DNA from: a virus
Taxonomy: Duplodnaviria > Caudoviricetes
Direction: 5' to 3' (one strand)
DNA: 43,910 nucleotides
Virus record (IMG/VR): IMGVR_UViG_3300032225_000678
Coordinates: 1 to 43,910 of that record
The notes beneath the pieces are model-generated. The model searched no databases. It saw only the letters and a program-made list of their open reading frames with translations, and was not told where the DNA came from. The position numbers and the translations under genes were made by a program. Shown here piece after piece: positions 1 to 43,910 of this stretch. Each line of letters opens with the position of its first letter. Position 1 is the first letter of the stretch.

Positions 1-102
1 TGACTCGTAGCGCCAAATGATCCACCCTTGAAGCGCACGCAGTTCGCTCGGCGCTTCAAGGGTTCGGACGGACGGGTTGATGGACTGCACAGATGCACTC
101 AC
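1..102 (-). CDS. 5' fragment of probable primase-polymerase (runs off the left end of the window)
   Basis: Hand-translated from a GTG overlapping the cro stop (GTGA): MSASVQSINPSVRTLEAPSELRALQGWIIWRYES. The P-x-EL-x-x-L-x-x-W-x-x-WR pattern resembles the N-terminus of phage Prim-Pol proteins, and the position after a Cro-like gene fits. Confidence 0.55.
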   Translation of the reverse strand, partial: MSASVQSINPSVRTLEAPSELRALQGWIIWRYES

Positions 103-320
103 GGCACGTCGCCGGTAAGCAGTTCGGCTATCGTCATGAGCGACGGCTTGGCAAGGTCGTGGGCTGGCACACCGTATTTGATCTCGATCTCCAGTGCCCT
201 GCGCGCAGGGACATAACCTCGACGCACCCATCGGTTGGCTACCTGATGGGCGACGCCGAGTTCACGGGCAAGCGCACTTTGCGACCCAGCCATGTCTACG
301 ACCTTCTCGATACCTGTCAT
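99..320 (-). CDS. Cro/YdaS-like helix-turn-helix regulator
   Basis: 73 aa; GSQSALARELGVAHQVANRWVRRGYVP is a classic Cro-type HTH. Confidence 0.85.
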   Translation of the reverse strand: MTGIEKVVDMAGSQSALARELGVAHQVANRWVRRGYVPARRALEIEIKYGVPAHDLAKPSLMTIAELLTGDVP

Positions 321-505
321 TACGACGACTCCGTGGGCACAGACCCTACTGCACCTTGCTCATCGCGGTCAACAGGATCGGTGATCGCGATGAGTTCAGC
401 ATTGGCACGCTTGGCGATCTCGGCTGCTGCTTCGAGGTCTTGGCTTGCTAGGATCAGGCTTACAGCCTCTTGGAGCAGTTCAATTCGCCGTTGGTTCATA
501 CTCAC
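320..505 (-). CDS. hypothetical protein
   Basis: 3' part of ORF 320..781 (MSMNQRRIELLQ...); its GTG overlaps the upstream stop and its TAATG overlaps the cro start. Confidence 0.55.
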   Translation of the reverse strand: MSMNQRRIELLQEAVSLILASQDLEAAAEIAKRANAELIAITDPVDRDEQGAVGSVPTESS

Positions 506-669
506 CAAGCTCCGAACCAGATACCGATCCCGTGGATGATACCAACTGGCGGGATTACGAGGTCGAGGATCAGCATGACGACGTTGGAGGTCACGGCGCT
601 GTTGACGATGCCTGTGATGTAAGCGCCGATCACGGTGAGAGAGATGAGCAGTGAGGTGATGTCGTTCAT
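502..669 (-). CDS. small membrane protein
   Basis: MNDITSLLISLTVIGAY...; two hydrophobic segments; ATGA coupling. Confidence 0.55.
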   Translation of the reverse strand: MNDITSLLISLTVIGAYITGIVNSAVTSNVVMLILDLVIPPVGIIHGIGIWFGAW

Positions 670-1076
670 CGTGCGATCCTGTAGGCGATGATGTCGTTGG
701 GACGACCGCTTTGATGCCAATAATACTCGCCACCAAGGTCTCCGCTATAAATGTGTCCGCTTGCTCGGGTTTTGATATCAACTCTTATATCCTTACTCAC
801 CGGACACTCACCCCCATGCCACTCGATCCAGCCATCGTCCTTCACCGCTGCCAGGATTGAGAGGATGAAGCGAAGTTGGTCGTTCTCGTCGATCAGATCG
901 ACAATATCGTCGTTTAGCGTGAGGTTCTCATCAGCAAGCATATCGCACAGATCAGGGTCTCCGAGTTCAAGTTGCTCAACTCGCTCCTCTATCTCCTTGA
1001 TTGCACCGAACACGCGGGTAAAGTCGTTCTCTAATGGCATGTGTCTTGCTCCACTGGGGTAGTGTTGTTGGGTCAT
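666..1076 (-). CDS. hypothetical phage protein (coiled coil plus C-terminal GWIEWHGGECPV...IIAYRI module)
   Basis: 136 aa ORF with AAGGA RBS; the C-terminal motif recurs in phage accessory proteins. Confidence 0.7.
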   Translation of the reverse strand: MTQQHYPSGARHMPLENDFTRVFGAIKEIEERVEQLELGDPDLCDMLADENLTLNDDIVDLIDENDQLRFILSILAAVKDDGWIEWHGGECPVSKDIRVDIKTRASGHIYSGDLGGEYYWHQSGRPNDIIAYRIAR

Positions 1077-1079
1077 GGG

Positions 1080-1418
1080 TTAGTCCTTTGGGTTGAGGAT
1101 GCTATGGGCATAGTCCCAGATACATTCCTCGCATTGCTCATGGATGTAACGGTCGTGTTTGCACTGACCGTTAATCTGGTGTGAGCGCGGATAGGTGTCG
1201 TCCCAAATTGCTGTAAGACCAGCCCGCAACCGCGCCACCTCGGCCTCAAGATCGGCCAGCCGCGAGGCGGGGATGAGGGTGGCAATGGTTTGCTCGGACA
1301 GGAATATCTGCACACCCGCCGACAAATGGACCGACCGGTAGTGGGGGTCGGAATAACTTGAGCCTATCTTCGTCACCGGCAGCAGCCACTCGCTGCCGGG
1401 GGTGAGGGTGTCAGTCAT
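1080..1418 (-). CDS. hypothetical protein (C-terminal C/H cluster CKH...CEEC)
   Basis: Start MTDTLTPG coupled by TGATG to the upstream gene. Confidence 0.6.
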   Translation of the reverse strand: MTDTLTPGSEWLLPVTKIGSSYSDPHYRSVHLSAGVQIFLSEQTIATLIPASRLADLEAEVARLRAGLTAIWDDTYPRSHQINGQCKHDRYIHEQCEECIWDYAHSILNPKD

Positions 1419-1606
1419 CAATTCATCTCCACGATGGCTGCGCCCGCAACGGCTAGGGCCGCACACAGGCCCGACACGACAACCCCTTTGCCCACGATGC
1501 CTCCGTGGATAAACAACGCCGTAATCGAAAACGCGATGGCCGCCGCCACAACGAGCGCCATTCCGATAAGTCCAATCCAGAACATGACCGTTCCAACCAA
1601 CCGCAT
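1418..1606 (-). CDS. small two-TM membrane protein
   Basis: MRLVGTVMFWIGLIG...; hydrophobic; GGAGG RBS and TGATG coupling. Confidence 0.6.
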   Translation of the reverse strand: MRLVGTVMFWIGLIGMALVVAAAIAFSITALFIHGGIVGKGVVVSGLCAALAVAGAAIVEMN

Positions 1607-1974
1607 CACCCCACCTCCTTCGGCGGGGCAGGGAGGGGCATCCATGCGCTCGGCGTGCAGATGTCGAAATCCTCTACGCCTTGATCGGCTAGGCAGAAGC
1701 CCCGCCACGGCACATGTGAGGTCTTACCGAACCCTACTAGGCGGACGGACCCGTCAACCACGCCCAGAAAACACGTCCCATCCCTAGGCGCGCTGCTGAT
1801 GTCCTGCCAGTCAGGGGCGGCGCGGGTGTTCCAGTCCAGGCCAAGCCCATATTCCTTCGCCGGGCCTTCACCACCACATCGGACACACCACGCGGAGACG
1901 AACGCGTCGCCAACATCAATCTCGCCCTCGATCTCGTCGGACCCGCAAAACGGGCACGGCTTAAGCACACTCAT
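1606..1974 (-). CDS. Lar-like (restriction alleviation) Zn-ribbon fused to a DUF551-like domain
   Basis: N-terminal LKPCPFCG...CVRC...WNTRA; C-terminal WQDISSAPRDGT...WMPLPAPP. Confidence 0.7.
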   Translation of the reverse strand: MSVLKPCPFCGSDEIEGEIDVGDAFVSAWCVRCGGEGPAKEYGLGLDWNTRAAPDWQDISSAPRDGTCFLGVVDGSVRLVGFGKTSHVPWRGFCLADQGVEDFDICTPSAWMPLPAPPKEVG

Positions 1975-2317
1975 GGTCGCCCTCCACGAGGGTTAGATAG
2001 CGGTATTGTGTCGCTGTCACGGCGCTACCGGGCCATTTCACCATTGCGTAACCCTGAGCGATGGCGAGAACCTCGCCTATTAAATGCGATCTATCTCGCA
2101 CCCTATCCCCCACCTCGATCTCGCGGGGCGCAGGGTGGTGGGCGGCTATTTGGTCGGGTCCAACCCAGAATATCCGATGCTGATTATGCCTGTCCCGCAC
2201 CTCAACCTGTATGGGGTTCAGCACGGCGGAGGGCTGCGAGCAGGCATTCACCACCTCCAGCGGGACCAGCGTCACCTTGTCGCCGGGTTTGATTTTGCTG
2301 ATGTCGATCATCACCAA
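1961..2317 (-). CDS. hypothetical protein with two KOW/SH3-like repeats
   Basis: IKPGDKV... and IEVGDRV... motifs. Confidence 0.6.
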   Translation of the reverse strand: MVMIDISKIKPGDKVTLVPLEVVNACSQPSAVLNPIQVEVRDRHNQHRIFWVGPDQIAAHHPAPREIEVGDRVRDRSHLIGEVLAIAQGYAMVKWPGSAVTATQYRYLTLVEGDHECA

Positions 2318-2601
2318 GTCCTCTCATAGTTATGACGCCAGCCGTTCACTCTGTGGCTATGCTCGTGAATGCGGAGCGCCTGGAGGGCGTCACCGCGCCA
2401 TGTGTTCGGCAGATAGACCCTATCGTTCAGCGGGACGTAGCAGGCCACGATATACTGCGGGGGACGTGCTGTGACGCCTAGACGCTGGCAGACCCGATCT
2501 ACCTCGGTTGGAGCCAGATAGACCTCAACCGATGGGTCGATCTGGTAGGATTGAACGATATACTCAGGCGGTGGTTTCTCGACGGCTGCGGGCCAGATCA
2601 T
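2311..2601 (-). CDS. hypothetical protein with HExxH motif (possible metalloprotein)
   Basis: LRIHEHSH near the C-terminus; ATGA coupling. Confidence 0.55.
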   Translation of the reverse strand: MIWPAAVEKPPPEYIVQSYQIDPSVEVYLAPTEVDRVCQRLGVTARPPQYIVACYVPLNDRVYLPNTWRGDALQALRIHEHSHRVNGWRHNYERTW

Positions 2602-2756
2602 TTTGCATCTCCGTCTAGCGCCCTGCTTGCGGCGCAGTAAATCATCTCTGGGGTGATGTCCCGGTGGTTAGGAACTTCGAGCATGTGCTTGATGGCCTTG
2701 AGCGCCGATCTGAGCTTGGCGTTTTCAGCTTCGAGGTCTTCAATCGTGTCGCTCAT
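2598..2756 (-). CDS. small coiled-coil hypothetical protein
   Basis: MSDTIEDLEAENAKLRSAL...; ATGA overlaps on both sides. Confidence 0.55.
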   Translation of the reverse strand: MSDTIEDLEAENAKLRSALKAIKHMLEVPNHRDITPEMIYCAASRALDGDAK

Positions 2757-2971
2757 CGACCCATGACCCAGAATGCGATGAAGAACCAGGGGATCACCAT
2801 TGCGGCGAACAGGGCGATACCGATCCACCAGCCAGAGGGGTAGTTCGAGTGCGTCTGGCGGGGTGTGTTCATGAAGTCAGCGTTGATGTCTTCAAGCGCC
2901 GCGATGTCCGAATAGGCCAGGGTCAGAGCCTCGATCAGTTCGGCCTTGGTCATTTTGCTGTAGTCGGTCAC
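2753..2971 (-). CDS. hypothetical protein with C-terminal TM
   Basis: DYSKMTKAELIE... plus a hydrophobic tail; AAGGAG RBS. Confidence 0.6.
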   Translation of the reverse strand: MTDYSKMTKAELIEALTLAYSDIAALEDINADFMNTPRQTHSNYPSGWWIGIALFAAMVIPWFFIAFWVMGR

Positions 2972-3168
2972 TGTTCAGTCTCCTTGTCTGTGATCTCTGC
3001 GATCTTGAGAATGCGCCCGAAAGCTTCGAGCATGTCGTTGTAACTATGAGCCTCGGGCTCGTCGTAAAGGGGCTTGATCACGTTACGAAGCAGGTGGGCA
3101 AGCTGGTCACTGGTATTCAGTCCGTCATTTGGTCCACTACGAACAGGACCACTGCGAGAATTAGCCAT
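2968..3168 (-). CDS. hypothetical protein
   Basis: 66 aa ORF with AAGGAG upstream, lying downstream of the promoter near 3240. Confidence 0.55.
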   Translation of the reverse strand: MANSRSGPVRSGPNDGLNTSDQLAHLLRNVIKPLYDEPEAHSYNDMLEAFGRILKIAEITDKETEQ

Positions 3169-3212
3169 GTCATTTCAACTCCTTAGCACGGCAACTGGCC
3201 GCTCAGATGGTT

Positions 3213-3241
3213 AGGATGCACCTAATTGGGTGCAGTGTCAA
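3213..3241 (-). promoter_or_regulatory. sigma70-type promoter with an operator-like palindrome in its spacer
   Basis: TTGACA at 3241-3236; TGCACCTAA/TTGGGTGCA inverted repeat at 3217-3234 (one mismatch). Confidence 0.5.
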
Positions 3242-3247
3242 TGGGTC

Positions 3248-3610
3248 TTAAGCCTTGAAGTAAATAAGTGGAAGCGTTGCGACCATGCGCCTAGCGCCGC
3301 TGGCCTCATAGCCGATGCACACCTCACTGAGCGCCAGTAAGCCACCATGCTTGATGAGTGCCTCCTCATGGATGCGGCACCTGAGCGCCTGGTCTGATGC
3401 CTGTGTGGCCGTGCGGTCAGGGTCCCCGCTCATCGACTGCTTGATCCGCTCGACATAGCGGGTCGAGAGCTTGAGCATACGGGCTACGGCCTCAGGGTAT
3501 TGACCCTGGCGCAGTAGCTCAGTGGCCATCGCTGTTTTCGATGTGCGAGGGGTGATGTAGTCCATACGGGGTTCGCCGCGCTTGGGTCGGCTATAGGGGC
3601 TGTGGGTCAT
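3248..3610 (-). CDS. HTH-containing protein
   Basis: LLRQGQYPEAVARMLKLSTRYVERIK is HTH-like. Confidence 0.6.
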   Translation of the reverse strand: MTHSPYSRPKRGEPRMDYITPRTSKTAMATELLRQGQYPEAVARMLKLSTRYVERIKQSMSGDPDRTATQASDQALRCRIHEEALIKHGGLLALSEVCIGYEASGARRMVATLPLIYFKA

Positions 3611-3885
3611 GGGTTGGGGTCCAGAGTTTCGTAGTTCCAGGCTTGGACCAAGGTGTCAAAGCCATCTACGTATCGAAGCCAGACAAGTCCGCGTTCGCTG
3701 GCGATCACTACGGCGCTGTGCTTCGGTCCAAGATGCTTGTGGACTTTGGCAATCACCACGTCGCCGGGAGCAAACGCCTCGTAAGGGTATGGCTGCCAGT
3801 CGTAGCTGATGTTTCCAGGTATCGTTTTAAGCTCAGGACACCAAAGGTCCCATACGAAGGTTTTGATTTTGTTGATCAGGCTCAT
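3607..3885 (-). CDS. hypothetical protein
   Basis: 92 aa ORF, ATGA-coupled, GAGGA RBS. Confidence 0.6.
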   Translation of the reverse strand: MSLINKIKTFVWDLWCPELKTIPGNISYDWQPYPYEAFAPGDVVIAKVHKHLGPKHSAVVIASERGLVWLRYVDGFDTLVQAWNYETLDPNP

Positions 3886-4046
3886 TGGTTAGGGTCCTCA
3901 GCAGGCGCTTTGATCTCATAGCCGTATGCCCTGAGCATCTTGATGACTGCCCAAGCGCCAAAGCTGGCGGTCCAGTCGATGTCCATGCTGTCATCAATGG
4001 CTGTGGCGATGTCGTCCTGTAGTGTTGACCATTGGTCGGGGGTCAT
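3882..4046 (-). CDS. hypothetical protein (54 aa, below the ORF-track cutoff)
   Basis: Hand-translated MTPDQWSTLQDDIATAIDDSMDIDW...EDPNQ*; fills the gap exactly, with ATGA overlaps at both ends. Confidence 0.6.
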   Translation of the reverse strand: MTPDQWSTLQDDIATAIDDSMDIDWTASFGAWAVIKMLRAYGYEIKAPAEDPNQ

Positions 4047-4429
4047 TGGTTGATGTCCTCAAAGCCGTAGGCCATACTCCCGGCGCGAGTGTCCAGGTCC
4101 ACCTTATCAACACCTTTGACGATGCGCTCCCCGTCGATGGCGACAAGGGTCTCCCCATCAGCGATGTAATTGAACATCCAAAGGGGAACGACCCAAAGGT
4201 CCTCATCCCAACGGGCAATCCCCAGTGCCCATTTGTCGGACTCTGACATGGCGGAAAGATCAGCGATGGTGACTTTTCTGCCGAAGGGGTAATCACCCTT
4301 GTCTAGCCAAGTCTCCCGGTTCTCTCTGCGGCAGAAGTCGTCTGTCCAAGTTGTGTAAGCCGCCGTCATAGCAGCACGGTTGGCGATCCTGTTAAGAACT
4401 TTGGACAGATAGTTATAAGGACTCATCAT
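4043..4429 (-). CDS. hypothetical protein
   Basis: Start MMSPYNY preceded by GGAGG; part of ORF 4043..4468. Confidence 0.6.
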   Translation of the reverse strand: MMSPYNYLSKVLNRIANRAAMTAAYTTWTDDFCRRENRETWLDKGDYPFGRKVTIADLSAMSESDKWALGIARWDEDLWVVPLWMFNYIADGETLVAIDGERIVKGVDKVDLDTRAGSMAYGFEDINQ

Positions 4430-4430
4430 C

Positions 4431-4628
4431 TCATACCTCCTCAGTAAGGGCCTTGTAGGCCGCTGCAAGCGCCATGTGAGCGCATCGGGTGTAGGTGTGT
4501 GTATCAGTGCCCCAAGCGGCTACCTGGCGGTCTGTAGGGCCTTGTGTGGTGATCTCCAGGAGCGAGGGGATGGGTAGGTCGAATAGCTGGTGGGTGAGGG
4601 TGCCCGTGGGGAAGGGGTTGTGGGTCAT
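4431..4628 (-). CDS. hypothetical protein
   Basis: MTHNPFPTG...; TAATG coupling. Confidence 0.5.
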   Translation of the reverse strand: MTHNPFPTGTLTHQLFDLPIPSLLEITTQGPTDRQVAAWGTDTHTYTRCAHMALAAAYKALTEEV

Positions 4629-4900
4629 TACCATTCGTTCCAAACAGCCTGCGTCATGACCATACCGAATGAGCCAACGCCAAAGCCCACAAGGAAGATG
4701 ACGGGTAAGAAGTCATCAGGCGGGTTAACGGCGAAGGTGATACCGAACAGGCCACCTAGCAGGACTGCCCAAAGGACAAGAGTCTTAAGGACCTTGACGG
4801 CGGTGGACAGGTGACGGGGCGGCATGGTGGTAATTCTCATGATCTCCGCGTCAATGGCGGACAGGTTGACGTGCTGAAGAGTTGTTGAGTTAGGCCTCAT
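4628..4900 (-). CDS. membrane protein (two TM)
   Basis: MRPNSTT...; AGGA RBS; two hydrophobic helices. Confidence 0.55.
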   Translation of the reverse strand: MRPNSTTLQHVNLSAIDAEIMRITTMPPRHLSTAVKVLKTLVLWAVLLGGLFGITFAVNPPDDFLPVIFLVGFGVGSFGMVMTQAVWNEW

Positions 4901-5070
4901 TTGTCGAATAGTCCTGTAGCTGCGACGATCAGGCCACCTAGCCCAAGGGTTGTTACTGCGAAGGTGGTGATACCTAGCAGGAAGCCCCAACCCTCATGGG
5001 CGGCGATGATCGACAGTCCGACCACCAGGATCACCCCAAGCGCCATCTTTGCCATTGTGCTAGGTCGCAT
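4897..5070 (-). CDS. small membrane protein (57 aa, hand-translated)
   Basis: MRPSTMAKMALGVILVVGLSIIAAHEGWGFLLGITTFAV...; fills the gap with an ATGA overlap. Confidence 0.5.
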   Translation of the reverse strand: MRPSTMAKMALGVILVVGLSIIAAHEGWGFLLGITTFAVTTLGLGGLIVAATGLFDK

Positions 5071-5533
5071 CGTCTTCAGCCTCCAATGGGTTGTGACGTG
5101 CCCATAACCGGTCGAACTGAGCGACTATGGCGGGTAGCAGTTGCTCAAGGTCCGAGTCCTCCCACCCGTTGATAAAGTGCGGCTGGCCTGAGTTGAATAG
5201 CTCGTCGGTGGCGTCGTCCAGGCTTTCGAGGATGTGATCTGTGAACATGCGCTGGGCGTCATACTTACGCAGTGGACCTGAGGGCTTGTCAGGTTCGGGG
5301 TTGGTGGTTTGAGTTTTGGTCATTGGTCTGTAATCCTCATTGTCCAGGTTGTTAGCGTGCCAGTCGCGCTCTGCGTCGCGCTGGGCCTTGCGTTCGATTG
5401 CGTCGGCTTGCGCCCATTGCTCGTAGGTATGGGGTTTGATGATCGTGGCCCAATATGCTTTGGCGGCTTGGTCTATGCGAGCTTGGACGTATGTCCGAAG
5501 GGGTTGGTCTGGGGTGATGGGTTCGGGGGTCAT
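5060..5533 (-). CDS. hypothetical protein
   Basis: 157 aa ORF; a junction-like ccaATGACC near 5320 suggests two fused cassettes. Confidence 0.6.
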   Translation of the reverse strand: MTPEPITPDQPLRTYVQARIDQAAKAYWATIIKPHTYEQWAQADAIERKAQRDAERDWHANNLDNEDYRPMTKTQTTNPEPDKPSGPLRKYDAQRMFTDHILESLDDATDELFNSGQPHFINGWEDSDLEQLLPAIVAQFDRLWARHNPLEAEDDAT

Positions 5534-5724
5534 TGGCTGTTAGCCTTCACCTGAGCGTTAAACTTTTGGAGCCATTGAAGCGCCGTGTAGACCGTGACGA
5601 GATCAGGCTTGAACCATGTGACGATCTCGCGATCTGTCGTCTCGTATATGGGTTTGCCCGTGTCATTGCGGACGACAATCCAGGAATTGCAGTTAGGCTC
5701 TAATGGCGGAATGGTTAGGGTCAT
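5530..5724 (-). CDS. hypothetical protein
   Basis: 64 aa, ATGA-coupled, ends KANSQ. Confidence 0.6.
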   Translation of the reverse strand: MTLTIPPLEPNCNSWIVVRNDTGKPIYETTDREIVTWFKPDLVTVYTALQWLQKFNAQVKANSQ

Positions 5725-5909
5725 TGGCTGTTGGCCTTATGCGCTTCAGGCTCTGAGCCAAGGTCCCAAGGGTTATCGCCGTTCTCGGGATGGAACCACA
5801 TAGCCCCATCGCTCATGATCAGTAGCTGACCCCATAGGAGGCATTGACGGCGTTCCGAGTAGGTGCAGAGCCTATGGGTGCTGGCGATAGTGGGTTGCGT
5901 GCTGGTCAT
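5721..5909 (-). CDS. hypothetical protein
   Basis: 62 aa, AAGGA RBS, ends KANSQ; first gene after the promoter at 5977. Confidence 0.55.
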   Translation of the reverse strand: MTSTQPTIASTHRLCTYSERRQCLLWGQLLIMSDGAMWFHPENGDNPWDLGSEPEAHKANSQ

Positions 5910-5949
5910 TGGTTCGAGTCCTTGTGATTGGGCGTGTGTGCCAAGGGTC

Positions 5950-5977
5950 AGGTTATAGGGTGTTGAGGTTGTGTCAA
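5950..5977 (-). promoter_or_regulatory. sigma70-type promoter
   Basis: TTGACA-N16-TAACCT on the minus strand, the same spacing as the promoters at 8181, 8432 and 9265. Confidence 0.6.
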
Positions 5978-5983
5978 TGGGGG

Positions 5984-6241
5984 TTAGATGGCGGTTGTGA
6001 ATGACGGTGAGGCGATGTCATCGAACACCCAGACCATAGAACCGTCTGCCAGTGTCCCGCCGTGCATAACCCCATCCCATGCGAGCTTCACGCAGAGCGC
6101 CAAGGCCGCTTCCCTGTGGTTCTGTTCAAGGGTGAGTGGGTAGCTCATAGAAACTGTCACCGATCCCGCCGCGCATGTGGCCTTGAACCTGGAGCCGCGA
6201 ACGTTAGTAGGTCCGAAGTATTTGGTCTGGATCGCTTGCAT
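5984..6241 (-). CDS. conserved phage hypothetical protein
   Basis: MQAIQTKYFGPTNVRGSRFKA..., a motif I recognise from phage early regions; AGGA RBS. Confidence 0.7.
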   Translation of the reverse strand: MQAIQTKYFGPTNVRGSRFKATCAAGSVTVSMSYPLTLEQNHREAALALCVKLAWDGVMHGGTLADGSMVWVFDDIASPSFTTAI

Positions 6242-6351
6242 TGTTTTATGTCCTATTGGTTCGAGCAGGGTTGCTCACACCCTGAAAGGTCCGCCGCGCT
6301 CAGTTGGCGCTCGGACCTTTGGGCCGGTTGTCGGCTATGGTGCAACCTGGG

Positions 6352-6738
6352 TCACATGTGCAAGGCATAGAAGTTGGGTTCCCCGTGAATGTGGGACCGC
6401 CTGTCAACTTCCTTGACGTGCGCAGCCGCTTCACTGGATGACACCGGTCGAACGGTAGCGCAGTCCGATTTCATAATGATCACATGCCAAGCGGTATCAG
6501 ACTCAGAGCTTTGAATGGCTTTGAAGTGATCAGCCGCGCCGGAGTTTATGCCGTCTGCGCGAGCGAGGGTGATTAGGTGAGTCCCGCACTCACGGGGCGC
6601 CCAGAGGAAAACGTGTCCAGGTTCTGAGCGTTCGATGGTGCGGCGATCATGCTCGTTAAGGTCATTATGATACGCCTTGATGATTGGCAGAGCGATATCC
6701 TGCATCTGGACGAATGCATGAGCTTGATACGGGGTCAT
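6352..6738 (-). CDS. hypothetical protein
   Basis: 128 aa ORF with the caATGACC start typical of this arm. Confidence 0.65.
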   Translation of the reverse strand: MTPYQAHAFVQMQDIALPIIKAYHNDLNEHDRRTIERSEPGHVFLWAPRECGTHLITLARADGINSGAADHFKAIQSSESDTAWHVIIMKSDCATVRPVSSSEAAAHVKEVDRRSHIHGEPNFYALHM

Positions 6739-6848
6739 TGGGTTTTGCCTTTCGAATGATTGCGTCGCCGTGTTGGCGTGCGTTGTTTATGGGCGAAGCG
6801 TTCGAGGTTGTCAATATGTTTTTTGGGCTGAGGGTCAAAATAGGTGAC

Positions 6849-7053
6849 GTTGCTAACAAAACGGAGATTAGTCCGAATGGGGCGCGTTTTGGCTGATTTC
6901 CTGTTAGGTTGCGTTTGCAACGTGAGCATTAAGGCTTAATGCTCACGTTGTCAGCATTGCGTTGACAACGTCTGGGCAGACCTTATGGGTCGGCCTCAGA
7001 CGTTGCAAACGTTGATAACATAGCATATAGGTAAGTTGCTAACAAAACGGAGA
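6849..7053 (+). repeat. 19-bp direct repeat GTTGCTAACAAAACGGAGA
   Basis: Identical copies at 6849-6867 and 7035-7053 bracket the palindrome. Confidence 0.9.
6918..6950. repeat. 33-bp palindrome (16-bp perfect arms) in the strand-switch region
   Basis: CAACGTGAGCATTAAG-G-CTTAATGCTCACGTTG. Confidence 0.95.
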
Positions 7054-7068
7054 AGGAGATTCGTTCGT

Positions 7069-7347
7069 ATGGATAACCTGTCGAAACGCAAAGATGACGG
7101 CGTGAGGGCGTTCAAGGACGCTGGTGGTCTAGCTCGCCCCACTCGGCCAGCCGGCAAGTCTGGCATTCCAGGAATTTCGGTCAATGGGGATGGGTTTTAC
7201 GTTTCCATCTATCACAACGGGAAGCCTAACTACGTAGGGCGCTTTATGGATTTCGATAAGGCTGTTTCGGCCTTGATCGAAGGGCGTAAGGCTTTGGGCG
7301 TTGCGAACGTCTATCGTGGCATTCCCGACGGATGGGATTTGGTCTAA
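7069..7347 (+). CDS. AP2-like DNA-binding protein (paralogue 1)
   Basis: AAGGAG RBS at 7053-7058; SGIPGIS...FYVSIYHNGKPNYVGRFMDFDKAVSA matches the AP2-type beta-sheet domain pattern. Confidence 0.65.
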   Translation: MDNLSKRKDDGVRAFKDAGGLARPTRPAGKSGIPGISVNGDGFYVSIYHNGKPNYVGRFMDFDKAVSALIEGRKALGVANVYRGIPDGWDLV

Positions 7348-7655
7348 TGGCAAAAGGTGTTTATCGAACGGCTGACCCGCGCAAGCCATACGGCGCTAAG
7401 GTTACCCACAAGGGCAAGGCGCACTATGCGGGCTGGTTTGCGAACCTGGATGACGCGCTAAGGGCTGTTGAGCTTAAGCGCGTCGAATTGGGTGTTTCTA
7501 AACCCTCTCCTGATTTGCTGATAGCCCATCTTCTCAAGATGGCAGACCATGAGGCCTATGGTCGATACCTGACCGAAGCGCGGGCTAGGATCGAAGCGGC
7601 TGAGGAATTGGGCGTGAGCCCATTTGATCTACCCGAAGGCTGGGACCTAGCCTGA
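7347..7655 (+). CDS. AP2-like DNA-binding protein (paralogue 2)
   Basis: TAATG coupling; KGVY...YGAKVTHKGKAHYAGWFANLDDALRA; shares the C-terminal P[DE]GWDL with paralogue 1. Confidence 0.65.
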   Translation: MAKGVYRTADPRKPYGAKVTHKGKAHYAGWFANLDDALRAVELKRVELGVSKPSPDLLIAHLLKMADHEAYGRYLTEARARIEAAEELGVSPFDLPEGWDLA

Positions 7656-7723
7656 GATGCCTAACCCTTGTCCTTGACGCTCCTAACGGCTATTTTAGGG
7701 GCGTCAAGGACAAGGGTGATCCT

Positions 7724-8176
7724 ATGGGCGATAAGCCAAAGTTTGACCGGGATAAGGTTGTTTCCGAGATTTGCGCGCGTCTGGCCACTGGTGAGCCTAT
7801 GACGCAGATTTGCCGTTCGCCCGGAATGCCTGACCCTTCTAGCGTTTGGCTTTGGTCCGAAGCAGACCCCCAAATCGCTAAAGCCATCTCACGTGCGCGC
7901 GCGTCGGGATTTGACGCCATAGCCGAAGACACCCTGGCAATCGCTGAAGGGCGCAATCCTGTAAAGGTTGACGGCGACGTGCCAGCCCAACGCGATAAGC
8001 TCCGCATCCATACGCGCATGCAACTACTCGCCAAATGGGACCCCAAGCGCTACGGCGATAACGTCCAGGTCCGACACGCAAACGCCGAGGGTGACGGAGA
8101 TGCCAGCGTCACGGTTAAGTCTGCACTGCTAGACGGTTTGCAGTCGGCTATGGCTAAGGGGAAAAAGCCTAAATAG
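7724..8176 (+). CDS. terS: terminase small subunit (Sf6 gp1-like)
   Basis: EICARLATGEPMTQICRSPGMPD...AR...RDKLRIHTRMQLLAKWDPKRYGD. Confidence 0.9.
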   Translation: MGDKPKFDRDKVVSEICARLATGEPMTQICRSPGMPDPSSVWLWSEADPQIAKAISRARASGFDAIAEDTLAIAEGRNPVKVDGDVPAQRDKLRIHTRMQLLAKWDPKRYGDNVQVRHANAEGDGDASVTVKSALLDGLQSAMAKGKKPK

Positions 8177-8180
8177 GGGC

Positions 8181-8232
8181 TTGACCCTCGCGCGCGTATG
8201 TATAAGGTCAGTCTCACGGCGCAATCAGGCGC
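8181..8232 (+). promoter_or_regulatory. promoter plus leader hairpin, cassette 1
   Basis: TTGACC-N16-TAAGGT followed by GGCGCAATCAGGCGC (8218-8232). Confidence 0.6.
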
Positions 8233-8247
8233 TAGGGAATGACTCAA

Positions 8248-8412
8248 ATGACAGAGCGCGATTTTATAAAGACGGTCGAAACGCGTGAGCTTGAAGACGG
8301 TAGCTGGCAATACGGATTTGTTCGCCAGGGTCAACCCGTGCGCTGGGCTTGCGGGACCTATGTATCCGCTAAAGCCGCCATCCGCGCCGCTGTTCGTCGG
8401 CATTATCGCTAG
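8248..8412 (+). CDS. hypothetical protein (54 aa, hand-translated)
   Basis: MTERDFIKTVETRELEDGSWQYGFVRQGQPVRWACGTYVSAKAAIRAAVRRHYR*; AGGGA RBS; lies between two promoter units. Confidence 0.6.
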   Translation: MTERDFIKTVETRELEDGSWQYGFVRQGQPVRWACGTYVSAKAAIRAAVRRHYR

Positions 8413-8428
8413 ACGGCTCTAACTTTAT

Positions 8429-8479
8429 GGGTTGACACCTTGTAACGTGTCGCTAGTGTGTCCAGGCGCAATCAAGCGC
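8429..8479 (+). promoter_or_regulatory. promoter plus leader hairpin, cassette 2 (copy 1 of a 32-bp direct repeat)
   Basis: GGGTTGACACCTTGTAACGTGTCGCTAGTGTG (TTGACA-N16-TAGTGT), then GGCGCAATCAAGCGC. Confidence 0.75.
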
Positions 8480-8494
8480 AGGTAGGAAATTCAG

Positions 8495-9256
8495 ATGTCT
8501 TATCAAATCGCGTTCACGGCTATGTCCACAAACGTCAAAACTGGGCGCATGCCTGTCACGACGACGGAACCGGATACCTGTCCGGCTGTTTGCCCTTTTA
8601 ACTCGCACCATGCAGACGCGACTAGCGAAGGCGGATGCTATGCAGAAGCTGGACCGCTTGCGCTGTTCTGGCGCAAGGTTGGCGAACGCAAGGCGGGTTT
8701 GTCATGGTCCGAAGCTATGAGCAAGATTGCCGCATTGCCTAAAGGGACCTTGTGGCGTCACAATCAAGCGGGTGATCTACCCGGCATAGATGGTGCTATA
8801 GACCTTGACGCGCTCGCCAGTCTGGTAAAAGCCAACAAAGGCAAGCGCGGATTTACATTCACACACAAGCCTGTGGCCATTGCATCGGAACGCGAAGCAA
8901 TCTCGCAAGCTAACGCAAGCGGGTTTACCATTAACCTGTCGGGCAATACGCTAGAGCATGCCGACGATCTGGCAGACTTGGCCATTGCCCCCGTCGTGTC
9001 GGTATTGCCTCTGGACATGGCACGCAAGGCGGATCGTTCGGGACAATGGCTTGAGACCTTGGCAGAGTATCGCGCCAGGGTTGGCAAGCCCAAGACGCCC
9101 AAAGGGAAACCCGTCACGGTTTGTCCCGCCACATATCGGGATGACATGTCGTGCGCCCGTTGCGGTTTGTGCTCTGTCGCTAATCGTCGCGCGGTAGTCG
9201 GCTTTCCCGCGCATGGCAACGGAAAGCGTAAGGCGGATTTGATCGCTAATGGATAA
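8495..9256 (+). CDS. Cys-rich phage protein, gp88/radical-SAM-like family
   Basis: N-x-KTG, TCPAVCP...GGCYA, WRHNQAGD, CPA...CARCGLC...FPAHG. Confidence 0.65.
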   Translation: MSYQIAFTAMSTNVKTGRMPVTTTEPDTCPAVCPFNSHHADATSEGGCYAEAGPLALFWRKVGERKAGLSWSEAMSKIAALPKGTLWRHNQAGDLPGIDGAIDLDALASLVKANKGKRGFTFTHKPVAIASEREAISQANASGFTINLSGNTLEHADDLADLAIAPVVSVLPLDMARKADRSGQWLETLAEYRARVGKPKTPKGKPVTVCPATYRDDMSCARCGLCSVANRRAVVGFPAHGNGKRKADLIANG

Positions 9257-9261
9257 ATAGC

Positions 9262-9312
9262 GGGTTGACACCTTGTAACGTGTCGCTAGTGTGGGTTGGC
9301 GCAATGAGGCGC
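9262..9312 (+). promoter_or_regulatory. promoter plus leader hairpin, cassette 3 (copy 2 of the 32-bp direct repeat)
   Basis: 9262-9293 is identical to 8429-8460; followed by GGCGCAATGAGGCGC (9298-9312). Confidence 0.75.
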
Positions 9313-9326
9313 GGGAGATTGAGACT

Positions 9327-9596
9327 ATGAACCGGCTTGCGGAACGCTTCATCCATGAAATCAAGTCCGAATGTGGCGCAGAGACCTTCACAGAGATTTG
9401 CCGCCGTAATCAGATCGCGACCTATGACGGCGCTTGTGCATCTCATGATTTCATGGATGCAAACGTGTGTATGGCTAACGCCTTTGAAGTCATCTTCGGT
9501 CGTGAATATACAGGAAATGACGCTGACACGGATTTGATCAATGAGGCATGGGATGCTGCTGCTAACCGCCTTGTGTGCGACATGGCTTACGACTAG
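9327..9596 (+). CDS. hypothetical protein (CASHDFxDAN motif)
   Basis: GGGAG RBS, ATG at 9327, in frame with ORF 9291..9596. Confidence 0.7.
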   Translation: MNRLAERFIHEIKSECGAETFTEICRRNQIATYDGACASHDFMDANVCMANAFEVIFGREYTGNDADTDLINEAWDAAANRLVCDMAYD

Positions 9597-9622
9597 CCAC
9601 TAACTACAACCCACAACCTGTC

Positions 9623-9652
9623 AAGCGCCGCGCCTAACCCGCGCGGCGCTTT
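9623..9652 (+). terminator. intrinsic terminator-like hairpin
   Basis: AAGCGCCGCGC-ctaaccc-GCGCGGCGCTT, with only a short T tract. Confidence 0.6.
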
Positions 9653-9707
9653 GCTATGCGCTGATAGCCCTAGACGGCGCTTGCCTTATGGCCTTACCTA
9701 ATCGGTC

Positions 9708-9902
9708 ATGGCCGACTACCCCGACACGCCCCTTGCCTTTGTCGCGTTTGACGACGGAGAGACCGCGCCAGTCGTGGCATGGCTGGATGACGACGGGGAC
9801 GCGGTTGAGACCCGCGAGCTTGCGACATGGGCGATTGCCCACACGTCTGAGGGTTACGTGCCGTTGCGTGTTAGCGAGGCGCGGGGGGTGACGGTGCATT
9901 AG
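9708..9902 (+). CDS. small acidic hypothetical protein
   Basis: 64 aa ORF flanked by a 15-bp direct repeat. Confidence 0.5.
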   Translation: MADYPDTPLAFVAFDDGETAPVVAWLDDDGDAVETRELATWAIAHTSEGYVPLRVSEARGVTVH

Positions 9903-10065
9903 GGTGTGACCTGGACGGCGCTTGCCTTGTAGCTGGCAGGGAATTGCGTGCGAGATTGTAGGTTCTGACCTGGACGCTTGTAGCTCTAGGTTATGTTGGC
10001 GCTCACCTTGCAAGGTGTTTACCTACTAGACCCATAGGCTTTAGCGGGTAACGCGCTAGGCATGA

Positions 10066-10150
10066 GGGGGGTAAGGGGGGGGGTGTTTGTTTTGAGGGGG
10101 TAGGGGGTAGGGAGGGGGAGAAAAACATGGGGGTGGGGGGTGAGAGTGGG
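10066..10150 (+). other. G-tract cluster (nine runs of 3-9 G), G-quadruplex potential
   Basis: G6, G9, G5, G5, G3, G5, G5, G6, G3 within 85 nt of non-coding DNA. Confidence 0.85.
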
Positions 10151-10638
10151 TATATGCACCACCGCAAAGTTTGCAGGCCCTGAGCATCCAAGCCATTAAC
10201 TATTAGCCCACGGTAAGCAGCGACAAGTTTGCAGGCTACCCCAATCCAAGGCATTAACTATTCAGCCTCCCCGCAGTTCGCCCAAAGCCCCCACTGTCAA
10301 GCGCCACTTGACACCCACACCAGTTCGCTCGAACCCCAAAACGTCAAACCACACTGAGCAAAAGCGCGACAACTCAAACCAGAGCGCCTATAGTGCCCCC
10401 TGTCGTGAGGTGAGAACGCCCTACTCACACACCCATTGGGTAAAGTAGGCTCAGGCCGAAGAGATGCAGGAAGTGTATCGCTCGAACGGCGGTCGCTTGA
10501 AAACCGGGGACCCTGCCACGACACCCCAAAATCCCTTGCACTACAAGCAATTCACCGCCATATTCGCTCATGTAGGGCGGCTGACTCCTGGCTGCCCCGA
10601 ACCAAGGGGATCGAACCCAGTGCATAGTGGCTCAGTGA

Positions 10639-12948
10639 ATGATTGACCTCGATCACATCGCGACCCTCAGCCGTGAGGAGTTACTCGAACTACCCGTTGC
10701 AACCCTACGCTACCTCGAATGGCAAGCCCGCTGGCGCGCCACGGCCAGACCTGAGCAGATACCGCCCGAAGGTGACTGGATCGAGTGGGGCGTGATGGCC
10801 GGGCGCGGATTCGGGAAGACCCGCGTCGGCGCTGAGTGGTTGGCCAATGCGGCGCTCACTGACCCTGAGGCCCTGCCGAAGTCAGTCATTGCGCCCACCC
10901 TGTCGGACGTGAGGTTCACCTGCTTCGAGGGTCAGAGCGGACTGCTTTCGATCATCCCGCCTGAGTTCGTTGAGGACTACAACAAGACCAATCTGATCAT
11001 CACCCTGACCAATGGCGGTATCATCCGAGGGTTTGGCAGTGAGTCGCCAGAACGACTTCGCGGTCCCCAGTCGTCCCTGATGTGGTGCTTTACCGGCGAT
11101 ACGCTGGTGACGATGGGTGATGGCTCTCACAAGGAGATTCGCACCGTCGTTCCTGGTGACATGGTGATGACTAGAGACGGCGCTCGAACCGTAATCGCTA
11201 ACGCCAGTCGTCCCGCTGAAGTTGGTCGAGTTTCCTTCAGCAATGGGTCGTATTTAGTAGGCACTGGGGACCATCCAGTATACACTCCGTTTGGTTGGAC
11301 GAGATTGGACCAACTGCTGACGGAGGATCAGGTATGTGTGACGTGTGCGTGGAGTGGAACGGAAAAAAGTGGCACGTCTACGGGACAGGTAGCACCGCCT
11401 ACTACGAGCGAACCGACAAGAGCGTCAAACCAAAGCGGACGGTGCGACTTCATCGAGCGTTATGGGTTGCAAACTTCGGTGAACCGCCGGAAGGGTTCCA
11501 TGTCCATCACAAGGACGGGAACAAACTCAACAACGACCTCGCAAACCTTGAGTGCATCTCGAACGCTGACCACATGCGCCATCACTACTATGAGCGCGGA
11601 CGGATCGAGCAGCCAGACTGGTCTACTCTACCGTTTTACACCGTCCAGTGCTCAGACTGTCTGGAACCAATTCAACGGAAACGTCCCGCAGGCAAATGCG
11701 TCTGTGCGAAATGTTCGACGATCCGCGCCGAGGAGAAGCGGAAGGTTGACCGAATCTGCGCCGAATGCGGAACTCCATTCCGGAGTCGATTCGGAAACTT
11801 TTGCAGCCAGCGTTGTGTCAACTTGGCAACCTGCGGGGGAACAGTCAGTGTTCTGCCTGAAGGTGGCGGAAACTCCAGAATACTTCGCGAACGGGGTCTT
11901 GGTTCATAACTGCGACGAGCTTGCCGCTTGGCAGAACGCCCAGGAGACCTGGGACATGGCGATGATGGGCCTGCGACTTGGACCAAGACCGCAGGTAGTT
12001 TGGACCACAACGCCAAAGCCCATCGAGCTTGTGCGGAAGCTGACAATCAACAAGCCGAACCGCGTGATAACTCGTGGTGCCACCTTCGACAACAAGGCCA
12101 ACCTGCCTCAGTCCTTTCTGGACAAGATGGAGGAGGACTTCGGCGGCACGACGATGGGTCGTCAGGAGATTCTCGGTGAGTTGATCGACCCTGAGGAGGC
12201 GGGGATCATCAAGCGGTCATGGTTCCGAATCTGGCCTGCCAAAAAGCCATTGCCCACCCTCGAATGGGTGATCATGTCGCTCGATACGGCCTTCACCGAG
12301 GCCACGGTCAACAAGAAGACGCACGACGCTGACTACTCTGCCTGCTCGGTGTGGGGAGTCTTCAGGCACGAGGGCAAGAGCAATGCGTTGCTGTTGGACT
12401 GCTGGCAGGAGCAACTAGGTCTGCCTGACTTGGTGAAGCGCGTTAAGAAGGAACTTCTGATCACATACGGCGATGATCAGGACGCAGCACTGCTTACCCC
12501 CATGTTCGGATCATCGAAGCCTGTGGAGTCGGGCAAGAAGATCGACATGGTGATCATTGAGGACAAGGGCTCAGGGATCAGCTTGAGGCAGACGCTCGAA
12601 CGCGAAGGGATCATGGCCTACGCCTATAACCCAGGTCGGGCAGACAAGTTGACGCGACTGCACATGGTCTCTGCGGTTTTTGCAAGGCGTCAGGTCTGGT
12701 TGCCAGAGAGCGAGAAGTATCCGGGCAGGCCGCGCACATGGGCCGAACCGTTGGTCGCTCAACTCTGTGCGTTCACGGGTAGCGGGTCTATCAAGCATGA
12801 CGATATCCTGGATTCGGTAACTCAGGCTATCCGGTTAATGATGGACAAAAACCTCCTGACCTTCGAGCGCCGAGAGAAGGAGAAAGAGCGTGAGAGGGAT
12901 GAGGTCAGAGCGCCTAGAAAACCAGTTGTCAATCCCTACGCGGTATGA
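10639..12948 (+). CDS. terL: terminase large subunit, intein-containing (769 aa precursor, ~494 aa spliced)
   Basis: Walker A MAGRGFGKT; LRGPQ; Walker B restored as LMW|CDE after splicing; TTTPKP coupling motif; nuclease SLDTA...IEDKGSG...HDDILD. Confidence 0.95.
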   Translation: MIDLDHIATLSREELLELPVATLRYLEWQARWRATARPEQIPPEGDWIEWGVMAGRGFGKTRVGAEWLANAALTDPEALPKSVIAPTLSDVRFTCFEGQSGLLSIIPPEFVEDYNKTNLIITLTNGGIIRGFGSESPERLRGPQSSLMWCFTGDTLVTMGDGSHKEIRTVVPGDMVMTRDGARTVIANASRPAEVGRVSFSNGSYLVGTGDHPVYTPFGWTRLDQLLTEDQVCVTCAWSGTEKSGTSTGQVAPPTTSEPTRASNQSGRCDFIERYGLQTSVNRRKGSMSITRTGTNSTTTSQTLSASRTLTTCAITTMSADGSSSQTGLLYRFTPSSAQTVWNQFNGNVPQANASVRNVRRSAPRRSGRLTESAPNAELHSGVDSETFAASVVSTWQPAGEQSVFCLKVAETPEYFANGVLVHNCDELAAWQNAQETWDMAMMGLRLGPRPQVVWTTTPKPIELVRKLTINKPNRVITRGATFDNKANLPQSFLDKMEEDFGGTTMGRQEILGELIDPEEAGIIKRSWFRIWPAKKPLPTLEWVIMSLDTAFTEATVNKKTHDADYSACSVWGVFRHEGKSNALLLDCWQEQLGLPDLVKRVKKELLITYGDDQDAALLTPMFGSSKPVESGKKIDMVIIEDKGSGISLRQTLEREGIMAYAYNPGRADKLTRLHMVSAVFARRQVWLPESEKYPGRPRTWAEPLVAQLCAFTGSGSIKHDDILDSVTQAIRLMMDKNLLTFERREKEKERERDEVRAPRKPVVNPYAV
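11086..11910 (+). mobile_element. intein (275 aa) in the terL Walker B motif
   Basis: Block A CFTGDTLVTMGDG, block B GTGDHPVYT (TxxH), block F VFCLKVAETPEYFANG, block G VLVHN followed by Cys+1 (11911-11913). Confidence 0.93.
11334..11909 (+). CDS. HNH homing endonuclease with C-terminal Zn fingers, nested out of frame (+2) inside the intein
   Basis: GGAGG at 11322-11326, ATG at 11334, 191 aa; LHRALWVANFGEPPEGFHVHHKDGNKLNNDLANLECISNADHMRHH (HNH); CSDC, CAKC, CAEC, FCSQRC. Confidence 0.88.
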   Translation: MCDVCVEWNGKKWHVYGTGSTAYYERTDKSVKPKRTVRLHRALWVANFGEPPEGFHVHHKDGNKLNNDLANLECISNADHMRHHYYERGRIEQPDWSTLPFYTVQCSDCLEPIQRKRPAGKCVCAKCSTIRAEEKRKVDRICAECGTPFRSRFGNFCSQRCVNLATCGGTVSVLPEGGGNSRILRERGLGS

Positions 12949-13127
12949 GATAAATGGGTCGTTCTCCAGGAACAACCCTCAGCCCTGAGCGGATACACAG
13001 ACTGATCCTCTGTCGCTCAGGCCACACACCGAGGTGGGCGGTCGCTCCCACCCGCACTTGGCCGCGATAGTATAGCCGTGGGAATGCCAAGATTACCCAC
13101 GGACGCGTTCCCCGCAAATCGTATGTA

Positions 13128-13547
13128 ATGGAGAAGACTATGCGCCTTCACTACCCGGTCATCATTACTGCCAATGACGGTGCTTACTCGGCGGTCTTCC
13201 CTGACTTCCCCGATGCGGGTGCCGATGCTGACTCTGTGTCGGAGATCATGGTCGCAATCGACGACGCGCTTCAGGAGGCATTGACCATCGCTGTGCTCAA
13301 GGGTGAGACGCTCCCTGACCCGTCTCCGTTCGAGCAGGCGTTGACCTATGACGACGACAATGCGACGTGGTGGTCGATGGCGCACTGCGACGTGCCTTCG
13401 GACAGCGAGAACTTCGACCGCATCATGAGCGGACTGCATGAGATCGAGCAGGAGTTCATGAAGCCAGTGCTGGTCGTTGGGCTTGAGACGGGTCCGACCG
13501 TCGCTGATGCTGAGACGGCACTTGGCGTAACGCCGAGAGAGTGGTAG
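13128..13547 (+). CDS. hicB: HicB-family antitoxin-like protein (no adjacent HicA)
   Basis: HYPVII...YSAVFPDFP.....DSVSE....DALQ...GETLPDPS matches the HicB N-terminal pattern; the start may be ATG 13140. Confidence 0.75.
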   Translation: MEKTMRLHYPVIITANDGAYSAVFPDFPDAGADADSVSEIMVAIDDALQEALTIAVLKGETLPDPSPFEQALTYDDDNATWWSMAHCDVPSDSENFDRIMSGLHEIEQEFMKPVLVVGLETGPTVADAETALGVTPREW

Positions 13548-13612
13548 TTAGAACACATCCCCTCCGAGCCTAGCGCAGTAATGCGACGCTCAAACCGTGA
13601 GGGACTTTCATG

Positions 13613-13647
13613 AAACGCCCTCAGGTCCCACAGCCTGAGGGCGTTTT
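13613..13647 (+). terminator. intrinsic terminator (possibly bidirectional)
   Basis: AAACGCCCTCAGG-tcccacag-CCTGAGGGCGTTTT. Confidence 0.75.
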
Positions 13648-13728
13648 GCTGTCAGGGCTTCAACCTTGTCACTAAAGACCCCACCTGTTACATTGCCGCG
13701 CCACACGCTCAGTGACTTGAGGACACAC

Positions 13729-16197
13729 ATGCTTGACGATGACGAGCCGCAAGAGCCTCAGGGCGAGCTTGTTGACATGCCTGAAGTCGAGCCCTCCGAT
13801 GTCGAGGACACTGAGGACGGCGGCGCTATCGTCACGCTCGATGAGAAGATGCCTGATGTGTCGGGCGAGTTCTACGACAACCTCGCAGAGACCATCCCCG
13901 AGGACGAGCTAAAGACACTGGCCTCCGAGTTCATCGAACTGATCGAGCGGGACCGTGACGCCCGCAAGAAGCGTGACGAGCAGTATGAGGAGGGCATTCG
14001 GCGCACAGGTCTTGGCGACGACGCTCCCGGTGGCGCTCAGTTCCAGGGCGCGTCGAAGGTCGTTCACCCGATGCTGACCGAGGTCTGTGTTGACTTCGCG
14101 TCCCGTGCGGCCAAGGAGCTACTGCCGCCTGCCGGTCCCGTCAAGGACAACATCATTGGCGAGATCACCTCAGAGAAGATCAAGAAGGCGCGTCGCAAGA
14201 CGGCGCTGATGAACTGGCAGCTTACCACCCAAAGCCCTGAGTTCAGGTCTGAGATGGAGCAGCTTCTGACCCAGGTGCCTTTAGGTGGCGCTCAGTATAT
14301 GAAGGTGACGTGGGACGAGGCGAAGAACCGCCCGAACTTCCTGTTCGTTGCCATTGACGACATCTACCTACCCTTCGCTGCCTCCAACTTCTACTCCGCA
14401 CAGCGCAAGACCCACGTCCAGTATCTGACCCGCCTTGACTACGAGCGTCGGGTCAAGAGCGGTATGTATCGGGACGTGGACCTGACACCCGTCAGCATGG
14501 AGCCTGAACGCTCGTCAGCCGACATTGCCAACGACAAGATCGAAGGGCGCACCGCCACCTCGTATAATGAGGATGGTCTGCGGACGGTCTTCGAGATTTA
14601 CGCGACTGCCGAGATCGAGGGCGATCCCGCGCCCTATATCATCAGTGTGGACAAGTCCACGGGCGAGGTCCTGAGCATCTACCGCAACTGGGCCGAGGAC
14701 GACGACACTCAGGAAGAACTCCAGTGGCTCGTGGAGTTCCCCTTCGTGCCGTGGCGCGGTGCCTACCCCATTGGCATCGTCCACATGATCGGTGGCCTCT
14801 CAGCGGCCACCACGGGCGCTCTGCGTGCATTGCTGGACTCTGCACACATCCAGAACGCGCCCACCATGCTGAAGCTCAAGGGTGGCTCTAAAGGCGGTCA
14901 GACGCTATCCATTCAGCCGACCCAGGTCGAGGAGATCGAGGGTGGCCTGAACGTCGATGACGTGCGGAAACTGGCCATGCCGCTTCCGTTCAACCCGCCG
15001 TCGCCCATTCTGTTCAATCTTCTGAGTTTCCTGGTCGAAGCAGGCAAGGGCGTCGTCAAGACCACGATGGACGACGCCACTGACACCAGTCAGTATGCGC
15101 CCGTCGGCACGACGCTTGCCAAGATCGAGCAGGGAATGACGGTGTTCTCCGCCATTCACGCTCGCCTGCACAACTCCATGAGCCGGATGCTGGGGATTCT
15201 CCACCGTCTGAACGCCATGTATCTCGACGACAAGGATGTCGAGAAGGAAGTTGGCGAGGAGATTGCGACCCGCAAGGACTTCAATGGTCCGATGGACGTG
15301 GTTCCGGTCTCTGACCCGAACATTTTCAGCGAGACCCAGCGGTTTGCACAGATTCAGGCGGTCGCTCAACGGGCTGCTGCCATTCCGGGGATGTATAATC
15401 AGCGCAAGGTCGAGGAGCGCATCCTCGAAGTGCTGAAGATTCAGAACGGCAAGGACCTTCTGAACCCCGAAATGACGCCCAAGATGCAGAACGCGGTGAA
15501 CGAGAACGTCGCCGCGACGATGGGTCGTCCGATTGTGGCCTTCCCTGAGCAGGATCACCTCGCTCACCTCAAGACCCACCTCGCCTATCTGGTCAATCCG
15601 GCTCTGGGTATGAGCAAACTGATCGGTCCGACCTACATTCCTGGCATTCTGAACCACATCAAGGAGCATGTGGCCCTGTGGTATGCCTCTGAGGTCTATG
15701 ATCTGGGGACCGGTGCGGCCAATGAGGACATTGGTGACGCCATGAAGGACCTGAAGACCGAGGACGAGCGCCGCGCCTTCGACCGAATGCTCGCTGAAGC
15801 GTCCCAGACCGTCGTGGAGTCGGCTCAGGACGCGTTTTCGGCGCTCCCTGCGGTCATCGAGCAGGCGATTGGTGTCATGCAGCAGTTCCAGCCGCAGCCT
15901 GCCCCTGATCCGAAGCTCCAGATCGACATGCAGGACGCTGAACGCAAGGCTCAATACGACCAGGGTCGCCTTCAGGTCGATAACAACCGGGTCAATGTCG
16001 AGAAATCCCGCGCCGAGATGGACCTTGAGATCGAAAAGCTGCGCCAGGACCGCGAAGACATGCGGAAAGCCGCTGAACTCAAGACCCGAGCCGAAATCAA
16101 CGCCTCTGATAACGAGACGGCCAAGCAACTTGCTGCTGCCGAGGCGATCAGTGGTGAAAAGTTTGCCGTTTCGACCGGAACCGGCATCAACCCCTGA
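13729..16197 (+). CDS. portal protein
   Basis: GAGGA RBS then ATG at 13729; ~822 aa after terL; FQGASKVVHPML, LRALLDSAH, PVGTTLA, PVSDPNIFS motifs; coiled-coil C-terminus. Confidence 0.85.
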   Translation: MLDDDEPQEPQGELVDMPEVEPSDVEDTEDGGAIVTLDEKMPDVSGEFYDNLAETIPEDELKTLASEFIELIERDRDARKKRDEQYEEGIRRTGLGDDAPGGAQFQGASKVVHPMLTEVCVDFASRAAKELLPPAGPVKDNIIGEITSEKIKKARRKTALMNWQLTTQSPEFRSEMEQLLTQVPLGGAQYMKVTWDEAKNRPNFLFVAIDDIYLPFAASNFYSAQRKTHVQYLTRLDYERRVKSGMYRDVDLTPVSMEPERSSADIANDKIEGRTATSYNEDGLRTVFEIYATAEIEGDPAPYIISVDKSTGEVLSIYRNWAEDDDTQEELQWLVEFPFVPWRGAYPIGIVHMIGGLSAATTGALRALLDSAHIQNAPTMLKLKGGSKGGQTLSIQPTQVEEIEGGLNVDDVRKLAMPLPFNPPSPILFNLLSFLVEAGKGVVKTTMDDATDTSQYAPVGTTLAKIEQGMTVFSAIHARLHNSMSRMLGILHRLNAMYLDDKDVEKEVGEEIATRKDFNGPMDVVPVSDPNIFSETQRFAQIQAVAQRAAAIPGMYNQRKVEERILEVLKIQNGKDLLNPEMTPKMQNAVNENVAATMGRPIVAFPEQDHLAHLKTHLAYLVNPALGMSKLIGPTYIPGILNHIKEHVALWYASEVYDLGTGAANEDIGDAMKDLKTEDERRAFDRMLAEASQTVVESAQDAFSALPAVIEQAIGVMQQFQPQPAPDPKLQIDMQDAERKAQYDQGRLQVDNNRVNVEKSRAEMDLEIEKLRQDREDMRKAAELKTRAEINASDNETAKQLAAAEAISGEKFAVSTGTGINP

Positions 16198-16213
16198 GAT
16201 TTAGGAGGCCAAT

Positions 16214-16348
16214 ATGGCTAAAGAGTCCTCGAAACCCGCAAATCCCCCCATCAACCAGCACAAGGCCCTCGCTATGGGTCTTCCCCGCGAAACGGGCGCT
16301 GGCAAGGGTGCTACGGGCGGCAATAACCCGCCGAAGACCCCTGCATGA
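16214..16348 (+). CDS. small hypothetical protein (44 aa, hand-translated)
   Basis: AGGAGG RBS; MAKESSKPANPPINQHKALAMG...; ATGA overlap with the next gene. Confidence 0.6.
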   Translation: MAKESSKPANPPINQHKALAMGLPRETGAGKGATGGNNPPKTPA

Positions 16349-16533
16349 GGGTCGAAATGCTCTTGAGGGTGCTGGAGGCAAGGCAAGCGGAACTCGCAAA
16401 GAGTCTGCTTGCTTCGCCTTTGGGGCGAGACGCCTTCGAGTTTGGCCGTAGCTCGGGTCTGTATCACGGACTCGAAATGGCAAAGAACGCCATCATCGAC
16501 TTCTACGAGGAAGCCGACAAGAAAAACCAATAA
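16345..16533 (+). CDS. small conserved head-module protein
   Basis: 62 aa, G-x-x-x-GL-x-x-A motif, between portal and the GroES-like gene. Confidence 0.7.
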   Translation: MRVEMLLRVLEARQAELAKSLLASPLGRDAFEFGRSSGLYHGLEMAKNAIIDFYEEADKKNQ

Positions 16534-16555
16534 CCCTCAAGAATGTGGAGCACAC

Positions 16556-16990
16556 ATGAAAGAGATCAGTAACAAGATCGACTTTGCTTACGGAAGCATC
16601 GACGAAGCATTCCCCATCTGCGAACCCGGCGTCGAACCTTTCGGTTCTCGGGTCCTGGTCCAGGTCCGCACCCCTAAGCGCAAGACCAAGGGCGGCATCA
16701 TTCTGACGAGTGAAGTCCGCGAGATCGAACATTACAACACTCAGGTCGCCAAGGTGATTGCACTTGGCCCTTTGGCATTCCACAACCGAAACACCTTGGA
16801 GCCCTGGGTCGAAGGGCTCTGGTGCTCTGTTGGCGACTTTGTGCGCGTGCCGCGATATGGCGGCGACCGGTGGACCGTGAAATACGAGGTGGACGGCGAG
16901 GAGGAAGAAGCCGTTTTCGTCATTTTTGACGACCTCAACATTATTGGACGCATCACTGGCGATCCCCTCGCCATGCGGGCGTTCCTCTAA
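16556..16990 (+). CDS. groES: GroES/Cpn10-like co-chaperonin
   Basis: EPFGSRVLV...KTKGGIIL...AKVIALGP...VGDFV...YGG...DDLNII; GGAG RBS. Confidence 0.85.
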   Translation: MKEISNKIDFAYGSIDEAFPICEPGVEPFGSRVLVQVRTPKRKTKGGIILTSEVREIEHYNTQVAKVIALGPLAFHNRNTLEPWVEGLWCSVGDFVRVPRYGGDRWTVKYEVDGEEEEAVFVIFDDLNIIGRITGDPLAMRAFL

Positions 16991-17042
16991 GGGCGATATT
17001 CCCGTCGCCACTTTGCATAGCTGCCATTAGAAAGGAAAAGCT

Positions 17043-17960
17043 GTGTCCGACCCGAACGAACTCGACGATGACGACATCGAGGTCATTGAACTTGAAACCG
17101 AAGACATCCCGGTCGAACAACCGGAGCCTGAGGTAGAGCCTGAACCCGAAGATTCCGAGGACGAGCGCCTAGTTGAGTCTGATGAGCCCGAGGACGAGGA
17201 GGAAAAGACCTCTGCCTCTAATAAGAACCGCAAGCGCCGTGAAGTCCAGAAGGCTGCACGAGACCGCGCCCAGCGTGAACTCCAACTGCTGCGAGAACAG
17301 AACCAACTCCTCATGGAGCGGGTCAACAACATCGAGGGGTCCGTCCGCAGTCAGACCGAGGAGCGCCTCGACTACCGGCTCTCCGAGGCCCAGCGCGAGG
17401 TCCAGACCGCTGATGCCATTATCGCTCGTGCCGTAGAGGCTGGTAATGGCGACGATGTGGTCACGGCTATGCGCCTCAAGGAGGAGGCTCAGAACAAGGT
17501 CCTCCAGCTTGCAGCGGCCAAGCAGCAGGCTGCTCAACCGCGTCAGCAGGGTCCTGATCCCCGCATCTCATCCCTCGCCCGTGAGTGGGCTGACGCCAAC
17601 CCCTGGTTCGATGCTTCTGGCCGAACGGAGGAGAGCGCCATTGCCCTCGCCATCGACCGGGTTCTCCCGAACGAGGGATATGATCCTCGCTCTGTGGAAT
17701 ACTACGAGGAACTGACTCGTCGCTTGAACAACCGTATCGGCAGACCCACAACTGCTGAGAAGACTCAAGAAACGAGCACAAAGCGCAAGGCTCCTCCGCA
17801 AGGAACGGTAAGCCAACACGCACCCACTTCGACGCGTAAACAAGTTTACGTGACACCTGAACGCAAGCAGGCTATGATGGACGCTGGTTACTGGGACGAC
17901 GTTGCTCTCAGGAACCAGATGCTCAAGGAATACGCTGCTTACGACAAATCGGCCAGCTAA
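17043..17960 (+). CDS. capsid scaffolding protein (putative)
   Basis: Acidic N-terminus, long coiled coil, W-x-x-x-NPWF; located between portal and capsid. Confidence 0.7.
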   Translation: MSDPNELDDDDIEVIELETEDIPVEQPEPEVEPEPEDSEDERLVESDEPEDEEEKTSASNKNRKRREVQKAARDRAQRELQLLREQNQLLMERVNNIEGSVRSQTEERLDYRLSEAQREVQTADAIIARAVEAGNGDDVVTAMRLKEEAQNKVLQLAAAKQQAAQPRQQGPDPRISSLAREWADANPWFDASGRTEESAIALAIDRVLPNEGYDPRSVEYYEELTRRLNNRIGRPTTAEKTQETSTKRKAPPQGTVSQHAPTSTRKQVYVTPERKQAMMDAGYWDDVALRNQMLKEYAAYDKSAS

Positions 17961-17974
17961 AAGGAGCCAGCCAA

Positions 17975-18508
17975 ATGGAAGTAGACGAACGCCTTGCGAA
18001 GGAAGTTGGAGCCAGTCGTCGCTCGCGGCAATCTGAAGACCGTGCGGTCACAGAGCGTCGTGACATTAGCGACAACGACCGGCTGAACATGTTCCGAAAT
18101 CAACTTTTCAACGACGCACTGCCCGACCTCCCTCAAATCCCTGGTTGGCACCTCTGCTGGTTGACTACGACCAACACCCGCGACAGCATCCATCGCCGGA
18201 TGCAGCTTGGCTATGAGCCCGTTCGTCCCGAGGAAGTTCCCGGTATGGAATACGCGACTCAGAAGACCGGCGAATGGGCGGGTATGATCGGTGTCAACGA
18301 GATGCTCGCGTTTAAGCTACCCATGAGTCTCTACGAGATGTTCATGCAGGAAGCTCACCACGATGCACCTAATCGCGAAGAAGGCAAACTTGCCGACACC
18401 GCTGATTTCATCAGGAATCAGGCCGCTCGTGATAACGTCGAGGTCTATGAGGACGAAGGTTATCAGGAAATGCGTCAATTCGCGCCGCGCCGTGGTCAAT
18501 TCGACTAG
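17975..18508 (+). CDS. conserved head-module hypothetical protein
   Basis: 177 aa, AAGGAG RBS. Confidence 0.75.
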   Translation: MEVDERLAKEVGASRRSRQSEDRAVTERRDISDNDRLNMFRNQLFNDALPDLPQIPGWHLCWLTTTNTRDSIHRRMQLGYEPVRPEEVPGMEYATQKTGEWAGMIGVNEMLAFKLPMSLYEMFMQEAHHDAPNREEGKLADTADFIRNQAARDNVEVYEDEGYQEMRQFAPRRGQFD

Positions 18509-18548
18509 GCGCGGGTTTCCCATTCACCTCACATCAATGAGGTAATTC

Positions 18549-19115
18549 ATGTCTGCGACTTCCGCCCCGTTCGGGCTGAGTCCTGCGACTCATCCGTCGG
18601 GCACTCTGCGCCCGGTGGCTATGACGATTCGCTCGACCTATGCTACCGACATCTTCCAGAACCAGCCCGTCAAGATCGTCCCGTCGTCCACTGGCGAAGG
18701 CACGATTGCGGCTGCTGCCATTGGTGATCGCTTCATCGGCACCTTCCAGGGTGTTGAGTGGACCGACTCCGACGGTCGTCGGCGCTTCTCCAACAAGTGG
18801 ACCGCCTCGACCACTGGCACTGACATTGTGGCTTACGTCACCCGTGACCCGAACATCACCTACGAGATTCAGTCGAATGCCGCTCTGGCTATCACTGACA
18901 TCGGCAAGCAGTATGACTTCACCACCATCGGCTCGGGCAACTCCACTGTGGGTATCTCGGCTATGATGCTGGATGTGGCCTCCGCTGCGACCAATGCCTC
19001 GTTCCGCCTGCTGGGTATCACGCCCGGTGCCGACAACAACTGGGGTGACACCTACGTCATCGCTCAGGTCCAAATCAGCGAGCATCAAAACGTCGCTGAC
19101 GTGGCCGCTTATTAA
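18549..19115 (+). CDS. virion structural protein (capsid decoration/auxiliary)
   Basis: APFGLSP...G-x-FQGVEWTD...DPNITYEIQS; highly biased codon usage; upstream of the major capsid gene. Confidence 0.7.
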   Translation: MSATSAPFGLSPATHPSGTLRPVAMTIRSTYATDIFQNQPVKIVPSSTGEGTIAAAAIGDRFIGTFQGVEWTDSDGRRRFSNKWTASTTGTDIVAYVTRDPNITYEIQSNAALAITDIGKQYDFTTIGSGNSTVGISAMMLDVASAATNASFRLLGITPGADNNWGDTYVIAQVQISEHQNVADVAAY

Positions 19116-19129
19116 GAGCGGATGAGAAC

Positions 19130-19879
19130 GTGACTTACTACGCCTACATCCATGCTCGGCCTGAAACTACCGACCAGTTCGGTGTGTTTTACGTCGGCAA
19201 GGGTGTGGGTGGCCGACGCAAGCCTACCCCTCACCGCAACCGCCATCACGGCCATGTGGTTGAGAAACACGGTGCTGAGAACATTCTGATTGGGTCAATC
19301 GACTGCTCTGATGAGGCCACGGCCTTTGAACTGGAGCGGGGTCTGATCAAGTGTCTGAAGCGATCCGGCGTGCGTCTTACCAACATGACCGACGGGGGCG
19401 AAGGAAGTTCCGGTTTTGTCATGCCGCAATCGGCCAAGGACAAGATTGCTGTTAGCGCAGCCATCATGGCTAAGGACCCTGTGATCCGCGAAAAGCGTAG
19501 CGCAGCGACCAAAGCCAACAACTTGGTCAACTGGGCCGACCCTGACTACAAGGCCAGGGTATCGGAATCCATGCGGGGTAAGAAAAAGACTCGCACTGAA
19601 GCATCTGACGCTGCGAGGCGTGCAAATGCTCAGAAGGCTAATACTGATGAGCGGCGCAAAGCCGCTTCGGAAGCTATTAAATTGCGTTGGGCCGATCCTG
19701 AGTTCCGAGAGCGTATGGCTGAGAAGCGCCGCGAATCTTGGAAGGACCCTGAAAAGCGGGCGGCGATGCTCGCTGGCCGGTCAGAAGGGATCAGTAAGTC
19801 ATGGGACAACCCTGAGACCCGTGAAAAACGTATCCGAGGGATCAAGAATCCCCGGACTACAACCCAGAAGGATAACTAG
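19130..19879 (+). CDS. free-standing GIY-YIG homing endonuclease with repeated helical DNA-binding motifs
   Basis: YYAYIH...FYVGKG...R...E-x-x-LI...LTNMTDGGEG; five W/K-x-[DN]P-x-x-[RK] repeats (NUMOD3-like). Confidence 0.85.
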   Translation: MTYYAYIHARPETTDQFGVFYVGKGVGGRRKPTPHRNRHHGHVVEKHGAENILIGSIDCSDEATAFELERGLIKCLKRSGVRLTNMTDGGEGSSGFVMPQSAKDKIAVSAAIMAKDPVIREKRSAATKANNLVNWADPDYKARVSESMRGKKKTRTEASDAARRANAQKANTDERRKAASEAIKLRWADPEFRERMAEKRRESWKDPEKRAAMLAGRSEGISKSWDNPETREKRIRGIKNPRTTTQKDN

Positions 19880-19881
19880 TT

Positions 19882-20796
19882 ATGGCTACACCTATGCGTA
19901 GCACGGACTTCAGAGCGATAGTTGAGCCTATCCTTAACAAAAGCTTTGACGGAGTCTATGACCAGCGGAAAGACGAGTGGAAACAGGTGTTCGAGCAGAT
20001 CACCGGTATTCCGCGCGCCTATCATGAAGAAGTCGTTCAATACGGCTTCGGTGCTGCCCCGGAACTGCCCGATGGCATGCCCGTCACCTACCAGTCCGGT
20101 GGCGTGCTGTTCATCCAGCGTTACCTCTACAAGGTCTACGGTCTGGCCTTCGCCCTGACCAAGGTCCTCGTTGAGGATGGTGATCACGTCCGTATCGGCC
20201 AGACCTACGCCAAGCACCTTGGCCAGTCGATGGTTGAGACCAAGGAGACCCTCACCGCCAACATCCTGAACCGCGCCTTCAACGGCTCGTATCTCGGTGG
20301 CGACGGCGTGGCTCTGAACGTCAGCAACCACCCGATCTACAACGGCACCTTCTCAAACGTGCTGACCACCTCTGCTGCCCTGTCCCAGACCTCTCTGGAG
20401 CAGATGCTTGTTCAAATCCGCAACGCGGTGGACAACAATAACAAGCGCATTCGGCTTACCCCGAAGGCCATTGTTACCGGCCCGTCCAACGTGTTCCAGG
20501 CTGAAGTGCTGCTGAAGTCCGTCCTGCGGGCTGGCACTGCGAACAACGACATCAACCCCATTAAGTCTATGGGGATGCTGGACGACGGTCAGGCCAACCT
20601 CTCGCGTATCACTTCCACCACCGCTTGGTGGGTGAAGACCGACGCGCCGGAAGGTCTGAAGGTTGTTCAGCGTCGTGGCCTTGAAAAAGGGATGGAAGGA
20701 GACTTCGAGACCGACTCCACGCGGTTCAAGTCGACCGAACGCTATGCTGTTGGTTGGACGGACCCTCGCGCGATCTTCGGAACGCCGGGCACCTAG
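19882..20796 (+). CDS. major capsid protein
   Basis: 304 aa, strongest codon bias in the window, followed by a terminator; MRSTDFRAIVEPILN...GGDGVAL...MEGDFETD...ERY...W-x-DPR. Confidence 0.85.
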   Translation: MATPMRSTDFRAIVEPILNKSFDGVYDQRKDEWKQVFEQITGIPRAYHEEVVQYGFGAAPELPDGMPVTYQSGGVLFIQRYLYKVYGLAFALTKVLVEDGDHVRIGQTYAKHLGQSMVETKETLTANILNRAFNGSYLGGDGVALNVSNHPIYNGTFSNVLTTSAALSQTSLEQMLVQIRNAVDNNNKRIRLTPKAIVTGPSNVFQAEVLLKSVLRAGTANNDINPIKSMGMLDDGQANLSRITSTTAWWVKTDAPEGLKVVQRRGLEKGMEGDFETDSTRFKSTERYAVGWTDPRAIFGTPGT

Positions 20797-20821
20797 CCCA
20801 CTGAAAACATTGATGTTTTTG

Positions 20822-20850
20822 AGGCCCCGGTTCACGCCGGGGCCTTTTTT
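20822..20850 (+). terminator. intrinsic terminator after the capsid gene
   Basis: AGGCCCCGG-ttcacg-CCGGGGCCT followed by a T run. Confidence 0.85.
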
Positions 20851-20858
20851 CTTGGGCG

Positions 20859-20887
20859 TTGACATTGAAGGTCTTAAAGCGTAAACT
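20859..20887 (+). promoter_or_regulatory. sigma70 promoter for the downstream endonuclease
   Basis: TTGACA-N17-TAAACT immediately after the capsid terminator. Confidence 0.7.
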
Positions 20888-20922
20888 ATCTGTAAGTTCA
20901 GTCCTTATGAAACGGATAGTCA

Positions 20923-22473
20923 ATGGTATACGATCTTCAACGCGTCCTTTCCAAGTTCCCCAAAGAGGTCTTGGATCGCTATGATTTCTCAAACGCGGTT
21001 TACACTGAGGCGCTAAAGCCCATCACAGGTATCATTTGCCCTGAGCACGGCGAGTTCAAACAATACTGCGGCCAACTCCGTAAACCCAAAGGGGCTGGGT
21101 GCCCTGCGTGTGGGGATGCTACTCGCAGATCAAAGCAGCGCCTGACTCAAGGGCAAGCTATTGCCAATATGGTTGAAACTCACAAGGGTCTGTATGACTA
21201 CTCCAAGGTTGTCTACAGAGGTTCGGCGGAAAAGATCACCGTCGTTTGCCCTGAGCATGGTGAGTTTCTGACGACATACAACAATCACAATGCGGGGAGG
21301 GGTTGCCCTGTGTGTGGGAATGCTAGGAAGGGCACTTGGTCTGGAATTGAAGAGGCACGAAAGAAGACCGCTGCGACCAAGATCGCTCGTCACGCGTTTA
21401 CCTTCGTAGCTCAGGCTCGTGCCGTTCACGGAGATGCCTACGACTACAGTCAGGTCGTTTACGCCGGAAAACGATCAAAAGTTACGATCATTTGCAAGAA
21501 GCACGGCTCCTTTCAGCAGACTCCTGGACATCACATCTGGCGAGCGCACGGTTGCCCTGAGTGCTCACATCACAGGTCCAAGGGTGAAGCGGCTATCTTC
21601 AACTTCGTGTCTATTTTCTGTGAGCCCATGTCCCGCGACCGGGCAACGCTCGGCGGCAAAGAACTGGACATCCATCTGGTCGATCATAAACTCGCCATCG
21701 AGTATTGCGGAGAATATTGGCACGGAGCTTCCAGCGTCAAAGAGGAGCAGACGGCTAGAAATCGTCACCTGGAGAAGTATGAAGCCTGCAAGGCCAAGGG
21801 TATCAGGCTTCTGACGATCTATGAGAGCGAATGGCTCGCACGCCCTGAGGCTATCAAGCGTTTGATCCGAAACGCACTTGGCAAGTCTCGTGGCAGCGTC
21901 ATGGCTCGGAAGTGTGAACTTAAGAAGGTTGATACTCGTGAGGCTTCGGCCTTCTACGACAAATATCACCCTCAGGGTGGAGCAGGCAGCGGTGAACACT
22001 ACGGCTTGTTCTATTCGGGCAAGATGGTTGCGTGCATGAGGTTTACGTTCGGAGCCAATGACCGTGGTGCCAATTCGGAGCGGGTTTGGACACTTAGCCG
22101 CTATGCGACCCGCATAACTGTCCGTGGAGGGGCAACTAGGCTTATGACGGCGTTCATTCGTGAGTATGATCCGCCCGTCATCAAGTCGTTCTCTGACAAC
22201 CGATACTTTGACGGTGGGATGTATGAGTCCCTTGGCTTCACGCTTGAAGAAGTCACCGACCCTGATTATCAGGTCTATCATCAGAAGATCGGACTGCTGC
22301 CCAAGTCAGCGTGGCAGAGGAAGTCGATCCCGAAGCGCATCAAGGAGATTGGGTCGAGCGAAGTGTTCGATCCTGAGACTGACCCTAGGACCGAGAGGGA
22401 GATGACTTTCCTTCTTGAAGCGCAAAGGATATTCGACTGCGGCAAGAAACGCTGGACTCTTACACGCCACTAG
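20923..22473 (+). CDS. Hef-like homing endonuclease: three DUF723-type Zn repeats, PD-(D/E)xK domain, C-terminal GNAT/Mom-like domain
   Basis: 3x YD[FY]S-x-x-x-Y...C-x-x-HG-x-F...GCP-x-C; ELDI...LAIEYCGEYWH...IRLLTIYESEW; ARKC...HPQG...LSRYAT...GGATRL...SFSDNRY..G.MYESLGF. Confidence 0.8.
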   Translation: MVYDLQRVLSKFPKEVLDRYDFSNAVYTEALKPITGIICPEHGEFKQYCGQLRKPKGAGCPACGDATRRSKQRLTQGQAIANMVETHKGLYDYSKVVYRGSAEKITVVCPEHGEFLTTYNNHNAGRGCPVCGNARKGTWSGIEEARKKTAATKIARHAFTFVAQARAVHGDAYDYSQVVYAGKRSKVTIICKKHGSFQQTPGHHIWRAHGCPECSHHRSKGEAAIFNFVSIFCEPMSRDRATLGGKELDIHLVDHKLAIEYCGEYWHGASSVKEEQTARNRHLEKYEACKAKGIRLLTIYESEWLARPEAIKRLIRNALGKSRGSVMARKCELKKVDTREASAFYDKYHPQGGAGSGEHYGLFYSGKMVACMRFTFGANDRGANSERVWTLSRYATRITVRGGATRLMTAFIREYDPPVIKSFSDNRYFDGGMYESLGFTLEEVTDPDYQVYHQKIGLLPKSAWQRKSIPKRIKEIGSSEVFDPETDPRTEREMTFLLEAQRIFDCGKKRWTLTRH

Positions 22474-22524
22474 CCATGAGATCGGCCTCTGTGCTATGTT
22501 GCGCGGAACTTCATGGAGGCCCTG

Positions 22525-22965
22525 ATGGCTCAAACTACTTTCTCAGGCCCGCTCGCCTCCGGCGATAAGGCTGCTGGCGTATCGGGCGGGTCGAATATCG
22601 GCTATGCCCAGCTTGTTCAGAGCGCGACGCTGAACTTCGACGCGACCCTGGTGCAGAGCGCCACGTTCAACCTGCCTGTCAACTCGATCATCACTGGCTT
22701 TAACATTGATGTTCTGACCGCTTACGACAGCGCCACGTCCGCGACCCTGACCATCGGCACCGCCGCTGCTGGCACTCAGTATGCCGGTTCGGTCAATGCC
22801 AAGACCACTGGCCGCGCTGCTCCGACCTACTCCGCTGCCCAGCTTCTCGCTGCAAGCAACATCACGACCAACACCTCGGTCGTCGTGACTGTCACCTCCG
22901 TCGGTCAGCCGACTGCTGGTAAGGTGTTCATCTCTGTTGAATACGTCCAGACGACCGGCGTCTAA
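22525..22965 (+). CDS. virion structural protein
   Basis: GGAGG RBS; MAQTTFSGP start; A/T/G-rich, beta-type; biased codon usage. Confidence 0.75.
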   Translation: MAQTTFSGPLASGDKAAGVSGGSNIGYAQLVQSATLNFDATLVQSATFNLPVNSIITGFNIDVLTAYDSATSATLTIGTAAAGTQYAGSVNAKTTGRAAPTYSAAQLLAASNITTNTSVVVTVTSVGQPTAGKVFISVEYVQTTGV

Positions 22966-22973
22966 TCTATTGA

Positions 22974-22997
22974 ACCCTGCCGCTTCGGTGGCAGGGT
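22974..22997 (+). terminator. stable hairpin with a C(UUCG)G tetraloop
   Basis: ACCCTGCCGC-TTCG-GTGGCAGGGT; no T tail, so it may be a stabiliser or processing hairpin. Confidence 0.5.
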
Positions 22998-23018
22998 CAA
23001 CCTCATAGGAGCCACTGG

Positions 23019-23627
23019 ATGGCAACGCGCTCTAGAGAGCAGCAACTGGACCGCTACTCGGCGGTCGTTCCTGTTACGACCACTGCCCTCCAGACCCCAT
23101 CTCTGTCTGACACTGCTGGGCTTGCTCGCGGTGTCTTTATCGTTGGTAATGACGGTAGTGTGGACGGGGGCTACATCGCCCCGGTCACGATCACTCGACC
23201 GGCTAACACGACGGCCTATAGCGCGGTTGACGTGGTTGGCGGCGTCCTGACGATTAGCTCGGTGGGTCCCGCGAGCAGCACGGCGATCCTGACCGGCACG
23301 CGGCTGGAGCTTGATATTGCCGCTGTGCCGAGCGGCATGACGTTCTTCACTCTGCACATCTATTCAGCAACGCCGCCCTCGGCCTATGCGGACAACGCGG
23401 CCTGGGACCTCCCGTCAGGTGACAGGTCGGTCTATATGGGCAATGTCATCGTCGGCACGCCCGTGGACCTTGGCTCTACGCTCTATGTCGAGATCAACAA
23501 CATCAACAAGCTGATGAAGCTGGTCGGCGGCTCCACGCTCTATGGCTATCTGGTAACTGCCACGGGCTACACGCCTGCCGCCAACTCGGAAGTCTACAAG
23601 CTGACCCTTGCCACTGCGGCGATCTAA
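23019..23627 (+). CDS. virion structural protein (possible spike base)
   Basis: 202 aa, AGGAG RBS, TRPANTTAYSAVDVVG motif. Confidence 0.7.
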   Translation: MATRSREQQLDRYSAVVPVTTTALQTPSLSDTAGLARGVFIVGNDGSVDGGYIAPVTITRPANTTAYSAVDVVGGVLTISSVGPASSTAILTGTRLELDIAAVPSGMTFFTLHIYSATPPSAYADNAAWDLPSGDRSVYMGNVIVGTPVDLGSTLYVEINNINKLMKLVGGSTLYGYLVTATGYTPAANSEVYKLTLATAAI

Positions 23628-23629
23628 CT

Positions 23630-25396
23630 ATGCGTCCTTCGGTCAAGAAGTTACTGCTGTTCGGGACTACGGCTCCGTATGCGGACGCGATGCTGGCTCT
23701 TGACTTCGTTGGGTCACGGTCTGCCGGTCAGGCATACTACATGCTTAATGGGGTCAGCTACCCATCTGTGACGGCTGTTCCCGGCTGGACCTACACGGGC
23801 GGCACCCCTGCTGGCACCGGGTCATACGCGCCGAAAGCTGACGGCTCGTTGCAGTTCTTTCCGAGTGTGACGAACCTGCTGCTTCAGTCTCAGACGTTCG
23901 ACAATGCGTCTTGGGTAAAGTCAGGCTCTACAGTTGTAGCCAATAATGCCACCGCTCCCGATGGGACACTTACGGCAGACACCATCACCTTTTCCAGTGG
24001 AGTGGGGGATCAGGTATATCAATCTCAAACCCTGACGGCTGCAACCTACCAACTATCGGTCTATGCCAAGGTGGCGTCTGGTAGTCGCGCGTTTAGGCTG
24101 AAATACTACAATGGGACCATTGACGCCTATTCGTCCCCATTCACAGCGACGACGGATTGGCAGCGGTTTACGTTTTCAATCACGGGCGTTGCTGCTGCCG
24201 GAAACGTATCTATTAGCCAACCGGCATCACCAGTCGCAGGTGACATCATCGTCTGGGGCGCACAACTTGAACTAGGCTCCACGGCCTCGACCTATATCCC
24301 CACCACGACAGCGGCTGTGACCGTCGCACCGCCCAGGATCACGGACGCGGGGTATCTGGCGGAGGAGAGTAGGACGAACATCGCGCTACAGAGCAACGAC
24401 GCGACCAATTCAAACTGGTTAAAAATCAATTCAACGGCGGCGGCATCGGCAGTCGTTGCGCCAACCGGTCAGACGGCCATTGCGGTCATTCCCGCGAACG
24501 GCTCCCCCGGCGGACAGGCAATTCAGTCCGGTGCGATAACGGTCGCCAACACATCGACCTATACATTCTCAACCATCGTTAAGGCCGCGACAGGTCTGAA
24601 CGGTGGGCCGGGCTATGCGTGGATTGAATTGACGACGGCATCAAGCGCCACCAAGCGCACATGGTTCAACATCCAGACCGGCGCAATCGGGACAACGGGC
24701 CACACGTCCGCAGCCATCACGCCCATGAGTAATGGGTTCTACCGCCTTGCTGTCACCTATTCGACCACAGCCACGACCGAAACGCTCTATGTCTCGCTCA
24801 GGACTGCTGACGGCTCCAGTGCCGCAATCACGGGCGACGGGACCACGGTCGGTTATTATATCGCCCATGAACAACTCGAACTAGGCTCCTTCGCCACCAG
24901 CCCGATCCCGACGACCTCCGTGGCCGTGACCCGGTCGGCGGACGTGGGGTATATCTCGGGGCTAACGGTGCCGAGTGCGGTGTCAGTATTCACCTCACAC
25001 GTCGCGCCAGCATATTCCGCATTGTTAAATGCAATCGCCGATCTGTCAGACGGATCTATGGCTAATCGAGCTTATAACACGCAGGTTAGTTCAAATGCCT
25101 ATTTCAATGTGGCAATTGCTAACGTGGCTGGGACTTCTGTTCAGATCGCTGTGCCATCAACTGGAAATGTTGGGGAAGCGTTTAGTTTCGTCGGATCGAA
25201 TATGCAGGCGTCTGCAAACGGGTCTGCTGCTTCGACGGCTGCAACTTCAGTCCCAACGGGACTTAACCGATTATCTGTCGGCACCAGACCTGACCAAGTG
25301 CGATTTGTGAATACTTTCATCCGCCGCATCGTCATCTACCCCCGCGCGATGTCCAACAGCGAGTTGCAGGCTGTGACCACGGCAGGAGCATACTGA
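23630..25396 (+). CDS. head-spike/fibre protein with tandem carbohydrate-binding-like domains
   Basis: Two repeats of TN[LI]xLQS...W-x-K ... QLELGSxAxxxIPTT, plus a C-terminal lectin-like domain. Confidence 0.75.
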   Translation: MRPSVKKLLLFGTTAPYADAMLALDFVGSRSAGQAYYMLNGVSYPSVTAVPGWTYTGGTPAGTGSYAPKADGSLQFFPSVTNLLLQSQTFDNASWVKSGSTVVANNATAPDGTLTADTITFSSGVGDQVYQSQTLTAATYQLSVYAKVASGSRAFRLKYYNGTIDAYSSPFTATTDWQRFTFSITGVAAAGNVSISQPASPVAGDIIVWGAQLELGSTASTYIPTTTAAVTVAPPRITDAGYLAEESRTNIALQSNDATNSNWLKINSTAAASAVVAPTGQTAIAVIPANGSPGGQAIQSGAITVANTSTYTFSTIVKAATGLNGGPGYAWIELTTASSATKRTWFNIQTGAIGTTGHTSAAITPMSNGFYRLAVTYSTTATTETLYVSLRTADGSSAAITGDGTTVGYYIAHEQLELGSFATSPIPTTSVAVTRSADVGYISGLTVPSAVSVFTSHVAPAYSALLNAIADLSDGSMANRAYNTQVSSNAYFNVAIANVAGTSVQIAVPSTGNVGEAFSFVGSNMQASANGSAASTAATSVPTGLNRLSVGTRPDQVRFVNTFIRRIVIYPRAMSNSELQAVTTAGAY

Positions 25397-25815
25397 TGAC
25401 TACAAAGATCAGCGCAATGACGCCCGGTGCCGCCCTCAGCGGCACCGAGCTATTCGAGTCAACCCAATCGGCAGCGACCGTCTCGCTCCTGGCCTCACAG
25501 GTCAAGACCTATGTGGACAAGCAGTCATACACCTACAACGTGCCCATCGCAGGCTTTGCCCTGACCATTGGGGCTGGGGTCCAGCAACTCATCCTTAACC
25601 CGGCTGGCGTCCTTGCTACGGGCACGATCACCATGCCCGCTGCCCCTGCCGATGGCTTCATCGTCGGCATCTCATCGACCCAGGCGGTGACAGCCCTGAC
25701 GCTCAATGCCAACAGCGGTCAGACCCTATCAGCCAACACGACTGCACTGGCCGCTTCGACCGCTGTGCGTTATATCTACGTCTCTTCTGTCACCAAGTGG
25801 TTTAAGTTGAACTAA
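25396..25815 (+). CDS. virion structural protein
   Basis: 139 aa; KISAM...; LILNPAGVLATGTITMPAAP.DG; TGATG coupling. Confidence 0.7.
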   Translation: MTTKISAMTPGAALSGTELFESTQSAATVSLLASQVKTYVDKQSYTYNVPIAGFALTIGAGVQQLILNPAGVLATGTITMPAAPADGFIVGISSTQAVTALTLNANSGQTLSANTTALAASTAVRYIYVSSVTKWFKLN

Positions 25816-25817
25816 TC

Positions 25818-26120
25818 ATGCACGACCTGTCCCTTGGCCGCAGAGCACAGCACGTCAAGGCTCAGATCGAGGACGCGATAGCCTATGTGCAAAAGGCTCA
25901 ACAGCAGCCTGCACAACCCCAGATGCAACCCCCTCAAGGTCCTCAGCCACCTCCCCAGCAGATGCAAGGACCTGGGCAGTCGCAGACCCCTCAAGGGGCG
26001 ATGACACCTCCGCAGCAGCCTCAGGGCCAGCAGCCGATGGAGGGTGGCCTTCAGTCGTTGCAGAAGCCCGCTCAATCATTCGCCAAGGGCGGCTTCGTTC
26101 GCTCTGTGCAATCTCGCTGA
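25818..26120 (+). CDS. Q/P-rich low-complexity protein ending in FAKGG
   Basis: 100 aa ORF in the operon orientation. Confidence 0.65.
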   Translation: MHDLSLGRRAQHVKAQIEDAIAYVQKAQQQPAQPQMQPPQGPQPPPQQMQGPGQSQTPQGAMTPPQQPQGQQPMEGGLQSLQKPAQSFAKGGFVRSVQSR

Positions 26121-26160
26121 TTCACTGTATAGATAAGACCTCAGGACTGGAGAACGAGCC

Positions 26161-27606
26161 ATGAAGGGCTTCAAGGACACCACCAAAACTCAGATGGGTC
26201 ATGGCTCTTATGACGAGGTTCCGACTCGTCCTGCCACTGCCAAGGATGTTGCAGCCGCTAAGGCTGGTCGCATCATCACTCCCGGCAGGCCTGCTCCCAA
26301 GCCGCAACCCCGTGTGACCAACGACATGCTGAACGGCGTGGGCGAGGACAGGGCTCCGGGCGAGCGCGGCGCTAAACGCTTTGCCGTCGGTGGCGTCGTG
26401 CCTCCTGTTGCGTCCGGTGGGATGCCTGCTCAGGGCAAGCCGATCACGAGCGCCAACGTCAATGACGCTCGCACTGCACCTCCGATGCAGAACGGTCAGC
26501 GTCCGATGGTGGCTCCGCGTCCTGCGCCGCGTCCCACACCTATGATGGCTAACACCAAGCCTTCTCCCAGCCCGTTGAGCAACCTTCAGCCTGTCAAATC
26601 TACGGGTATGCCGACTCAACTTCCGAATCCAAAAATTCCCTCGCCCATGCCTCCTCCGCCATCAGTTCAGCCTTCAAATCCAAAAATTCCTTCGGCTATG
26701 GCTCCTACGCCATCCGTTCAGCCTTCAAACCCGAAAATTCCTTCGCCCATGGCTCCCGTCCGCTCGGACGATTACGGCACGGCTCAGGGTCCCGCCCGAC
26801 CTCAAATGGACATGCCCCCTGTTCGCTCGAACGATTACGGCACGGCTCAGGGTCCCGTGAGGCCCTTTAAGAATGGTGGCAAGGTTGCCAATAAGGCACC
26901 CGCCAAACGCTTTGCCGTCGGAGGCGTCGTGCCTCCGCGTCCGAGCGGTATGCCTGCTCAAGGCCAGCCTCTAACCTCCAAGAACATGAATGATGCGCGT
27001 GTGGCTCCGCGTCCTGCGCCGCCTGCCCCCACCGTCGGCAAGGGTGGTCTGCCGCAGGCTTGGCGTGACAACTACGCTGCGGACTCTGCTCGTCGGTTGG
27101 GTGCTAATCCGCAGCCGACTGGCGGCATCGCCAAAGCTGCTGCAAGTTACGGCGATCCTAAGGGCGCTATAGCCGGTCTCACGGGAACTCCCGGCACTAA
27201 GCCCGGTGGCTATGACCCTGTTGACAGTCCCGCCTCTCGATCGACCGGCAAACCCTCTGAAGTCAGAGGCGTCCCTGCTGCCACCTCCTACAAGGACCAA
27301 ATGAGCGACTACGACGACATGGCTGCTGCCCGCTCGTCTGGTGCTCTCGCAAAGTTTAGCGCGGATCGTGGCTACAAGCGCGGCGGCAAGGTCGTCGAGA
27401 AGGCTACCGGCGAGACCTACTCGTCCAAGGCTGCGATGAAGAAGCACGAAGTCAAGGAGTCCAAGAGCGAGCAGCGTGCAGAGCGCAAGCAAGAGGGTGG
27501 CGAACTCCTGGCTGGCCGCGCCCAGTCCCTGCGCGATATGGTCGGTAAGCCTGCCGCTCGTGCCGGTTACGCCAAGGGTGGGTCGCCTAAGTCCAAGTGG
27601 TGCTAA
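26161..27606 (+). CDS. Pro-rich disordered protein with internal repeats and multiple [FY]-[AK]-x-GG motifs
   Basis: 481 aa; duplicated AKRFAVGGVVPP block, 3x NPKIPSxM, 2x PVRSxDYGTAQGP. Confidence 0.75.
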   Translation: MKGFKDTTKTQMGHGSYDEVPTRPATAKDVAAAKAGRIITPGRPAPKPQPRVTNDMLNGVGEDRAPGERGAKRFAVGGVVPPVASGGMPAQGKPITSANVNDARTAPPMQNGQRPMVAPRPAPRPTPMMANTKPSPSPLSNLQPVKSTGMPTQLPNPKIPSPMPPPPSVQPSNPKIPSAMAPTPSVQPSNPKIPSPMAPVRSDDYGTAQGPARPQMDMPPVRSNDYGTAQGPVRPFKNGGKVANKAPAKRFAVGGVVPPRPSGMPAQGQPLTSKNMNDARVAPRPAPPAPTVGKGGLPQAWRDNYAADSARRLGANPQPTGGIAKAAASYGDPKGAIAGLTGTPGTKPGGYDPVDSPASRSTGKPSEVRGVPAATSYKDQMSDYDDMAAARSSGALAKFSADRGYKRGGKVVEKATGETYSSKAAMKKHEVKESKSEQRAERKQEGGELLAGRAQSLRDMVGKPAARAGYAKGGSPKSKWC

Positions 27607-27609
27607 CTC

Positions 27610-28596
27610 GTGGCCTTCTCCGACACGATCTCAACGACGAGTTTCAACACCCGTAAGGTGATTGAGAACGCTGCGCGGCGCTGCAAGGTGCCGCCGCAAA
27701 CCTTGTCGTCTGAGCATGTCGAAGTTGCCAACGACGCTCTCTACCTCCTGCTCAGTGATCTCGCCAATCAGGGTGTTCCGCTCTGGTGTATCGAGAAGCA
27801 GATTTACCCGCTCTATGAGGGCGTGGGCGATGTCGTCACGCCCGTCGGCACTGTGGACATCCTCAATGCCAATCTGCGCTATCTCCAAGCCCTGACCGGC
27901 ACGGACACTGACACCTCTACAACTCACAAGACCCAGTTCAGTTCCTCGACCTTCGTGTCCACCGTCGGTGTGCTCTGGACTGCCACGGCGGTCCCTATCG
28001 CCCTTGAGCGTTCGGACGACGGGTCAAGCTGGACAACCATCCAGACCGAGACGCCTTCCGCCACGTCTGGTCAGTGGACGTGGTATGACCTCGACTCATC
28101 GGTCTCTAGCCTCTACTTCCGGGTCAGAGCTACGAGCGGCACGCTGTCGTTCAGTCAGGTCTATCTGGGCAACACGCCCACCGAGATTCCGTTGGCCCGT
28201 CTGAATCGGGACGACTACACGAACCTGCCGAACAAGACTTTCCAGAACAACCGACCCCTGCAATACTGGTTCGACCGTCAGGTCCGCCAGCCGATCATGC
28301 ACATGTGGCCCGTTCCCAATGCGGACGCAACGACCCAGCAGATCGTCGTGTGGCGTCACCGTCAGATCATGGACGTTGGGACCATGACCCAGGAGATCGA
28401 GGTCCCCCAGCGTTGGTATGAGGCAATCGTCTCGATGCTCGCGGCCAAGTTGGCGCTTGAGTTCGCAGAGGCTAACCCTCAGATGATCCCGCTGCTGGAC
28501 TCAAAAGCCAAGGAGGCGCTCTACATCGCCCAGATGGAGGAGCGTGACAACTCCCCCATGATGATTGCACCTAATATCAGCCCCTACACTATGTGA
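27610..28596 (+). CDS. head-tail adaptor/connector-like protein with an inserted beta domain
   Basis: IENAARRC...L-x-x-LANQG-x-x-LW; RDDY-x-x-LPNK...P-x-QYWFDRQ...WPVP; PQRWYEA. Confidence 0.7.
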   Translation: MAFSDTISTTSFNTRKVIENAARRCKVPPQTLSSEHVEVANDALYLLLSDLANQGVPLWCIEKQIYPLYEGVGDVVTPVGTVDILNANLRYLQALTGTDTDTSTTHKTQFSSSTFVSTVGVLWTATAVPIALERSDDGSSWTTIQTETPSATSGQWTWYDLDSSVSSLYFRVRATSGTLSFSQVYLGNTPTEIPLARLNRDDYTNLPNKTFQNNRPLQYWFDRQVRQPIMHMWPVPNADATTQQIVVWRHRQIMDVGTMTQEIEVPQRWYEAIVSMLAAKLALEFAEANPQMIPLLDSKAKEALYIAQMEERDNSPMMIAPNISPYTM

Positions 28597-28601
28597 TTGA
28601 A

Positions 28602-28829
28602 ATGCCTAGGTATTTAGACACTCGTGGCAAGACAACACTTGGAATTGGGATTTGCGCCCGTTGTTCGCGCAAGTTCTCACTAGACGACCTCCAATCGGAC
28701 CCAAATGCCCCAGGCTTGATGGTCTGTAGAGCCGACCTCGACGAGTTCGATCCCTATCGACTCCCCGCCCGTCAGCCCGACCAGATCACTCTACGCTTCT
28801 GTCGGCCAGATGTCCCATTGGTGCCCTGA
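28602..28829 (+). CDS. small Zn-binding neck-associated protein
   Basis: GICARCSRKF...GLMVC...DPY...RPD. Confidence 0.7.
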   Translation: MPRYLDTRGKTTLGIGICARCSRKFSLDDLQSDPNAPGLMVCRADLDEFDPYRLPARQPDQITLRFCRPDVPLVP

Positions 28830-29272
28830 TGCACCTCACCGACCAGAGGCAGTGCTCCCCTCTGGGCGCGGTGGTTCCGATGCGACCCTATCCCCGCTCG
28901 GAGCCACCGCGCACGCCTGAGGATGATGAATTGACGATCTCAGCTAAAGACCTTGAACTGATCAGCGAGGTGATCAAGGGTAGTCGCGTCGTTGACAGCG
29001 ACGACATGGCTAAGTTCACGCAGAAGATCGATGTCATGAACGACCGCATCACCTCGGTCCACTCTGACCTTCAGTCGATTATCAAGGACCACGCTGACCT
29101 GAAAACCGACATGCAGGGCCTTCTCGAAGCCTGGAGGGCAGGTGGCGCTCTGCTGGGCACTGCCAAGATGGCCAGCAAGGTCGTCGGTGCTATTGCGGCG
29201 TTTGTCCTCGCCATCGGCGTGATAGGCTCGATCATCACTCACCCTGAACTGTGGTTCTCCAAAGGCTCCTGA
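28829..29272 (+). CDS. membrane protein (coiled coil plus C-terminal TM), lysis-module associated
   Basis: Hydrophobic C-terminus; directly upstream of the endolysin. Confidence 0.6.
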   Translation: MHLTDQRQCSPLGAVVPMRPYPRSEPPRTPEDDELTISAKDLELISEVIKGSRVVDSDDMAKFTQKIDVMNDRITSVHSDLQSIIKDHADLKTDMQGLLEAWRAGGALLGTAKMASKVVGAIAAFVLAIGVIGSIITHPELWFSKGS

Positions 29273-29739
29273 TGCAACTGTCCCCTCACTTCTCCCTCGA
29301 AGAACTGACCAAGAGCCAGACCGGCGAGCGCCTAGGTCTTGTCAACGACCCGAACCCCGCTCAACTCGAAGCCCTCAAGGCGCTCTGCGTCAATGTTCTC
29401 GAACCGATCCGCAACCACTTCAATCGACCCGTGGTCATCAGTTCCGGCTTCCGTGGTCCTGCGCTGAACATGGCGACGGGTGGCGCGTCAAACTCGCAGC
29501 ACTGTTTTGGTGAGGCTGCTGACATCGAGATTCCCGGCATCAGCAACAACGAACTGGCTCGATACATCGCCGTCCACCTCCCGCACGATCAGGTGATCCG
29601 CGAGTTCCCCAAGCCCGGTGTGACTGACTCCGGTTGGGTCCATGTGTCCTACTGCGCCAAGAAGCCGAACCGCAATCAGGAACTCACGGCGACAAAGGTC
29701 AATGGCAAGACCGTCTACTCAGAGGGCCTGCCGGTATGA
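29272..29739 (+). CDS. endolysin, peptidase M15A family
   Basis: LSPHFSLEE...SSGFR...N...GG...SQH..GEAADI...WVHVS. Confidence 0.9.
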   Translation: MQLSPHFSLEELTKSQTGERLGLVNDPNPAQLEALKALCVNVLEPIRNHFNRPVVISSGFRGPALNMATGGASNSQHCFGEAADIEIPGISNNELARYIAVHLPHDQVIREFPKPGVTDSGWVHVSYCAKKPNRNQELTATKVNGKTVYSEGLPV

Positions 29740-29972
29740 ACAAGGTGATCACCGACCTGTTCACCGGCCCTGACGGCAAGACCTGGAGCATCGGGCGCGT
29801 CTACTCGCTGCCAATGCTGCTGTCAGGTCTGTCTACCCCTATCCTGATGGTAGCTCACGGACTGCCCGTCGATCTGGCAGGCTTGGCTATTCTATTCCCC
29901 GCCACTGGTGCGGCGGTCATGGCACTCGTCACTGGCACTAACAGCACGGAGCCGAAAGCTGATGCCCCTTAA
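29736..29972 (+). CDS. putative holin (two TM)
   Basis: 78 aa from ATG 29736; two hydrophobic segments; between endolysin and spanins. Confidence 0.6.
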   Translation: MNKVITDLFTGPDGKTWSIGRVYSLPMLLSGLSTPILMVAHGLPVDLAGLAILFPATGAAVMALVTGTNSTEPKADAP

Positions 29973-30321
29973 TTTTGCTGCGCTTTGCTGCGCCGCTGCC
30001 CTGCTTCTCGGACTGGGCGGCGGCTATAAACTCCGAGACCTTATTGCAGACGCCAACCAAGCCAAGCAGTTAAAGGTCGCTCAGGAGCAGTTGAAACTAG
30101 CAGAGGCCAAGATGGCCGAGAAGGCCGAGGCCTATGAGGCGTTCAAATCAGACACATTGGCGCGACGTGACCGGGCCACCAATACTGTTCGGGAGATATA
30201 CCGCAATGTCGAAGTTTCTAACGATTGTGCCCCTGTTCCTGATGCTGTCAGGGTGCTCGACGATTCAATCGCTCATGCCAACGCCTCGGCTTCAGGCAAA
30301 CCTGTCAGCGTCGTGCCCTGA
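29962..30321 (+). CDS. i-spanin (Rz-like)
   Basis: N-terminal TM, coiled coil, C-terminal Cys. Confidence 0.75.
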   Translation: MPLNFAALCCAAALLLGLGGGYKLRDLIADANQAKQLKVAQEQLKLAEAKMAEKAEAYEAFKSDTLARRDRATNTVREIYRNVEVSNDCAPVPDAVRVLDDSIAHANASASGKPVSVVP

Positions 30322-30460
30322 CCTTAGAGCAAGGCCAGAACCACTGATCGACCCCGAGCGATTGACTTGGGAGATCGAAACCGTGACAGCATACGCAGAT
30401 TGCGCTAAAAGGCATAGACTGACGGTCGAAGCGTGGCCAAAAGGTGCTACGACCAAATAG
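30206..30460 (+). CDS. o-spanin (Rz1-like lipoprotein)
   Basis: MSKFLTIVPLFLMLSG-C lipobox; overlaps the i-spanin 3' end in another frame; Pro/Cys-rich. Confidence 0.8.
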   Translation: MSKFLTIVPLFLMLSGCSTIQSLMPTPRLQANLSASCPDLRARPEPLIDPERLTWEIETVTAYADCAKRHRLTVEAWPKGATTK

Positions 30461-30478
30461 CTCTCAAGCAGGTGCTGT

Positions 30479-31132
30479 ATGGCGACCACTATGACATTCA
30501 CGACGCTGCAAGAGGACGTGCGGCGCTATCTTGAGCGGGGTTCAAGCCTCGCCTCGGATGAGGTCGTGTATGAGCAGCTTCCCCGCCTGATCAATCTTGC
30601 CGAACGCCGCATTGCCCGTGAACTCAAGGTCCAGGGATTCATCAATGTCGTCAACGGCACTCTGACTTCCGGCAATCCGGTATACGACAAGCCTGACCGG
30701 TGGCGTGACACGGTGTCGATCAGCATTGGGACCGGCACCTCGAACAACACCTACAAGACGCTGTTCACTCGTGACTACGAGTATCTGCGGAAGTATTGGC
30801 CGGATGCCACCCAGACCGCAGAGCCCGTATTCTATTCGGACTACGACTACTCACACTGGCTGATCAGCCCGACGCCGGATGCTGACTACCCCTTCGAGAT
30901 TCTCTATTACGAACTCCCGGCCCTGCTGGACGACAGCGTTCAGACCAACTGGATCACGGAGTTCGCTCCCCAACTTCTGCTCTATGGGACGTTGCTTGAA
31001 GCGACGCCCTTCCTGAAGAACGACGAACGCATCCCTGTGTGGCAGGGCATGTATGACCGCGCAGCAGCGATGCTCAACGGTGAGGATTTGGGCAAGGTGC
31101 TTGATCGCTCCGCAGCACGCAAGGAGGCGTAG
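30479..31132 (+). CDS. tail adaptor (tail tubular protein A-like)
   Basis: LINLAERRIAREL...P-x-FY...SPTPD...Y...L....TNW....P.LLLYG.L.EA.PFLKND. Confidence 0.75.
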   Translation: MATTMTFTTLQEDVRRYLERGSSLASDEVVYEQLPRLINLAERRIARELKVQGFINVVNGTLTSGNPVYDKPDRWRDTVSISIGTGTSNNTYKTLFTRDYEYLRKYWPDATQTAEPVFYSDYDYSHWLISPTPDADYPFEILYYELPALLDDSVQTNWITEFAPQLLLYGTLLEATPFLKNDERIPVWQGMYDRAAAMLNGEDLGKVLDRSAARKEA

Positions 31133-33355
31133 GTGACGACGTTTACCCAGACTTTCGGTGGGAACACCATCTACCCCTCGGACGTGTCCTATCTGGCACT
31201 GGCCCTATCAGCCAACACGACGCTTGAGTGGCCGCTCGAAGCCTCGACGGGTAGTAATGTGGTTGCTCGGATCATCGACGTAACGCCAACTGCGGCTTAC
31301 TCGGTTACGATGCCTGACGCGACGCTCACAGGCGTTGGGCAGACAATCCTGTTCAATAACCTGGGGCCTTACACCGTCACGGTGAAAAGTTCGACGGGGA
31401 CGACCCTTATCTCTCTGTCGAGCGGGACGTGCTGGGAACTCTATCTATACGACAACAGCACGGCCACGGGCCTGTGGCGCACGTTTCAATTCGGAGCATC
31501 GACGGCACAGGCGCAGGCATCGGCTCTTGCGGGAGCGGGCCTTGACGCAAACGGCAGTCTCCTTGAGCAGGCAACTGCGGTAACGACCTTCAACGCCAAC
31601 TACTCTGCGGGCACGTCCGACCGGGCTTCGGCCTATGTGTGGACGGGCGGCGTCGGCACTCTTTCGCTGCCGTCAGCCTCATCGGTCGGTAACAACTGGT
31701 TCATGTCTGTCCGCAACGGCGGCACGGGGAATCTGACCATCGACCCATCAGGCTCCGAGACGATCAACGAGGGCTCGACGCTCGTCCTGCTCCCTGACGA
31801 CAGTGCCACCATCGTAACGGACGGCACTGAGTGGTGGACGCTCGGCCTTGGTCAGTCGGCGGTCTTTGCCTTCGACTACACCTCGATCAGCCTGACGGGC
31901 AAGAGTTCTCCCTACGCCCTTTCGGGCTCCGAACTCAACCGAATCACCTATGACTTTGTTGGGGTCCTGACTGCCAACATGGATGTCGTCGTTCCCAAGA
32001 CGACCCAACAATACTGGATTTCCAACGACACGACGGGTGGGAGCTACACCCTTAGTGTCAGGACCAGCACCCAGAGCCCTGCGCTTCTGGTGACGCGCGG
32101 CTCTCGCGGCATCTACTACTGCAACGGCACCGATCTGCTCAAGGCCGACACGCAGGGTATCTCCACCCCTGTTGCTGTCAGCGAGGGTGGCACGGGTTCC
32201 ACGACGGCAGGTGGAGCCCTCATCAACCTGGGCGGCACGTCTGTCGGTATTGCCGTCTTCAACGCTGCGTCTCAGGCTGCTGGTCAAGCCGCTCTGGGCA
32301 CTCAGGCGGTTGGCTACGGTGGCACAGGTCTGACGACCTTCACGACCGGCGACCTGATGTATGCGTCGGACTCTGCGACTCTAAGCAAGCTGGGCATTGG
32401 CTCGACGGGTCAGGCCCTTCGAGTGGTTGCCGGTGTGCCTGCTTGGACGACGGAATCCAGCTATGCCGTCACGACCTTCAGCGGTGGCACTACAGGGCTC
32501 CTGCCGTCGTCCGCTACGTCTGGTGCCATTACGCTCACAGGAACTCTGGCAGTCGCCAATGGCGGCACGAACATCACCTCCTACACGACCGGTGACATTC
32601 TCTACGCTTCGGCCTCAGGGGTGATCAGCAAGTTGGGGATTGGGACGAACGGTCAGCAACTGATCGTGTCCGGAGGTCTCCCGGCTTGGACATCGGTATC
32701 TGGCTCCGTCACGACAATCTCATTCGCTTCGACGGGCCTGACCCCCTCGACCGCTACGTCTGGGGCTGTGACGGTCGGCGGAACGCTCGTCGTTGCGAAC
32801 GGTGGCACCGGGGCCACGACCCTGACCGGCATCGTCAAGGGTAACGGCACTTCGGCGTTCACCGCTGCGACTGTCGGCACTGACTATGTGGCTCCTGGAA
32901 CTGCCACCACCTTCACGGCCAAGCAGACCTTCAGCGGCTCGTCATCGGTCAATGCAGCCCTGTTCACGAACGCTGCGGAAGTTGCCACGGTGTCCGCCAC
33001 GGCAGCGACCGGGACGATCAACTACGATGTCTCGACCCAGAGCGTTCTCTACTACACGAGTAGCGCAGCGGCCAACTGGACTGTGAACCTGAGGCACTCG
33101 TCTGGAACTACCATGAACACCGCCTTGAGCACCGGGCAGTGTCTCACGGTTGTGTTCCTCGTCACTCAAGGCGCTACGGCTTATTACAACAACGTCGTTC
33201 AGGTTGACGGCACGACCTCCGGGGTGACGACAAAATGGCAGAACGCAGCACCCTCGGCGGGTAACGCTTCAAGCGTCGATGCTTACAGCTATACGATTAT
33301 CAAGACTGGAGCATCGGCCTTCACGGTTCTGGCCTCTCAGACGAAGTTTGCCTAG
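31133..33355 (+). CDS. tail fibre protein
   Basis: 740 aa, G/S/T-rich, repeated VANGGTG and GDxxYAS...SKLGIG..GQ.L.V..G.PAW units. Confidence 0.8.
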   Translation: MTTFTQTFGGNTIYPSDVSYLALALSANTTLEWPLEASTGSNVVARIIDVTPTAAYSVTMPDATLTGVGQTILFNNLGPYTVTVKSSTGTTLISLSSGTCWELYLYDNSTATGLWRTFQFGASTAQAQASALAGAGLDANGSLLEQATAVTTFNANYSAGTSDRASAYVWTGGVGTLSLPSASSVGNNWFMSVRNGGTGNLTIDPSGSETINEGSTLVLLPDDSATIVTDGTEWWTLGLGQSAVFAFDYTSISLTGKSSPYALSGSELNRITYDFVGVLTANMDVVVPKTTQQYWISNDTTGGSYTLSVRTSTQSPALLVTRGSRGIYYCNGTDLLKADTQGISTPVAVSEGGTGSTTAGGALINLGGTSVGIAVFNAASQAAGQAALGTQAVGYGGTGLTTFTTGDLMYASDSATLSKLGIGSTGQALRVVAGVPAWTTESSYAVTTFSGGTTGLLPSSATSGAITLTGTLAVANGGTNITSYTTGDILYASASGVISKLGIGTNGQQLIVSGGLPAWTSVSGSVTTISFASTGLTPSTATSGAVTVGGTLVVANGGTGATTLTGIVKGNGTSAFTAATVGTDYVAPGTATTFTAKQTFSGSSSVNAALFTNAAEVATVSATAATGTINYDVSTQSVLYYTSSAAANWTVNLRHSSGTTMNTALSTGQCLTVVFLVTQGATAYYNNVVQVDGTTSGVTTKWQNAAPSAGNASSVDAYSYTIIKTGASAFTVLASQTKFA

Positions 33356-34384
33356 ATGCCCTCGATCACATTTATCGGAGCGATGGCGGCAAGGAGCTTC
33401 GGCTTCTCACAAGGCGTTCGGTCTAGCACGGCGATTGCTGTGTCTCACGACGCTGGTCGTTATATAACCGCATATCCTTGGTCAACGACGGGCTTTGGGA
33501 CAAAGTTTTCTGACCCAGCAACTCTGCCCTCAGGAATTTGTAACGGAGTAGCTTTTACGCCGTCAGGGTCTGACATTGCCGTTGCTGGCAGTTCAGCCGG
33601 AGCAGCTACGGTATACGCTTATCCGTGGAGCACTTCAGGCTTTGGAACGAAATACACGGACGCTTCTGGTCTGACTTCTTCGGTTCGTGGTGTGGCCTTC
33701 TCACCGTCTGGAAATACGATCCTCGTAGCTGACGGAGGTTCGTATATCAACGCCTATCCTTGGGCCGCAGGGTTCGGTAGCAAATATGCTGATCCTGGGA
33801 CACTTCCTGGGAGTAGTGGAAAATCTGTCACATTCTCATCAACCGGCTCTGACGTATTTGTTGCAACCTCGTCTTCACCTCGTATTGAGGCTTATGCTTG
33901 GTCGTCTGGGTTTGGTAGCAAATACGCTGACCCGGCAACTCTACCGTCTGGATCAGCAAACTCTGTTGCCTTTTCAAACTCTGGAGATGTGGCGGTTGGT
34001 TCAATGAGTTCCCCCCGGATTCAGGTTTATCCTTGGGCAGCGGGCTTCGGGACTAAATACTCAGACCCGGCGACGCTACCCACATCATTTGCTTACGGAG
34101 TTGCCTTTGGGGGCGGTTCCATCGCGGTAGCCCATGATGTTAGCCCATATATCAGCGTTTATCCTTGGGTAGCGGGTTTTGGGACCAAATATTCAAACCC
34201 TGCCACCCTCCCCACTAGCACAGGAAACGGTGTTGCGTTCTCAGCCGATGGGTCCGCAATTGCTGTAGCTCATGACACAAGTCCTCGCGTTACCGCATAT
34301 CCTTGGGCCGCAGGGTTTGGAACCAAGTTTTCCAACCCGGTCACATTGCCAACAGGTAACGGAACCGGCGTCGCATTCAACTAG
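33356..34384 (+). CDS. seven-repeat beta-propeller, putative receptor-binding protein
   Basis: 7x ~44-aa Y[PA]W-x(2-3)-GFG-x-K[YF]...VAF repeats, most carrying [DN]PxTLP. Confidence 0.75.
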   Translation: MPSITFIGAMAARSFGFSQGVRSSTAIAVSHDAGRYITAYPWSTTGFGTKFSDPATLPSGICNGVAFTPSGSDIAVAGSSAGAATVYAYPWSTSGFGTKYTDASGLTSSVRGVAFSPSGNTILVADGGSYINAYPWAAGFGSKYADPGTLPGSSGKSVTFSSTGSDVFVATSSSPRIEAYAWSSGFGSKYADPATLPSGSANSVAFSNSGDVAVGSMSSPRIQVYPWAAGFGTKYSDPATLPTSFAYGVAFGGGSIAVAHDVSPYISVYPWVAGFGTKYSNPATLPTSTGNGVAFSADGSAIAVAHDTSPRVTAYPWAAGFGTKFSNPVTLPTGNGTGVAFN

Positions 34385-34395
34385 GAGCACATACA

Positions 34396-34761
34396 ATGGT
34401 CACCTCTGAAGAACACCTCCAAAACCTCGTCGCCAACGCCTTCGGTCGTGAGATGGAGGTCTACGCCTATCAGGTCAATGTGGACAACTACACCACCATG
34501 CTTGAGGCCCTGCCGCTCGGACCCTGGCCCAAGCGCCTTGAAGACTATCGCGCCACGCCCATCGAGCAACTGCCGGTCAATATGAGCGATGATGACGTTA
34601 GCCTTGTTGCTGACTTCCAGTATCGTGACCGCATCACCGGCCTGCTCCGCACCGAAAAGGTCGAGCAGGGCAAGGCTCGTCGCGTCCTCGAAGCCCTGAA
34701 GTCTCAGATCGGTGAGGACTACGACACCCTCGTCGCAGCCCACAAGTCGGCTCAAGCCTAA
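34396..34761 (+). CDS. hypothetical protein (possible fibre chaperone)
   Basis: 121 aa, helical, AGGAG RBS, follows the receptor-binding gene. Confidence 0.65.
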   Translation: MVTSEEHLQNLVANAFGREMEVYAYQVNVDNYTTMLEALPLGPWPKRLEDYRATPIEQLPVNMSDDDVSLVADFQYRDRITGLLRTEKVEQGKARRVLEALKSQIGEDYDTLVAAHKSAQA

Positions 34762-36377
34762 TGGCTGAGAACACGATCATCCAGATCAAGTCGCTTCCCG
34801 GCATCAAGCGTGACGGGACGCGGTTTGAAGGTGATGCTTACGTTGACGGCCAATGGGTCCGGTTCCAACGCGGTCTGCCGCGCAAGATCGGAGGCTATCG
34901 GGCTGCGAGCAAGTATCTGACGGAGATCAGTCGTTCAATCAGTGCCTACACCTATAACGGTCTGACCTATATCCACTCTGGGTCTGCCAACAAGGTCGAG
35001 CGTCTTTACGTCAACTTCGACGGCACGACGAGCGTCGTCAGTAACCGCACGCCAGCAACGCTTACGACTGACCCCAATAACATGTGGCAGTTCGACGTTG
35101 AGACTGACCCCTCGAACAACCTGATCGTGGCTCAGGTCGCTCCGAACTTGCTGAACATCACCAACAATGATGGTGGTCAGTTGTTCTACGGCAACCTACT
35201 AAGCACCGACCCCCTGACGCCTGTTACGGCTTTGCCAACCGGCTATAGCGTGACGGGCGGCGTCGTTGCTCTGCATCCCTATACCTTCATCTATGGGAAC
35301 GAGGGCTATATAGCCTGGAGCGTCGTCGGTAATCCTATCGACTTCACGGGAACCGGCTCAGGCTCTGCGAACGTCGCCTCTCAGAAAATCATCAAGGGTC
35401 TTCCGCTCCGTGGTGGTCCCGGTAACTCGCCGTCCGGTCTGTTCTGGACCGCTGACGCTGTGGTCCGAGCCTCCTTCGTTGGTGGTGATGCGGTCTTCCA
35501 GTTCGACACGATCTCGACGCAATCCTCGATCCTGTCGGCTGATTCGGTCATTGAGTATGACGGTATTTTCTTCTGGGCTGGTATCGACCGCTTCCTGATG
35601 TTCAACGGCGTTGTCCGTGAAGTGCCAAATGCATTGAACCTGAACTGGTTCTTCGACGGCATCAACATGGACTACCGGCAGAAGGTGTTCGCCATCAAGG
35701 TCCCTCGCTACGGGGAAATCTGGTGGTGCTATCCCCGTGGCACGGCGACCGAGTGCTCTCACGCTGTCATCTACAACGTCCGTGAAGACTGCTGGTATGA
35801 CTGTGAGCTACCCAATGGTGGACGCTCTGCTGGGACGCCTGCCTCTGTGTTCCCCAAGCCGATGATGACCGGGGTCGAGGTTCAGACCACTGACACCGAC
35901 TACCGGGTGACTGAGGACGGGACGATTCGTGCGACTGAGGACGGAACTGATCGCGTCACTGAACTCAGCGACGTTGACCTCTACCGCCTGTGGATTCACG
36001 AGGAGGGAATGGACGAGATCGACGGTCTGAACATGCAGCCGATCCAGTCCTACTTCGAGACCGCCGACATCAGCTTGCCCGTCATGGCTCAGGACAACCA
36101 CGCTTTGAGCGTCGTCTATATCGAGCCTGACTTCGTGCAGACGGGCGACATGACTGTCCAGATGAAGGGTCGAGCCAATGCACGTTCGCCCGAAGTGGAT
36201 GGTGACATCCTGACGATCTACGACATTCCGAACACGCCTCAGGAGCAGATCGTCTACTTCAAGGGTCAGCGTCGCCAGCTTCGCTTCAAGTTCCAGAGCA
36301 ATGTGATCGGTGGCGATTACCAGATGGGCCTGATCCTGGCTACGCTGAAGCCCGGTGACAGCACCATAATTGGATGA
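34761..36377 (+). CDS. tail nozzle/tubular protein B-like (P22 gp10-like)
   Basis: 538 aa; PGIKRDGT...WVRFQRGLPRKIGG...EIWWCYP...YNVRE..W..IEPDF. Confidence 0.75.
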   Translation: MAENTIIQIKSLPGIKRDGTRFEGDAYVDGQWVRFQRGLPRKIGGYRAASKYLTEISRSISAYTYNGLTYIHSGSANKVERLYVNFDGTTSVVSNRTPATLTTDPNNMWQFDVETDPSNNLIVAQVAPNLLNITNNDGGQLFYGNLLSTDPLTPVTALPTGYSVTGGVVALHPYTFIYGNEGYIAWSVVGNPIDFTGTGSGSANVASQKIIKGLPLRGGPGNSPSGLFWTADAVVRASFVGGDAVFQFDTISTQSSILSADSVIEYDGIFFWAGIDRFLMFNGVVREVPNALNLNWFFDGINMDYRQKVFAIKVPRYGEIWWCYPRGTATECSHAVIYNVREDCWYDCELPNGGRSAGTPASVFPKPMMTGVEVQTTDTDYRVTEDGTIRATEDGTDRVTELSDVDLYRLWIHEEGMDEIDGLNMQPIQSYFETADISLPVMAQDNHALSVVYIEPDFVQTGDMTVQMKGRANARSPEVDGDILTIYDIPNTPQEQIVYFKGQRRQLRFKFQSNVIGGDYQMGLILATLKPGDSTIIG

Positions 36378-36604
36378 TCAACCCGTTCGGTATGACCCTG
36401 ACAGACTGGGCCGATAGTGTTATCCTGTCGGCAGGAGACGCATGGGCCTTCGGTCGCCTACAGGATGAGAGTCGCTGGCAGGATTGGGCCGTGGCATTCC
36501 TGAGGGGTAACTACTCCCAGAAGAACGCACCTGACCCCTACGCATTTGACGATTGGCGTGAGTGGGCGATGCGCGTCTATACGATGCTCGAAAGGAATGG
36601 CTGA
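36374..36604 (+). CDS. small Trp-rich tail-associated protein
   Basis: WQDWA...PDPYAFDDWREWA. Confidence 0.7.
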   Translation: MINPFGMTLTDWADSVILSAGDAWAFGRLQDESRWQDWAVAFLRGNYSQKNAPDPYAFDDWREWAMRVYTMLERNG

Positions 36605-39600
36605 TGCCGAATCTTGCGGTGAACGTCTCGAAAAACGTCGAGGACCTGACCTACAACCCTCGGCAACCGGGTAAGACCAACCTTGCCTATGGTGCTTACG
36701 AAAACCCCAAGACCTTCTCGGCCATGACCTCTGACGGCGACTTTGCCGGTGAGGTTGGCGCTGACTATAACGGCAAGATTCGCATCATTGACCCGATGAA
36801 CGGTGAACCTCTGTTCGAGGGATCGGGCAATCAGGCTGTCGGCGCTGCGTTCACCGCAGTCAACGAGATCGCCAAGGAGAAGGGGCGCAACGCCTCCTGG
36901 GCCGTTCAGATTGACGATGGTAACGGAGGTTGGGCGACTGCCGCCTCGGACTTCGTTGACGCGAAGAAGTCCAGCCCGCTTGCAATGCTTGCCGACATCG
37001 CTCTGCCGATCATTGGCACGATCCTGTTTCCCTTTGCTGCCCCTGTGTGGGCAGCGGCTCACGCGATGGGCGCAGCGGCAATTGGCGCGGCACTCGGTTC
37101 TATGACATCCAGCGTGGCGCAAGGCCGCTCTGTTGAAGACGCGATGAAGCGTGCGCTGATTGCCGGTGCAACGGCGGGTGTTGCGAACGGCGTCAGCACC
37201 GCAGTCGTAAACTCGGCAGTCAACTCCGCAACCACGGCCCTCGGTGCTGAAGCCGCTAAGGCAGCGGCCAACGGCACGATGACTGTGGCAAAGGCCATCC
37301 AGTCCGGGGCCACTGCGGCTCAGTTGACTGGCGCGGGCATTTCGTCCGCTGCTGTTCAAACTGCCGCCAATACCCTTGCCGCTGCCGGTGAAGTGGCCGG
37401 GCTTACTGTAACGGGTGCTGGAGCAGCCGCTAACGCGCTTGCTGGTGGTGCGAACTTGGCAGTGAATGTTGGCGGAAACTTGGCTGCAAACACGCTTACG
37501 GGTGGGACCGGCGGGGATAACATCGCTCGCAATCCTGCCGACGACAAAGGGACCGGGACGCTTAAGGACGGAAAACTTCAGGACTATAACTACCAGGACA
37601 GCGTAAACGTCCAAGGCGAACTCGATAACGTGACCGTATTGGCGAATGATCTCGCCAAGCAGGGCGCAACCCTTGGCGAGATGGTTGGTAAGTATGGAAT
37701 CCCGTTGGTCATCGCCACCGGAGCCATCGGCGCGTTTGGCGGTGGGGGGACTGTTGCAGGTGAGGCTGTAGCGCCGGTCGAGACCATTGGAAGTGAAGCT
37801 ACTACCGCGTCTGGTGGAACTGTTGGCGGAGTGACCCCAGTCTCAGGTGCAATTGTGCCAACCGGCGGGGTCGGTATGGTTACGACTGAAGCCATGCTTG
37901 CTGGGGCACAAGCCGCCTTTGCGAGCGGCACTATCGCGGACTGGATCGCTGCTCACCCTGCATGGGCTGCTCAACTCGGACTCAGTGCCCTTGGCGTTGT
38001 GACTGGTAGTGGCGTCGATGGTAACGGCCTTGCGACGGGTGGTGGCACGCCCTCACCTCTCCAGCAGAGTGCCCTGTTCAAGAAGGCGCTCCCGGCTCCG
38101 AGCGGAATCTTCGCTAACCTGACGCCTCGTGACGTGTCCAAGTCGGTCACAGACTGGAACAACTACGGCGCTGGCCCTGAGCAGTCGTTCTTCAACAGCG
38201 TGCCTGTTCGTGCAAGCGGCGTCACTCCTGACCCCAAACTCGTCGTCACGCCGTCGAACCCGACGACGCCGACTGGTCCCACCTCTCCGACTACGGGCAC
38301 TGGGACGACTGCTACCGGGACGACTGGCACGGGCCAGACGCCTACCAACCTCGCCGTTCAGAACATGACCAAATACGGGCAAACCCCCGGCGTGCTCGAT
38401 CTCCGCAATCAGCCGACCAGCGTCGATAACCCATATGCTGGTTACGCTACCACTCGCACGCCTCCCGCAGGTGCCGTCGCGCTGCCTGCCAACAGCAATG
38501 CTCGCTTCGTGGTTCAGGAGCCGATGACGGCTGAGGAACTCGCCAAGCAGGCACGCATGAGCGCCATGACGGTTGGTATGGGAACGACCAAGCCCGGCAC
38601 GCCTGACCTTGCCGTCAAGACCACTGGCACGCCACCTCAGCCCGCCAACCCTGCGTCCGCATCGGCTACTGCTCCGACTGGTCGTCCGACTGACGCCTAC
38701 TCTGCTGCCGACCTTGAGCGCATTCGCGTGACTATGGGTCCTGATACCGTCGCGTCGATGCGGAACATCAACGACCTCATGGCGAAGAAGGCTGCTGCCG
38801 AAGCGGCGGCCAAGCCCACGACCGATGGCACCATGAACCAGTTCCAACTGGACTTCGCTGGTCTGAAGGAGCAGCCCAAAGCGGCTCCGCTCGGCGTCGA
38901 TCCTCTCGGCTACTACTATGCGTCCAATGCGGGCATGACCAATGCCGAGCGTGCGAAATATAACGCTGACCTGGATCGCTCAACGATCCTGAACAACGAA
39001 CCGCGCATGTCTCTGATTGATAGCCCCGAGTGGCTCAATGAGAACTTCGGGGTCAAACTTCCGACTCAGAAGGCGCAACCGGCGCTTCCCGCTGTGCAGA
39101 CTGCGACGGCTCCGACTGCCGAGCAGTTGGCTGCTTTGGATATCATTCAACGGCCCGGTAACGGCAAAACTGTCGATCCAAATAAGGCAATGTGGGACGC
39201 TATTTCCGACCCTTCTCCACGAGCCAACCCGAATCCGTCTAACCTGAGTGTTCAGGACGCAATGCGTGAGGCCAATGCCATTAACGCCAAGCAGACGGAT
39301 AGGGTCGTAGATGTCAATCATCAGCCCACTCCGACTACCGTCGAGGCCGTCAAACTCCCTGCCTCGACGCTTGCTGTTGATGTTCAACCCCAACCGAACT
39401 ACGCTCTCAACGTCCCTGACGACATTATGAAGCAACTGGAATCCTATAACTTCCAGTTCAAGCACGGTGGCACGACCTCCCGCGCTTTCGCCGTCAACGG
39501 TGCTGGCGATGGGCGTGAGGACAAGATCGACGCCAAACTGAGCGACGGTGAGTATGTCATCGACGCTGAAACTGTGGCTCTGCTCGGCAACGGGTCTAGC

Positions 39601-39732
39601 AAGGCTGGCGCTCAACAACTCGACAAGTTCCGAGTCAACATCCGCAAGCACAAGGGTCAGAAATTGGCATCCGGCAAGTTTTCTGCTAATGCTAAGTCGC
39701 CTGAAGCGTATATGGCCGGAGGCCGTAGCTAA
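36604..39732 (+). CDS. large internal virion/ejection protein
   Basis: TGATG start at 36604; hydrophobic A/G-rich segment; C-terminal G.GDGREDKIDAKLSDGEYVIDAETV..LG.GSS.AGA motif. Confidence 0.75.
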   Translation: MPNLAVNVSKNVEDLTYNPRQPGKTNLAYGAYENPKTFSAMTSDGDFAGEVGADYNGKIRIIDPMNGEPLFEGSGNQAVGAAFTAVNEIAKEKGRNASWAVQIDDGNGGWATAASDFVDAKKSSPLAMLADIALPIIGTILFPFAAPVWAAAHAMGAAAIGAALGSMTSSVAQGRSVEDAMKRALIAGATAGVANGVSTAVVNSAVNSATTALGAEAAKAAANGTMTVAKAIQSGATAAQLTGAGISSAAVQTAANTLAAAGEVAGLTVTGAGAAANALAGGANLAVNVGGNLAANTLTGGTGGDNIARNPADDKGTGTLKDGKLQDYNYQDSVNVQGELDNVTVLANDLAKQGATLGEMVGKYGIPLVIATGAIGAFGGGGTVAGEAVAPVETIGSEATTASGGTVGGVTPVSGAIVPTGGVGMVTTEAMLAGAQAAFASGTIADWIAAHPAWAAQLGLSALGVVTGSGVDGNGLATGGGTPSPLQQSALFKKALPAPSGIFANLTPRDVSKSVTDWNNYGAGPEQSFFNSVPVRASGVTPDPKLVVTPSNPTTPTGPTSPTTGTGTTATGTTGTGQTPTNLAVQNMTKYGQTPGVLDLRNQPTSVDNPYAGYATTRTPPAGAVALPANSNARFVVQEPMTAEELAKQARMSAMTVGMGTTKPGTPDLAVKTTGTPPQPANPASASATAPTGRPTDAYSAADLERIRVTMGPDTVASMRNINDLMAKKAAAEAAAKPTTDGTMNQFQLDFAGLKEQPKAAPLGVDPLGYYYASNAGMTNAERAKYNADLDRSTILNNEPRMSLIDSPEWLNENFGVKLPTQKAQPALPAVQTATAPTAEQLAALDIIQRPGNGKTVDPNKAMWDAISDPSPRANPNPSNLSVQDAMREANAINAKQTDRVVDVNHQPTPTTVEAVKLPASTLAVDVQPQPNYALNVPDDIMKQLESYNFQFKHGGTTSRAFAVNGAGDGREDKIDAKLSDGEYVIDAETVALLGNGSSKAGAQQLDKFRVNIRKHKGQKLASGKFSANAKSPEAYMAGGRS

Positions 39733-40769
39733 TGACCCTTTCCAGCCTGCTCAATGACGGCAAGTCGTCGATCTCGACGGTTCCGACCTCCAACACCACG
39801 GAGACGGTTCTTCCCGACTGGTATACGAACTATGCGATGGACATCCTTGCTAATCAGCAGGCGGTGGCTAACAACCCGTATGTGACCTACCAGGGTCCTC
39901 GGGTCGCAGGGTTCACGGACCAGCAGAAGCAGGCATTCGCTCAGGCAGGTAATGTCGCCAATGCTCAAGGTGCTCTGACCCAAGCCCAGCCCTATCTGCA
40001 ACAGGGCGCTCAGAACATTTCTCAGAGCACGAACCCCACTGGGGTTAACATGGCGCAGCCCTACCTGAACCAAGCCGGTCAATCGACTGCCGGTCAGGTT
40101 GGCAGCTACATGAACCCCTACACCAATCAGGTCGTTGACCGCATCGGTGACGTAGCCGCCCGCAATCTGCGTGAGAAGTTCCTGCCCGAGATTTCCGACC
40201 GTTTCGTCGGTGCTGGTCAGTTCGGCGGTTCTCGCCAAGCGGAGATGATTGGTCGGGCTCTGCGTGACACGTCAGAGAGCACGCTTGCTCAACAGACCCA
40301 AGCTCTGCAACAGGGCTACACCCAAGCCGCCGACATCGCTCAGAACGATCTGAACCGTCAGGCTCAACTGGCCGGAACTGCCGGGAACTTGGGGCAGAAC
40401 CAGCAGCAGGCGTTACTGTCGGCTGGCACGAACCTCGCCAATCTGGGTCAGACCTACGGGAACATGGCCGAACAGCAGCAGCGCATGGGCGTGACTGGCC
40501 TTTCGGCTCTACAGGGTGTGGGTCAGCAGCAACAGGCTCTGAACCAGCAGAACCTCGACGTTGCCTACCAGGACTTCCTGAAGCAGCAGGCCAACCCGCA
40601 GACCCAACTTAACGCACTGACCGGAACGCTTCAGGGCGTTGCTGGCGCTGTGCCGAAGGGTCAGATGAGCAGCGGCATCGAGGCCGTGAACAGTGGGTCC
40701 ACTGGACCTTCGACGATTGCTACGATCCTGTCGGGTCTGAGCACTCTCAAAGGTCTCACGACCCCTTAA
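39732..40769 (+). CDS. Gln-rich ejection/pilot protein
   Basis: YMNPYTNQV, AGQFGGSRQ; Q/A-rich helical composition. Confidence 0.75.
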   Translation: MTLSSLLNDGKSSISTVPTSNTTETVLPDWYTNYAMDILANQQAVANNPYVTYQGPRVAGFTDQQKQAFAQAGNVANAQGALTQAQPYLQQGAQNISQSTNPTGVNMAQPYLNQAGQSTAGQVGSYMNPYTNQVVDRIGDVAARNLREKFLPEISDRFVGAGQFGGSRQAEMIGRALRDTSESTLAQQTQALQQGYTQAADIAQNDLNRQAQLAGTAGNLGQNQQQALLSAGTNLANLGQTYGNMAEQQQRMGVTGLSALQGVGQQQQALNQQNLDVAYQDFLKQQANPQTQLNALTGTLQGVAGAVPKGQMSSGIEAVNSGSTGPSTIATILSGLSTLKGLTTP

Positions 40770-40780
40770 GGAGATCGCCA

Positions 40781-42037
40781 ATGGCTCTTGATACTCTGAC
40801 CGGCGCTGCGACTCCTGACCCGGAAGATGATACCGAAACCTACGATCCTGGCGCTCTGGGCTCGCTGCAAAAGCAGTTCTCCGTCATGCGCGAGCGTGAG
40901 ATCGCCAATCGCAACAAGTCTTGGGACGCTATTGCCCAGACCCTTGAGAAGTCACGTCCGTCCAAGTCGGAGATGTGGTTCTCACTTGCGAGCGCATTGG
41001 CCCAGCCCACCAAGACTGGCTCGTTCGGTGAGACGCTCGGCAATGTGTCTCAGACTCTTGGCGAGACCCGCAAGGCTCAACGTGAGTTTGATACGAGCCT
41101 TGCAAAGAACCAGTTCGAGCGCGATCAGGACCTTGCCGAACTTGGGTCGAAGTATGACCTGAAGTCTCTGGACTTGCAGGAGCAGGCGCTCAGGGCGGGT
41201 GTTCCGAAATACCAACAAGTCGCCAACGGCTATCTAAGAATCCTTCCAGGTCAGGCCCCTGAGTATGTCCCTGTCGAGGGGATGCCGAGCAGCAAGGACA
41301 CTTGGCGTGAGGAGACTCGAAACGGGGTTAAGGGACAAGTCAGCAGCAGCGGTGAGTTCAAACCCTATACCGGCGAAGCGTCTGGCCTTCTGTCTCCCCA
41401 ACTTGAGAAGCGCAAACTCGATGCCCTTGACGAACTCTCGGTTCTTGGCGGTGTGAGCGCCGACACTGCGTCTCTTGCCGATGACATCGATAAGGGGCGC
41501 ATAAACTTGAGTCTGTTAGGCAACCTCACATCCGGGGGAGCCAACGCGCTCGGAATTGGTAACGAGGAAACTGCCAAATACGCCACATTCCGAAGCACTC
41601 TTGAGAGACTTCGGAATGACAGCCTTCGTCTCAACAAGGGCGTTCAGACCGAGCCTGACGCCAAACGCGCTTGGGACGAAATGTTTGGTTCTCTCAGTTC
41701 CGAAAAGACAGTTGTCGCCAATCTAAAGCGCATCGAGACGTTAAATCAACGAGCGGCGCAGTTGAAGGGCAAGTCTCTAAATGACATGCTCACCAGCCGT
41801 GGTCATGAGCCTATCGATCTGACTGAGTATAACATTCAGCCAGCCAGTGTCGGTGCTGCGGCGGGCAAGCCGAAACCTAAGCCCAAGGGCGGCGCTCTAA
41901 CTCGTCCCACCCAGAAGTCAGCACCTCAGGCTTCTGCGTCGGCTCCCGTGAAGATCGCCAGCGACGCCGATTACGCCAAACTGCCGAAGGGGACGATCTT
42001 TGTCGGACCCGATGGTGTGAAAAGGACGAAACCCTGA
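40781..42037 (+). CDS. ejection protein (putative)
   Basis: 418 aa, AAGGAG RBS; C-terminal LPKGTIFVGPDG. Confidence 0.7.
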   Translation: MALDTLTGAATPDPEDDTETYDPGALGSLQKQFSVMREREIANRNKSWDAIAQTLEKSRPSKSEMWFSLASALAQPTKTGSFGETLGNVSQTLGETRKAQREFDTSLAKNQFERDQDLAELGSKYDLKSLDLQEQALRAGVPKYQQVANGYLRILPGQAPEYVPVEGMPSSKDTWREETRNGVKGQVSSSGEFKPYTGEASGLLSPQLEKRKLDALDELSVLGGVSADTASLADDIDKGRINLSLLGNLTSGGANALGIGNEETAKYATFRSTLERLRNDSLRLNKGVQTEPDAKRAWDEMFGSLSSEKTVVANLKRIETLNQRAAQLKGKSLNDMLTSRGHEPIDLTEYNIQPASVGAAAGKPKPKPKGGALTRPTQKSAPQASASAPVKIASDADYAKLPKGTIFVGPDGVKRTKP

Positions 42038-43896
42038 TGGGCTGGAAAGACGCTCCGGTAGTCGCTGAACCCTCGTGGAAGTCCGCCCCTGAGGTGAAGT
42101 CCGAGAAACTTACGCGCCCCGTTGCCGATGAGGCGGTGGAGGTTGCAGAGGTTCGCGTCGAGGGTAAGCGTAAACCGAAGTGGTCCGACCTCCCGTCGAA
42201 CATTCCTCGCAGTGCTATGGGTCTGGCCCGCGACACTGCTGAGGCAATCCTTCATCCGATTCAGACTGCCAAATCTGCGGGCAATGTTCTGGCCGGAGCT
42301 ATGCAGCATGTCCGAGACATGTCTCCGAAGGAACTTCAGGGATCGGCCCCTAGAATCGACACGAGCACGGCTGACTTGGCTGCGAAATATCAAATTGAGC
42401 GATACGGTAGTCCCGCCGCCCTGAAGCGGACCATCATCGAAGACCCGGTAGGCTTTGCCGCCGACGCTTCTCTCGTTGTCGGCGCTCCAGGTTCTGTGCT
42501 TTCCAAAGTGGGTGGCACTGTCGGTAAGGTCGGTCAAGTCATGGAGACCGCCTCTAAGGCTATCGACCCCCTCGCTGCAACGGGTCGAGTTGCAAAGGCG
42601 CTTCCCCGTGGCGCAGGCGCTCTAGCGGCTCCGCTGTTGGGTTTCACCTCAACCACATCCCCGGCCATTGTCAGAACGGCCTACGAGACCGGCGTTAAGG
42701 GCGGGAAGTCTGCGAAGGCCTTTACGGGTCAGATGCGGGGTAGCGCCCCTATCGAGAACCTGATCGACGAAGCTCGGGCGGGGGTTGATAAAATCCGTGC
42801 CGACCGTCAGGCAAAATACCTTGAGGAAATGAATGTTGCGAAGGGTCAGGGCGCTGCCTCAGCGACCCCTATCGACTTCGCTCCGATTCAACAAGCCGTC
42901 GCGGATGTGAAGAATCGCGGGGAGTTCAAGGGTAAGCGCATTGATCCTAGCGCCGACTCGGCTTGGGGTAAGATCGACGCCTTCGTTGATGATTGGGCCA
43001 ATTCTGATCCTGCCGAATATCACAGTGTTGAGGGTGTTGATGCTCTGAAAAAAGGTATCAGCAATATCGAGCAGGGGCTTGAGATCAACTCTCCCGCTCG
43101 TAACGCTGCCAAGCAGGTTCGTGTAGCGATCACGGGTGAGATCGCCAAGCAGGCTCCCGCCTATGCTAAGGCTATGGAGTCCTACGAGACTGCCAGCAAT
43201 CTTCTTGAGGATTTGGACAAGAGTCTCGCTGTCGGCAAGAAGGCTGCGATCAACACGACTCTCCGCAAACTGATGACGATCCTCAAAGACGATTCGTCCT
43301 CAGGCTTTGGTAGGAATGCCAAACTCGGTCAAGTCCTCGAAGACAACGGTGCTCATGACCTGAAGGCCATGCTCGCTGGTCGAGCGTTGGAACCTGCCCT
43401 ACCCCTTGGTCTGCGAGGAACCATGTCAGGGCTCGGCGCTCTAACTTACGCCGGATCGACTGGCGTTCCTTGGCTTGGCGCTCCTGCACTTGCCGCTTCG
43501 TCCCCCAGGCTGGTCGGTGAGTTTGCTCATGGGATCGGCACCCTGTCTCGTCCTGCTGTAGCAGCCACCAAGGCCGTCGAAGGGGCTTACAACGCCGTTC
43601 GTCCCGCTCCGCTGGCGGCTGCTCAACTCGGCAATTATCTCCCTGAGCCGAAGGAGAGCGACGATCTGAACGCACTCCTGAGCAAGTATCTCGGCGTCGA
43701 TATTGGTAAGCCTAAGGGTGAAGAACCTAACGCTGACGAAACTGCTGCCGAAGAACCCCAAGCCTCGACCGCCGATCTTCCTGACGTTGACTACTGGGCC
43801 GATCTGATCGGAGACCATGAGGGGACTGGCAAGAACCCCTCGTCTTCGGCTGTCGGACCTTTTCAGTTCGTCAGTGGGACGTTGGCCGAAGTCTAT
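42037..43896 (+). CDS. large ejection protein with the start of a lytic-transglycosylase/lysozyme-like domain (truncated at the contig end)
   Basis: TGATG start MGWKDAPVV...; the in-frame 3' end reads DHEGTGKNPSSSAVGPFQFVSGT (E...NP-SSA-G-QF motif); absent from the ORF track because it has no stop. Confidence 0.75.
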
Positions 43897-43910
43897 AGAT
43901 CGGAAGAGCA
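43897..43910 (+). other. untrimmed Illumina TruSeq adapter (artefact)
   Basis: Terminal AGATCGGAAGAGCA. Confidence 0.9.

Follow-up and report, generated by a model that had tools for sequence, protein, structure and literature searches.

Inteins that carry a homing endonuclease (HEN) outside the host reading frame have already been described. Gosselin et al. (bioRxiv 10.1101/2025.01.02.630785) report an endonuclease VII-like HEN on the same strand, in frame 3 (equivalent to −1), of a contiguous intein, together with many non-canonical inteins in terminase large subunits; they propose invasion by a free-standing HEN and warn of misannotation as mini-inteins, and the term "start codon" is absent from the main text. 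A cyanobacterial dnaX intein with an out-of-frame LAGLIDADG HEN is described by Phillips, DeSimone and Gogarten (bioRxiv 10.64898/2026.09.14.751524), in a text from which "HNH" and "terminase" are absent. Outside inteins, a hidden out-of-frame HNH is known from actinophage methylases as the ShiLan domain (Arsenault et al. 2025, PMC11855218), which in the accessible part of that paper has neither a splicing domain nor a detectable ribosome-binding site, with leaderless initiation being proposed. In fractured genes, as presented in the available sections of Dassa et al. (2009, PMC2677866), split intein halves flank a free-standing HEN of GIY-YIG or Vsr-like type, not HNH; it is a separate gene whose 3′ end overlaps the C-terminal half, and one of the loci is a terminase. 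An HNH_3 intein appears in the accessible portion of PMC6293099, which was set aside as prior art because the nuclease there is in frame.

The window analysed here is the whole 43,910-nt stretch of a metagenomic virus record (IMG/VR IMGVR_UViG_3300032225_000678, Caudoviricetes), in which an HNH gene overlaps an intein of the large terminase gene, terL. The locus resembles the inteins of Gosselin et al. in its same-strand frame 3 (−1) endonuclease and structureless in-frame middle; unlike those, its nuclease is of the HNH_3 type (I-HmuI-like core plus Cys4 fingers), there listed only in frame, and the hosts of the HNH family extend beyond Actinobacteria. The insertion site is the Walker B motif, whereas it is VLVM/.../TRW in the terL of Gordonia phage Fosterous, where a −1-frame Endonuclease_7 is detected (E=5e-21). 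With the dnaX intein the locus shares a same-strand overlapping HEN ORF with a putative Shine-Dalgarno (SD) sequence, dN/dS values that are low for the HEN frame but high for the host frame, an in-frame middle that is disordered, and the coexistence of empty alleles with mini and full ones. In contrast, the HEN of Phillips et al. is a LAGLIDADG enzyme in a bacterial chromosomal dnaX, and the layout they term a rarity is widespread in phage terL in the HNH family considered here. The out-of-frame HNH within a stop-free insertion in a phage gene recalls ShiLan as far as that source describes it, but in the window the Hint domain is complete and the SD is both strong and conserved. Two relatives (L039/40 and L041/42/91-94), in which the host frame is broken around the HNH, are similar to the fractured genes in the available sections of Dassa et al., whereas the host frame of the window is contiguous, as expected for cis-splicing. 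A contiguous host frame and, in relatives, selection specific to each frame place the locus among inteins with a same-strand out-of-frame HEN. Since only HNH_3 matches, neither endonuclease VII-like nor LAGLIDADG, it is a variant that belongs to neither described family. The layout itself is known, having been in print since Gosselin 2025 and Phillips 2026, and the novelty implied by the initial annotation is not supported. For the HNH version no paper was found in a search mostly of the open literature; the supplementary tables of Gosselin et al. could contain cases.

The terL ORF (10639-12948, 769 aa) has no stop anywhere in frame and is split in Walker B by a 275-aa intein. The region comprises the following features.

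10639 to 11085, plus strand: terL N-extein, 149 aa, N-terminal part of the ATPase with Walker A GRGFGKT, ending in LMW (Pfam Terminase_6N, E=4.3e-12).
11086 to 11349, plus strand: N-terminal splicing region of the intein, residues 1-88, with C1 and T60-G-D-H63, in the terL frame (Pfam Intein_splicing/Vint/Hint, mostly below cut-off).
11322 to 11336, plus strand: SD-like GGAGGA, 6-nt spacer and ATG of the HNH gene, inside the terL-frame codons T-E-D-Q-V-C (anti-SD pairing; start kept in relatives).
11334 to 11909, plus strand: predicted HNH_3 endonuclease gene, 191 aa, −1 frame relative to terL (Pfam; 1u3e by profile and fold; model mean pLDDT 88).
11350 to 11790, plus strand: terL-frame linker, approximately residues 89-234, rich in T/S/R/A/G (low-confidence model; terL-frame dN/dS in relatives).
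11791 to 11910, plus strand: C-terminal splicing strands of the intein (block F, His-Asn), dual-coded with the CSQRC finger and tail of the HNH (motifs, conservation, model).
11911 to 12948, plus strand: terL C-extein, 345 aa, starting at the +1 Cys (CDE), RNase H-like nuclease domain (Pfam Terminase_6C, E=3.2e-6; PHROG terminase large subunit, E=1.8e-29).
11911 to 11928, plus strand: putative co-conversion tract, 9 of 18 nt different from the nearest empty allele, L106, with +1 Cys in place of Ala (comparison with L106/L107).

In the terL frame, the splicing motifs C1, T60-G-D-H63, block F (VFCLKV...EYFANG) and the terminal His-Asn are all recognized, and the +1 Cys of the C-extein follows at 11911-11913. 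In silico excision gives a 494-aa TerL with the junction LMW/CDE, in agreement with the initial annotation, which had placed an intein with complete splicing blocks in Walker B; its start stands, whereas its end at 11913 takes in the extein Cys, the intein ending at 11910. Among 35 aligned inteins, C1, T60, H63 and N275 are invariant and H274 is kept in at least 90%. The predicted model has a Hint fold, with pLDDT >95 at residues 1-80 and 241-276; the best Foldseek match is the Ssp DnaB mini-intein (E=3.9e-8), and inteins head the 42 PDB matches at E≤0.001. Approximately residues 89-234 have AlphaFold pLDDT values mostly <50. The features of a class 1 intein are found together (C1 and +1 Cys, TxxH, His-Asn, predicted Hint fold, in-frame insertion with empty alleles), although the Pfam intein scores are mostly under the curated cut-offs (33.1 vs 35.8). 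The block F residue is Cys here, where Asp is more usual. Pfam finds no nuclease family in the terL frame, which sets the locus apart from a canonical bifunctional intein. From the intact motifs and the interruption of Walker B in an essential gene, we infer protein splicing. Rfam gives 0 matches at the gathering score across the whole window, and an RNA intron is consequently unsupported. An antisense ORF at 11672-12046 is without a Pfam match.

The −1 frame (the +2 frame) is stop-free over 11220-11909, and from ATG 11334 it encodes 191 aa with a clear Pfam HNH_3 match (PF13392, E=1.5e-14, 53.8 bits vs a cut-off of 24.8). This bears out the intact HNH with zinc fingers and its own SD seen in the initial annotation, as well as its observation that both frames are open. 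The beta-beta-alpha-metal core comprises H58/H59/N67/N71/H80, followed by two Cys4 zinc-finger-like units (C106/109/124/127 and C142/145/157/161). H59 and H80 are invariant among 29 HNH sequences, H58/N67/N71 occur in at least 90%, and all motif residues are intact in the copy of the window. The best PDB match by profile is the intron-encoded I-HmuI (1u3e, E=0.0014), whose residues D74/H75/N83/N87/N96, which we take to be active-site residues, align with H58/H59/N67/N71/H80 in the profile alignment of the catalytic cores. The same structure is the best Foldseek match of the model (E=2.8e-3, 18% identity), with nothing at E≤0.001. The layout is also like that of I-TevIII, likened by description, an intron-encoded enzyme with an HNH domain and a two-zinc-finger DNA-binding domain in the accessible part of PMC1865063; unlike these two enzymes, the HNH of the window lies within an intein. 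The −1-frame product is likely the homing endonuclease of the intein, as predicted from its sequence; it would nick DNA and support homing, and its expression may be uncoupled from that of the terminase.

The two frames are unevenly constrained. Among 26 sequences, the third terL codon position is the most variable in the N-terminal splicing region (0.36/0.29/0.64), and the third HNH codon position in the HNH core (0.45/0.41/0.64), where the HNH frame retains 43% amino acid identity vs 24% for the terL frame. Across 10 pairs of relatives, dN/dS is 0.07-0.32 in the HNH frame vs 0.82-2.48 in the terL frame; these are the 10 of 325 pairs that passed the identity cut, the allele of the window being in none, and the kinship of the compared sequences makes the dN/dS and codon significance overstate independence. 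Close pairs are low in the HNH frame (L003/L005 0.12, L019/L022 0.07, L018/L070 0.13). This is the purifying selection in one frame and relaxation in the other that the initial annotation had expected, and the sequence comparison shows that selection on the middle of the intein acts in the HNH frame. The terL-frame linker is a by-product of HNH codons. The motif-free linker of the initial annotation stands for approximately residues 89-234, but not for the last ~40 HNH codons, which overlap the C-terminal splicing strands. There both frames are conserved (65% and 53% amino acid identity), and the HNH stop TAA arises from the intein His-Asn codons CAT AAC.

The openness of the host frame was evaluated by synonymous resampling of the HNH of the window, which yields 1.5-2.3 expected host-frame stops (P(0)=6-18%); the open frame in one sequence alone is not very improbable. 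Across the family, host-frame stops are absent in 26 of 26 sequences vs ~71 expected in total, and it is here that the evidence is strong. Such stops arise only from the nuclease codon pairs NTA+A/G and NTG+A, and these three stop-making classes have 0 occurrences, while the other 13 classes have 27-74 each. The third frame has 7 stops across the same 150 codons. The bias toward the −1 frame is likely due to its low stop-codon cost (~1.5 vs 10 expected stops per 150 codons).

At the proposed start, GGAGGA (11322-11327) lies 6 nt ahead of ATG 11334, with an anti-SD pairing energy of −9.5 kcal/mol. All but one of 26 close relatives retain a start here (ATG 21, GTG 3, TTG 1), the exception, L020, being without a start at the shared position. 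At the synonymous site that supplies the first base of ATG, 21 of 25 sequences have A vs 5.05 expected from extein usage, 21 of 22 Gly codons in the SD zone have a purine at the third position vs 7.8 expected, and the median SD energy is −7.15 in 28 inteins vs −2.8 at 324 out-of-frame extein ATGs; the significance of all these comparisons overstates independence, the sequences being related. In L028, L031 and L045 the HNH core is deleted with SD and ATG retained, which indicates that start signals can outlive nuclease function. Over 10300-13100, a sigma-70 scan gives one promoter-like site upstream of terL (0.7 expected) and none within the intein, so that any split between HNH and terL expression would lie at translation. 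The same interval holds no useful terminator. Folding of 11285-11370 (z=−0.87) does not indicate a regulatory hairpin over the SD. No RNA dataset holding the sequence is listed among 13 sequencing runs.

The −1 overlap with a long open host ORF recurs in 90 of 110 HNH matches, at 104 loci (duplicates included). Both intein ends could be parsed in 77 of the 90, giving 50 distinct intein DNA sequences, window included, and a +1-frame HNH occurs in none of the 77. The overlap is real and common to dozens of phages. The same layout is found in an isolate genome of Beijerinckia mobilis and in the annotated terL genes of phages TJE1, phiCDHM19 and LS06-2018-MD07. Broken host frames are confined to 8 distant matches. 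A 952-nt contig of another study spans the intein without a gap (11022-11973, 63 substitutions), and a 531-nt contig covers 11321-11851, likewise gap-free, with 30 substitutions; copies ~93% identical to the window thus exist. A repeat viral scan with one pattern, alignment A1, returned 28 loci, all already in the set, and the same single pattern gave only 2 loci in GTDB, which leaves the distribution in cellular genomes undersampled. A tblastn search of the intein against annotated phages yielded no more than 4 records, all weak. Over this region, the annotations of TJE1, phiCDHM19 and LS06-2018-MD07 contain terL only.

With regard to mobility, the best 80 of 147 terL relatives comprise 74 empty, 1 occupied and 5 truncated alleles, and the 74 empty ones have a gap of 0 at W/CDE. 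Occupied and empty contigs occur together in one run of another study. On the extein tree, the intein label takes 8 changes, at least 5 of them forced by starred branches; the sample is biased, intein rows coming from the HNH search and 16 of the 74 empty alleles having been picked. Resolution of the intein tree is poor, with 8 of 29 branches starred, and the patchy distribution could include losses. The nearest empty allele, L106 (98% amino acid identity), has 13 differences in the 39 nt surrounding the site vs 79 in 1128 nt elsewhere, the 39-nt stretch having been chosen after the data were seen. At positions +1 to +21, L106 and L107 agree against the window at 6 sites, and no site unites the window with L106; the corresponding flank counts are 8 and 66. 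In sequence, the differences beside the insertion site look like the pattern that homing would leave. HNH similarity correlates better with that of the splicing domain (Spearman 0.73) than with that of the extein (0.44). A search for nearly identical inteins shared by distant exteins gave none, the 4 closest HNH pairs (87-98%) sitting in exteins 75-100% identical; recent long-range jumps are consequently unsupported.

Two alternatives concern the frame relation itself. The metagenomic origin of the record, and a database protein, P0003, with terminase, Hint and HNH in one frame, could point to an assembly artefact in which two compensating indels put an in-frame HNH out of frame. Its probability is negligible: the frame relation common to 50 distinct inteins and to isolate genomes, and the gap-free contigs, refute it. 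The indels and in-frame homologues against which the initial annotation had cautioned are thus not borne out, close relatives being without an in-frame HNH. P0003 is the only fused form among 4484 longer candidates, a count weak as a negative, and it was rejected as a working in-frame form, since it is a singleton with a frame change mid-HNH that ends without an intein C-terminus. Programmed ribosomal frameshifts usually go −1 and can be stimulated by SD-like sequences lying upstream. A frameshift of this type, yielding a TerL(N)-intein(N)-HNH fusion, with the SD-like sequence stimulating slippage instead of initiation, would fit the invariable −1 frame of the HNH and the −1 frame of the window being open already 114 nt upstream of the ATG. 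This is very unlikely: the X XXY YYZ heptamer is absent from 25 of 28 inteins, the window among them, 4 of the 28 have a −1 frame that opens just 3 nt ahead of the start codon, ATG/GTG/TTG alternate at the start position with normal SD spacing, and the stop-codon cost accounts for the −1 bias.

The other alternatives concern the role of the HNH. It could be intact yet no longer mobilize the intein, a passenger or recent relic whose patchiness reflects vertical descent with repeated loss. Deleted derivatives (L028, L031, L045) exist, the closest inteins occur in the closest exteins and the dN/dS pairs exclude the allele of the window; against this, close pairs have low dN/dS (0.07-0.13), the HNH keeps every motif residue, the flank looks co-converted relative to L106/L107, and precise loss from 74 of 75 alleles (within the best 80 of 147 relatives) would be required, which makes this reading improbable. 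Retention for a phage function other than homing, for example as a terminase packaging cofactor comparable to HK97 gp74, is suggested by its position in terL, where it would be co-expressed, and by the HNH assistance to some terminases noted in the accessible part of PMC11855218. We regard it as highly improbable, the element being absent from 74 of 75 close terL alleles (best 80 of 147), one of them at 98% identity; furthermore, the HNH resembles I-HmuI-type homing nucleases, its similarity goes with the splicing domain over the extein (0.73 and 0.44), and versions with a deleted core persist.

The preferred reading, which we consider probable on the sequence evidence, is that of a terL intein whose product is predicted to splice, with an intact −1-frame HNH/zinc-finger protein encoded on the same DNA; translation of this protein likely begins at a start of its own, and its likely role is that of homing endonuclease. 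A 769-aa precursor would be translated from the terL message, and class 1 splicing (C1, His63, His-Asn, +1 Cys) would restore Walker B and release the 494-aa TerL, the terL-frame product being a mini-intein-like Hint domain with a floppy linker that is spliced out. Separate ribosomes would start at GGAGGA-N6-ATG 11334 and make the 191-aa HNH. In co-infection, the HNH would nick or cut an empty terL allele near RGPQxxxxW/CDELAAW, and repair from the occupied allele would copy the intein and a short flank. The −1 frame would be the cheap one, synonymous choice evading nearly all host-frame stops. The initial proposal of two proteins on one stretch of DNA is supported by the selected HNH frame, the conserved start and SD, and the patchy occurrence of the element among terL alleles.

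A broader reading, to which we give slightly less than even credence, is that −1 overprinting is a stable, common carriage of homing nucleases by inteins and not a rare intermediate. One HNH/zinc-finger lineage would extend across terminases in phages of several phyla, both at Walker B and at sites in the nuclease domain, with SD and start made from intein beta-strand codons, and would decay by in-frame deletion to true mini-inteins or by host-frame breakage to fractured (split-intein) genes. If so, many phage inteins annotated as degenerate or long-linker would be homing actively, and a single continuum would link contiguous, overprinted and fractured inteins. The principle is already published, which limits the surprise. 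Gene callers retain one frame, and the nuclease or the terminase is missed. Being compact, naturally dual-coding and provided with a strong SD in its interior, the locus suits tests of internal initiation within a translated ORF. As the HNH family shows, phage terminases commonly contain a layout that was termed rare in 2025-2026; the family also offers a simple explanation of the −1 frame in terms of the genetic code, and its full, deleted, broken and empty alleles are material on how inteins gain and lose nucleases.

The window, a 43.9-kb virus record with a completeness of 78% (CheckV), carries the terS, terL, portal and capsid genes. The overlapping features at terL are the following:

10639–12948, + strand: terL, stop-free throughout
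terL residues 150–424, + strand: intein, with C1 at 11086, TGDH, block F and a His-Asn ending at 11910, then the +1 Cys
11334 (ATG) to 11909 (TAA), + strand: HNH_3 gene, 191 aa, in the −1 frame of terL (HNH_3, E=1.5e-14)

The intein splits Walker B (LMW|CDE), and terL without it encodes 494 aa. The initial annotation had described a terL open through a 275-aa Walker B intein with all splicing blocks and, in the +2 frame, an intact 191-aa HNH with a Shine–Dalgarno (SD) sequence. Both parts are borne out, the first by the ORF and its class 1 features (C1, TGDH, terminal His-Asn and +1 Cys), the second by the HNH_3 match from the HMM search it had proposed and by a GGAGGA 6 nt upstream of ATG 11334. 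The third frame is closed. In the AlphaFold model of the intein (35-row alignment), a confident Hint domain is formed by residues 1–88 and about 238–276, with mini-inteins as its best structural matches, while the middle is of low confidence. The HNH model has a mean pLDDT of 88; its closest solved relative is I-HmuI, an enzyme that nicks DNA, with modest scores for both profile (E=0.0014) and fold (E=2.8e-3).

Several neighboring features were also recorded. Between terS (7724–8176) and terL lie about 2.4 kb (8177–10638) with DUF7227, small ORFs and a G-rich low-complexity run at about 10060–10150. A HicB-like antitoxin-family ORF (13128–13547; Pfam E=2e-8) separates terL from the portal gene. 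The major capsid gene lies between two stand-alone genes resembling homing endonucleases: 19130–19879 (PHROG E=9e-12), which by eye we take to be GIY-YIG-like, and 20923–22473 (PHROG E=1.5e-101), with zinc-finger repeats and a weak REase match.

Selection was analyzed in detail for the 26 full-length Walker B inteins among 50 distinct ones; the other 24 comprise the group at the nuclease-domain site, three forms with deletions and three divergent ones at Walker B. Across the 26, the most variable codon position is the third of the terL frame in the N-terminal splicing region and the third of the HNH frame in the core. Amino acid identity in the core is 43% for the HNH frame vs 24% for the terL frame, and in the shared tail 65% and 53%, respectively. 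The comparison of dN/dS per frame suggested earlier agrees: core identity reaches 62% or more in 10 of 325 pairs, none of which includes the window, and their values are 0.07–0.32 for the HNH frame vs 0.82–2.48 for the terL frame, and 0.06–0.45 for the N-terminal splicing region. Furthermore, none of the 26 inteins contains a host-frame stop, vs about 71 expected in total. The dual-coding element is real and under selection.

The HNH start codon lies at intein nt 243–249 in 25 of the 26 inteins (ATG in 21, GTG in 3, TTG in 1); the remaining locus, L020, lacks it there and has an upstream ATG. The TG of the shared start is part of a conserved terL-frame Cys codon, and its A is the wobble base of the preceding codon. 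This base is A in 21/25 cases (5.05 expected), and 21/22 Gly codons of the SD zone have a purine at the third position (7.8 expected), although formal P values, here and for the anti-SD energies below, overstate the case, since the inteins are related by descent. At the HNH start of the window, anti-SD pairing (−9.5 kcal/mol) is as strong as at the best of 16 other starts examined and far stronger than that of terL itself (−1.5 kcal/mol); the family median is −7.15 vs −2.8 for background ATGs. Gene callers chose this MCxxC-type start in 42 of the 59 best database homologues. Frameshifting from the terL frame would be the other route to the HNH, but 25 of 28 inteins lack slippery heptamers, and in 4 of the 28 the −1 frame is open for only 3 nt ahead of the start. 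Of the two routes, internal initiation is much the likelier. No promoter-like site was found inside the intein, so the HNH probably shares the terL message.

Searches with the HNH yielded 45 viral loci, 53 metagenome loci and 43 phage records, 5 of which were taken in, giving with the window 110 HNH matches in 104 loci (duplicates between collections counted). In 90 of these the HNH is read in frame −1 relative to a host ORF that is long and open, with both intein ends parsed in 77 (50 distinct DNA sequences) and the C-terminal end only in 13; host ORFs read by eye or annotated are terminases. By inspection, the remaining 20 are eight matches with intein halves and a broken host frame, ten free-standing genes, whose equivalent frame closes within 69–171 nt, and two in-frame matches, which are one contig present twice (a distant HNH intein in an amino-acid:DNA transferase gene). 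A +1-frame HNH was found in none of the 110 matches. Homologues therefore do not all carry the HNH in frame. One of the 13 C-end-only matches, phage phiCD119 (L049, 1501–2595), has its host frame interrupted further upstream and its terL annotated as two genes; the close phiCDHM19 allele is unbroken and has a −1 HNH frame of 230 codons, and the interruption is either an old sequencing error or decay.

An assembly artefact, such as the compensating indel errors raised initially, is excluded by this recurrence, by the same layout in the isolate genome of Beijerinckia mobilis, and by contigs from other runs that cover the intein gap-free (one of 952 nt from another study, with 63 substitutions, and one of 531 nt, with 30). 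When longer proteins with both parts fused were sought, one of 4484 candidates emerged; this protein, P0003, joins terminase, Hint and HNH, and was rejected as an in-frame form, being a singleton whose frame changes mid-HNH and whose intein end is missing. As to chance, synonymous-codon resampling of the HNH predicts 1.5–2.3 terL-frame stops per 150 codons (probability of zero stops, 6–18%) and 6–10 third-frame stops. In the opposite direction, with the terL-frame linker taken as fixed, an open −1 frame has P=0.0008. Taking into account that the terL frame is cheap given the HNH and the −1 frame improbable given the linker, the single overlap is best understood as an HNH gene with the less costly of its alternative frames remaining open.

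In three loci (L028, L031 and L045) the HNH core is deleted in frame with start, SD and tail kept. The deletions differ, that of L031 joining the first and last CxxC motifs, and leave mini-inteins of 134–176 aa with SD, ATG and a short −1 ORF. Nuclease-site inteins of L039/L040 and L041/L042/L091–L094 have a broken host frame around the HNH and so resemble the fractured genes with split inteins described by Dassa et al. (PMC2677866). In a quick 66-row tree, built without L098 and without loci that are deleted, truncated or broken, L039 and L041 group within a supported clade (SH-aLRT 97) of overprinted inteins at the nuclease site.

Of 147 terL relatives, the best 80 divide into 74 empty alleles, 1 occupied and 5 truncated ones, and a single sequencing run has one occupied and two empty contigs. 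An extein tree of 32 occupied and 16 empty alleles (the latter hand-chosen; the sample is biased) needs 8 changes of intein label, of which well-supported branches force at least 5. L106, the nearest allele (98% aa), lacks the intein, has Ala at +1, and differs from the window at 13/39 nt around the site, a stretch picked afterwards, vs 79/1128 elsewhere. Directly 3′ of the site, 6 positions group L106 with L107, which is more distant, and none groups it with the window; in the flanks this reverses (8 vs 66). Of the 74 empty alleles, 58 differ by no more than 3 changes from the window in the 18 nt downstream of the site. This pattern fits co-conversion bringing the +1 Cys along with the intein; recombination, or escape mutations in L106/L107, would be other explanations. 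HNH identity correlates better with that of the splicing domain (Spearman 0.73) than with that of the extein (0.44). The closest inteins reside in the closest exteins, which speaks against recent long jumps.

Other insertions were noted in these terminases. After Walker A (GFGK|QLCVETP...HN|TRVG), L106 has a different intein-like insert of about 184 aa, starting Gln-Leu-Cys without Cys1; it is missing from the window, and run X3 has a similar loose end at window position 10818. Inteins of the same family occupy adjacent sites upstream of Walker B (RGPQH|, RGPQHD|, RGPQFDL|, RGPQxxxxW|; L002, L017–L019, L022, L068, L070, L078, L090) with +1 Cys, Ser or Thr, which is target-site creep. One terL (L013/L014) carries two inteins, each with its own −1-frame HNH (L013 coordinates):

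1060–1875: Walker B intein
2557–3348: intein at ALYEQ|C in the nuclease domain

Out-of-frame nucleases within inteins have been described by Gosselin et al. (10.1101/2025.01.02.630785), with an endonuclease VII-like HEN in frame 3 in place of the HNH_3 found here; the accessible text of that work lists HNH solely as in-frame. That layout was confirmed in Gordonia phage Fosterous (L051), where the terL intein has an unannotated endonuclease VII ORF (1311–1847) in its −1 frame. The dnaX intein of Phillips et al. (10.64898/2026.09.14.751524), with putative SD motifs and per-frame dN/dS, likewise has an out-of-frame HEN, of the LAGLIDADG family rather than HNH_3. An out-of-frame HNH is known from a non-intein insertion (Arsenault et al., PMC11855218); none within an intein was found in the openly readable papers and preprint texts searched. 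In Xanthomonas phage FoX3 (L052, MT161383.1, 2069–2869), the helicase gp40 intein (VVLWDE|C...HN|CHH) holds a LAGLIDADG_2 ORF (E=1e-21) on the same strand, unannotated and in the −1 frame, a third nuclease family using this frame.

The open frames, the selection on the HNH frame, the conserved start and SD, the intact motifs and the empty alleles make it quite likely that class 1 cis-splicing of the precursor would restore TerL, that the separately initiated HNH would nick or cut empty terL, and that repair would copy the intein into that allele. I-TevIII, an HNH enzyme with two zinc fingers, cuts both strands as a dimer (PMC1865063). The HNH_3/zinc-finger nuclease in phage terL Walker B is a variation on a layout described recently. 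The locus contributes an empty allele that is nearly identical and has a flank resembling co-conversion, figures that favor internal initiation, and an explanation of the −1 frame at the level of the genetic code.
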